A DNA stretch of 64,000 nt from Kondoa subrosea (Eukaryota). Below the pieces are notes generated by a model, which was given only the letters and a program-made list of their open reading frames with translations, searched no databases and was not told the DNA's origin. The stretch's first letter is position 1. Each line of letters starts with the position of its first letter. The position numbers and the translations under genes are program-made. The stretch lies in the NCBI GenBank assembly GCA_039545335.1, contig BCIN01000001.1:1857129-1921128 (forward strand), written 5' to 3'. Below, piece by piece: positions 1 through 64,000 of this stretch.

Positions 1-1168
1 CTTCACTTCTTCTCAGGAATTCTAATGGTATTCTTGCTCGAGCAGAAGACACGGTAGAAGAAGAGATAGTCCCTCGGGTTGAAGAAGGGCTATCGGTTTT
101 CTGACGGGTGCGATTGTAGTTTGAGGAATAAGAAATAGTCTGAGCTGTACCGGGTGAGGTATCGTTCGGGAAGAGTCGACGATCATTAGGTGGTGAGCGG
201 TAGGAATGAGATGTGGAAGGTCGATCATCGATAGGAGGAGAACGGTAATAGTAAGGCGAATCATGAGCGCGGGAAGAAGGTCGTATGCCTGGCGTGTTGT
301 ATGTGTACTCTTGAGACTTTCTGGTTACAGGACTTGGACGAGGGGAATCGGTATAACGAGGACTGTGTCGCACGGAAGCAACTGAGATGACCGAAGATCG
401 TTTAGGATCTGCGAAAGCTTCGGAGCCAGATAAAGGGGAATGGACTTCTTCTTGTTCTGGTTCGATACTAGACTGAGTCCGTCTAGACGACCGTAGTTCT
501 CGCCGGGAATCGGTAGTTCTGATGGAGGATCGTCGCGAAGGAGCATCCGATGAAAGATCATTTTGCGAAGAGGAAGACGAGCGGCGCAGCGAAGAGGTAT
601 AGGTTCGTTCGAGAGGACTACGGCGAGCCTCATGATGAGGTGAAGCTGGTGGTGAACTGAGATGTCCATTTATCGCAGCGACAAACTATATATCGCGTAA
701 CATACGAAGATGAGCAAGACAGCTTTGCGTGCATCCGAAACATACCCTCTGACTGCGATCAGTCGTTTCTGAGTCCCGCTTCACCCTGAATTGCCTGTTG
801 CTACTCAAGCTCGCCGTTCTGCTCAGAGCTATGCTATCGTTTGACCGGTCTATAGCATCCTTTGCAGTATCTCCTGAGGTATCACTACTACTGATAACAC
901 TGTTGCGCTTGCCATTGCTTGATCTTGAGCTGTTTCCAGATACAGTCTGTTGCATAGGAGCGCTTCCCAATCCAACGTAAGAAGTTCGTGTCGTAAGACT
1001 AGGAGACCGGGTAGCCAGCAGAGAGGGCGACAGAGCTCCCAGACCGACAGTGCCTACAGGTGCATATTTACGCGAGCTTGTCTTGGTGCCAGTCTTTCCT
1101 TCCGCTCCAGCCAACGATTCGTAGCTACTGTCGGCGTTTCTGAGGTTGCCCTCGTCGTAACGAGCCAT
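1..1168 (-). CDS. Ser/Arg/Pro-rich low-complexity hypothetical protein (3' end runs off the window)
   Basis: ATG at 1168 (MARYDEGNLR...); GTATGT...TAG intron at ~686-745; frame continues FVAAINGHLSSPPASPHHEARRSP... towards base 1. No recognisable domain. Confidence 0.65.
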
Positions 1169-1266
1169 AGTGCAAGGCACAACGACACCAGGTATAATAT
1201 TCACAAAGAACTCGATGTTTGGAGAAGAAAGCTGAAGATCCGTCTGACAGGGTTTGGCGGCTTCAA

Positions 1267-3172
<1,906 letters not shown>

Positions 3173-3179
3173 AGCTTAA

Positions 3180-4250
3180 TCAAGAAGAGGTGATCTTGGT
3201 AATGCCTTTTTGTATTTGTAATAGACACATGTCGAACCATTCTGCATTATTGGGCTTCTTGTCTTTTGTTTCAAGCGAGACAGCAGCTAGAGAATCAGCC
3301 AGATCGGAAGAAGAAGCTTGATTTAGAGTTGACACGATGCTTTCACAGCATTGAGACAGATTTTGAGCAGCTTTTGGGATCTCCGTTGCTACTTGAGGAG
3401 GATGCAAGGTGATGACCAGGTTGTCTATTCGCTCCGTCATAGATGCGACCTGCCCATGTATGTCTTGTATCTGATCGGCTGGTAAAGAAGTCTTAGCAAT
3501 GCGCTTGAGTAAGAGGATGACCAGTCGTAATATGGCAGAAACTGAGACGCTGCGTTCTCGTTCCTCTTCCGACATGGTTTCTCCCTCCAGCCCAAAGTCA
3601 TCTTCGTCCTCTATCTCGTGATCTTTCTCTTCTGAGCTCTCTTCAATCATCTCTTGTAATTCGTTCAATGCATCGCTTGCAGTCTCTATATACTTTGCAA
3701 GGGCTGACCGAAATGCTGCAAGCGGACTAGGTGATGTATTGCTGAGATTATCAGCCTGTTCAAGGACCATTGCGGTGCATTGCAAGACTTCCTTCCGACT
3801 CGGTGAGTTGCGTAGTCGAGTAGCAAAAGACTGGCAAAACAAGGTGTTGGTTCATGGTTCCTCGAGAGAGAGAAGAGCAAAACGGACAAGAAGAGTTTCG
3901 AAATAAGCCAACATAGCCCATCTAATTTCATCCAGCCATATGCCTCTTGGTTTCCGTGACAGCACATCGGCAGTCGCTGCTAGATCATGAATATTCTTGT
4001 ACATTTTCGCTAGCATGCCTTGAGCGACTGTCCAATCTTCAGGTGGCTTCAAGGACAGCGATAAAGCTGTACAGTGATGTCTCGATAGCTTTGCCAGCGA
4101 TACGATGTCCTTATGTAGCGCTTGATCGCTAGGTAGACTTTCCAAGTCAGACGAAATTTGGTTACGAGCGCTCAGCAGCTGAATTTGCATTTGACACAGT
4201 TCTGACAGCTCTCGCATTTGCTTCAAGGTATCTTCCTTTGGGCTGGGCAT
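3180..4250 (-). CDS. GCIP/CCNDBP1-like (Grap2 and cyclin-D-interacting family) helical protein
   Basis: Two ORFs joined by an intron near 3850; TALSLSLKPP, CTAMVLEQADNL, DALNELQEM plus acidic tract and IDNLVITLHPPQ fit the family pattern. Confidence 0.6.
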
Positions 4251-4324
4251 CGTTGCAGCCAGCAGGATATATCGATTCCGTCACCACTGTTCGCGAAAAA
4301 CAAGTCTTTCATTATGAAACAGTG

Positions 4325-5656
4325 ATGCAACCTGACTTGCCAGCGTCCACAGTATCTAGCAAGCTGGAAACCGTCTTCATACAATCAGCATTGAATGCTG
4401 CTCTTGCGAATCAGCTTCCTTCGGCGAATGGCACGTCTTCGAACAGGCAACCTTTGTAAGCACTAGCTAGCCTGCTAGCATGGCGTCGTAATGATCCTGT
4501 ACTAGATCTATTCAAGTGACAACTCAGAACTTCAAGCGATTCGTAGCGAAATCAGGTCCTGTATGGACTGTAGCCAATTCGATTGAAGATATCCTGCTCT
4601 GGAAAGACCAGCCGAAGACCACGTTCTTCGGAATTGTTTACGGCTTGCTTTGTACGCGTCTCCGATATCTGTGTCGTCAATACTTGATGCTTTGCTTCAG
4701 GCTACAAGCCGAATCTCATCATCCTTATTCCTTCAATTTCCCTCGCTGCTACCCTGGTCTACACCTTTCTCTCTGGACCTCATACCGTTGATGACTCCTT
4801 TGATCACTTGACGATGGGAGAAGAGCCAGTCAAGCCAAATGTGGAACCTTCAGTAGAGTAAGGTCTACTTATGTAGATCGGTGCCAATGCTGAAGTTTGT
4901 CAATAGCTATATGGAGAATCTGGTACGTTGTATTCTACAGCTCGGAAGGTATAGCTTAAGCTCTTTCTGCAGCAAAACATTCAGATCGTCATGGGCCGAA
5001 CATCAGATCTTACCGACATCGGTCGGGCGATAAAGCCTTACATAGACTGGTCAACGCATCCTCGAATCTCTCTACTTCTCTTACAAGTATCTATACTCCT
5101 CACCTTCCTCTTACTCCCGTTTTTGACTCTTATACCTTGGCGCCTGATCTGCTTCCTCGGCGGTGTTGGCCCTCTGGTCGCAAATCATCCTGCTCTTCAA
5201 CCACATCTCGAAACTCTTTTCGTCTCTCTTGCATCATGTAAATCACAAGGCAAAGCTTACCTCGATCATATCATCCGAAACAACGCTTTGCCAGATTCAG
5301 TTCTAGATGCAGTCCAGATTAAAGTAGTCGACATGTTTGAAGAAGAAAAGAAAGAAGGGAACGTTTGGGTTGAACATCGATTCTTGGCTACTATCAAAGG
5401 AGAACAAGTCGTTCTCGCTGATCTGAATTTGGCCCCGCCTACTAAATTCGAATGGATACCGACGGAAAGTTGGTTTATTGATCAAAGCTGGGACACTGGA
5501 GTTTTTGATGGTGGTGAGCCATCCACATTTATGTTGCGAAATATTATGTGATAATTCTCAACAGAGGGATGGACAATTCAAACCGGTTCGCAAGCAAAAC
5601 CAGAGACGAAGAGGAAGAGAAGATGGTGTCGAAGAGCAGCAAGGGCGCCTATGTAA
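4325..5656 (+). CDS. Pex24p-family integral peroxisomal membrane protein (Pex28/Pex29-like)
   Basis: TTQNFKRFVAKSGPVW..IEDILLWKD, YMENL|QNIQIVMG, hydrophobic segments, C-terminal dysferlin-like WIPTESWFID...KRKRRWCRRA. Confidence 0.8.
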
Positions 5657-5856
5657 TATATCATGCCTGTTTGTATCATATGCTATGTACTCTTTTTTGA
5701 TCGAGCTTCTATCCTTTACTTTTTGGTATATTCACAGACCCTTTCCGTACCGTTCCGAATGCTTTTTCTCTTTGTTCGTTGTTCCCTTGAAATCTTGTTC
5801 CGTTCTGTTCTCACAGACCGAATGCCTTACTGAACCCAATATCGATCTACTTCAAT

Positions 5857-7299
5857 TCATTCATCTTCTGGTTCATAATCTTCGTCCTTCCCATCGTCCG
5901 AAGGTGTATGCGACAGCTCATCTTCGTAATCATTCTCCATCGAAGGTTGGCATACAATTCCATCTGGTAGAGCCGCAGCATACGAAGGAGCTGGTTCATG
6001 TTGACGCATAGGCGGCAGATAGTAAGTGACAGATCCACTGCTCGATTGGGAAGAATGGTAATCTTGCTGCGGTTCATATTGAGCTGAAGCATATTCTCCG
6101 TGTTCTTGACTAAGCGAGAAATGGCCTCGCTGCCAGATTGGTGATGATTGCGTGGAGTAGGTGTACTGGCTGCTGCTTCGACTGAGGCTACCTGAATCTG
6201 AAGAGGTAGAGCCACTTTGTAAAGGACTGTGCTGAGACTCGTTCATTGCTGATAATAGGCTACCCAAAGAAGATCCTTGGAACGAGTTTTGTGCAATGGA
6301 CTGATGCATAGGTGGACCAGACGATTGACAAGATTGTGCCGAGACAGGTCGATGTTGTTCGCTGTACATACCTGGAGAGGAGAATCCATTTGTAGGTAAA
6401 CGAGCCAGGCTATTGTCCGCGATTCTTCTATTGCGTGAAGAGGGCTCAGAAACAGAATGCTCAGGTCCGGTACGATTGAGCAAGAAAGAGGAAAGAGGAG
6501 CGGGCCGTTTGGCAGCAGGTAACGCAGCTCGACGTGATTCAGAATAGAGACAAGGCGATCTGAGAGCAGTCTTCACTTCGGGGAGACTAAGAAGTTGCGC
6601 TTGTGAGCTGAATGCTGCTGTTCGTGTCAATTTATAAGACTGGAGCCGGAAGCTTCTGAGCATGCGCTCACTGGGAATCTCGATTTCATGACCAAGGCGA
6701 GCCAGCTGACCTCTCAAGCAGTCATTCTCATTCCTCAAAGCCACAACTTGACGTTGCAAGGCTACATTTTCTTCAACATGACCCGACTCGTATCTCTGAA
6801 CCTTGAATTCCAGATCTTTGAGGTATGCTGCGCGGCGTTCTAGCAAGGAAGAAGCATAGACTTGAGCGATTAAAATCCTGCTCGGGAAGAAATCATTGAC
6901 ATACGCCTGAACTCACGCTGAGCTTTCCTGCTGCAAAAATTGAGAAGGGCAGTGATATAGTGTGAAGAATACCTACCGGTTTTGCATAACCTTTTTCTGC
7001 ATATCGAAAATCATCAGCAGTCCAGGTCAAATGTTCTGCCCAATCCCATGTCGGCTTACAGACACGAGTTTACCGCTTGCATCAAGTACTGCATCTTCGC
7101 CTTCTTCACTGCCGTTGCTGCGGTGCTTATTTATCATACCAGGATGAGTACTCGGTACTCGTGAATGCTGTAGAATAGGAAGTGGATGCTGTAGAGAGTG
7201 TTGAGAAAGAGGAAGACCTGGACTATACATGGCGATTTGTTGATGCTTATACTCTTGCTGCAATCCTTGCTGATAGGCGAGACTTTGAGAATACTGCAT
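5857..7299 (-). CDS. bZIP transcription factor (AP-1/Yap-like basic region)
   Basis: Spliced basic region KKVMQNR|KAQREFRQ|RRAAYLKDLEFKV followed by a leucine zipper; start MQYSQSLAY at 7299 is inferred. Confidence 0.85.
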
Positions 7300-7578
7300 G
7301 GGGGAGGATAACAAGGCCAGAATGCGAGAGAGAAAGCTTGGGAGGTTGTAGTTGCAAAGCGCGTGCAAGAACCACTTAGATAGGATAAAGTTTTCGCAGA
7401 ACCCAGTCTGATGCTGGCAAGTCACCAAGCAAGAGGGAAGAGGGAAGTAAGAAACATAGCGTAATGAGAAATGTAGCCGACCGAGATAGATTGGTTTCCA
7501 GAAGTTGTATTCCATCCATTGTGTGGAAAAAGTAAATCTAAAACCTCATAAACCCGCTACAACGCCCACGCTAAATGC

Positions 7579-10500
7579 TTACGCAGGACCGCTCTTTCTC
7601 TTCTTTTTCTTCTTCTTGGGTTCATCTTTTGTTTCCTTTCGGCTACTAGGCGCTTGCGCTTCTTCGGCCTTGCGCTTTGATGGGACACTAACAACGGTTG
7701 AGTTGCCAGGCTTCAATGTTGCGATGCGAGCATCTGCATCTTCCCAAGCGGCGTCCTCAGATTCGATTGCAAATCTATGGAAGCCAGGGCGTTTCAGTCA
7801 GATTACTATTAGAAGCATCAGATGACGCGCCTTACCTCTCTACGCCTAAAGAGTCTATCGCTTGTCTCTGCTGTTCTTTCAATTGATCGGCTACTACTTC
7901 TCCCTCTTTGCTCAGCTCTTCTTCAAGCGTTTCCGTAATGGCTGATCGCGACGCAAGCGGATTCTGAGCGGAAACATGACCATTGGTCGTCGATTCTTCT
8001 ACAATCTGAGCAGAGATATCGCTTTTCCGCACTTCTTCGACAGCGTTGACCATCTTTCGCATTGACTTGACGAAAAGGGCTAGAAGCTGACTGACAGGCA
8101 GATTAAGTTCTGTTTCGACAGCTTCGATCGGCTTCCTTTGTAGACCGAGAGCTAATAGAACAGCAGATTGAATAGCAGATAAATTTGTCACGGCTGGTAA
8201 TTGCTTGTTGAAGTACATTGAAGCCAAAAGCGGAAGCAGATCTAATACCGCGTGATAATCCAGCATATTGTTGGCGTACGAGTGCAGTCGCTTCATATCG
8301 AAAGGGCTGAAGGCTTTGCGAAGATCCGTTGTAGGATCTTTGCAGATCAAATGAGCAGTTGCCCGCCGCAGTCAAGAAATGCACACACCAGATGTTCTGC
8401 TAAGCGGTCCAGCTTCTATCTTGCACGCCTCTAGGACACTCAAAGATGTTACAGCTGCAAAATCTCTAAATTTGTATGACAGTAAGGAGATGAAACGTCG
8501 TCGGAAGTCTGTATTGCTCGCCATTAGTAATAAAAGGGTACAGTAACAGCTTTCTCACCCTCAGAGAAAGCCGTGAGCCATCCTGCAGTCTCTTCTTGTG
8601 TGGACGATAGCCCGCGCACCATTACACACGTATGCTCGCCGGTAAGGTCGTTTTCAGTCTGTCGAATGTAAAGCGGAACATAGCCCGCTCGCTTCCAGAA
8701 CTTGAACAACTGAGGAGTCAATCCGTACGAGACGCCTAGATAGTCCAACGCTTCCGGCTGCCGTTCTGCTAAGCGATGCAATAGAGGCGGCATTGTTGCT
8801 GCATCTCGACCTTTGATTGTTTCTGTATGAATATCGGCAGACTGTAGACTGATTAGCATGATGTCATTGTCGGTGAAGCGAGACTGACAGCATCCACTCG
8901 ACTGGCTTGTTCGAAGGTCTCGCTCTGATCATTCGTCTTCTGCTCGTTCAAGTTAAGCAATTGACCAGAGTAGAAAGCATCCAGAGCCTCAAGCGATCTT
9001 GATCCATAGCCCATCTGAAGCTAGATCAGCGCGGATGGCGGTAATCGAGAGTGCAACAAACTTTAGCATAATCTGGATGTACAGCTATTCTGACCACTCT
9101 AGCACCGGATAACCCAGCAAATTCATCATCTTGGAACTGTAAGACAGAGAGTTGGTAAATGAGCCCGCTATAGCGCTAATCAACATCATGTCTTACCTGC
9201 TGAGCAACAGTCCAAGGTATCAAATCACCGCTAGCTTTGATCCCTCTACTCAAGCTATTCAAAACACTTTGTTTGCTGATCTTTCCTTCCAAAGCGACTT
9301 GCATGACCACCAAAGGATCCGGTAGCGAATGATCCCCTTCTTTTAACGGCGGTAGGAGAACGAACAAGGCGTGTCCAGGTGCATCGGACATGAGTTGAAG
9401 ATCGTTAGGTGAGTTCTTGTAATGTGAAGCAACATAAAGTGCCATCATTCTTTGCAAAAATAGCTCAGAAGCAGGATGGAAAGAAAAGAGTGTATCTCGG
9501 TCGACGTAGTACAATTCACACTGCGAAGGATGAGGACATCCAGCTGTAGAGAAATTTTGCGAAGTGATTGTTGCATCGAGACACAGAAGGGAGTTGAGCC
9601 ATTTCTCAATCGAATCCGAATTACCATATCGAATCGGTTGCTCGAGCTTGATTTCACGGAAAGAACGAGAGATGGAAGCATTGCCGCGAGCTGCAGCTTT
9701 CGATGTATCTTTCTTCTCTGCCTTGTTAGCAGCGAGCGAAGGGTTGGCTGATTCTCGTAGTTGCTGGATCAGCTTCAGAGACAATGACCGACCAGTACCT
9801 TCGTAGCCGTTTACAGTAGATGCCATGAAGACAAGGTAAGGACCGAGAAGAGCTCGAACAAGCGGTAGAGGTATTGCTGCAGCTTCATCGATAACAACTA
9901 ATTCAGCTTGACCAAGAACATGAGCATCTTGAGGTTGAATATACTGTCAGCATGGCAAAAACACTTGAGCACATAAGCGAACAATCTACTTCCAGTTACT
10001 GACCTGAATAGTCTGCCTGTGATCTCTAAAGATATTGATGCGTACAACTGAACCTTTCCATTCCGGGTTACTACTCTGCACAACATCATAATCCAGATGT
10101 TCTTCATATCCAAGTTTGTCGAAACCTTTCAGCACGAATTCGAACAAAGTCTTGAGATTTTCAGGCGAGGGTGAAGTGACAAAGATATTGGAGTAAGAAT
10201 GCGCAACAGCCAAAGCTATTGATAGACCTAGTGCAGCAGATTTACCTCTTCCTCTTGCGGCCGTAAGAGCTACAGTGGACGAAAGAGTCTTGGCTGCAAT
10301 AGCATCGGTGAAAGTTAAGATCGCTTTAGCTTGGTCGATTGTGCTGGCTTCTTTCACTACTTCGCCAACTGGCTTCACACTTTCTAGACTTGCTTTCAGC
10401 TCCACTAGCTCTTGTATTTGTCGCTGCTGTGCCGCAGTGGAAGATTGCTTGTCTATAGGTCGAATATCTTTTGCTTGCGAAATAGGTAGAACGTTCAATT

Positions 10501-11226
10501 CGTCATCGAGAACAAGACAATTTGAGCAAGAGCCGAGAGATAGAATGAAACGCTCGTTGAATCGTGCTATTGGGTTTGAGGTAGCTGATTCTGTTCGATA
10601 TCGAGAATGTACATCCTGTAGATTGAAACACTTTTTTAAGAACATACAAAAATGTAGCTGAGCGTGAGTGAGCCTACCATAGACATCGTATATAATTGTT
10701 TCAGACTGGTCATGCTCTGCAACAAAAGCACAACAATTCCCCCTCCGGAAACCGTTTCGATTGTTCTCGCAAGCAAATTGGGCGTCAGCGCTTCAAAGTC
10801 TTGTAAGACCAGCATGCCGAATGTTTGACCCAAGATGTTCTCTGAATCTTTGTAGTAGGTATAGCGAATATCCGTTACTCCAACGAAAAGCTCAAAAGGG
10901 TCCATATCTCCTTCATCCCTGATCCCTCGCTTAACATCTCTCTTGACTTTCGCTTCCCTCTTCTTCCTGTTGGAAGTGAAACCTAGTTCTTTCTTATAGC
11001 ACCACAAGACATTTGGTCTGGAAGCGGCTTTCTTGCTTGTGGAAGGTGCAGAAGGTGCATCCATTCGAGCTTGGGAAAGCAAATAGTGCAAATTCACAAT
11101 CTGACGCTGTTGCTGCTGTGCATTACCGATCAAGACAAAGAGAGATCTGTGATTGTTGATGACTGAATTTCCTATCAAGTGCTGAATGCGAGAGTCTAGA
11201 GGCTTTCTCTTCTTGTCTGAAGACAT
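7579..11226 (-). CDS. KRE33: RNA cytidine acetyltransferase Kre33/NAT10
   Basis: VLWCYKKELGFTS, ILGQTFGMLVLQDFEALTPNLLARTIETV, LTAARGRGKSAALG, IDEAAAIPLP, STVNGYEGTGRSLS, SHYKNSPNDLQ, RIAVHPDY; basic C-terminal tail. Confidence 0.98.
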
Positions 11227-11265
11227 GATGCCCTTTGCTGTAGGTAGTAGAGAAAGGCTAGAAAC

Positions 11266-11447
11266 CTAGAAAATTGCAAGATTGAGGTTGATGGAAAACT
11301 TCACTGCTCGCCAAAAGGCTCTAATTTGTGATAGCAGAGCAGATGTAACGGCCAGCTATTGGTAGTGGATCTATCTGGCGGAGCTCGCTTCTCCCAAGAT
11401 AGGCCAGAGTGGACGACAGTCGTCGTTCCGTGACAGCCTGGACTTAC
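11266..11447 (-). promoter_or_regulatory. Putative long, structured 5'-UTR intron of KRE33
   Basis: GTAAGT donor at 11447, CTCAAT branch-like motif, TAG acceptor at 11266 (alternatives at 11258 and 11238); several inverted repeats inside; no ATG inside. Confidence 0.55.
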
Positions 11448-11586
11448 GTAATCTGAAAAGTGTAAATTGTCACGGTGGGTCTGAAAGAGAAAGAGGAAGG
11501 GCAAAGCAGTCACGACTGGAATTGATGTCTCGTTGCATGTAGATTGTATAGCTATATACATTGACATTTCCTCAACACTGAACGAC

Positions 11587-12932
11587 CTATACAGGCGTTT
11601 TGCCAACAGCAGCCGAATTGTAATTAACACCCAACGATTTCGCAAAGGTTTGAGCAATTTCCTCGTTGCTCTTGGTCGATGGATGTAAAGCTGCTCGTCT
11701 TAGTATCAGAATGTACGAAGAGAAAGACAAGTGAGTTGCTTACGATCGAACCAGACAAAACTGTCCGGATCACTGCACATTTGACAGCCTGGACCACCAG
11801 CGGTAGTTGGACATTGCTGGCACCAATTTGTGATATTGACTGAAGATCCATAGACTTGTTGTGGATTGGCAAGCAGACTTTGGAAGAGGCTGTGGGTATC
11901 AAAGAATGTGATTGATGCTTCGCTAGCGTTGTTTACTTGATACGGGATGTAGGCTTTTTGCAAAGCATTGTTTGCGGCAACCAGTTGTTCTGCGATGATT
12001 GCGACAGCGGTACCTGTGTCCACATGTGAGCGTAAGTCTACCTAAGCCGATACTATTACTCACCATTCTGTATAACATACTGACTATATCCTGCAAAGTC
12101 GTCTGCCGAGAAATAAGGGGTTCTTTGCAGAGGTCTGTAGAAGAGTTCAGCGAGATCTACTTGGCGATCGCTAAGATGCTCACAGCTGGTTGAACAGGAC
12201 AATACGAGTGAATCCAACCGATATCAGTTGATCGACCCGTTTTACAACACAATCAGCTTCATCTGGGATCGTTCGGCCTTCAGCTAGTACTTCAGTAGGC
12301 GGATCGTATTGAAGAACATTGGTAAAGAAGTTGACATCGTTAGTTCTGCAATATGCAGATCAGTCAGCGTCATGACGACTGGAAGAGACAAACGAACCCG
12401 ATGAAGACCACGGCCAGAGCAGTATTGAACGAGAAGTCTGATCCCTCGTAGGAAACAAACTTTTCAATCTGTTCCTCAACGCCTGGAACCGATACTTGGG
12501 ATCCGTTGCTTGCTGCTGTGTAGCGATCAAAGTATTTATTGCTGTTCTTGACTCAGATAGGCTGGATCTAATGCAGATTAGACTCACGAGCAGGTAGCTG
12601 CAGAAGTTGCATATGTATGCGCCTTGATGCCTGTAGCATTCTGGAAGATCTCCGGCCAAGAGAATCCGCCAGATGCACGACCAGTTGGTGGAGCTGTTTA
12701 AGAGAGAGTGAGCTTATGTAATCACGGTTGGCAAAAGCGTACGAGGGCATTTGGGGAAAGGGTAGCCAGCGGTAACGTTTGCAGCAGAGGTCAAGCGCCA
12801 GAGATTGCAATTGTCGGAATATGAATCACCGAAGACGACTATATCCTTTAGATCATTGTTGCGAGCCTCGATAGCTGCTCCATTGACCGAAAGAGCGAGA
12901 GCACTGAAAGCAATACAGAACTTTGAAAGCAT
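11587..12932 (-). CDS. Secreted SGNH/GDSL esterase (CE16 acetylesterase-like)
   Basis: Signal peptide MLSKFCIAFSALAL; IVVFGDSYSD block I; C-terminal PDSFVWFD..LHPS catalytic D/H motif across an intron. Confidence 0.88.
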
Positions 12933-14052
12933 GGTTCGACTGGGGAATGGAACGGAGCAAGGAAGAGCTACATGCGCTGAGCCTCCAGATACCCGCAATA
13001 TCGGAGAAAATCACAGAAATAGGACAAATGGAAAAATGACCGCATAGTCCAGCTTAGCCAGAACCATTCAAGAGTCCCTTTGCGAACTGGAGGCATGACT
13101 AATAGCGAGCAGCTAGCGGCAACACTTTAAACCATATGGAATAGCTGTCTGACAAGCTGTCTTTTCGACACCCAAATCGGACCTGTTGGCATCATCGAGA
13201 CTCTGGTAGACAGCGCAGGCTCTGGTCGCTCGTTGCTGGATAGACAAGGTCCCAAGGACATGTAACGATTGCGCTGCTCCAGCTCATCGAGATCACTGTT
13301 ATGGAACGAACGTTCAAAGCCTAGCAATGCCTTTTCGAAGAGATTGATTGCGGTTGCGGATGATGTCCGGAAAGCGGTCTCTTGGTGTCCTACGAAGAGC
13401 TTCTTTGCATTCTCTGTTTTCCTGCTCTGAAAACGATCTCGTTCAAAGGCTCGCTGCTGCTTATATTCGTAAACAGCATATTGTCAGTCCGTCTTTTCTT
13501 GCACTTTTTGTTTGGTCAGACGCCCGTGAACCCTCCTTGCTCTATCTTTCCCTAGTAAAGGGCGACATTTTGCCATTCGGCGTATCTTCCTGCAAGAAAC
13601 AGCCGAAAGAAAGACATTTTGTACTCTGCAATCTATTCTCATCACTGCAGTAGTATGCCAATGTCTGAGTGCTTCTCTTCATCTTCATTGGTCGGCGCTG
13701 ATGTTTTTTCGGCAACGCATTTGGGTGTCGAAGACAATGAGAAAAAGCTCTGACGTGGATTCTTTGATATAGCTAACGAATTATACAGGGATTGGTCTGA
13801 GCATCACCAACAGATCGTCGAACAGCAAGCGCATTCTGGGTACAGTGAGATTGGTGAGTTCTTCAAACTCAGGGGTGATCTATCGCCGAAATGTACACAG
13901 GGATGCCATTATGACAGCATGATTAAGTCTTTACTGTATTCTTGAGTTCTCGCGTTGTGACAATGCTCGAGTTCGACCAAAGCTTCGACTGCCCGACATC
14001 ACTGTCACGTATCGTGCTTCATCCCCTTACCGCCATATACCTTGTATACAAG

Positions 14053-15665
14053 ATGACTGATACACCAGCTCAGGATCCCTTGAGACTACTGATCAAGGCG
14101 CTTTCAGCTAACAAAGAAATTGTTCTATTGCAAGGAGATCAGCAAACACAGACTTATAAATTTCCAGAATGCGCTTACATTGCTCTACCTTCAGCTTCTG
14201 GTGTTCAGAGTGGTGGATCCAGTCGAGTAGTCTTACCCAAGAACACGCCAACTCGCTACAAGAACAGTGGTGTTTACTTGGATCTGCAATCACTCTTGTT
14301 CGCCTACTTGCGTCGGGAGACTGACTTCCCAGCCTATTTCAAAGAAGCTACTTCAAATGGTATCGCACCTGTATCCATCATGGACAGGAAGAGTATGGTT
14401 GAACTCTTGACTCAGAAACGAGAAGAAGGGGATGATGTTGAGCCATTGGTTACACCTCAAGTCGCTCGTACTACTACTCCAGATGGAGATCCTGATGCTC
14501 CTGCAACGGGTCAAACGAATGATGCACCTAGACCAGCGAAAAGAGCGAAATATGTAGTCAATACCGCAGATCAGAAAGCTGTACGAGAACTCATGTCTGC
14601 TCAAGAGGTGAAACAGATTAGTGATAGGGAGACTGTGCTGAGAGGAGCGAAACCTGCTGTGAATCTTATGTTGCTTTGGCTGAGGACTTTAGCTAACGTT
14701 GAAGCAGAACTTCGATAATGTCAAATCTATGTTTACTGATCGAATGAAGACCGCGAAGGAAGAGCTTAAAAGATTCGAGAAAGGAGGAGCTGCTGCAGCC
14801 GCTGCGCCTGTAGCGAGCAAACCTTCTTCTGGTACGTGTCAATTCGTGGGCTCAGATTTAGGTCTGACTTGTTGCATTTGAACAGGCAAAAAGCGTGAGG
14901 GGTGTGCGAATGAAATCAGAGTATCACTGATTCATTTGGTACCACCGGTTCACAGGTACTCCCAATCCAATCATTATCGTATCTCCCTCTACTTCCGCTC
15001 TGATATCCATGTTCAACGTCAAACGTTTCCTCGAAGAAGGGATTTATCAAAGTACTGCAGAAGCACGAGCAGCCTCAGGAGCAACTAAACCAGAAGATGT
15101 AGTTTCCATTAACCACAAACGTCAAATCGGTTTAGCAACTAATTCCAGCCAACAACCATCAGGAGGAGGGAGTGGTTTAGGCTCGTCTGCTTATGGAGAT
15201 GGATCAGCTTCAGGAGAAAAGAATGCAAGGTATTTCGTAGTGGATTCAGTAGAAGCTTTGGGCAAATTCGGGGACGACGCTTGGGATAGAGTGGTTTGCG
15301 TTATGACTACTGGTCAGGAATGGCAGTTTAGGCAATATCGCTGGCCAGAACCGAAAGAATTGTTTCATCATGGTGCGTTGCACTGGATCTCCCTCAGCCT
15401 ATGCAGCTGATCGAGAGCTTGTGTGGGTACGCACAGTCAAGGGCATCAGTTTCAGTTGGACGAAAGATGCTTCGAATGAGAAGGTCAAAGGCTGGAATGT
15501 GACTGAATTGAAAGTGAGCTTTTGCTATATCGTAATCTGATTGGCTCTCATTCGGCGTTATAGCTGGATCCGGTCAAGCGACATATCGATAAGTCGGTAG
15601 CAGCAGATTTCTGGGCACGTCTGGAGACGTGGATCACTGTCAACAAGCCATACGTTGCGTATTGA
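14053..15665 (+). CDS. CDC73: Paf1 complex subunit Cdc73 (parafibromin)
   Basis: DPLRLL N-terminus; PIIIVSPSTSALISMFNVKRFLEEG; WDRVVCVMTTGQEWQFRQYRWPEPKELF; KRHIDKSVAADFW. Confidence 0.95.
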
Positions 15666-16038
15666 TTCTTCGTTCTTATATGTTGGTTGGTGAGCGTGCA
15701 ATTCGCTTGGTCATGCATGTACTAACTTGATCTTCTTGCCCAGCATACTCCTCAAACGATTTGATATCGTCCATGATTATCAAAAAGCCCTTTGTCGGGC
15801 GGTGCTTGATTTCTTCTGCTGCTGTCTTTGCTTTTATGCTCTTTCGCCCTCAATTCCCTCCTTTATGTTCGGCGCTCTGTGCATGCGATGATATCCATAT
15901 AGTCAGTGCCGTCAAATGGAGTTGATGAGCTGTGCGACAAGTCCAGGCTGTGCTTCTCTGTCGAAGGCTTCCAATCGTCCATACTATCTTCTCTCTCTTC
16001 CATCCTCTATATCTTGCGCACCCATTACGCCATGATAA

Positions 16039-17460
16039 GTGCCTACCATTATTTCCATTGAAGTTCTGTTCAATGGAACAGGCCCAAGCTCAACTTTGCC
16101 GAAAATGAGCTGTACTATGAATCCCGAGCAAAGTGTCTTTGCTGCGCTCAAGCTTTACAAGCTGGTGGCGAACGCAACATTCGCGGCACGACTTCTGTAG
16201 CTATCAAGGTCACCTTCTCGGATAGTTCGACAAAGGGAATCCTCATCGATATTGGCGCTTCGCTAGTTTCGACTGCTGCTAAGATCTTCGCAATAAATAA
16301 TGTCAAGGTGGATGCTGTTCTCGTTACGCACGATCATGTATGTCTGTCGGTAGGAGAAAAACGATTGCTATTTACGCTAAACATCATTTATAGGCGGACG
16401 CCATAGATGGATTGGGAGTAGTAGGAGCGCTTTCGGAGGCTGCAGGATCGAGCATTCCAGTCTATTCGTCGGCAAGAACTCTTGAAGGCATCCGGAGGCG
16501 ATTTCCCTACATGCTGGGCCGCAAGACAACAGCCAGCAAGTCGCAGAAGTTGTATCATGCTGTTGAAGCTAATACGTCGATATCTGCTACAGCGGGCTAT
16601 TTGGACTTGCACGAGATTGAAGCTGGAGTCACTAAAAACATATGTGGTATTCCTGTCACCCCAATACCAGGTGAGCCATAAGGCAATGCCGCAAGGACTA
16701 AGCTGACAAACATGACAGTACACCACGGCAATCTCTCACCGACCGAGCCCTACGTCTCTTTCGGATACGCTATCGGCTCTGAATTGCTTTGCATTTTCGA
16801 TTGCAGCTTGAAACCTGGCAGAAACCTGGCAGCTGATCAATCGGCTCTTTCCCAATTCGCCCACTATGCTCATTATGGAATGTGTTCGGCTAGCAAGTGG
16901 TCCAGCTCATTACGACTTCGCTCAAGCTGTTGCTGCTGCTCAACGCATCGGCGCGCAAAAGACATATTTCGTTCAAATTTGCCATGGATCATCTGCAAGA
17001 CAATTCGAGTTGTGTTGCGAAGCTGTCGAGAAAGGGCAGCTGCCAATGCATTCGGCAATGAAAAGCGGACAACGACCGGCTAGCGAGATTTTCAAGAACG
17101 ATAAGTGGAAGCATACCCAAACCAAAGCTTATTGGAAGCCTTGCACTACTTGGTCATTGTTGCCTCGATTGCTGGAACTGGATGAAAAAGATGATTCGGT
17201 AATGATTGAACTGGCTCTTCAACAAGTTCAAGAAGTGAGTCCTTAAGTAGTATACCAATTAGTGTGCAGCTCATATCAAAATCTAGTGGCTCGGCCTGGT
17301 CCCACCAGTATGGTGTCGACCAGCTTTCGACGGGTTGAAATGCTATATCGATTGCGAAAAGAAATCGGTCAAAGATGATGGGTGTTGCACGGAATCCGCT
17401 AAAATAGTATCAGGCAAAGAAGGGCATTCGGAACAGATGGGCGGTACACGTGTAGCTTGA
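16039..17460 (+). pseudogene. PhnP-like metallo-beta-lactamase-fold hydrolase, frameshifted
   Basis: VLFNGTGPSS..P..SC, CLCC...RNIRGTTS, ILIDIG, VLVTHDH|ADA, PIPVHHG, RPAFDGL motifs, but with frame breaks at ~16131 and ~16817 and no in-frame ATG. Confidence 0.72.
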
Positions 17461-17911
17461 AGATGACAATTCAATACAAATTTACCCTGTTGTCTCGCTG
17501 GCTGTTCCAGAAAAGCTGGTTGTTCGAAACCGCCTAACTCGGGCAACTCGCTGTCTCAAAGTCTGCCTCCTGAGCGCTGTACACGGGGTACGACTACCTT
17601 GTCTGCAGACATTGAGAATGCTGTCCTGTCCAATCCACAGCTGTTTTATGCCTTTTTATTTATCCGCGGACTGGCTTATGGATCTGTGACGTCTCTTCGG
17701 CGGTATGCTCGATACTTGGGAGCCCAATGGCAAGAGAACCGTTGGCTCCGATTGATTTGGAGTGCTTCTTCCGTTTGCCCTTTTCATCTCGACCTTGGGA
17801 CTTGTACTCGCTTGACATCTTATGACCACTATTGGGATGAAAAGTTCTCCGTTAACGCCTTACTCGGGTCAGATCAGATTCAGAAAGCTCTTCAAGTTGC
17901 TCCTTTAGCCG

Positions 17912-18891
17912 ATGCTCGCTCGCCTGTTTCCGTTCTCGCTGCTTCCTTTGGCACGTTGCGCAAGTCTAACCTGGTACAGCTACATGTGAGCTCAGAAGCT
18001 TGCACAAAGAGGCTTCCGCTGAAGCCGGATGTAGAAAAGATCAAGCATGCACTCAAGTCGCCTATACTGTCGATAATGTGGAATTCTACACCTGCTACCA
18101 ACCACAAGAGCCGATTCAGTACGCAAGCATTTACTTGCACGAACCATCTCAACCAGACGTTGGGCAAGAGACCGTAGTGAGAGCAATTGGCCCAGCGTCT
18201 GTCCATTCAGCTGACATTAGATGTCAGATTCGCGCCATAGGTTTTCTAGATGGTGGCGAATGTCAAGATGGGACTTTGCCATCAACAGCAACAGGGGATT
18301 ACCTGCAGTATAATCGTATGCTTTCTTCTCCCTAACGGATGATGTTGACATTTAAATACTATAGGTTGCTCCTTTTACAATGGTGAACACGTAGTAACGG
18401 CGCATACATTTTCTGTCGAATGGCTAGCTGCATCCGGCCGACAAACTAATACCTCGACGGTATCTGTATCACCCCAGACAAGCCAGTTCCAACCCGATTC
18501 AGATTTTATTCAACCTGCTCCAAGTATCGATGCGTCAATGACTCCCGAACCTATCACCGCCGCTTCCCGTGCTTCTTCTATCACGACTGCTCCGTAATAT
18601 TCATCGCCTGCAACCCAATCAGAATCTTCAAGCTCGCTCAGTACATCAACTACTTCTGTCAAGCAATCTTCTGATGCCACTGAGGAGACCGAGTCATCAA
18701 ACACTGGCGTTCAGCCTTTATTCCAACCCGGAGAAAATGTTAGTAGCACGGCGGCTCATACTCTTCTTCCCGCTTTGTTGTCTACTGGTCTATGTCTCTT
18801 CGCAATCATTGTGGCTGTGACGATGTATCACAAGCGTAGTAGGGGAAGAAGGGATGACTCTGCGCGTGGTTTGATCTGGGAGAATAAGTAG
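17912..18891 (+). pseudogene. Type-I membrane/surface protein (Cys-containing ectodomain, Ser/Thr stalk, TM helix, basic tail), apparently disrupted
   Basis: Signal-like MLARLFPFSLLPLARCA is out of frame with the downstream Cys-containing exon (break ~17968); in-frame TAA at 18595-18597 inside the S/T stalk; TM LLSTGLCLFAIIVAVTMY then HKRSRGRR. Confidence 0.5.
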
Positions 18892-19007
18892 GCCAAGAGT
18901 GAATTCATTTGTACAGCAAGTGTATCCAGAAGTGTGACCTCGCGTTACTAAGCCTCCCACTTATAGACTGTGTTGCTATATACCTCATGCCTAATTCTCA
19001 TGCTGAA

Positions 19008-19022
19008 GGGGGGGGGGGGGGG
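19008..19022. repeat. G15 homopolymer, intergenic
   Basis: 15 consecutive G read directly from the sequence. Confidence 0.9.
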
Positions 19023-19922
19023 CCTAATTGTTTCTTTGCATGCGTGACTAAGATATACGTAATGTACTCGTCCTTTACTACCGTCCTACTTTCCTCCGTC
19101 CTGTAAACCCAAAAAAAACTATGCTGAAGGTTGGTCTGTCGACTTCGACCATCTCAATTCGATACTCCCTAAGTGACGCAGCACGTGACTAGCTTTGAGA
19201 TGCGATGCTGGTTAAGCATCTACAGCTTCACTCCCTCGTATCTCCTTCGACAAAAGTCGGAGCGAGAATTTCACTTACCAGCAAGTATGTCTATACGAAA
19301 GAATGCTCTGTACTCTGGCTTGGAGCCCAAATACGCCTATTTACCGGTCTCACAACGTGCAGGAGATGAGTAGTCTCGAACATTTCCGAGAGCAAGCCTC
19401 GGCGCCAATTGCTGCTTTGTCACTGCTATACTTTAGCCTCTCTCTTCCAATCAAATCTCGCCTGATTCTCCAGACCTGTCTTGCTGTGATTGCTGTTCAA
19501 AGACTCTGCAGTAGAAAATTGCGTAAGACGAATTCAATGTCCCTTGAAGCATAAAAGCCCAGACTATCTTGCGGTCGGCCGACTCAATTTTGCTATGCGT
19601 GTCTCTCTGCTTTCACTCGGACAAATTACTCGGTTCCGCTGCTTTCACAAACCTTCTTTGCCCTCCCTGGGAAAATTGTCTCTGACACATCCTTAATGTA
19701 CCTTGAAGCTTAGATATCGGTGTTTATACTGGCAGCAGCCGCCTTCCGCCCTAAGCGACTCTGCCTTAGTCCTCTGGGCGAGACAGTCATGCGTTGACCT
19801 CTCTTTGAGCATAACTTTATGCGCATGAAGTTTGCTTTCACATCCATTTTCTGCCTCTCTCTTTTCCTGATATCGATATTTCATCAATCTCTATACTCAC
19901 TCTCGTTCAATTCATCGTCAAG

Positions 19923-20799
19923 ATGTTCAGCCGAATTCTCTCAGCTTTATGCATTGCAACCTTTCTTTCACCTCTCATATCGGCATCTCCTGTGATGATT
20001 CCTTCAAAGACAACAGAGGGGAGTCACTTAGTTGCACGCCAGGAGTGAGTCAATGCTCATCTCGCCTGTTGGCATCGATCTGACACGAATTGATAGTGTG
20101 ACATCCGTCTATGTCTACGCCAGTGTTCCGGCTGCTGGTGTTCTTGGTGCTGCGGACACATGTCTGACTGTTGCTGTACTACCTGGACAAAGTCCAGATC
20201 TGAATCTCGTTCAGGCTGCTGCTACTTTGGCCGTGAGTAATATCCCTATCGCCAAATGCTGATGCTCATCAAAGCGTATAGCTCGGTCGAGTTGCGACTC
20301 TACAAGTATGCGCAGCTGTATTAGGCGGTATAGTTGGTTGTGATGCTGGTACCTCCACGTCAGTCCTTCCGGGTCAATTCCAACATAACGCAAGCTAATC
20401 CGAACGCCTTTAACAGCACTCTGGGTCAGGGTTGCACATTGACTTGCTCGGATGGCAGCGACCCCGTCAATGGCCAATGTCCTATAGCTACACCTTCGTC
20501 GCTCAAGAGAATGCGTGAACGTCGAAACTTCTTGCCCAAGAGAACTCTCTGTTCCTCAAATGTGGAAACAGCTTGCCCGTACAAAGGAAATGGTCTCTTA
20601 ACAAGAATGCAAATCTATCAACGTAGTTACCATTGCGTGGATCTCAAGACCTCTATTGATAGCTGCGGATCTTGCAACTCGCCTTGGTATGTCTTTTCTG
20701 CTTCAAACTACTTATCGTTTTCTAATCTACATCGGTCTACTCAGCTCTGGAGTCAATGAAGGCTGCTGGGAAGGGCAATGCATCCCTATGCTTGGCTGA
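19923..20799 (+). CDS. Small secreted Cys-rich protein with PriA/CPL1-like C-terminal domain
   Basis: Signal peptide MFSRILSALCIATFLSPLISA; LC....ETACP...YHCVDLKTSIDSCGSC..C...C..GQC. Confidence 0.75.
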
Positions 20800-21013
20800 A
20801 TCGCTCTGTCTCCATAAAGTCTTGTCTTCACTGTCGTTTCGTCTAAATTTGTGTCTTTGTACTATAGAATACTGAAAGCTTTCTATCGTTCATCTGGTCG
20901 TAAGGGATCTTGTAGTGAATAATAGTCGTACAATCGTTTCTTTATAGAGTTGCTCCTTCATTTCAAACTTGATTGTCTTAATCCGCGACTTCTACTTTTC
21001 TACACGCTTGATA

Positions 21014-21620
21014 ATGGCGGGAAAAGGAGGAATTCCCAATTACTTTTTCAGTACTCATTTCTGGGGTGAGTGTATGCATTATCTCAAGAAATGGAGACAA
21101 AGCTAATCCTATCATATCATATCTGCCTGTATCAGGTCCTGTACGCCGTGCATAACCTTGTCCATATATAAGTCTCACAGTCCATTCAGCTCGCCAACTG
21201 GGGCCTCCCTCTAGCTGCTATTGGTCAAATCCAAGCATCTGAAGAATTGATTTCGGAAACAATGACTCCTGCTCTCTTCTGTTACTCGTAAGCTTGGACG
21301 TCGCCCATTCTAGAATATCTGATCTGAATGTGCATGACAACAGTCTCGTATTCATGCGTTTTGCTTGGATGGTTCAACCGCGGAACTACTTACTTTTCGC
21401 TTGTCATGCTACAAATGCGACAGCTCAGGCTGTACAGGGTATGCGTTTGATACGCTACAAACAGTGCGGTCTTTCTCGTTATTCCGTTGTAACATCAGCC
21501 AAAGCGATAAGGAATAGGAATGGAGGAGCGGCAGCAAAGCAAGCGACAGATGGCATGAGCTCTATTGCAAATGAAGCGAAGGGTTTCAGAGATGCAGCGC
21601 GCGAGGGAAAGCAGGTGTAA
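21014..21620 (+). CDS. MPC1: Mitochondrial pyruvate carrier subunit 1
   Basis: [52 protein letters not shown]. Confidence 0.95.
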
Positions 21621-21799
21621 TACTCTCTTATATCCTATTGCATGAAGGGTTTTGTAAATTTACACTAGGGTTATTATCTCTCTCTCTTTCGCTTGATGAT
21701 GTCTCCTTGCCAGCAATGATTACTCTTTACAGCCACATACTAATCCCTGGGTACAGAACACAAAACGAGCACAGATGATTTGAGAAGGGTATACTTCAT

Positions 21800-24700
21800 T
21801 CAGCGCTTTAGTGGGGTAGTAGGACGAAGAGGTGGTTTGACTGGCTGGTTTGCACTTTGACTATACATGTTGACCAGGTGCGAGACTTTCAGGGAGCGTT
21901 CGCTGAAGTTGCTGATGCCTGAGACGAATTTTGGTTTGGCAGATAAGTCGGGTTCGCTGAGTTTAGGTTCGCGATTGACTTGCTGAAGTTTCGCTGAAGG
22001 TTTCGGTGGTGTAGGAGGAATGACATCCATTGTAGGTTGAGGTACTTCGACTGTTGGGGTAGCTATCGCTTCCTGCGTTTCTTGACTGGGTTTAGGTTCT
22101 TCTTCTTCTTCGATCGGGTTTGGTCGCTCATGCGTAGTCAGAGAAGGTGGAGGACCTGGAAAGTCTTCTTCACCGACAACTCTTGATCCTCTCCATACTT
22201 CACCGCCGCCTTCCGAACCATCCATTGATGGCCTTTGATCATAAGGCAGACTTGCTGTTTCCACAGAATGGACGTCATTGATAGTAGTAACGTCAGACGA
22301 TGACCCATTTTCTTCCTGATAGTAAGGTATAGCTGTGGGTAGAGAGTTTTCGGTAGCAGTTCTTAAGCGAATTGTAGGTCTTTGTGGACTATCTGGAGAT
22401 CTGGGAGGCGGTATTCGTGGACTGGCAGGTCGTATCGATCTTTGTGACTGAGCTCGAACCATTACGTCCAACCAAGAATCGTCTTTACTCATAACGCTCA
22501 TGCGAGTATCGGTAGGAGAAGGTTGAGGTGAATCGATGGTAGAGTTATTGACCGAAGCTGTATCGTACCGGAATGAAGAAGATTGCATGCCACTCTGATC
22601 TGACATGCGCCGAGCATTCCTAAAATTGAAACGTGATTTCAGCGGGCTTTTGGCTTGTGAACTAATGGTAGCTTCGCCAATACCAGGCGCTCGGACGAGA
22701 GGAGATGAAGAGGAAGGATGTTCTTGAATAGACGCATACGTGGGCTTGTAGTGAGAACCACTTTGATCAGTCAGGCGTTTACTATTGACAGAAGTTGCGC
22801 GACTGGGAGCAGCACTGCTAACTGGCGTAGCTCCAAGATTAAGCTCATTTGACGCCAGAGACATTATCTTCGTGTCGCCGTCGTAATTGGGTTCAAAAAC
22901 ATTGGTGTTGACGTGGGTAGGTGGAACAGGTGAACCCCGAGGTGAAGTTCGTTGGGAAACAACATTATAGGACCTCGGAGAGCTTTGAGAAACAAGAGGT
23001 GAGCTGATAGGTGAACCAACAGGTTTCATTGTCGGCTTGCGCTTGACATTCTTTGAGAACAGGGTGCGTTTCCGCTTCATCTGATAATTACCACGATCAG
23101 ATCTGCTCGAAAAAGTCTCAATAGCCGACTAACTTTGCCCTCAAGCAGTTCTAGCCTATACTCTTGCGGAACAGTCTCCTCAATCAGATACCATCGACTC
23201 TCTGATCTGCCATCTCCCTGCACAACATCGCCTTCGTTCATTTTGAGCGGTCTTGCTTTCCATTGAACTAGGACCCAGTTTGATTCCTGTCAGCAGCATG
23301 TCAATTGCCGACTCAGATTGCACTGACGAGCCAAAAACATACTTTGATTTCTTCTCGTGCCCAACCAGAAGAAACGAGCGTATCGCTCCAAGCTTGGAAG
23401 AAAAGCTCGTCCACAAGGCAAGATGGACTTTCATGCGGTGTGATGTCGAAAGGAAAATCAGGCAATTCCTTTTCCATCTTTTTCAGTTTGGCATGAACAA
23501 TCTTCTTTTCTTCTGGCAACTTGTTGACCGACTCAGCCAAAAGTGAATCAAACGATAAATCAGTGTCGACATAAGTTTCTCTTCCTCCGAATCCTACTTC
23601 ATTGAATTGAGTCCAGTCGAGCGTTTCGTGCTTCTGTCTTCTGTTTGTGCGTTCACTTTCTCGAAGATCGAATTTTAACTTCTCTGGTGCTGCTGGAGCG
23701 AAGCCCGATTGCATGAAAGCTGCCGGAGAAATTAGCCTGTCCAAGCACAAGCCGTGTCTATGACTTACAAGCCCAATCTTTATCAGAAGTACTTCTGAAT
23801 TTCCTCAAATCATCGTCTTCTTCCCCTTCATCTCGGATATTGAGTAGATGTCGGTAGAACGGAGTGAAAATGGGCTGCGAGTTATTGAGGGTTGATCCAG
23901 ACATTCTTGCATCCGAAGCTCGCATCAGGGGGAAAAGCGAAGACCAAACCTTTGATCTTGGTACTTCCCATGAACCTGCCGTCTTGATGAGATCAGGTGA
24001 ATAAAAGCGACAATTGCGAGATATTCGAGCAACTTGAGCCGTTTTGCAATGTGCGGAAGGTTTGCTGAGATTGGAAGGTAAATCTTTAGGATAGTTTTGA
24101 ATGAAGTATTCTAGTTTGGTAGGTAAATGCATCCCACTCGAAGCTTTTTGATTCCTGATGTAGGCTAGAATGAGATGCTCGGTAGCGTTTGTGATTTTGA
24201 CGAAAGCTGTATAAGTCGGCTCAAAAGGTTGATCATCTACTAGGCCAAAGATGAAGGAGCCGAAGATGGCTGCTAGTTTGTGGGGAGTGCAACCGTTCTT
24301 CGTTGTGTATGCAATGGCAGAGGTCAGAAGACTAAGGAGGGTTGTAAGCAGACTCGCGACTGAGGAAGGAAGTCTATGGATGAAATGTGTACTGATGAAG
24401 CGAAAGTTTGCGAGATCTGCTTGCTGCGTCTCGAAGTTCCGCCATTGCAGGTAGACATCGAATTGCAAGAATCCATGCGATCCATTTGGCAGACGCACTC
24501 GACCCAAAGCCCACTTCATGAAAGCGACCAGATCATGTGGTTGAGCGAATTGGATATCACGCTGCCATGCTGCTGGATTGTAAAGGTAATTGCGGATCAG
24601 CGAGGCCGTAGCGTCTGCGCTGATATCCAGTGCCGTCGTAGAGAAAAGCATTGGAGATTCGAGTCCTCTTTCTTTGATCTGCTGTCCAACTTGCTCTACG

Positions 24701-25110
24701 ATGCTTTGAACCTGCACCGTGCTCAATTCGCGCTGGAATTCGATGTTCCAGTATCCATATGCTAATTGTAGCCTTTGTCAAAGTGTGAGAGAAGGCATGG
24801 AACAGCATCTTTGTATGCTTACTCTTCAGCTGAGAGCACCGATGCTCTGCGTCAGCCTATCCTCTGTCTAGGACTTCTGAAGCTTCGACTAACCTTGAGT
24901 GTTTGCAGTATCAAGGGAGATTGTGCTGCTGTGCCCAGCATAAGCAGTAGGAGCTGGAGCACTCGTCACTCTCCGACCAAGCTCATCAGGCCTGCTAAGA
25001 GGTAAACTATTGCTTTTGGCTCGATTTCCATTGGCATTGGAAGTCGTGCTTGCTGGAGTCGAGGCAGTCAGAGGATTCTTGTCTTTCTTTCTCCCAAAGA
25101 GCGATTGCAT
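21800..25110 (-). CDS. Msb1/Mug8 (DUF1708) RhoGAP-like domain protein with long disordered C-terminus
   Basis: QIKERGLESPMLFS, PHDLVAFMKWALGR, NGCTPHKLAAIFGSFIFGL, ATEHLILAYIR; W..F...GF motifs; S/P-rich tail. Confidence 0.72.
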
Positions 25111-25274
25111 TCTTAATCAGCCCAGCTTGATATTGCGCATGACGGTGCGAATAAAAGGTCAAACAACACAAGAACCCGACGCGCTTGGATCGCGCGCGCA
25201 ATTTTTGTGATCGAATGCATCGATTACAGTACACGACATTTGTGTATCACTATGTTACATTCCTCAGACAGCCT

Positions 25275-27096
25275 CTATACCGTTTTCTTGAATTTTGGTT
25301 CGACTTTGGAAGACATAAGTTTAGATCATTCATATTACGAATCACTCACTCATAAATCTTGCAACCACAGTGAAAAGCGAGCCCAGCAGCATAACAGCGC
25401 CAGAATATCCAATCACAGCTTTGTAACTGAATGATATATGTAATCAGTCATGCAAGACAACTCGCATAAAACAGAACGTACTCTCCCGTTGCTGCTAGAA
25501 TGGCTCCTGCTATCGGTGAACCCGTCAACTGACCCGGAAGTTCGCTAGTGAAGAATACTGTCCAAGGACATATCAGTCGTGAGTCAGATGAGATATTTGC
25601 GTGCTTACATCCTGTTATCGACGCCAATTTGTTGTGATCTAGATGTCTTGCTAGAACGACAGGGAAGAGACCAATATATCCACCACCGAAGATACCGTAG
25701 AGTATAGAAAAGGCGAAAGAAGCGCCTAGGTTCCCGTTCGCTGGTAGCCACATCACTAGCTGAAGTATACCGCAAAGTACCATTGCCGCAGTGAAGGTGT
25801 TTGTCAGTCCTCTGTTCTTGCTTAATCAATCTCATCGTAGTAGCGTGCATGACGAAACTTACAATCGAGTATCACAAAGAAAGCCAAGTCCTATTCTACC
25901 GATGATCAGACCAATATTCGCGGTAGCTGAAATTCTGCATATCGAATTCTTGAGCAATCGTTTTGAATTGCTCGAGGCAGACTTACGTCGAGCCTATTGT
26001 GGCCGAAGCTCCTCCTTCTGTCTCTACATAGGTCGGCAAATAGAAGAACTACACCGAAACATTGATGAGTGTTTGCAGGAAACAATGCTGAAGTACTCAC
26101 AGGTGAAGCATATCCGAAAACAGTAATGACGGAGGAGATATACAATACGAGCAACCATTTCTCTTGCCAGAACAGAGCAGCACTTTCTTTTAGTGAACCT
26201 TTCTTAGACGCAATAGCTGAATGTTTAGGTGTTCTAGTGAGTAAGATGGAGATGCCTAATATCAGAGCTGATATGAAAGCCGAGATTCGGAGTGCCCAAC
26301 GATAGTCCAAGTGGTCAATGATGCCTCGAACGATGTCTGGGCAATCGATTCAGCTCAGTTCTACCCGATTTTGGTGCTGGTCGACTCACAACTCCATGCA
26401 ATCCCGCCAAACCCAGCACCAGATGAAGCGATACCCATCGCGAAACTTCGTCGACGATGGAACCATGGTGCTGGCAAAGTAGTAGCAGCAACACTGCACG
26501 TACATATCAGCATGAAATAAACATATGGTCAGTTCATCACTTACAACAATCCCGCTCCTCCAGTTCCAAGTACCAAACCCTGAGTAGCTATCAGCGCAGG
26601 GATACTGTTACAGAAGCTTGCGCCGAGTAGACCAGCAACATAGATTACAGAAGAGAAGAGCATGACAGCGCGTAGTCCATATCTTTCACAAGGCCGCCCG
26701 TACAGCACGCCGAGACATAGTGTAGCTGACAAATTGGTTGAACCCACAAACGAAATCGATGTTTCTGATGTGCCAGGGAAAGCGTTGAGCTGGTATTCTG
26801 CTTGATAGACGCCAAAAGCGTAGGTCTGCAGAGTATCAGCGCGAAATCCTGCATATTGAAGCAGACTCACATAGCCAAGCACTATGGAAAATTGCAGGAA
26901 AGCCACAACCACGCTGAGCCAGGCTATCTCAGTTAGCTTTCAGCATAGTACTGCTTTCCCCGTGCTCGATTGGTGTACCTTGAAGACCTCCATCAATTCG
27001 CACATCCGTTCCCTCTCTTGCTTCTGCCCTGCCATCGGCCTTGTCTCCCTTTTCGCTCAGATCCTGTCCCTTCGTTACATCTCCTTCGACTGACAT
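25275..27096 (-). CDS. MFS transporter, monocarboxylate porter (MCH)-like
   Basis: DGGLQ|AW N-terminal motif, YAFGVYQAEY, LIATQGLVLGTGG, PWFHRRRSFAMGIASSGAGFGG, RWALRI; multiple TM segments. Confidence 0.9.
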
Positions 27097-27422
27097 CCAC
27101 CTGTTCCCCGCCTGATCACCCTTCGAATCGCTGTGATGGTTCGAGGAACAAACAGGAATTGTTCAATATTGCTTGCATCTGCCGACTGCTGGTCGTTACA
27201 TGCAGGCAGGAAGCTTGCACAACCTTAATCATGCCTCTTGGTGATAAATTACTTTTAATCGTGATAAATTACAATCATGCGAGACGGTGCCCTCGGCCGT
27301 TGTAATTGTGATGCGATCAGCATCTCTGCCTGCTTCTCTGTCATCGACTACCATCTAGTATATATCTCTCGTGAGTTGCGCAGTCCCCAATCTCACAAAG
27401 CTGACATATTGGAGAAAAGCAT

Positions 27423-28202
27423 ATGTCGACTCAGGTTGTCTTAGGAGGGACCGGAGCAACTGGCACTGCAGTCATCAGATCTCTACTCGCGAAGAAGGAC
27501 AACAGGATGAAAATCTATGTCCGATCAAAGGACAAGCTGCTCAACCTTCTGCCTCAAGCTGAAAACGATGCTCGAGTGAAGCTCATTGAAGGCTCTTTCA
27601 ACGATTCCAAAACAGTAGTCGAATGTCTACAAGACGCAGACACCATCTTCGCTTGCATCGCTTCCAATAACAGTCAACCCAATCTCACCCCAGCACAAGA
27701 CACCGCAGCATCCATCATTTCTGCTCTTCGTACGATCCGCGAAGCCTCTTCAAATTACCATCCCCCCACAGTTATCATGCTCTCTTCAGCAAGCGTTAAC
27801 GACAACATGCCCAAACCGAAAGATTCTATCGCGTACAAGATTCTCTATCGAGCACTTCGATACTGCTACACCGATTTGATAGAAGCGGAAGCTCTTTTTC
27901 GAAAAGCTGATGATCTGTTGAAGCTCATCATCGCTTCCGCACCTGCAATCATGCCCGGTGAAAGTGTTTGCGGCTATCGGCTGTCGTTGAATGAAGCTGG
28001 AACAGTCTGTTCGTATGGTGATTTGGGTGCCGCGATGGTGGAGATGGAAGAGAGGAAAGGAGAGTTCCTAGGCAAAGGTGTGGGCGTCATCACTTCTGGA
28101 GGAGTCAAGCAGGATTGGTTGCCCAACATCAAGCATCTCTTGAGGGGTTTCCTCGTTTCGTTCGTCCCAATTTGGCTGTGGAATTGGTGGAACAATGAGT
28201 AA
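27423..28202 (+). CDS. Intronless NAD(P)-binding oxidoreductase, AflX/OrdB-like
   Basis: VLGGTGATG Rossmann motif, YVRSKDKL, CL.DAD.IF.CIASNNSQP....AQD, IMLSSAS, YTDLIEAE, SYGDLGAAMVE, amphipathic C-terminus. Confidence 0.8.
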   Translation: MSTQVVLGGTGATGTAVIRSLLAKKDNRMKIYVRSKDKLLNLLPQAENDARVKLIEGSFNDSKTVVECLQDADTIFACIASNNSQPNLTPAQDTAASIISALRTIREASSNYHPPTVIMLSSASVNDNMPKPKDSIAYKILYRALRYCYTDLIEAEALFRKADDLLKLIIASAPAIMPGESVCGYRLSLNEAGTVCSYGDLGAAMVEMEERKGEFLGKGVGVITSGGVKQDWLPNIKHLLRGFLVSFVPIWLWNWWNNE

Positions 28203-28352
28203 CATGCTTGTAGCAAACCTTGCTGTAGTACATTCTTAAGCTTATGTGATGAAAGACGCGAAGTGTCATGAAATTTGTGACTTGCGCCGAAACCATCATC
28301 CAGCTTGACCTGTACAGCAGCAAGCTCAATTCAAAAGCTCCATGAGGCGCAC

Positions 28353-30403
28353 ATGGATCCTCATGTCGTTCTCGTAGTGGATGGAGCTCTCAAGAACCGC
28401 TTTGGTCTGGCTCAGACCTATCTCGCTCAAGTGACGAAGTTAGTCAGCTCGATACCTTTGATCTTGCACTGAATAGATATGCATCAGTCTGCTCCAGACT
28501 ACCTATGCGAATCAGAAAGTTGGTCTGACGGTACTACTGCCATATAGAAGCTGACAAGCAGTGCAGATCAACGCTACAACCATAGTGTTTGGAGCTCATT
28601 CACCTATTGTTCAATGTCCGTATCGTGTCGTCCCTTCGCGTGGCTTGCTCGAAAACAATCTCTTCCTGGCTAATCTCTTTCAACCTGGTGTCAAATCTGT
28701 ATTGTCGAGTCTCGCTCTGGGAACAGATGTAGCAATTCTGGACGCTTTGATCGAAGCTGTCGAAGTATGTTTCCATGACTGAGACCAGATCTTTGTCTTC
28801 GGCTTATCTTTGGCCTCAGATACTCGAAGTAGAAGCGGCCGAATCTCAAGCCAGACATGTCTTGCTCCTGACCAGCTCGGATATACCTCTACTATTGGAT
28901 AACAGCGATTTGATCAACGCTGGCTGCAGCTCTGGCTGTAATATCTCCCAGAAATACGACAGACTGAGCTTTCCTGAACTTGCTGAATCATTACAACGAG
29001 ATGCTGTCAATTTCTCGCTCATTACTTTCAACTATCTACCTCAAAGCGAGAAATTCTATTTGCTGGCTTCTGGTCGAGCTGCTGCACCCGCTTCACCTAT
29101 TATTCCTCTCAATCAGGAACATGCTATCTTGCTATCCGGTTTCTCGGGTGACGACAAGAACCGTCTGAAACGATCAAATGAAGCCATTTACTCTCCTCCA
29201 GCTATGCAACAGCAAGAAGAAAACAATAAACGTCAACGTACAGATTACGATCCAGCTTTGTTAGCACAGATGCAAGCTATGGCTTCTCAAGCAGCTCGAT
29301 CTTCTGCTGCTGGAACTAATCAACAATCTCGTCCGGTAGGACAGCAGGAATCTTTGCAAAGATTATCACCCGAACAACAAATTATCAGTTTGCAAACGTC
29401 GAAAGCGGAAAGGATCAAAGGTGCTCAAAAGATGATCGCCATGATGCAGGAACAATTGAGAGTAGGTAAAGTCACGGAAGAAGCTTGCAAGCAGAAAGTA
29501 GACGAGTTCAAAAAGATGATTGCAGCTCAGTAGGTGTTTGTCTCTATTGATTTTTGAGGTAACTGACTTCAACCCGTTTGTAGAGTATATCAGATCGATG
29601 CAGAAATAGTAGAAGCTCGAAATCGTCTACAAGCTCAAGCTGGAGGACAACAGCAGCCTTTGACTAGTCCAGTCATTCCAGAAACGCCTATTGTGAACCC
29701 TCAATTCTGGTCAGGAAACGTGACTATGACTCTAGGGGATACGAAAACGTATCAATCCAGGTGTTACGCTGCGCCTGTCCAGGGTCCAAAACTGCCACCT
29801 GATCTGTCGACAGCGGATTGGCCAGCGGTTTTGAATCTAGAGTGAGTGTCTATCCTATTTCTTCCTCTACCTCTTTAACTAACTCAATGGCCCAATGAAA
29901 CAGTCATCTTATAGTCGTCGATATGCCAAGCCTACAAGCTCACGTTCAAAGCAATGCCATACCCATGATCAACATCAATCCCATTCCAAGACAATTGGTC
30001 ATTCAACAGCAGCAACAGCAAGGTCTACCACCTGATTTGACAGTGGTGCAGAAGAATGAGGGTCTCTATGCTGCTTTCAGTTCTACTATCAGCAAGCGCA
30101 AAGGGGTAAGTCTCATCAAGCAAATATGTTTGAATTAAACCTAGGGTCTGATCCTCTTTCGATTAGGTATCATGGATCACGATAGGCCCACCTACAGACA
30201 AGACTGGATTGATTGTACTTTCTGGCAAGGGAAGACTGATCGCCTTGATGTTTCAAGGATCGAATCCTTTACCCGCTCATGTGCTTCGACCCAAGCCGCA
30301 AGGCAACCCAGGCCAGTCTGATCAGCAGCAGCAGCAGCAGCAGCAGCAAACCGACGCTAATGGCCTCATGCAGCAACTGCAATTCAATCAGCAACAGCAA
30401 TAG
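28353..30403 (+). CDS. MED25: Putative Mediator subunit Med25/PFT1 homolog (vWA + Q-rich linker + ACID-like domain)
   Basis: HVVLVVDG, TIVFG, ILDALIEAVE, RHVLLLTSS, ELAESLQRDAVNFSLIT..LP, EHAILLSG; C-terminal FWSGNV...DLSTADWPAVLNL...GRLIALMFQG; polyQ tracts. Confidence 0.7.
30323..30349 (+). repeat. (CAG)8CAA coding microsatellite (polyQ)
   Basis: Read directly; in the last exon of the Med25-like gene. Confidence 0.9.
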
Positions 30404-30599
30404 ACTTGAGTGTGAGTATACCTAACATTGTGAAACTTTGCAATCATGATGTCTGCATAATGCCTATGTACCCAATTTAATTATACATTGTGTGATAAGA
30501 TTCTACGAGGCTCCTGATGGGAAAAGTACAAATACAGAGTGAAATGATGATTGAAAACCCAAAGTGAAGTACCATGCTCAATCAAACCGAAAGTCCATT

Positions 30600-31648
30600 C
30601 ATAGCGCAACATCTGGGTCCATTCGTTGATGTACATTTCGTACATGTCGCATAGGTCGTTCAGCAGCGCTGAAACCATGATAGATCAGTACATTGACCTC
30701 TTCGCAACATACACACAGAGACGGACTTCATCTCGGTATCATCACCGTCTTTCGCTGGTTCCTCATCATCATCCGATTCCGATCTCTTTCGTCTCGCAGT
30801 AGAATCTCGACTGTTCATCATGGGGTCTTGAGCAATCTGCAAACTTGCTTCATGAATATGCTGGTAGGCTTCAATCTGATGCTGGAAATTTTGATTAGGT
30901 GAAATGCAGAACCGACGAGCTTGAACGTATTGGAAAGCGTCTTCGTGAGACATTCGATGCGTTGTCATCACATAGGCGGTACTATACACATATAACATAA
31001 GCCTGACGTGCGTGTAATGGGTTTTGTAATCAGACATACACAATAGCTGGTGAACGACTGATTCCATCGCCGCAATGCACTAAAATTCGACCACCTTGAC
31101 TTAACGCTGTATCGATGAATTCTTTTGCTCTGTAGGTCACAGTTCTGACTTCAGCAACTATTGCGCAGAGTCAATCTCAAACCCACTCTGGAAAGATGCG
31201 AATCAGATTCTGATCCTGCGCATCCCTGATTTCCAAGACTTTGTAAATGAAAGCTTCAGGAAAGCGTGGTTTGACCAAATGTCTGTAGGTCACCACGATC
31301 GTCTGAGCTCAGATAACCAGCATTAGCAGAGAAATGATGACCTACGCTTCTCGTGCATCCGAGATACAAAGTACATGAGTCAAATTCAGACTACGCATGT
31401 ATTCCAAGCTTCGACTGGACTGATAAGGACCAATTAAGAGGTTGGGTAAGATCTCTTGAGCTTCTCTACGCATCTCATACCTCCAGTCTGTGCAATATTT
31501 GGCACAACATTTGACTTAGACATCGGCTGCTGATCTGGATTTATGCAAGGCTGGTCGGCATACCTGGAGGTAAGACTTGATTTGCTCCCATAGAGCTAGA
31601 GTAGTGGACTTGTTGCATAGCATTCTGACGAACTGCACTTGCTGTCAT
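30600..31648 (-). CDS. STYX: STYX-family dual-specificity phosphatase with intact HCX5R loop (3' end approximate)
   Basis: WRYEMRREAQEILPNLLIGPY, KPRFP, QNLIRIFP, LVHCGDGISRS, DAFQYVQARRFCISPN. Confidence 0.88.
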
Positions 31649-31818
31649 GCTTCGGTTTGAAGGTTGCTGAAAGGAGAGAGCGATGTAGCAGATGGAAGTA
31701 TACCAATACGATGTAGCTGCACGCTTCTAGTCAGGTAATAGATCAGCTTGAGGTGGTTCAGGACAACCTAGGTCCAACAATCACTGGATGAGGCTTGCCA
31801 CGAAACGAGCAGTCAAGT

Positions 31819-33448
31819 ATGTCTGAAGAAGCTCCAGAGCTGCTCAAAGAGTCAGCGAAAGTGTACTTCACCCCTCTCCTTTCTTTTTCTTCTGCTCTTA
31901 TGTTGTCCTTCTCAGACCTTTGACTATTTTAACTGGTGCACTTGGTGCTGGCAAAAGCACGCTACTCAATTACGCTCGTCTTCATTCCTTCTTCTTATGT
32001 ATCTCCATCTCATGCGTATCAATAGATTCTTACTGCGCGACATGACCGAAAGATTGCTGTCATAGTCAATGGCAGGTTTCTGTTCTAACTCTTCATGTGT
32101 CTGCTTATACTGCTGCAGAGTTTGGTGATACCGCTGACATAGAGAGTGCGGCTCTAAATATGATGACTTCTATCGAGGACTAATTTCAGGTTTACAGAGA
32201 AATCAATGACCGTTTCTTCCGGCGGAGCAGAATACGAAGAAATCCTCGAGCTACAAGTATGTTAAAATGACTGTAAGAATCAGGCCATGAAGTCTAATCC
32301 AGAACTCAGAATGGATGTATCTGTTGTTCAATCAAAGACAACGGCGTCCTGGTGAGTGTGATCGAATCGTCTTCGATTGATCATGCTTGACTGAGGTGCA
32401 GGCTATACAAAATCTAATGAAGCGCAAAGGCGCGTTTGACTATGTGATATTAGAAACAACAGGTCTAGCGGAGCCAGGTACGATGGTATCTTTTGACATC
32501 TATTCTCAAATGCAAAGTTTTCTGCAGCACCGATAGTGGAAATATTCTGGCAAGACGAAGAAGGCCTGGCAAACGGTTCGTCTCCCAATCCAACATAAGA
32601 ACAAAATATAACATCTGATCAGAAATTTATCTTGATGCGCTGGTTTGCGTGGTGGATTCTTACTTTGGCGAAAAGGTATGCTCCTTATGACACAAATATA
32701 GTCAACTTATCAGTCCGCAGCAATTGCAAGAAGCTTCGACGTCCCAAGGCGAATCCGCTCTTATAGAGTATACATCCTCTTAGCCTCTTGCGAATATGCG
32801 TGCTCATTCGCTCATAGACAGGTCGGATGCGCCGATACTATACTATTGAACAAATGCGATATCGCTTCTTCCGGGCAAATAGCTTCAGCCAAATCAAGCA
32901 TCAGATCGATCAACGCAATCGCACCAATACATCAAACCATCAAAGGAGAAATTGATCTTAGTCTTATACTGAACTTAGACGCTTACGCTGCTGGATCAAA
33001 ACCTTTTTCATCTTCTATACATACACATCTACAACAATTGGCACTCGATTCGAATAAGTCATCGCATTTGGGTGGTATATCCTCAGTCGTTCTAGAAGTA
33101 CCGATACTGGATGAAGTCGAAAGCGGTCCTTTCGACGAATTATTAAGAACATTGCTATGGGAAAAGAGGCTGATAGGCAAAGAAGATGATGGCAAGACGA
33201 TAGACGTGCTGCGGTGTAAAGGTATGCTGAAATCAAAGGATGGCAAAGCCTGGGGTAGGCAGCTCTACATCCTCTTGAAATCTTCTCACCCGTCTATAGT
33301 GATACAAGGCGTACGAGAACTTTACGAAACCAAATCATTGGCAGAATCAGAACAGGATTTTACACCGAAGCTGGTCTTCATCGGTAACTTGTACCCAGCA
33401 TTAGGAAAGGACTTTTTGCATTGTTTGAGCAAGCTGTTAGGCGGCTAA
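31819..33448 (+). CDS. ZNG1: COG0523/CobW-family Zn metallochaperone GTPase (ZNG1/CBWD)
   Basis: MSEEAPEL N-terminus, PLTILTGALGAGKSTLLN, AVIVNEFGD, NGCICCS, ILETTGLAEP, LNKCD, CobW_C LRCKG..IQGVRELYE..KLVFIG. Confidence 0.9.
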
Positions 33449-33455
33449 TCCCTGT

Positions 33456-35475
33456 TCATGTCCCAAATAGCCAAAAGTCGACAGGCAGAATCTTTCTCAT
33501 CACTTTGATATGATCCTCCTCACCATGCTCTTGCCATTTCGTTAGCTTCCGCGCTGTCGCGTCTCTCAGTATGAAGTCTTGCGCATGACTCGATCGAGCA
33601 GGCAAGATAATCTCATTCGCAAGCAGTTCGTCAAACGTTCGCTGCCTTCCTCCTGTCCCAAGATAATCTGCTTCCACTGGTGTCCGAAGCTTGATCTCAT
33701 TTGTGTTCGAGCAGAAGATAACCTGTGTGCGCAATATCGAATCTGTGTCCGAAAGCAGCGAAGGTCGCAACTTACCATGTTGCGATGACCAGTCTGATCC
33801 TCTGCGTCTGTTACTTCCGCAAATGCACGACATTGCGTAAAAGACTCCAATAATGTAGCAAGGATGCTGCTTCCAGCTTCATCATCTATTAGACCAGCAA
33901 AGTTCTGCTTCATAGCAATAAGCGATCGGTCGAGACTATTAAAGAGCACTCGCAATTGCTACAACCCCATCAGGTTTCAGGGCACTTTTAACATCTGACC
34001 AACATTCCTTGGTAAAGAGTAAGGCAGGAACAGAACCACCAGTGAAGACATCTAGATGTATCCATCAGATGACAGCTCTGGACTCAGGAAATGTGCTGAC
34101 CATGTACGATATAGTCGTACGTGCCCAAATCTGGCTTGCGCAATACAACGCGAGCATCCTCCAAGAAGGCACCTCCTCTGGGTTCCGGGACGGCAAAGTA
34201 CTGGCGCCCAAATTCGTAGACTGCAGGATCCAATTCGCATATGGTCACATTGATGCCATGTAGTTGTAGAGCCCGAGCAGATATCCCGGCACCGAGACCA
34301 ATGACAAGCCCATTCGGGTTGACAGAAGCAGGTCTTTCAACGAACCGGATCGCTTCCTGTCTATAAGCACTTTTCAAGCACCACACTACCTAGGTGATGT
34401 GTCAAACTTACGCATAAAACGTAGAGTAGATTGACTCTGCACTGTTGAGGGACTCTTGTTCCAAAGCCCATTGAGACCTTTCCGATAATTGCAATACATT
34501 CTCCACTCCAACTTCATGCCTTTTCATTACTTCTCCCCTTGCATGACCAATCCAGAAACCACCAAGCAGAGAATGATCTGCTCTTAATACCCGAGCCCAT
34601 TGAGCCTCGCCTATTTTCCATTCGACAACCGATATCAATCCACTTATACTCTCTTTCTGCGCCAGCAAACGTGGTTCTGGATCAATCGTTGGCCATGGTA
34701 TAGAAGAAGAGATTATTGTTCGATGGTATACTGTGGAAGTGAGGAGTAGAAGGAAGAAAGGTTGGAGACCGAAATTGGCAAAGTTACTTGTCGTCTGAAG
34801 AGTGTTGTCAAAACTTGGTAGGACTAGACCAGGCAATGAGCCAAGTAGCATTATGATGCCAACATTGCGATACTGAAACTCGATAAGCTTGACTCGTGAA
34901 AGCAAACGGTTACATCTGCCTACTAAGAGTGAAGATAGTATATTCCCATGGATGAAAGCCGTGCCAAATCTGAGTGCCCGTATGGATAGGAGGAGCATAG
35001 AGAAGCGTATGAGCTGTCTTCGCTTTTGCTGAGTGGCCTGTGGAAACAAGGCAAATATCGTCTGCAAAGTGCTTGCACCAAGGAAGATGAGTGGAACAGT
35101 TGCAGCTATTCTTGCGCAATAAGCTTGCTGAAGAGGTCCAGACGAGATTATTGCTGTTGCCAGAGTCTCCTTCATCGACCATATAGCTACAGTGCTCAAA
35201 CCAGCAATCAGCAGGAAATAGCGCGAGTGAGGCAAGGTTGCTTGGAGTATGATGCCAGCCAGTAGTACAATAGCTTGAACTTCATCTACCATGAAGGCGG
35301 GCCTGATCACAGAGCCGAAAACAGGTCGAAGCACATTCGGAACCGCATTTCGCAAAACACAGCAAAGCAGGATATGACAGGGAGCTGATGCTACTAGCAG
35401 GGTATCAGTGAGGGTATTCGAAGACTGCACAGGTATAGAAGATGCAGGCTTCGCAGCCTTGCGTCGTTGCTTCAT
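33456..35475 (-). CDS. Membrane-anchored spermidine-synthase-like SAM-dependent transferase
   Basis: N-terminal TM segments; LRADHSLLGG, ESIYSTF..QEAIR, LVIGLGAG, ELDPAVY, YDYIVH|DVFTGGSVP. Confidence 0.82.
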
Positions 35476-35555
35476 GTTACGGCTTATTACGTAATTGTCA
35501 GTTGTCTACTTGGGGAATCAGTCTTACAAATGAGTCTGCATACATACATCCTGAC

Positions 35556-37226
35556 CTATTCTAACAACTCTAAATGCAGAACGGAATACACAATATTACA
35601 GCTATTAGGATAAGTGTCCGTGTACAGGATGTCTTGCTTGCCGAGCCAGTAAAGCCTCCTTGATACGCTGTAACATTGCCAACGTAGCTCCTGTAGAGTA
35701 TGGCAAAAGGAGTAAGGATGCACTTGAAGCAATGGTGAACATACCTTGTCCAGCTCTCAACGTCCGGGTTGCCTCCAATATATCTGCAAAGATGTAAGAA
35801 TCATTGTAGCGACTTGGCGTAAAGCATACCTATAGTCATTGAACTGTGTCAAGTTGGCCTCCTTGAAATAATTGAAGATCGAAACACTAGTAAGGTTTGG
35901 GTATCTTCCTGCTGCTTCCGGCCCGGTCATTTGTTGCAGCCAATCGCTCTTCATGCTTAATTCATTTGCTGAACCGACAGCTGGTATAGGCGTCAGACTG
36001 GATAGATCTGGTTCCCCTTTGACTTCGGTGTCGACTCCGTTCTGATTATAGTTGGCCGGTATCTCATAATGGTACTGAGCAGAAGTCTCTGATATCACGA
36101 TGGGTAGCTTCTTGCCGTAAAGGTTATAGAACGAGCGAAAAGATGCCGTAAATTCATCATCGTCTGGCATGGTATTTTCTGCGATACTTATGAGCCAAAT
36201 TCTGCCGCAAGCAAAAATTGTACTTACGACGTTTGTCCAGACCAGAGAAGTAGAAGCTGAGACCTGCGATATCGACCACATCATCTCCGGGGTAGTAAGG
36301 TGTATATCCAGTGATTGAGTCGACGTCGCCGCTGCCAATATTGGGAGACCATAGCTGTCACTCGCCGTGAGCAGAGACGCTATATGAATAAGACATCGAA
36401 ATGACCATATATGTTGAGTTGCAATCAGTATTGCTCTTTACTGCAGCAGCGACCTGTCGAAAGGCGGATATGTAGACATCAGGCGACAGTCCAAATGCCA
36501 TCCAACTCCCATTCATCTCATAAGCGAATCGTAACCATACTGGAACTCCTCGCTTGTTGAAATATGCACACTCTTCAGCTAATTGATTTGACATATCGTT
36601 TGTCCAGCTCGTTAATGCGAAATTCGGTATTATCGCAGGAGCACTACGAGCATAAGCGTCAGCAGAATTTGCTACTGGAAAGACGTTGCGTACTATACTG
36701 AATAGTCTTTCAGTCTTATCACGTCCGGACTATGGTATTGCATTTGCGAAAACGGTTGGGACGATTGCAGTGTCTTACACAGAGCATTAGTGACGCTCCT
36801 TGCACTCGAACAGCGCTTACGACATAAATGTAATCGCCAATTATAGCAATAGCTTTCCCCAAGGCTTGATTTATCGATATCGGCGACTGAGATGATCAGT
36901 TTGGGCTATGATGCACAGATGCTGGGATCTGCTCACTTGATGAGCCCAGTCTGGAAGTACACCCTGTGCAGCAAGTATCAATACCGTTCAACAATATTTC
37001 GGTTCGATGAACGCACAATGTAGATGCTGTTAACTTGCATCCCATCTGGCTTGAGACCATGATGCGCTCTCTACGACATTTAGATCACGAGCTGGCATAG
37101 GCTTGATCAGCTCACTGTTCCAAGAGGTCGGGTTTGGTTGGTATTCGCCGAGCTTGGCGAAGCTGAAGCAGATTGAGCCAACACTTGGCTAACAGCGATG
37201 TACAGCAAAAGCAGCCATATTGTCAT
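35556..37226 (-). CDS. Secreted GH26-like glycoside hydrolase, possibly GPI-anchored
   Basis: Signal peptide MTIWLLLLYIAVSQVLA; VWLRFAYEMNGSW (acid/base Glu), PIVISETSA (nucleophile Glu), FNYFK; hydrophobic C-terminus. Confidence 0.82.
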
Positions 37227-37411
37227 TGATTTGACGGGTATATACAGAAAGAGGTGGCGCAGAAAGGACGGTATATGGCAGTTTAATGACGAGCGGCACG
37301 AAGTGTAAAATCGGCATGGCAAATCTGATGGCCAAGTGCAAAACTTAACTAAGCCTTTTCTGAGGATAAATGCAGCAATGTGACGCACAAGGATGGATTG
37401 CAAGAGTGGTG

Positions 37412-39699
37412 CTACATATCAAACTCGATTTGAATCCCGCGACCTTTCGAAGCTACGACTTTCCTCTTCTTCTGTTTCGGAGCATCGTCATCTTCGCTTA
37501 CATCTACATCATCTCCTGATATCTCGTGTGGAACCTCTTCTTTGACTTCGGTAGGTGCAGACTTGGTCTTAGGTGCTAGCTTTCTTTGTTTCTTTTCAAC
37601 TTTCTTTGACCAAGCTTCAGTTCGAGGTGGTCTCTTGACTCTTTGAACTTTCGCAACCGGCTTGGCTTCTATTCGAGCTTTCTCTTTCGCAGGATCAGAG
37701 TACCCGTAATTGTCCCACTACAAGACAATTTTAGTCCTCGTACTTGCTAGCGGAAGACCCAGACTTACATCGATATCTGCATCTTGCCAATCGACAATTG
37801 ACTGTGCCTTGATCTCTGGCATTCCAGGCAGGCGTAGCAAACCATACGATCGAGCGACTCCAGTGAGCTTGATATCAGCCAAGCGGAAAATGTATGATGC
37901 TTCATGTTTTGAATATGACCGGATCGCTGAGACGAATGCTTTTGCAGCCTACAGAGGACCTTGAGATACGACGCGGTAACAAAAGCTCAAGATTACCTTG
38001 TCATGCAAATCACGATCCTGCTTGACAATCGAGCGCAAAGATTCGCATAATTTCAAAGCAGCAGCATCTGTTTCTGGTACACCTTCACTGGTGGAACCAT
38101 CTTCAAGCAGATACGGGGTAGGTGCTAGAGGTATATTTCGTAATTTGAGCAGATCTGATGTACAAACATCAATTTGCCTGTTGACGAAAACCACCAAGTG
38201 AACATACCGACGTATTCCTCTTCTCTCCCCTGAACGATGAAAGTGACTGCCTTGCCATTTCTACCAGCTCTAGCTGTTCTCCCACATCGATGACTAAAGA
38301 CTTTTGGATCTTGAGGTGGATCCACTTGCAATACACAGTCTACATCCGGCAGATCTAGCCCCCGAGCTGCGATATCGGTACAAAGCAGAACACAACATTG
38401 ATCTGGTCGTAAAGCAGAGAAGGAAGAGAAAGTCGCTGCCCGACGAGTGGGAGGTTGTTTGCCATGTAAAGAGAGAATGGTGAATTGGCTCAGTTCTTGT
38501 AGTTTGGGCAGGACCTTTGTAAGTCTCATTTATATGAAATAATTGATATTGCAGACCAAGACATACCTTGTAGAAGTAATCTACAGCAGCGCAGGTGGAA
38601 AAGAAGACAATAAACTTTCGTCGCGGACTATTCGTGGCGTCTGATTGCAATTGTCGGACAAGTTGTGCGATCTTTTGTTCTTCTTTGCAAATCACATAGA
38701 AATTGGACAATCTGTTACCTCTGTTAGTTGCAGAAAACAGATATAATTAACACTAACGATGCCGGTGTCCTTTGTGCTTCCTTTGCTGCCTTCTCTTGTA
38801 CTTTCACGGTCACTCTTGTAGGATTTCTCAATCCAAGAGTAGCCAATTGAGACAAAGCATCTGTCATAGTAGCGCTGAACAAGCCGGTTCTTCTTTGTTT
38901 GGGAAAATGATGTAATAGCTTGCTTAGAGTAGGTGCGAAACCGAGATCAAGCAAACGATCCGCTTCATCAAGAACTAAAACTTCCAGTCTTTTTACATTG
39001 GCTACCGAAGCGAAACTCTTTGTTGGTGCTCTGCCTTTGGGTTGAGCAATCGAGCTGGAACCTAGTAGAAACTCTTCTAATCGACCAGGAGTACCAATGA
39101 GAATGCTAGAGCCTTCTTCGAGGAAGGTTGCAATATCAGCTTTGATCGTTGTCGAACCGCCTGTAAGTAATAGAGGCAAAGGAAGAGTAGCTGAAGACGT
39201 CGACGCGTGCGCAGATAGTAATTGAGTGAATACAGTGTGTATTTGAGCAGCCAGTTCTCTGTCACAAAGCTCAATTGGTGATCCATAAACAGTCAAGGTA
39301 AACTTACCTTGTAGGCGCTACTATGACAGCTCCTATTTCTCTGCCCTTCAACGGTGGATCGCAAGCTAGCAGCTTCTCAATAACAGGTACTGCGAAAGCG
39401 AGAGTCTTGCCAGATCCAGTCACAGCCTGTGAAATGTAGATTTTCTTTTTCAACTCGTGGCTTCTGCCCAAGTGAGCAGCGGGACAGACTTCAACGATCA
39501 CATCCTTGTTCTGCATGAATAGCGGTATAGTAGAAGCCTGTACAGGCGTTGTCCTGTCGAAGCCTAAACCATTGATTGCAAGAAGTCTGAAAACGAGATC
39601 TTCTCATCAACAAGGTGTCTTCTCGCTTTGCGTGTGAGCGCACAGTGATTCTGAGATTGGAGGCTTCAGTTCCGAGAATGTCGGAAGCGACTTCGCCAT
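37412..39699 (-). CDS. SPB4: DEAD-box rRNA helicase Spb4/DDX55
   Basis: TPVQAS Q-motif, [75 protein letters not shown]. Confidence 0.95.
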
Positions 39700-39909
39700 G
39701 TTTAGTAGTTGGATGTTCGAAAGAAGAGCAAAATATGATGCACATTTCGCAGACCTGGTGCGCGGCACTGGCGAGGGCAGAGCGGAGGGGAGGAGAAGAC
39801 ATTGTCTAGTGCCAATGTGGCGCTTAGGGAGCGTGTAGCTTTTCGTAGATAATGCATGCCTTCAAACTTCAAACTTGAATGCAATGCAGAAGAGCCCCAA
39901 CCCAAATGA

Positions 39910-41629
39910 TTACAATGCTGCAGCCCATGCTTCAATGTCTACGTCAGTCTCTTCAAGGAGCCATTTGTATTTCTACGCGCAAGTCAAATCAGCTTGAAAT
40001 ATCACACCTCTCCAGAGACCACGAACCAATAACTGTTTCGGCGTCGGTCTCTTCTCGTCATCCTTCTCCAAACAATCATCCGCAAATTGCTCCATTTCTC
40101 TTGGGTATTTGCCTTCAGGGATCAATTTCGGTGCAGGTTCATTAACCACATGTTGCAATAGCTCGAGAATTGACATTCCACCACCTCCACCACCAAGACT
40201 CACTCCGTTCGCTTTTTTCTTCTTTTCTATCGCTGGTGCTTTGGTCGAAGCTGGATTGATCTGCATACTTCTTCTTTCTAAGCGTTTCGCATCTGCGTCC
40301 GCTAAAGCTTTATCTTTGTTCCCTGGTCGAACGGGAGATAGAGTCGAATCGAAATCATCTTCATCCTCTGAATCTTCATCAGGCGCGAAAGGGAACCGAC
40401 CAAGAGCTAGTTCAATTAACATGATGCCCAGTGACCAAACATCGGATTTGACAGTATACGGCGCGCCCTTTATACGCTCGGGCTGTTCTCGAGATATTAG
40501 TATTTAGATGACTGTCCTTGACTGAAACCAACGTACACTCATGTAAGTTGATGTTCCCACAAATGTATCGGCTACTGAATTGATGAGTTCTCCAGAGACG
40601 CCAAAATCGCAGATCTTGCACTGTCCAGCAGAATTGACCAAGACATTCGATGGTTTGATGTCTGTGAGGAACCGGGACTTGAATCATCATATAATGATAT
40701 CAAGTCAAGTACTCACCTCGATGCATGATATGATGGACTTCGTAGAGATACGTGAGACCAGAGACGACTGCAAACATGATCTTCTGCAGAATCGGTACTT
40801 CGATCGGGCCATGTGTTTTGTAGATGTCGTCAAGCGATCTGTAGTATATTCAGTACGGTCCATGTATTGTGTACATATATCTCACCCTCTATCCATTAGT
40901 TCCATGCACACTAGGCAAATATCAGCGTGCTTCAATGTCTCTACTGTAGCACTTACTGCAAACTTGTGGATCGCTCAAGTACGCGCCGTAGAAAGAAACA
41001 ATGTAAATCGAGCTCTGAATACGCTGCATAAGCTCATGCCTCGACAGCTGACCCTTACACTTACACAATCATGCATGATCTGCAATTCTCGCACGATCTG
41101 TTTCTTGACTGATGGTTTCGCTTCAATTTGTACGACCTATTTGAATCCATCAGCTTTCTTCTAGCTAGTCTGCAAAAGATGCACCTTTCTTGCCATGATG
41201 GCTCCAGTAGGAATATGCCGTACTTTGGAGACTGTTCCTCCATTTCCAGCACCGACTTCACCGACCAATTCCAGATCTTCGGCTTTGAGATCCAACTTGA
41301 ATTCAATACCCAATTCAAGATTAGCTAGCTGTTCGTTCAATTTGCTGTGGTAGCTATTTGGACGACTTGATGAGCTTGAGGACAAGGCTGAGGAAGGTAC
41401 GGAAAGGGAAGAAGAATCTGAGTTGACAGAGATAGAAGAAGAGATAGTGGATGCTGAAGCTTTAGCTCTGTGTCCCTTGACTTCAGGAAGAGGAGCAGCT
41501 GGTGGTGCTGTTTTGGGTGCTTCGACTATTTGTAGTCCTTTGACATTTCTCTGTTGCAGCAGACAGGATCAGAGTTTGATATCAAGACTAGTGACAGACA
41601 CTGACGTTCTTCTTCTTAGCTCCTAACAT
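39910..41629 (-). CDS. STE7: MAP kinase kinase Ste7/Fuz7
   Basis: Docking site [73 protein letters not shown]. Confidence 0.93.
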
Positions 41630-42201
41630 GCTAGCTTGCGAGCTTTCGAAACTTGAAGAGAGGGCTTCGAGCTTGACGACACAGCTGCGCAGCAAGAGGA
41701 AAGCAGCTGGAGGGCTGTGTCACGATCTCAAGAACAGAGCGAGTCGTCGAGAAGGAGTCAGACTAGGCGAAGAGTCGTTGCTGTAGGTCAAAGTGTAGAA
41801 TGTATCATCTAAAGCCAGAAGTACAATGCGAGTAAGAGGCAACGCTCTAAACAGTGCACGCTGTAGTCAGCTCCTCTCAGGTAGTCTGAGCGATCCCTTT
41901 GACGCGCTTCCCGGCCCAAATCACGCTGTCGGTTGAGGGATTGTCGCACAGCAGCGCACAAGACATTCACTTGAGCAATGCTTCAAGACCTGATTGAATA
42001 CGTGAAGCCAGGCGATAGACGTGAAGTCTGACATTCCATCCTGTTTGATATGAAATTAGAATGGACAGGATTTGGCTGTGTGTAGGAAAGCTTACTTCCA
42101 CTTGCCGTGCATCTGGAAGAAACGCTGAGGCGGTGTTCATATCACAACCTTGGACATCACTGTACCGCAACAAGAGCAGTCAAAATATCCCAACCAGAAA
42201 G

Positions 42202-44838
42202 CTACAGTTGAAGACCATAGAAAATAGCCAAGATGCAAGCCAACAGAGCGCAACAGATGCTTGTATGGGTCGACGATACTTCAAAGTCGATAGATGGAGG
42301 GCGCTCGCGAAGTCTTCTTTCTTGTTCCGGCGAATTTGATACGGTAAGCATCAACGAGTGTCGGAAATTGGGTTCAATATTGCTATGGGTGTAGGTGGCA
42401 CATTGAGTCTAAGTATACGATGAGCACGAGATAAGCCTTATACCATTGAAGGTCTACTTACTTTAGAGTCATACGAAACTTCACCATCGCTTGTCTGCCA
42501 TTGAAGTTGCCCTTGAGCGTAAACTGCGCTTGGAAGGAAGATCAATGTTTCTCCACTCGAGCACTCGGGCGAATTTGCGAAGGAGAGTTCCAATTGCAGC
42601 GTGAACATATCCCATTTGAAACTCAATTGTCGACCTGCAACATGAGTCGGATATGGTCGCTGGAAATATTTCATCAGTGATGTCGCCAAAAAAGAAACGA
42701 AACAGCTGACTAGGATCGCATCCAGACATCTGGTTCCAACTTTTCCCGCTTCACCAGTTTTAAATACCCAAGAAAAGTCTTCAGCGTTCCAGCCATCACC
42801 AATAGGACCAACACTCGTTTCAGTTGCATCGTTGTTAGCATCATAGTTCCACAAAGCAAAGCCGACACCAAGCTTATCCATTGCTGAAAGCAAAGCATCA
42901 ATCTGTCTAGTCTGCCAACGCCAGTCTTTCCGTTTCCTTCTTCTTTCGGGTGAGTTGATTGGGAAAAGATGTGCTGGTACGGTATTGGAATCCATGCAAG
43001 TACCTATTTCTCCAAAGAAATTGGGAAGATTTGGATGAGTAAGATTGCGAGTTTGCAAAGCGTAGCTATTGAAGCTTATTAGTAACATCCTTCCTCAAAG
43101 ACAGGCGAGGCTTACTTCTGCTTTATTCCTTCTCGACCAAAATAAAGACCTTGCCAAAAGGGCATTCCCCTTGACAAACCCTGCACATTAACAGTCACAT
43201 TGCCCAATTGTTTCGAGAAGAGGGTGTGCAGGTCATAAAAATGTGGCGCATATACTAGATTGGGCGGTTGCTGTTCTTTCGGCCAAACAGGTGCATCCTT
43301 GAAAGAAGAAGAAGAAACTTCAGTACTGCGCCAGATATGAGACGGAAGCGATTTACTTCATTAGGGATATTCCCAGCAAAGATCAACCACTCTTTCTTAC
43401 TCTCGCACATTCTTTCACCAAAGCGCTTGACGAAATCAAACCAATAATCTTGATAGAAATCAATCTTCTTCTTTGATTTTGGATGATAATCGAAATAGCT
43501 GTTCCTCAAAACGACTGCTTCTTTCTTCTTTTCATCCCATTCCCAAATCCCATGTTTCTTCCATAAACAACCATTTTTGCCCCAAGCTGATCTTTTAGGT
43601 GAAAGTAATGCATGATGAGTGATTTTAGTAACTGGGAAAGATCGATCGTAGTAAGGTATTCTTTGAGGATAACGAGATGCAAGTGCCATTGATTGTAAAG
43701 CGGAAGGAACGTAGCAGTAAGCTAAATCTGTTGTTGGTGACCAAGTATGAAAAGAATGTAATTCGAGAAATCCTCTATGTGGTTCATTCATTGGTTCCCA
43801 GCCTGTATAATCAATCAGCATTATCGTTTGTACTTGAAGATTGCTGATAACTCACCAACCAATGCTGAGCAATCTTTTAGCCTCTCACTTAATTTCGCAT
43901 ATGCTGCAATCATGCTGTTCTGCAAGAATGTACTAATACCAACGTCCTGCTTTGATTCTTGCCCAGGGAAAGCGTGCCCAGGCTGGGCATGTTCCGAAAG
44001 CGGTATCCGAAGTAAAGGAGCGAATTCATCTCCAGCCCACTGTCAAAATTCAATGCCTTTTCAGCACAATAAAGCGTGAAATAAAAGACGTCAGAACTGA
44101 CAAAGAGTGTAAACATGGTCGTGCTAGCTAACTTTTGATAGCCTGTAGGCCATGCGGAAGGTGGAGGTTGAGTCGGGTCAAGGTTTTCGGAATGGATATG
44201 CGCTGCATAGGTTTCCGTTAAAGCTGTTACATCAAAACCAGCGAGTTCCAGAGTCCAGCCTGAAGGAGAAGATTGAGAGTGAATCAAGGCATAAGGTTGA
44301 GTATAATGACCTGGTGCGCCTGTTCGTACGACGAACTTCCCTTAGACAAGAATTGTCTAAGAGAGCACGAGACGAACCTGATCCTCCGCTTAAGCGACTC
44401 CAAACATCTTGATGCGCGTCAATAGAGCAACGTATGCCATAGCGAGGCATCATTTCGATCAGTCGGTGTAGATAGTCAATGTACTCTTCATCGTATAGAC
44501 CACTATCAGCTCACTTGAGATCAAGATACAAGATAAGAGACTGATAAGACACACGGTCCAGCATGTTCTATAGCTTCCCAAGGTACAACAAGCCTAATGA
44601 AGGTCATGCCCCATTCAGCTAATCGCTGGAAATGGACATGAGCTTCATCCAGAGGGAAAGGTCTTCCAACGAATGACACATTGCGATGATTATAGAAAGC
44701 TCTGGTATCCCCTGAATGCGATAACAAGTCTGGTTGGGCAGGTTGCTTGCAATTGCCCGAGACGCTAGCACCACGTAGTATGACGGAGCGACCTAATTCA
44801 TCAACGAGACTGGTATCATTGATTCGGATACAGCTCAT
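42202..44838 (-). CDS. GH5 endoglycoceramidase-related protein (EGCrP; glucosylceramidase/steryl-glucosidase-like) with C-terminal TM helix
   Basis: SFVGRPFPLDEAHVHF, WEAIEHAGP, IDAHQDVWSRLSGGSG, MNEPH (acid/base), GEIG (nucleophile), GDGWNAEDFS, RPYP. Confidence 0.9.
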
Positions 44839-44921
44839 CGCTCCTTCGAACCGAAGGCAGCAGGAAAAGATTTTTCGAAATTATTGCTCTTGTACACGAA
44901 CCATACCCTCCATTGGCCGAG

Positions 44922-46066
44922 ATGACCAGAACGAAAGCGTACAAGAGAGCAGGAAAGCTAGTTATGCCAGAGAAGCTGAAACCTAAGCAAGTCGCTGCTT
45001 TACCAGAGGTTGAGACTTTGGTCGATACAACGCAATGCAAGAAAGCTGTAAAGGCGTTGATGGGACATCTGCAAAAGACGAGAGCGAGCAAAGAGGAGAC
45101 GGAGTTGATCAGTACAGAAGAGCATTTATACCTGGTTGTCACTTTGAAGCAAATGTCTGGAAGGGATCAAACGAAACCTGTGAGACTGTAAGTTGTTCTG
45201 CCTTGTCCCATTGTCACTACTAGAGCTGATGCGGATTTCATGGAACAGAGCACTACCGAATCCATTGATTGATCCGAAAAAATCACCCGTCTGCCTTTTC
45301 ACCAAAGATCCTCAACGGCAGTATAAAGATCTTCTGGTAGCAAAGAACATTTCCTTCATATCTCGAGTTGTTGGCGTAGAGAAACTCAAGGGCAAAGTAA
45401 GCGTCCTCGTGCTATTGTGTGCAATCTAGCTTATGTCAAAAAACATAGTTCAAACCTTTTGAAGCACGAAGACAACTTATGGCCGAATACGATGTGTTCT
45501 TAGCTGACGATCGAGTTATTCCACTTTTACCTAAATTGCTCGGTCGAAATTGGATAGAAGCAAAGAAACAACCTTTACCAATCTGTATCAAACGAAGTGA
45601 TCTTAAAGCTGAACTCGAAAGAGTTTTATCCTCTACTCCTCTTATCCTAAATCGTGGTACATGTACAACCATCAAAATCGGTACTCCTTTCGAACAACAT
45701 TCAGAAGAAGCATTAGCAGAAAACTTGTTGGCCGTTATTCCTCAATTAGCAGTAAGGTTACCAATGGGTGGATGGAAGAATGTTCAAGCTTTACATATCA
45801 AGACTTCAACAAGCGCTTCTTTACCTATTTGGAATTGTGAATTGTCAGGAAGATTTGATGTGGAACGAAGAGAGACTGCGAAAGATAGAGAAGATGCTGC
45901 AGCGGAAGCGGATGAAGCTCATTTGATTAAAGAAGGAGCTGTTATTCCTTCACCCAAACCAAAGAAGAGAAGCGCGGCTGTTTTGAACACCGAAGCGGAA
46001 ACGTCGGCAGAAAAGGCTGTCAAGCAGGATGAACCATCAAAGAAGAAGAGAAGGAAGAGTACTTGA
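44922..46066 (+). CDS. Ribosomal-L1-domain nucleolar protein (Utp30/Cic1/RSL1D1-like)
   Basis: VCLFTKDPQR, YDVFLADDRVIPLLPKLLG, WKNVQALHIKTSTSASLPIW, basic tail. Confidence 0.9.
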
Positions 46067-46218
46067 TTGCATCTTATCAGTAGCAGGCTTGGAGCAGGTA
46101 TTATGTAATTGCATGTTGATTTCCATAGTTGCTCGAGACCGTATGTCATTAACATCCATCAGCGATATACCCTTGATTGACTATATCTTATCCTGACACT
46201 GGGCTGTCCCTTGTGATC

Positions 46219-48926
46219 ATGCCAGGCCGCTCTCAATTGGCTGCGGAGCTACCGGATCAATTCGCTGGAATAGCCAGCTGCATTACTTCACATTTGGCTT
46301 TCTTGGGCGACGCAGCATCCTTCTACAAAGAGCAAGCTGCTCTGGAACGAGAATATGCTACCAACCTTCGAGCCTTGACCAGTCCGTTGCCGACATAAAT
46401 CAATGATTATACCGAAGTTCAAAGTGCATGTGTGTCATTAACAGGGAAAGCTCAAGAGAAGCGAAGTAAACGAATCCTTGCTGTTGTTGCTGGAGATACG
46501 CCTTCAACGCCTATAAGGGATGGAGATGCTTATACGAGAGAACACACGCTTATGGATGCTTGGTCGAGATTATTAGCTACAAACGATGAAGCAGCTCAAT
46601 CGAAACTCAGTCAGTAGTCTTCTTCTTGTTTGAGTGATGTAAGCTTATTGAGGATTAATGGGAATAGATTTGGCTGATAAATTGGATGAAACGGCTACTA
46701 ATATCAGAAGCGTTGAGGCAAAGAACTTGGCTTTGTTGAAGCAGCATGTCTCGTTCTATGATGAGAAACTCCTTGGTCATCAAGATCTGTTAGCTGGCAA
46801 TGTGAGATATACTTGGGCAAAATCAGTGTTGTCCTCGCTTATGCGGTCCCAAAGCGAACTAAAGCGAAGGAGAAATATGATGCAGCTTGCTCAAATCTAG
46901 AGAATGCAAGGCAGAAACAAGATTCTGTATGCTCTCATAGAGGTTTTGTTAGTTTGGCGCTGATTGACGGAAAAGAGTAAAGATGCAGAGAAAGCTGCAA
47001 AGGTCTATGCAAAAGCAGAATCAGAAATGCAGATAGCTAGTAAGTGTTTCCTCACTTTGTTGCGAATCCGTATTCATTTCGGTTCTTTGTCGCCAGAGGA
47101 TGCTTATCTACTCACTCTCGAATGCGTCAACTCGCACAAAGCTGCATTCTTCCAACGGGTAAGCGAGTAGTTTTCGGCGACAGAACATGTCCGATTACGC
47201 CTCTGCAGGATATACCAGAAGTACAACATCACCTTTCACTGATCTGGTCTATTCTAGTCAAGCGGTTTACCGAAATATTGTCTCTCTCTTGCTCGCAGCA
47301 TTCAACGCATTTTGAAAGCCTGAAAGCTCAACAAGATCGGCTCTTGACTATAGTACAAGGTATCAACCCAGCCAAAGATCAATCTGTCTATGTTCAGCTC
47401 AACAAGAGAAATTGGTTTGCTCCCGCTGATCTTACTTTCGAGCCTTGCGGACTTTGGCATGATAACGATGCAGTCATAGCCGAGTGCGTCTGATCCATCT
47501 CTTACCATCGCAAAACTGATGTACCAGCAGAGGTGACGCGAAAATATACTTGCAGAATCTGTTAGGTACAAGGCAGAAGCGTTAGTATTTCAATCATTCC
47601 TATTGCCTTGCCAACACTGATTTGTGAACAGAGCTGAACGACCAAACGATGCTCGAAAATCGGATCGGCGATGTAGCAAAATCATCTGATGTGCTTGATG
47701 CGTATATGACGGTGAGTCGGATTCTTGATGTTATGGCATTTTCTGAGATTAGGTTAGAACTCGCAATTGGGAGATGCGGCTGATGTCGCGCGAGACTTGC
47801 TGGACCACTATCGGGCGATGTACAACCTGAGAGCAGAGTCCGAAGACCAGCAAGCCGAATATAATCTCGTGTCCAATGTATTGGGAGGTAAGATTTGCGC
47901 TTCAGTATATCATCGAGATTCCGCTTACTTGGCTGTCGGCAGATGATACGGGAAATATGAAACCACATACTTTCAAACCTTCTGGTTTCGCAATACCAAG
48001 TGACTGCGCTGTTTGCCATCAATCGATATTTGGTTTCGGTAAGTTTCTTTGTATATTGTCACAGACCGTCTGCTAAGAGCGTATCAGGCAAACCTGGTTC
48101 GAAATGCCAATCATGCGGCGTCTCCGTTCATAGCAAATGTGAATTGAAGGTAAGATTGACTTCGAGAAGCTGGGCAGCAGCTGAAGGAACATTATAGATC
48201 GCGGCTAGCTGTAGCAAAGGTTCTGTCGGACGCAAGTCATCTTCTCGTCGGAGCTTCCTTGGTTTATCGAAAGAGACTACTGGTGCGAAGCCTCGTCAAA
48301 CGCATGGCGACCCAAATGCAGTCAGAGGTCGGTGTATCACATGAGATGACTGGTGTCCTGCTGAATAGTCAACCTCAGGTACTGGATCATCACTTGATCT
48401 GAATCGCCGGTCTACAAGTGCCTCAATAGCCAGTTCTTCGTCTAGGAAAAGCTGGCACTCCGCTTCCCAGCCTATCTCTAGCCCAACCCTTCCTGCTCAA
48501 AGTAATGCAGAGACACGGACTGTCATGTATACGTACGAAGCTGCCGGAGATGGCGATATCACTGTTTCTGTAGGCGAAGAAGTTATTGTGCTTGAACCTG
48601 ATTCAGGTGGATGGATCAAAGTCCAAAGCAGCAATGGACAGAGCGGGATCGTACCTACCTCATATCTTTCAGAGGGTGCAACAGCAAGTCGTGAGTACTC
48701 CTTCCGAAGCCAGGCATAAACATACTAATTTATCGAAGAACCGCAAAATGGTTCATCTTTTACTGCCTGCACTGTCGCTTTCGATGCTAGTGGGCCAGGA
48801 GAGGTATCTGTACAGGTTGGAGAAGAGGTAGAGCTGTTAAGTGAGGCAGCAGGTCAGGGGTGGCAATCAATAGTGAAGCATTCGACGGGCGAAAAGGGAG
48901 TGGTGCCAAGCTGGGCAGTCAGCTAG
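46219..48926 (+). CDS. BZZ1: F-BAR/C1/2xSH3 endocytic protein Bzz1
   Basis: FYKEQAALEREYA (FCH); HTFKPSGFAIPSDCAVC..C..C..VHSKC (C1); two SH3 domains (MYTYEAAG..W..GIVPTSY; FDASG..W..GVVPSW). Confidence 0.88.
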
Positions 48927-49116
48927 CAGCGGACACTAGATTCCAATTGTAGTATGTGTAGGATGAAATGACTTCGCGCACAAATTCACCCAGGCTTGTT
49001 TCGAACCAAGTTTCGGTTCTTCTTTATACCTGCTCTGTGTTTTGCTTGGATACACCCTCGATACCCTCTCTGTCCTCTACTCTCATAGACCCTTCTCCTT
49101 TCATTCTGTTTGTATC

Positions 49117-51899
49117 ATGTCCACCAGGATGAGCCGTTCTTTTTCGAACAATTCGAACAGCTCTTCCAGCTCTGGTGAAATGCTTGCCAATGAGCTCCTG
49201 GCACCCACTGGCTCGTCTAAAGATATCGATACTCTGCGCAAGTTGGCCAAAACAGCGCGGAACAAGCGCAAACATTCTGCTGTGGATACACCTATAGCCG
49301 AAGAAGTTCCAGCAAAGAAGCCTTCGCTCGAAGAAGGTGAACTGGAAGACGGTGAGATAGGCGACGACGACGACGTGCCATCGCAGCCAGTCGCAAGCAC
49401 CTCGACCAATATTCCGACAACTCGAAATTCCACTTCGGCTTCACCCTACCCTCTACCTTCTAGACCAAGCATATCTATTCCTCCTCCAATACTCAGCCAA
49501 TCGTCAAAGGGAGGGCCATATATGAATCCCGCTTCATCAACTTTCATACGTATGCCCTTCCTTCCTTGCGTTCTCTGATCTGGCTCAACTTGTTCATCAC
49601 AGCTCGGTTGCGCGAGAAAGATAAGGAAGACTGCAAATTCCTCATCTCCGAATTGTCGTCTTGGGGTGTCAGCGCAGAATATTTAGTCGCATATGGAATT
49701 AGCAAAGACCTTCTGGCCATTTGTCTTGCGGAACTCGACCTCACCATCCCTCCTCACCTGGTGCATCTTGTACCAGCAAATGCTCATGCGACGAACGGCA
49801 GCTCATCCCGCCGCTACAAGTCTTCAGCGCGATCTACTCTTCCGCCTGCAACTGTCCGAGAAATCGCGCCTCGCGCCTCTTCCGATACCTCATCAGCTGT
49901 TCTACCTCCGCCTCCAGACCAGTCCGCAGAAGATCTGGCCAATATAGAGGCCAAGAGACGGGCTCTGCTCATAGCACGCAAACAAGCTATCCAGCAGAAG
50001 AAGGCCGACACAGCTAAGAGTCTTCATTCGGAGATCGACAATCTCTTTGCACTGTCTCAAGCAGAACTTGCATCAGATCAAGATTCGGGTTCATCGGCAT
50101 CGATCAATGAAGAAGTCGACATGATTCTTGATTCCCCCGGCATTGCATCTGCCTCAAGTGAGCAAATTCCTCCCCTCTTTACACCAGCGGCAATGCCCAG
50201 CGTCCCTCAAACTGGTCGACGGCCAAAAGCAAGCGATTTTGAAGCCGAACCAACCCATGCCCTTCCTCAACATCCTCGCCGCAATGGTGTCTTTGTACCT
50301 CCTCAGATGCGTAATCACAACTCTCTCATCATTGAAGTCTCGGATGTAGAAGATAACGACAAAGATGATGAAGAAGAAAGCGATTCCAATGACGGTCGGC
50401 GGAATGACGGTTCTGATCAGCAAGCTTCTCACGCTATGTCCAATGTGCGACCACCATACAATCGTACCTCTTCTGCTCCTGCAGCTCAAGCACCTAATTC
50501 CAAAGCCAAGGCACTATCTATCAAGGAACAAGAGATTAAGAAGATGATGGATATGATCAAGCGCATGGAAGAGAAGAAGAGAGCGAAGACTAGCGATAGT
50601 CGACAAATGACGCCTGTAGCGACTCCTAATACTGCTGTCACGCCTCTACCTTCTCCACCGATTTTGTCAGTACCGCTAAAGGAAGAATCACCAGCTCCTC
50701 AATCTCTAGAAGAACGCACTCCAACGAGTGATTCGATTGGGAAAGAGCAGCTTGAAGAAGCGAAAGCTCAAGTCGACCAATCAGTCACTAAGGCAGCCGA
50801 ATTGGTACCTCAACCAGATGCGTTGGATTCAGTAAAGTCAGAATCTGCTTCGTCACCTGCATCAATTCCAGCACCGAAAGTTGAAGAATTAGAAGACTAT
50901 GTGGAAGATGTTGAAATGGAAGATGCGCAAAGTCTGAACGTGGACAAGTCTCCTGCGGCATCCGACACACCTCAAGATCCTCAAGTGGAAACTAACGCAA
51001 CGCCCCATTCAGCTATCGGTACATGATGCCCTGCTCGGAAATTTGTATCGAGCTCACCATTGTCGTCCTTAGAATCAGCCGCATCAGAAGCTCTGCTGTC
51101 AATGTCTCAACCGGTTTCAGAAGCCGTCGAGTCCGCTCCTGATGAGGTGAAAGAGATCCCTGCGACTGCTTCAGCATCGTCGGACAGTAACAAGATTCAG
51201 GTACAGTCAAGTTGCTCTTATTCATCTACAGTCTCAGCAATCCTTGCGCACAGGTGAATGGATCTAGCGCTACTCTAAAAGCGGCTATAGTGCCTGTAAG
51301 ATAACTTTGCTTGATGCGGAAGACGCGAGCCGGTCCTTGGGCGTACTGACTCGCAATTTCGCGCTTCTCAAGACTCGATTTGTCTCCTATCGATCGCCTC
51401 TCGGTTTATGGGCTCGTCAACCACAAATATCAGCATCCACGACTTCAACTGGTTCTTCTACTCTAGTACGACCTACGCCAGCCGGCTTACAAAGCTGGAT
51501 GTCACGTAAAACAGGCAGAGATGTCAACGCGCAACTGTGTCGCTTCGAAATTGACGGCACTTGCAATGACAAGGACTGTCCGTCTATGCGTGAGTATTTC
51601 TTCTTCTGCTAGGAGAAAGCTGACTGCTGCGGAACTCGCCTGCAGATGCTCGGGACTTTCAAGCATCTGGTGGGTCGCGGGCTCCGCTCGGTCAGTGTTT
51701 GTGTTTCTCGTACTAAATATAAAACCCCGCAGAGGAAGAACTGATGGACTACTTTATTTCAATATACAATATAACCGGCTCAGCCAAAACCGATCTATTC
51801 AGGCAAGGTTTCTCACTGATTTTTAAGCGCTATAAGCAGCCACTCGAAGACCTTCCGAGTTTGCTCGAAACTGTTCATGATTTCATTTCGCAGCCTTAG
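49117..51899 (+). CDS. Red1/ZFC3H1-like zinc-finger protein (MTREC/PAXT scaffold-like)
   Basis: ELEDGEI N-terminal motif; LIIEVSD.E acidic motif; KEQEIKKMMDMI coiled coil; FVSYRSPL; LCRFEIDGTCNDKDCPSM|H C3H finger. Confidence 0.75.
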
Positions 51900-52277
51900 C
51901 GAGATTTTGCGATGATCAAGAAGCGTCGAGAGGAGAGAGGAGAGGGAATCCGGCTTGGACTGTTTCGGTCTTTTCAAGCTATCTCTGTCAAGTCTTCATC
52001 AACGACTTTGCTTTGAATCTCCATTCTATCAACAGCATGATTGATCTACATATGCCGACCATAGCAAGCGGTGTTGGAACTAAAAGAGTGCTTTGCACCA
52101 ATACAAAATGCTGGAAGCCAGGACAGGATGTGGCTGCTTCATTTCCAAGCGAGCGATTATGCAATTTGAACTTGATTTATTTCTCTGTACAACCTTTTGA
52201 CCCAAACTAAACTGTGTGCTATTACAACAACAAAGGAAATACGAACAAACAACAAGTCTAAGCGCGATTAATACTTC

Positions 52278-55200
52278 CTATTCCTCACCTTCTTCGTCTT
52301 CGTCCTCTTGGGCTGTCGGCTGAGATTCTTCTTCTCGTTTGACCAGAAGATTGAATAGTGATGCGACGGAAGATGGTTTCTCGTTATCTTCAAGATCCAT
52401 AGGTACTGTCTCTGAACCGGGTTGTAGGCGGAGACCTTGCTCATTGGCCAGATGTAAAAGACAGATGAAACAGAAACTGGTCGAAATTTCTTCCAGCTTC
52501 TCTTTTGGATATGTTTTTCGTAATCCAGAGATCACGTTGGTGAAAGTCTTGGGCTGGTGCTCCGTTTCTTCGGTCAGAGAAGACTGTACCTGAATGTTAA
52601 AAGAGTTCCAGAGTTACACGAAGCACTCACAAGATCGAGCTCTTTCCATATATTATCCTTGAGTCGCTTCACATCGACACGCTTCGCCTTTTTGGCATAT
52701 TGAACGTAGTCCGGTCTGGCTCGTTTCGCAGATTGACCTTGGGTAGCCGCAAGAACTTCATCTTCCGTTTGACCTGGTTGAGCTGGCTCGCCCAGTCCAG
52801 GTCCTCCGATATCCATGTCAATCTCGTCTTCTTGGAAATCTGGCATGTCTCCTTCATCATCTTGGAAGAACTGAGTATCGAACGGAATTGCAGGACCGTC
52901 ATCGTCGTCAACTCCGTCGTCGTTTCGATGTTGCGCAGCTGCTGCTTCAGCCCAGTATCGCTCGTCAACCTCTTCATCGAGACCTATGCGGTCGCATAAG
53001 ACAGTGTTTCGCTCAAAGTATTAATGCCTACCGTGCTGATTCTTATTGTTACTGAAGACTCTCGGTCCACGACTTCGCATGTTGATCTGTGAAAGAATCG
53101 AATAACATCAGTCTAGGTACCAGCACAACGCGATCAGAGTATTCACCATAGCTTTCGGTTTCATGAACAGCCTGAGCAGAACCGCACTCGAGAAATGCAT
53201 ATCATCTGGTAAAGTATAGTTGTTCTTGCGATCTTCAGCTGTCCGTTTGATCAGAGTGCTAGTCGTACTAGTCGCAAAGAGTTCTTTGGTTGTAGTCGTG
53301 CGTTCTGATTCGAAATCAATACTAAAAGGTTGCTTTTCTTTCCGTTTCGCTTTGGGGGCAGCAGTATCATCTGTTAGTCAAATACAAGGATCCCATCAAA
53401 TCTTTGAACATCGCCTTGTAACATGACTGACCTTTCTTAGCCGCAGGTCTTCGCATTTTCCAATGTTCCGGTCCAGCCCAATTCTTGGTGAAGGCGCTAT
53501 CAAAGTAATCAAACACCCCACCACCATCTTGACCACCTTCAGTATTCATAACCATGACCAATTCTCTTTCATTTGGACCTCGACTCGGGTTATAAGGTTC
53601 TACAACACCTCTTGCAGGTCCAAATTCTCCTGCTTGAGCTTGTTCATCGCCACTGCCATCACCTCCGCCTTCATCGAAGAAATCAGCACCTCCATCGAAG
53701 TCCATCGGTCCTCCGTTATCGCCATCGTCGAAGAAATCTTGGCCTCCTCCAGCAGGAGGAGCATCTTCCATGTTGACATCTTCTTGACCATCATTGGATT
53801 CTTCAGTATGGTTAAAGAAGGATAAATCCAAAGCAGCGTTAGTAGTCGCAGAAAACTTGAAATCAGCCATGGAAGGACAAATCGCTTTGTTGTCCAAAAG
53901 GGACAAATCCGGTAAGAACTCTTTAAGTAACCTCGACACATCAATCTTTTTCAATCCTTCTTCTTCATTCGAATCATCTTCTTCCTCTTCTTCTTCATCA
54001 TCGTCTTCTATACCTTTCGACAACCTTGTATCCGAGGCATCGAAGACGACTCTCATATTTCGATCGCATCCTAAGTGATTCATGAGGATACCAGAAGCAC
54101 CACCTTCGTCGAAATCAGCTGAAGTCTTCTTAAAGAGTGGATCAACTTTGTATTCCATATCTGGGTTTTTGGCTTTGATCTTATCGAAATGATCTACTAA
54201 AGTCTTGGTCTGAGTAGGTCCCTGCATTTTTATATTACAGTCAGAAGATGTCAGGAAAGAGGAGAGAAGAAGGGAAACTAACGCGTTTCTTTTTTGCTGG
54301 ACCTCCGGCACCTTCATCTCCAGATTGATCGGATCCTTGATCTTCATCTTGATCATTCGAATCTACCGCGTATACGTCAGTTAGTTGCAGACATATATGT
54401 ACTCGCGATGCTGACTTGAGTCCTCAGCTAAACCAGACAATAATTTGCCCGTCTCCGTAGCAACACTATCAACTCTTGAAGTCCAAATCTTGACGCAGCC
54501 ATCTAAAGTGCAAGAGGCTTTCTGAAAATTGATAGAATTGTCTGTATCCCCATTCCGTAAGAGCGACATATCGTGAAAATAATCAATGAGAGCGAAAGTC
54601 CAAGTATTTGTAGCATTGATTTTCTATTCCCAATAGTCAGCACAGGGTAGGCAACAGAAGGGAAGCCGTAAAAACATACATTATCGGTTGCCATCTTCAT
54701 CCAATCTTCGTAATTTGCATTCATGACTTCTTTACTTACTGGAGCTGCGGGACTGTTTGGAGCTTGATCACCTAATAAACCACCCATTCCACCATTAATG
54801 CCACCCAATGAACTCCTTCCACCATTTGTACGATGTAAGCCAGCTATTCTAGATCCACCGCTCGTCACTCTAGGGGTCAAAGGTGGATTACCAGCAGCAG
54901 GGGCAGAAGTATTATCTTCATTCGATTGCTCTTGTCTCAATTTGGACAAGTTATTGAAAGATTGTCTCCGTAACAAATCTTGTTCAGTAGGTCTAGAAGA
55001 CAATCTTCGTTTGGCAGCAGTACCATTAGGTGATGCTTGAGGTGAAATGAAAGCTGCTTTCTTTTTCTTGTTAGGAGGAGTAGGTTGACTGGATGAATTG
55101 TCTAACTCTGAACCTGAAGCAGATATATCGAAATCACGTCTCAGGGGAGCGCGTCGCTTAGTATTATTGAGACCTTTCTTGACTGTAGTAGAGGCACCTG

Positions 55201-55315
55201 AATTCAATTCCTGCGTTGCTTGGGTGGCTTCTTCTTCGGATGCTGAGGACTCTGCAGAAGAGGAAGATGAGTTGGATATACGAGCAGCCTTCTTCGCTTT
55301 AGCTTTGGGACCCAT
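52278..55315 (-). CDS. BRN1: Condensin kleisin subunit Brn1/Cnd2/CAP-H
   Basis: YEDWMKMATDN|KINATNTWTFALIDYF, NFQKASCTLDGCVKIWTSRVDS, DPLFKKTSADFDEGGA, NWAGPEHWK, VDVKRLK, FICLLHLANE. Confidence 0.96.
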
Positions 55316-55521
55316 CTTGGCCGTTCGAGGTCGAGCACTTTGTTTTTATTTTCGCTCTTCTTTCTTCTTCTTCTACTTCGTGCCGCCGCTTGATCTGCCT
55401 ATTTGACGGTTCTCTCTCTCTTTCGGCTGTCATCTACAGCTTGTAGGGCTGAAGCACTCTGCTCTGATCGCTCTTTCACCCGTGCTTTGGTGATTGTTTA
55501 CTTTTCGATCTCCAAGGCATC

Positions 55522-58500
55522 ATGTCTTCCTGGATGCCTTTAGGAGCAGGACCTACAGCTGAATCTGATACTTCTTTGGAAATCTCTCGTTTGAATCGAA
55601 TTATAAGAGAACAGAATATCTTACAAGACACAACTTCTGCAGAACAAATCAAACTGAACGATTCTTTACATCAAGTGAAACTGTTACTCAAAGAAGCTCA
55701 AGGTAGAGCTAGTAGTGAGTTGGATGCTAGAAATGCTATGGAAAGGGAGCTGGAAAGCAAATCGAAAGCGGAGAAGAGCTGGACTGCTATGAAGGTCAAT
55801 TATGAGAACACTATATTGGCTCAAGAGGATAAGATGCGTGCTTTGGAAAGGCAGGCAAAACAGGCAGAGAAAGGTACAGTCCATCTTCCACTCTTGCAGT
55901 GTATTAAGGTTACTCACGTACTAGGTAGAACTGAATGGCTATTCTGAAAGTCGAGCCGGAGAAGAAGACAAGCTTCGATCTGACAAGGATGCTCTGCAAA
56001 AGAAAGTATCTCTTTTGCAATCTTCCCTCAATCAAGCCCAACATGAAATCAATCTTTACAAAGACGTTCAATCCAAGGTAACCTTTTTATCCTTCTTCAT
56101 TTGACCAGGCCTGATGATACAATGCTAGCCAAAAGCTGATAAGAGAAGACGTTCTTCTTCTTTTTCAGCAGTATCAACTATTCCCTCTTCTTCCTCTGAA
56201 GCCACTAATTCTGATCTGGAAAAAGAAACCGAGAAGCTCCGGCTGAAATTAGCAAACATGGAAAAAGAACTCATTGTGGCTCAGAACACAGTCTTTGCAG
56301 CTCAAAAGAAAGCAGAACGAGAGTCTTTAGAATGTGCTAGGCGGATAGAGCAGATGGAAGAAAGTGTTGAAGAGATCAAATGGCTTAGAAAAGAAGATGA
56401 GCGGGAATTGGAGGAGCTGAGAAAGGGGAAAGATGGATTACTGGTATTGGAAAAAGAAAAGGTCAGATTAGAAGAAGAGAAATTGGATTTGCTCAAGAAA
56501 GTCGATTTGATCGAACCTCTACAAAAGAAGACAGCTGAGCAAGAGTCAACTATTGAAGAACTCACTTCTTCTTTGGCTGAAGTGGAATCGCAACTGTCTT
56601 CTTCAGCTATCACTTCCTCTCGCTTGACCGAAGCGGAAGATCGTTGTCTGGAACTTCAAGCAGCAAGAGATGCTTTACAAGGCTCTGTGCAAGAGCTCGA
56701 AAAACGGTTGGAAGAAGCGGAACGTGCTTCCGAAGCATCTACCACAGCTCAGCGATCGCAATGTGAAGATCTCCAGACCAAACTCGACGCTTCTTCGGCT
56801 CAAGCAGAGGAGCTCTCGCTCGAGACTCAGCGCTTGACACTTGTTCTGTCAGAGGTGGAAGCTTCCCTCGCGTCTGCTCAATCGGAGTCTCAAGAATATC
56901 AAGCCAAAGTCTCTTCCCTTCAAACGGAAAACGAAGAACTTCTAGCAGATGTTCAATCTAGAACCACCGAGACGGAAGAAGCTACATCCAATATAACCGC
57001 CCTCCAAGCAAGATGTGTAGAACTTCAATCTCGCCTCCAATCTTCGGAATCGCAAAATGAAGATTTGATCTTAGCCTTACAACGCAAAACCGCCGCATTG
57101 ATCGAAACTGAAGCCGAACAAGCTTCCTTCTTGTCATTATTGCAAACCAAATTGGACGCAGCGGAAGAAGAAATGCAAAACCTGGAGATGAAGTTTACTA
57201 TTTCTCAAGAAGCTGCTGACTCTTTTAAAGCGGAACGAGATGCTTTACTTGGCGCTTTGGCGGCTCATGAGAAGCAGAAGCTAGATACAGAAGGCCTTGA
57301 GAAGAAGCTTGTTGAGAGTAGGCAAGATGTTCAGAATGCTGAGCAACGTTGTGCGGTAGTGGAAGAGGAATTCTCAGTAAGTCTCTCGTTATCCTTTCCT
57401 TCTCATATGTCAACTTATCCATTTGTAGATGGTGGCAATAGAAAGAGACGAACTTCAGAACCGGATTGAAGACCTCAAGCGAGAGATCGAAAACATGCAG
57501 GCTACCTCTGACCCAACTCCGACGCCATCAGAGCATTTCGATAATCGCCAAGCTGCTCTTCTTGTTGCGCGTCTACGATCAGAACGCAACAACCTCAATA
57601 CTCAGCTTCGATACGTACAAGCTGAATATGCAGTTGCCTCACAAGCGCAAGAAGAAGAGTTGTCTCGCTTGCAATCTGCCTTCTCTCAGGAAAGAACTCA
57701 ACTTGAGATTGCTGTGGAATCGAGCAGGAAAGATTTAGCGGAAGCGATGGAACAACTTGCTCAACTACAAGAAAGATCTCATACTCCTGAAGATTCGCCT
57801 GAAGAGGAAGAACCTCGAACACCTGCTACTTATACTGCTTCATTCCCTGGACCAAGCTGTTCTCCGCGTCGTTCATTCCTTTCCGAAAGGCCTCCTCACC
57901 CTGTCTCGACCTTTTCTAGCGAATCGATTCTACCTACTCCTGCTTTACATAGTGATACGCCAGATATAGAGAACCTCTTCTTCAGATCTGATTCTTTGTG
58001 TCTCGAGGGCGACTCAACGCGAATTGATATGGATTCTTCTGTCTTCTTCGGCTCTTTCAACACTCCTGAGAAAAGACAAGTGGAAGCGAAAGCTTTGCAG
58101 AAGAGAAAAGAGGAAGAGATTCAAGCTGCTAATGTACGCACAATTCAGCTTCTTGAGCAACAGAAGGCAGAACAAATTCAACTTTCGCATCATCTTCAAG
58201 TTCAGATCCACGAGTTGCAAGAATTGCTGGCTGAAGAGAAGCAGTTGCATGAAGATACCAACACAGCTTTGACGGAACTCGAGATGCATCTATGCACCTT
58301 GAAGCACAAGTTATCCGAAGCTAAAGATGAAGTCTCAACACGAACAGAAGAGCATAACGCAGCCTTGTTAGCCCGACAAAACTCTTTCAATCAGGATTTG
58401 TCTCGACAAGCTGATATTGTGCGCGAGAGAGAAGAGCAGATCCAGCGTATGCAGTCAAAGGCAAATAGTCAAGAGGAAGAACTGATTGATCTTCGACAAT

Positions 58501-59999
58501 CGGTTGATGATTTGCGGATTGAAGTGGCAGAGAAAGAAAGCCAGCTTCAGCAAACAGTCGAGGAACTACATCTCGTAGAATCCCGACACAGTCAAGATGC
58601 TGCTCGCTTGGGTCGACAAGAAGAGCAGCTCGAAGATCAACAGAGGGCGAAAGAAATCGCTGAAGAGAGGTCGCAGTCTCTAGAAGCTCGTCTAGCGGAA
58701 GTTCTTCAAGAGCTCGGTCAATTGCAACTCAGCTCGGAGAGTGACAGCTCGGAACTGCGAGACGAAATCCAGCATCTTCGCTCTCAGCATCAAATAGCTC
58801 TTGAGGATCTCTCTGCTGCGCATCAGCACACTGTTGCAAGTATTTCAAGCCGCGCTGAGGCCGAAGACAAGCTTAAAGCGGGACAACTGGAAGACCTGCG
58901 GAAGGACAATGCTCGTCTGGCCAAAGAGATCTCTACTCTGCGCAATTTGATCTCGCAGAAGGAGGAAACAGCAGTCAGATTGGAAACTACGCTGAATTTG
59001 ACCAGGACTGAAGCTGAAAGTAAGTCGGCTTCTGATGCATTTATCCTGGCTCAACTCTTTGTACAGCCCTTGTCGCCGACTTCAATTTGTGCAGCGCTGA
59101 ACTTGAGAGAAGAGAACGAGAAGATGAACAGAGGTATGAAGCTTAAGCTGACTTCAGGCACTGTACTGAACTGCGCTTGCAGAGAGGAACAGATGATCGA
59201 ACAAGAATCAGCTATCGACAAGCTCAAAGAAGAGCGAGATGCTTTGTCAGCTCAGTACCGTCAAGCCCAAGAAGATCTACAGCAACATTCCACAAAGTCA
59301 AATGATCTGCAAGCCAGTCTGGCGGAAATGGAAGAGCGACTGCAAAGTAAAGAGGAAGAGATTGAAGAGACAGAAGATAGATGTATGTCATACGATTCCA
59401 CTGCAGTATGTATCGGTTGCTGACTACGACGTGAAGATTTGAGTTCGCTAAAGGACATCAAGAGACTACAATCAGCCAACGAGCGCTTACAAGTCCGCTG
59501 CGAATCTTTGCAATCGACTGTAGCAACACTAGAAGAATTACGAAGCAAACAGCAAGCTCAGACTCTGGCCCTGCAAGATGCTGCTACTTCGCCTCAACCT
59601 GTTCGCAATCTTCCACGCAAGCCTCTTTCTGGCCGTTCTCCCGTTCCTCCTCAAGCTCAAGTACCTCCGCAGCCAGTGCAAGACGTCCAGGTGCCTTCAA
59701 GTACTAAAAAACGAGGCCGACCCGAAGACCTTACTCCTTCCGTTGAGAATCTTCCACCTCGAGCTATTGCTATTATTCCAAGTCCACAAGCAACAAGATC
59801 CGTGACAGCTACTCCTCGAGCTCATGCAGCACCTCCTACCAGTTTGCGATCTCTTGGGTTAAAGAAACGGCCGATTCGATCTCCCCTAGCTTCGACCGAC
59901 AGAAACGCACAGATTCCATCACAAGAGGATGGGAAGCTTGCCAAGCCAGCAAAGTCTGCGCAACTGCTGGCGTCACTTGCAGCGATCCGAGGGAATTGA
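55522..59999 (+). CDS. Large coiled-coil protein of unknown function
   Basis: Several long E/Q/L/K-rich heptad exons joined by short introns; SP/TP-rich central and C-terminal segments; KKRGRP NLS-like motif. Confidence 0.8.
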
Positions 60000-60075
60000 C
60001 TGGGACAGTAGCGGGTTTCCAAATTTTAATGTATATTATTCGTTCGGTTTTCAGTATAGCTAATCTTGGTCTCAT

Positions 60076-61374
60076 TAATCTGTGCAAATGGTGTAAGTGA
60101 ATGATGAATGAAGCATTGATTCGGAAAAAAGTACCATCATCGGGATCCTCTTCGTCCACATCGTCCTCTCTGTCCGGTTCATAGAAGATGCGACCAGTCC
60201 CTGATTGCTGTACTGTTCCTTCTGATTCCTTTGCATCGAATTTAGGTAAATATGGTAAGATAACGCTCTCTTTAGCCGTTCGTTGCTCATCAGTCAAAGA
60301 AAGGTTGAAAGGTAAAGTCGAGGTAGCGTCGACCGGTGTTTTTGCCTGTCACATTGATTAGTTCCTTGGTCCAGAAATGATGGCACCGGAACCCACAGAT
60401 GAAATAGATTCCCTTACGCCCCTAGATTCGAGTAAACCATTCAAGCTCAGCAAGGGTATCACTTCTATCTTGCTAGACTTGGTCATTTGCAACCCATTCA
60501 GGCCTCTGCTGATTTTGACCCCAGTCTTCACCGTACTGATATGCTCTTCCTTATCAACTCGCTTGAAAGTTCCACCCGTTTTCACTTTACTGCCTAGTAA
60601 TTGCATAGCCGCACTTTCTGGTAAACCCTGCACTTCCCAACAGAGGACACATTGACCTATCTGTGCATTCCCTAGTGCATCGAGCGAAACTTGCTGTTCT
60701 TGTTCATCTGTTGCGTCTCTGCGATAGCCAAAACCGCCCCAGCTTCTCTTGTGGAACCGATTTAGATATTCGTATACTTTCGGACTTGTAGAAGGAGTGT
60801 TGAAAGCGGAATAAAGGTGGTTTAGCAAAAGCGTCGGGTGCAATGTATAATGAACGATACTTGATGCGAAGGCTGGCTGACAGAACAGGGTAGCTAAGTC
60901 TTGACGTTTGTGTTGTATTGATATAGGTGCTAGATCGCTATGATGCAGAAGGACTAAGCGCATAGTAGCTATTCAAAATTTGAGCTTTGCAGGCAAGGTA
61001 ACAAGAAAAAAGAAAGGCTGACATTGATGCATGAGCTTTCTGAAGAGCTTGTAGAGATCTGAACTAGATAGCTGCAGCTCCAAGGCATTGAGGGAATCCA
61101 CATAAAGGACAGAAGGTTGTAGTGATTCTAACAAGGTGTACAGCTGCTCTAGAGGCAGCAGCTGAATGCATTGAATATTGGATGCTTTGAAATTGCTTCT
61201 GAGCGTGTCCAGGACCCTGATCGGACTGTCTTGACCAACAAGAGCCTTGTAATCATTTTGAGCGCAAAGCAAGCAGGATTTGTCGTCTGCCTTGTCCAAC
61301 AGCTGCTTGAAAAGCGCTAGCCCAGGTTGTGTGACTGCATCTGAGATGAAGGTGAGGCGAGGGATGTCAGACAT
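60076..61374 (-). CDS. ELP5: Elongator subunit Elp5/Iki1 (3' end approximate)
   Basis: LYVDSLN; LVLLHHSD; C-terminal TLPFNLSLTDEQR.AK.SVILPY and IFYEPDREDDVDEEDPDD signature. Confidence 0.85.
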
Positions 61375-61476
61375 GGTCAAGCGAGATTTCTAGATGCCAA
61401 CTTTTGCAACGCGGAATTGCTTATGTAATGCTATAATTGGTTTAGGTCACCTATCATCCGGCTTGATGAGAGTCCA

Positions 61477-62215
61477 CTATACTGTCCACTTATTCTCTCC
61501 CGCTAGACTCTTGAATTCTCCCCTCAAAGTTTGTACTGCTTCTTGGAATGCAAGCATATGACCATGCAGTGTACCCTTGCCTTCTGCGACCTCATCTTTT
61601 AGTTCTTCGGACTTGCTGGATACTTTGAAAAGAGCATCGCAAAGCTTGGTCAAGAAATGACTTGAGTCTTTGTGACCAGGGTGATACAAGATATTCTTCA
61701 TGACAGCCTCAGCGTAGTCATAAACGATCTGTGCAGAATGTGCTTCAGAAAGAGCAAGATTAGCTTTGAAGTTGTGTTCGACGTACTGTCAACAAAGTAC
61801 CAAAGCGCTCCAAAACTTGCGGTACGTTCAGAACAGGATGTGCATTGTTGTAGTTGAGTAAGAGCTGCATTCTGATGGCTATATCGCTTAAGAAGGCTTC
61901 TCCGCGTGTGATAATCAGTCCCATCTAGTATCCGAGCGTCGATTCAGCGAATCAACCGATAATGACAATTAACTGACGACTCTATTCACGTTGGCCTTTT
62001 GCTTCTGCTCAGGCGTTCCATATTGAAGGTCTATCATGGTCTTGAGTAGCTCTGAACTGTTCTTTGCAGCATCGTGATCGTTTTTCCAATGATTCTGATG
62101 GTATTGGCGGATTTGATCATCTTGCGCAGAAGGGTTCCAACGATGTGTAGAACCCTGAAAGTAGTGCACAACTGGGTCAGCTCGTCAAGTTCAAATGGAT
62201 ACTCGTGCTTACCAT
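61477..62215 (-). CDS. Small hypothetical (orphan) protein
   Basis: ATG|GTAAGC intron, then GSTHRWNPSAQDDQ...; further GT-AG introns; last exon ...LAGENKWTV*. Confidence 0.55.
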
Positions 62216-62699
62216 GTTCTGCCAGGTTGTTTGGTTGGTAGCAACCCGAACAGAATGTGGTTGTACCGCGGAGTGAAAGTCAGGGTGGGGTTTGATGATC
62301 TCTGAGTAAGGCATAGTCTTTGCTTCGCTACAGTGATGCAACAGAAGAAGCAGTATTGCGGAGAGATGAACGAACGAATGAGATAGACTATACAGTCAGG
62401 CAAGAGGCAAACAAGCTTTGAATTCGTTTTAGGGTCGAAGACACCTTCGCACGAACGTTTCTTTTGTTTTTTTGATGTATTTTAGGCAATAAGTAATCAG
62501 ATTAAGTTTGAAATTCGGAAGCGGAATGGAAGATTATAAATGATGAGTATACGAATTTGCGGTCGGTACAATAGTACAGAAGACGCAGAAGACTGTAATT
62601 ATGAGAGCGTCAGCGACGCAGGAAGATAGAGAGCGAACAAGAGCTGACTGACAGTTTATATGCAAAGTGATGATTCCGGACGTTGCACGCTACGTGAAA

Positions 62700-63726
62700 T
62701 CACCAGGTTGAAACGTCGCCGTTTCCGGTATCAGAGACGTCTTTATTTTCCCAGTATCGGCCAGACACGCCATTAATGTCGTCTAGCGCAAGTCGAACTG
62801 GAATTCGAGCGCCTTGTTCTGCAAGACATTGAGCCCTGATGCAAAGGACGACCATAGAAGTACCAACCTGGGGTCTTCTTGGGACTGCCGATGAGCCCTC
62901 CCATGTCAGTGGCTACCCATCCTACAATGAAAGACATTTGTCAGAAATGCATGAACTAACGAAAACGCGACTAACCTGGACAACAGCAATTAATCAGATA
63001 CTCAGGATTCTGACGGGCTAGAATAGCAGTGAAGGCATTGACAGCTGCTTTGGAGATGCAATAAGGCTTCTCGATTGGCCATCCGGTTTCTTTCTCCTTG
63101 CCATTTTTGAAAGCGTCCTGCACAAGTACAGAACATCTATAAGCGACGACGCAAATGAGGAAGAAATCCGTGAATTGATTCACCTCGTATTCCTTGACCA
63201 ATTCATCGAGATCCTCCAAAGTCATGTCCGTGAAGGCTCGTTTGAATCGATCTTGAATCGGTTTGCTGTATTGATTCAGCTTACAAGCGACCGAGGACAT
63301 GTTGACGATACGACCTCCTTTGTTCAATTTTGGCAGAGCTGAGCGGCACATGTTTAATGTCCCTCTGTAATTCGTGTCTAAAACGTTCATGTAAACTTCT
63401 GTAGTTTGCTTCTGACCAATCGACTGAGCGCCAGCGTTGTTGATCTAGCTGGGGTCATCAGCCAAGCTCTTCTGCCTCGCTTACTTGAAACTAACCAGCA
63501 CATCCAGCGAATCCAGCTTCGACAGGCATTGCTTGATAGATTGGGCATCACTGATATCCAGCTTGATACTCTTGACCTGACAATCTCCTTTGCTAGCAAC
63601 TCCAACATCCTCGCCTGATCGAGAAGCGGCATACACCACTAGAGGTTGAGAGCTGTCGACAAGAGCTTTCACGATGCCGAGCCCAATTCCTCGGTTTGCG
63701 CCTGTAACTAGAATAGTTCGTGACAT
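62700..63726 (-). CDS. Short-chain dehydrogenase, carbonyl reductase (CBR1)-like
   Basis: ILVTGANRGIG, INNAG, TNYRGT, IVNMSS, YCISK, INCCCPG|WVATDMG. Confidence 0.92.
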
Positions 63727-63842
63727 TCGAGCAATAGGTAAGCAGCGTTCAGAGCGATGTGGTGGATGTAGATCAAGAGTGAGGCGAATCGCGCGTAGGT
63801 CATCAATTACGCGCGGAGATCGCTTAGTGAACACAGACAGCC

Positions 63843-64000
63843 ATGAGTGCGGCAGCGAAGCAGATCGTGAAAGAGAATGTATGGGACTACCCGAGGCCTC
63901 CGCGCCTAGAGAAGACAGCAAGGCGACTCCGGGGTGTGTGCTGCAATCCGTAATCTACTTTCTTCAGATCTGATGTCTAAGTGTCTGATGACGCAGTATT
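63843..64000 (+). CDS. DUF427-family protein (5' part only)
   Basis: MSAAAKQIVKENVWDYPRPPRLE; the E.VWDYPRPP motif is characteristic of DUF427; truncated by the window end. Confidence 0.8.

Follow-up and report, generated by a model that had tools for sequence, protein, structure and literature searches.

The question raised by this locus is whether a basidiomycete fungus, Kondoa subrosea, encodes Mediator subunit 25 (Med25), with a von Willebrand-A (vWA) domain at its N-terminus and an activator-binding domain of the ACID/PTOV type behind it. The candidate gene lies at 28353-30403 (+) of the window, by which we mean the whole stretch of 64,000 nucleotides that was analysed. An earlier note on this DNA proposed that the fungus keeps such a protein. 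Here, the gene model, the two putative domains and the search for relatives are considered in turn, together with the explanations that compete with a Med25 identity.

Gene structure

The proposed start is the first in-frame ATG past an upstream stop (28353, +), and the frame closes with a TAG stop at 30401-30403. When the exons were joined by their coordinates with a script, 1683 nt were obtained, i.e., 561 codons with one stop, which is terminal. The predicted gene consists of the following parts:

28353..30403, plus strand: whole gene, six exons and five introns; CDS of 1683 nt, 560 amino acids plus the TAG stop
28353..28430, plus strand: exon 1, residues 1-26, carries the first strand VVLVVDG; an alternative end at 28442 adds four residues
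28431..28566, plus strand: intron 1, 136 nt, GTGACG..CAG, CTGAC motif 12 nt from the acceptor
28567..28764, plus strand: exon 2, residues 27-92
28765..28819, plus strand: intron 2, 55 nt, GTATGT..CAG
28820..29529, plus strand: exon 3, residues 93-328 and 2 nt, latter half of the vWA-like domain with the greater part of the Q-rich/charged linker
29530..29583, plus strand: intron 3, 54 nt, GTAGGT..TAG, CTGAC motif
29584..29841, plus strand: exon 4, end of the linker, then the opening third of the C-terminal domain, which includes FWSGNV and ADWPAVLNL
29842..29903, plus strand: intron 4, 62 nt, GTGAGT..CAG, CTAAC motif
29904..30105, plus strand: exon 5, central portion of the C-terminal domain; a Q run lies within it
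30106..30166, plus strand: intron 5, 61 nt, GTAAGT..TAG, CTGAT motif
30167..30403, plus strand: exon 6, final third of the C-terminal domain, then a Pro-rich stretch, the Q-rich tail and the stop

GT..AG ends were found in all five introns, each with a CTNAY branch-point motif 12-21 nt before the acceptor. Given the GT/AG positions and the open frames, the frame stays open with a single set of junctions, apart from the alternative donor of intron 1. The donor chosen there, GTGACG (28431), is weak, and a second phase-0 donor, GTCAGC (28443), would add four residues to the protein. The best-consensus donor of this intron is GTTAGT (28439), yet it is out of frame. The exon-3 frame measures 260 codons from stop to stop, compared with 30 shuffles of the window in which the longest was 216 codons and the mean 169. 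The earlier note had spliced the gene by hand and claimed an intact protein, which is borne out by the 560 residues and the five canonical introns. The peptide motifs quoted in it were likewise all found in the spliced translation, in the same order. From these sequence signals, the predicted six-exon gene model at 28353-30403 (+) is confirmed.

An out-of-frame ATG is located 11 nt before the proposed start. It opens an 11-codon frame (28342-28377, +) that overlaps the start codon, which could mean either a small upstream ORF or a transcript that begins downstream of that ATG.

It is very improbable that the locus is non-functional, either as a pseudogene or as a chance assembly of open frames. 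The gene model is built on sequence signals, the donor of intron 1 is weak and the upstream ATG is out of frame, which would all be compatible with a dead locus. However, five introns that each have donor, branch-point and acceptor signals, a joined frame that is intact over 560 codons, and an exon-3 frame longer than in any of the shuffles speak against it.

Organization of the protein

In the N-terminal part of the spliced translation, the motifs HVVLVVDG (residues 4-11), TIVFG (31-35), ILDALIEAVE (83-92) and RHVLLLTSS (104-112) are followed by VNFSLITFNYLP (155-166) and HAILLSG (193-199). The C-terminal part carries FWSGNV (370-375), ADWPAVLNL (406-414) and GRLIALMFQG (504-513), and then a poly-Q run at 535-543. 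The fraction of hydrophobic residues is 0.39 in residues 1-200, 0.23 in the linker (201-368), 0.35 in residues 369-515 and 0.16 in the tail (516-560), and Q makes up 0.15 of the linker and 0.40 of the tail. This composition fits a hydrophobic domain, a polar Q-rich linker, a second hydrophobic domain and a Q-rich tail. Behind the N-terminal domain, the segments are:

29144..29701, plus strand: linker, residues 201-368, across intron 3; Q 15%, K+R 13%, hydrophobic 23%; KRQR at 229-232
29702..30265, plus strand: putative globular domain at the C-terminal side, 147 aa (residues 369-515), across introns 4 and 5, with limits taken from composition
30266..30400, plus strand: Q-rich tail, residues 516-560; Q 40%

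By segment composition and motif positions, the parts follow the order of Med25, i.e., vWA, disordered linker, second globular domain and disordered Q-rich end. In Arabidopsis, MED25 (PFT1) is built of a vWA domain, a linker, an ACID domain and then a Q-rich C-terminal region, and the parts of the protein described here follow the same order. Human MED25 carries an NR box at its C-terminus, a difference from the protein here, which ends in a poly-Q tail. According to the earlier note, the motifs themselves may resemble those of human Med25 and plant PFT1.

The N-terminal domain

The six exon translations were scanned one at a time against 24,736 Pfam families at E<=10, and exon 3 was the sole one of the six for which a match was listed. 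The N-terminal domain is split over exons 1-3, so it was scanned in pieces. The best Pfam match of the whole exon 3 was Med25_VWA (PF11265), with E=0.034 and 14.3 bits. For residues 1-115 of this exon, the same family gave E=0.0073 and 16.5 bits, which is under the curated cutoff of 21, and for residues 1-130 it gave E=0.01. The position of the match is:

28946..29143, plus strand: Pfam Med25_VWA match, exon-3 residues 43-108, equal to protein residues 135-200; profile positions 148-213 of 213

In both the whole and the trimmed exon 3, the alignment covers the C-terminal third of the profile up to its last position. The end of the profile falls on protein residue 200, which is also the end of the hydrophobic domain. 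Upstream of the match there are 134 residues for the 147 profile positions left unmatched, which is about the right number. Moreover, the match lies outside low-complexity sequence. The other Pfam matches of exon 3 had E=1.5 and 2.1 and were both within the linker, and the next match on the trimmed exon was YkcB_C (E=0.11), which is unrelated. Exons 1 and 2, scanned singly, had no Pfam match at E<=10.

An alpha/beta vWA-like N-terminal domain is also shared with Ssl1/TFIIH p44, Rpn10, Ku70/80 and INTS6, but their Pfam families were absent at E<=10 on all exons of this gene. More generally, no generic VWA, Ssl1, Ku, Sec23 or other vWA-type family was found at E<=10 on any exon piece, so that among the vWA families in Pfam at this threshold the exon pieces match Med25_VWA best. 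A better match to another vWA family such as Ku, Sec23 or Ssl1 was what the earlier note had named as evidence against its own reading. In addition, Ssl1 carries a zinc-finger cluster; the whole protein here contains only five cysteines and thus has no cluster like that of Ssl1. The one vWA family that was matched is the Pfam family built on the vWA domain of MED25, a likeness to human MED25, although the match is below the family cutoff.

As a control, 18 off-frame ORFs, each 54-118 aa long and located within 27.6-30.9 kb, were scanned as well. Any match at E<=10 was obtained for 4/18 of them, with a best E of 0.083 and with no Mediator family among the matches. The Med25_VWA family had been named before any scan, and therefore its score is more telling than the library-wide E-value suggests. 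Dividing E by the 24,736 models, a calculation of our own, gives about 3e-7 for the one pre-named model.

Structural and sequence comparison with the PDB was less informative. AlphaFold2 prediction for exon-3 residues 1-118, run with no alignment, had a mean pLDDT of 38.9, too low for use. A Foldseek search of this model against the PDB gave no match at E<=0.001 and 41 at E<=10, with vWA domains absent among the 41, which at such model quality is uninformative. Searching the PDB chain sequences with phmmer gave no match at E<=10 for exon 2 or exon 3. The Pfam result supports, below the curated threshold, that the N-terminal domain resembles Med25 weakly but specifically. Thus, the earlier claim that this domain is the vWA domain of Med25 stands in part: Med25_VWA is indeed the top family for exon 3, but its 16.5 bits do not reach the cutoff and only one third of the profile is aligned.

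Relatives and sequence divergence

With exon 3 as the query, no recognisable orthologue from related species was retrieved among the fungal proteomes in the collection. When longer proteins were searched by word index, exon 3 had no relative at E<=0.001, and the same kind of search with its vWA half found none at E<=10. These searches were scaled to 5.8 and 1.8 billion sequences, a size at which orthologues of 30-45 bits would stay hidden. A metagenome scan with exon 3 yielded 264 pattern matches, of which 0 were confirmed. The exact 8-residue patterns used there had little chance, because the gene is probably fast-evolving and the nearest named relatives are only about 76% identical even in NAT10. 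The ESM Atlas gave no usable match for exon 3.

A full phmmer search of exon 3 against 1.84 billion representatives returned a sole match, a tandem-repeat protein of 2155 aa that aligned in three stretches with 29% identity. It was rejected as spurious.

The collection itself was probed with a conserved neighbour. At 9176-10792 (-), two exons of the RNA cytidine acetyltransferase NAT10/Kre33 are present, with the best named relatives in Microbotryomycetes. Of 8000 proteins scored with the exon at 9176-9946 (-), 5905 reached E<=1e-30. The best named matches of this exon were from Microbotryum, Leucosporidium, Rhodotorula and Sporobolomyces, with 73-76% identity, and the identity to Rhizoctonia and other Agaricomycetes was about 67-73%. 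The nearest Atlas cluster of this exon is eukaryotic, and Basidiomycota is its commonest phylum, the phylum being known for 8/93 members. From the NAT10 results, the DNA is read as basidiomycete, probably of Pucciniomycotina, and as having no closely related sequenced species in the collection. Many fungal proteomes, including basidiomycete ones, were therefore within reach of the search, and exon 3 found no relatives among them, which argues for a fast-evolving protein. Accordingly, the Med25-like protein is read as a fast-evolving and very divergent copy, as far as sequence comparison can indicate.

The same results bear on a quite different explanation, in which the protein is unrelated to Mediator, the Med25_VWA match arises by chance or from a generic alpha/beta likeness, and the gene encodes some other Q-rich nuclear or cytoplasmic protein. 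We regard this as improbable. It would be consistent with a score under the Pfam gathering threshold, with the failure of the searches to retrieve a homologue of any kind, and with spurious Pfam matches of E about 5e-4 elsewhere in the window (TolA_bind_tri and GAS), which were taken as coiled-coil stretches. However, the match is to the one family named beforehand, and both the end of the profile that it covers and its position in the protein are the expected ones. It is free of low-complexity sequence, E was not under 0.08 for any off-frame control (18 ORFs), and no competing family was found. A Med25-type vWA protein is the reading that is followed below.

Med25 in other fungi

In the portions of the survey by Bourbon (2008, Nucleic Acids Res 36:3993; PMC2475620) used here, single likely Med25 equivalents are given for Rhizopus oryzae and Phycomyces, and candidate Med25 proteins, at PSI-BLAST E-values of 3e-34 to 7e-43, for four basidiomycetes. 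Two of these four are named, Phanerochaete chrysosporium and Coprinopsis cinerea, and the Med15 of all four is described as lacking the KIX domain (PMC2475620). According to the same portions, Med25 was absent from the ascomycetes examined, and it was concluded that Med25 joined Mediator before the divergence of fungi and animals (PMC2475620). As far as its description goes, the protein of K. subrosea is like these candidates, since it is the product of a non-ascomycete fungal gene with a putative N-terminal Med25-type vWA domain. It differs from them in that exon 3 finds no fungal relative at database-wide significance, as would be the case for a very divergent copy, and in its probable origin from Pucciniomycotina.

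Disorder values for fungal Med25 are tabulated by Nagulapalli et al. (2015; PMC4770211), who, in the parts of the paper considered, also mention Q-rich regions and C-terminal disorder in Med25. In the relevant text of MedProDB (2021; PMC8342855), it is stated that Med25 has "not been reported in fungi". This statement contradicts both Bourbon (2008) and the fungal Med25 values in Nagulapalli et al. (2015), in so far as these sources were drawn on. No experimental study of a fungal Med25 was found in the literature searched. The earlier claim that this fungus keeps an activator-binding Med25 thus needs to be narrowed. The vWA match is specific, though sub-threshold, whereas the novelty was overstated, as fungal candidates were published in 2008.

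The C-terminal domain

The C-terminal domain is split over exons 4-6, which are in different frames, and it was searched as pieces of 40-85 aa. Pfam gave no Med25/ACID family (PF11232) for any of these three exons, nor for the parts of exons 4 and 6 that had been trimmed to 50 aa and 40 aa. With phmmer against the PDB chain sequences, exon 4 and exon 5 as single pieces gave no match at E<=10, exon 6 gave five unrelated chains at chance level (best E=0.27), and no MED25 or PTOV1 chain was obtained with any of the three. Pieces of only 40-85 aa are unlikely to pass the HMMER filters with a distant match, so these null searches for ACID say little.

Size and position can be compared with the human protein. 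The human ACID domain comprises residues 394-543, i.e., 150 aa, and its third helix, to which the activator-contacting V534, I537 and R538 belong, is found close to the domain end, according to the pertinent part of the source (PMC7564715). Human MED25 (ARC92/ACID1) is like the present protein in that an N-terminal vWA domain and a long disordered linker precede a domain of about 150 aa (394-543, here 369-515), and unlike it in that the pieces searched here gave no ACID match. A further difference is found at the place of that activator-contacting helix, where the protein of K. subrosea has a Pro-rich segment. Five prolines occur among the 21 residues that follow the last putative strand (514-534). 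They sit where the third helix of human ACID lies, and hence an ACID domain in this protein, if it is one, would probably be without that helix.

On this analysis, it is plausible that the C-terminal residues 369-515 form an ACID-like domain, a reading that the searches with its pieces neither support nor refute. A more far-reaching proposal is that they form a true ACID-type barrel minus the third helix, which would be a main activator-docking site of the basidiomycete Mediator and would make up for the KIX domain that Med15 lacks there. We offer this only tentatively and consider it doubtful. If it is true, activator recruitment in basidiomycetes would be closer to that of animals and plants than to that of the model yeasts.

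An explanation that we consider unlikely is that the gene encodes a Med25-type vWA protein in which the rear domain is not an ACID/PTOV barrel. The vWA domain would still anchor the protein to Mediator, but the part joined to it would be partly disordered or have a lineage-specific fold. In favour of this, the vWA match is specific, and PF11232 is absent from exons 4-6 and from the trimmed pieces of exons 4 and 6. The PDB searches produced no MED25 or PTOV1 chain, a Pro-rich segment stands in place of the third ACID helix, and the Q run of exon 5 interrupts the domain, all of which would be compatible with a rear domain of another kind. On the other hand, searches with pieces of 40-85 aa are weak for distant matches, and both the size of about 147 aa and the position past a long linker fit ACID. 

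Neighbouring genes

An open frame of 265 codons at 27405-28202 (+) has NAD(P)-binding/NmrA-like Pfam matches (NAD_binding_10, E=7e-15) and ends only 150 nt before the start of the Med25-like gene. Downstream, at 30660-31079 (-), lies a piece of a convergent gene that matches the C-terminal part of DSPc, the catalytic domain of dual-specificity phosphatases (35.7 bits, cutoff 33.5, E=8.7e-9). Farther away, an Msb1/Mug8-RhoGAP-like gene is located at 23758-24777 (-) and condensin subunit 2 at 53367-55345 (-; Cnd2, E=3e-51). The large open frames at 21800-23128, 34408-35505, 49464-51026 and 56129-57469 had no Pfam family at E<=0.001, and the frame at 57429-59423 had only a weak Pfam match to GAS (E=0.00047).

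Proposed function and significance

We hypothesize that this basidiomycete gene codes for a fast-evolving orthologue of Mediator subunit 25, and we consider this probable, though well short of certain. The lineage fits, because candidate Med25 proteins have been published for basidiomycetes and the NAT10 neighbour is closest to Microbotryomycetes (75-76% identity). The order and sizes of the parts fit Med25 as well, since a C-terminal domain of about 147 aa, against 150 aa in human ACID, follows a long linker.

The mechanism proposed here is modelled on what is known of animal and plant Med25. Residues 1-200 would form a Med25-type vWA domain that anchors the protein to the Mediator tail. The linker of about 170 residues, predicted to be disordered and Q-rich/charged, would give the flexibility for the second domain to reach DNA-bound activators. 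This second globular domain of about 147 residues would most likely play the activator-docking role of the ACID/PTOV barrel, and it may bind acidic activation domains via the barrel surface. The Q-rich regions could add weak multivalent contacts, with the poly-Q tail closing the protein. What the analysis shows is the gene model, the composition with two domains and the specific, sub-threshold Med25_VWA match over the final third of the first one; how the C-terminal domain folds and acts, and the binding to Mediator and to activation domains, we infer.

A fungal Med25 is not new in itself, and the copy described here is a divergent addition, perhaps the first one looked at from its subphylum. 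The piecewise scans stay under the Pfam cutoff, and so automatic annotation could well call such a gene hypothetical. The gene illustrates how divergent Mediator subunits of this kind can be. To our knowledge, it is in ascomycetes that the fungal Mediator has been studied structurally and biochemically. If the protein is confirmed together with an activator-binding domain, it would provide a handle for the study of activator recruitment in basidiomycetes, and it would support the view put forward in 2008 that Med25 is older than the split of fungi and animals, with a later loss in ascomycetes.
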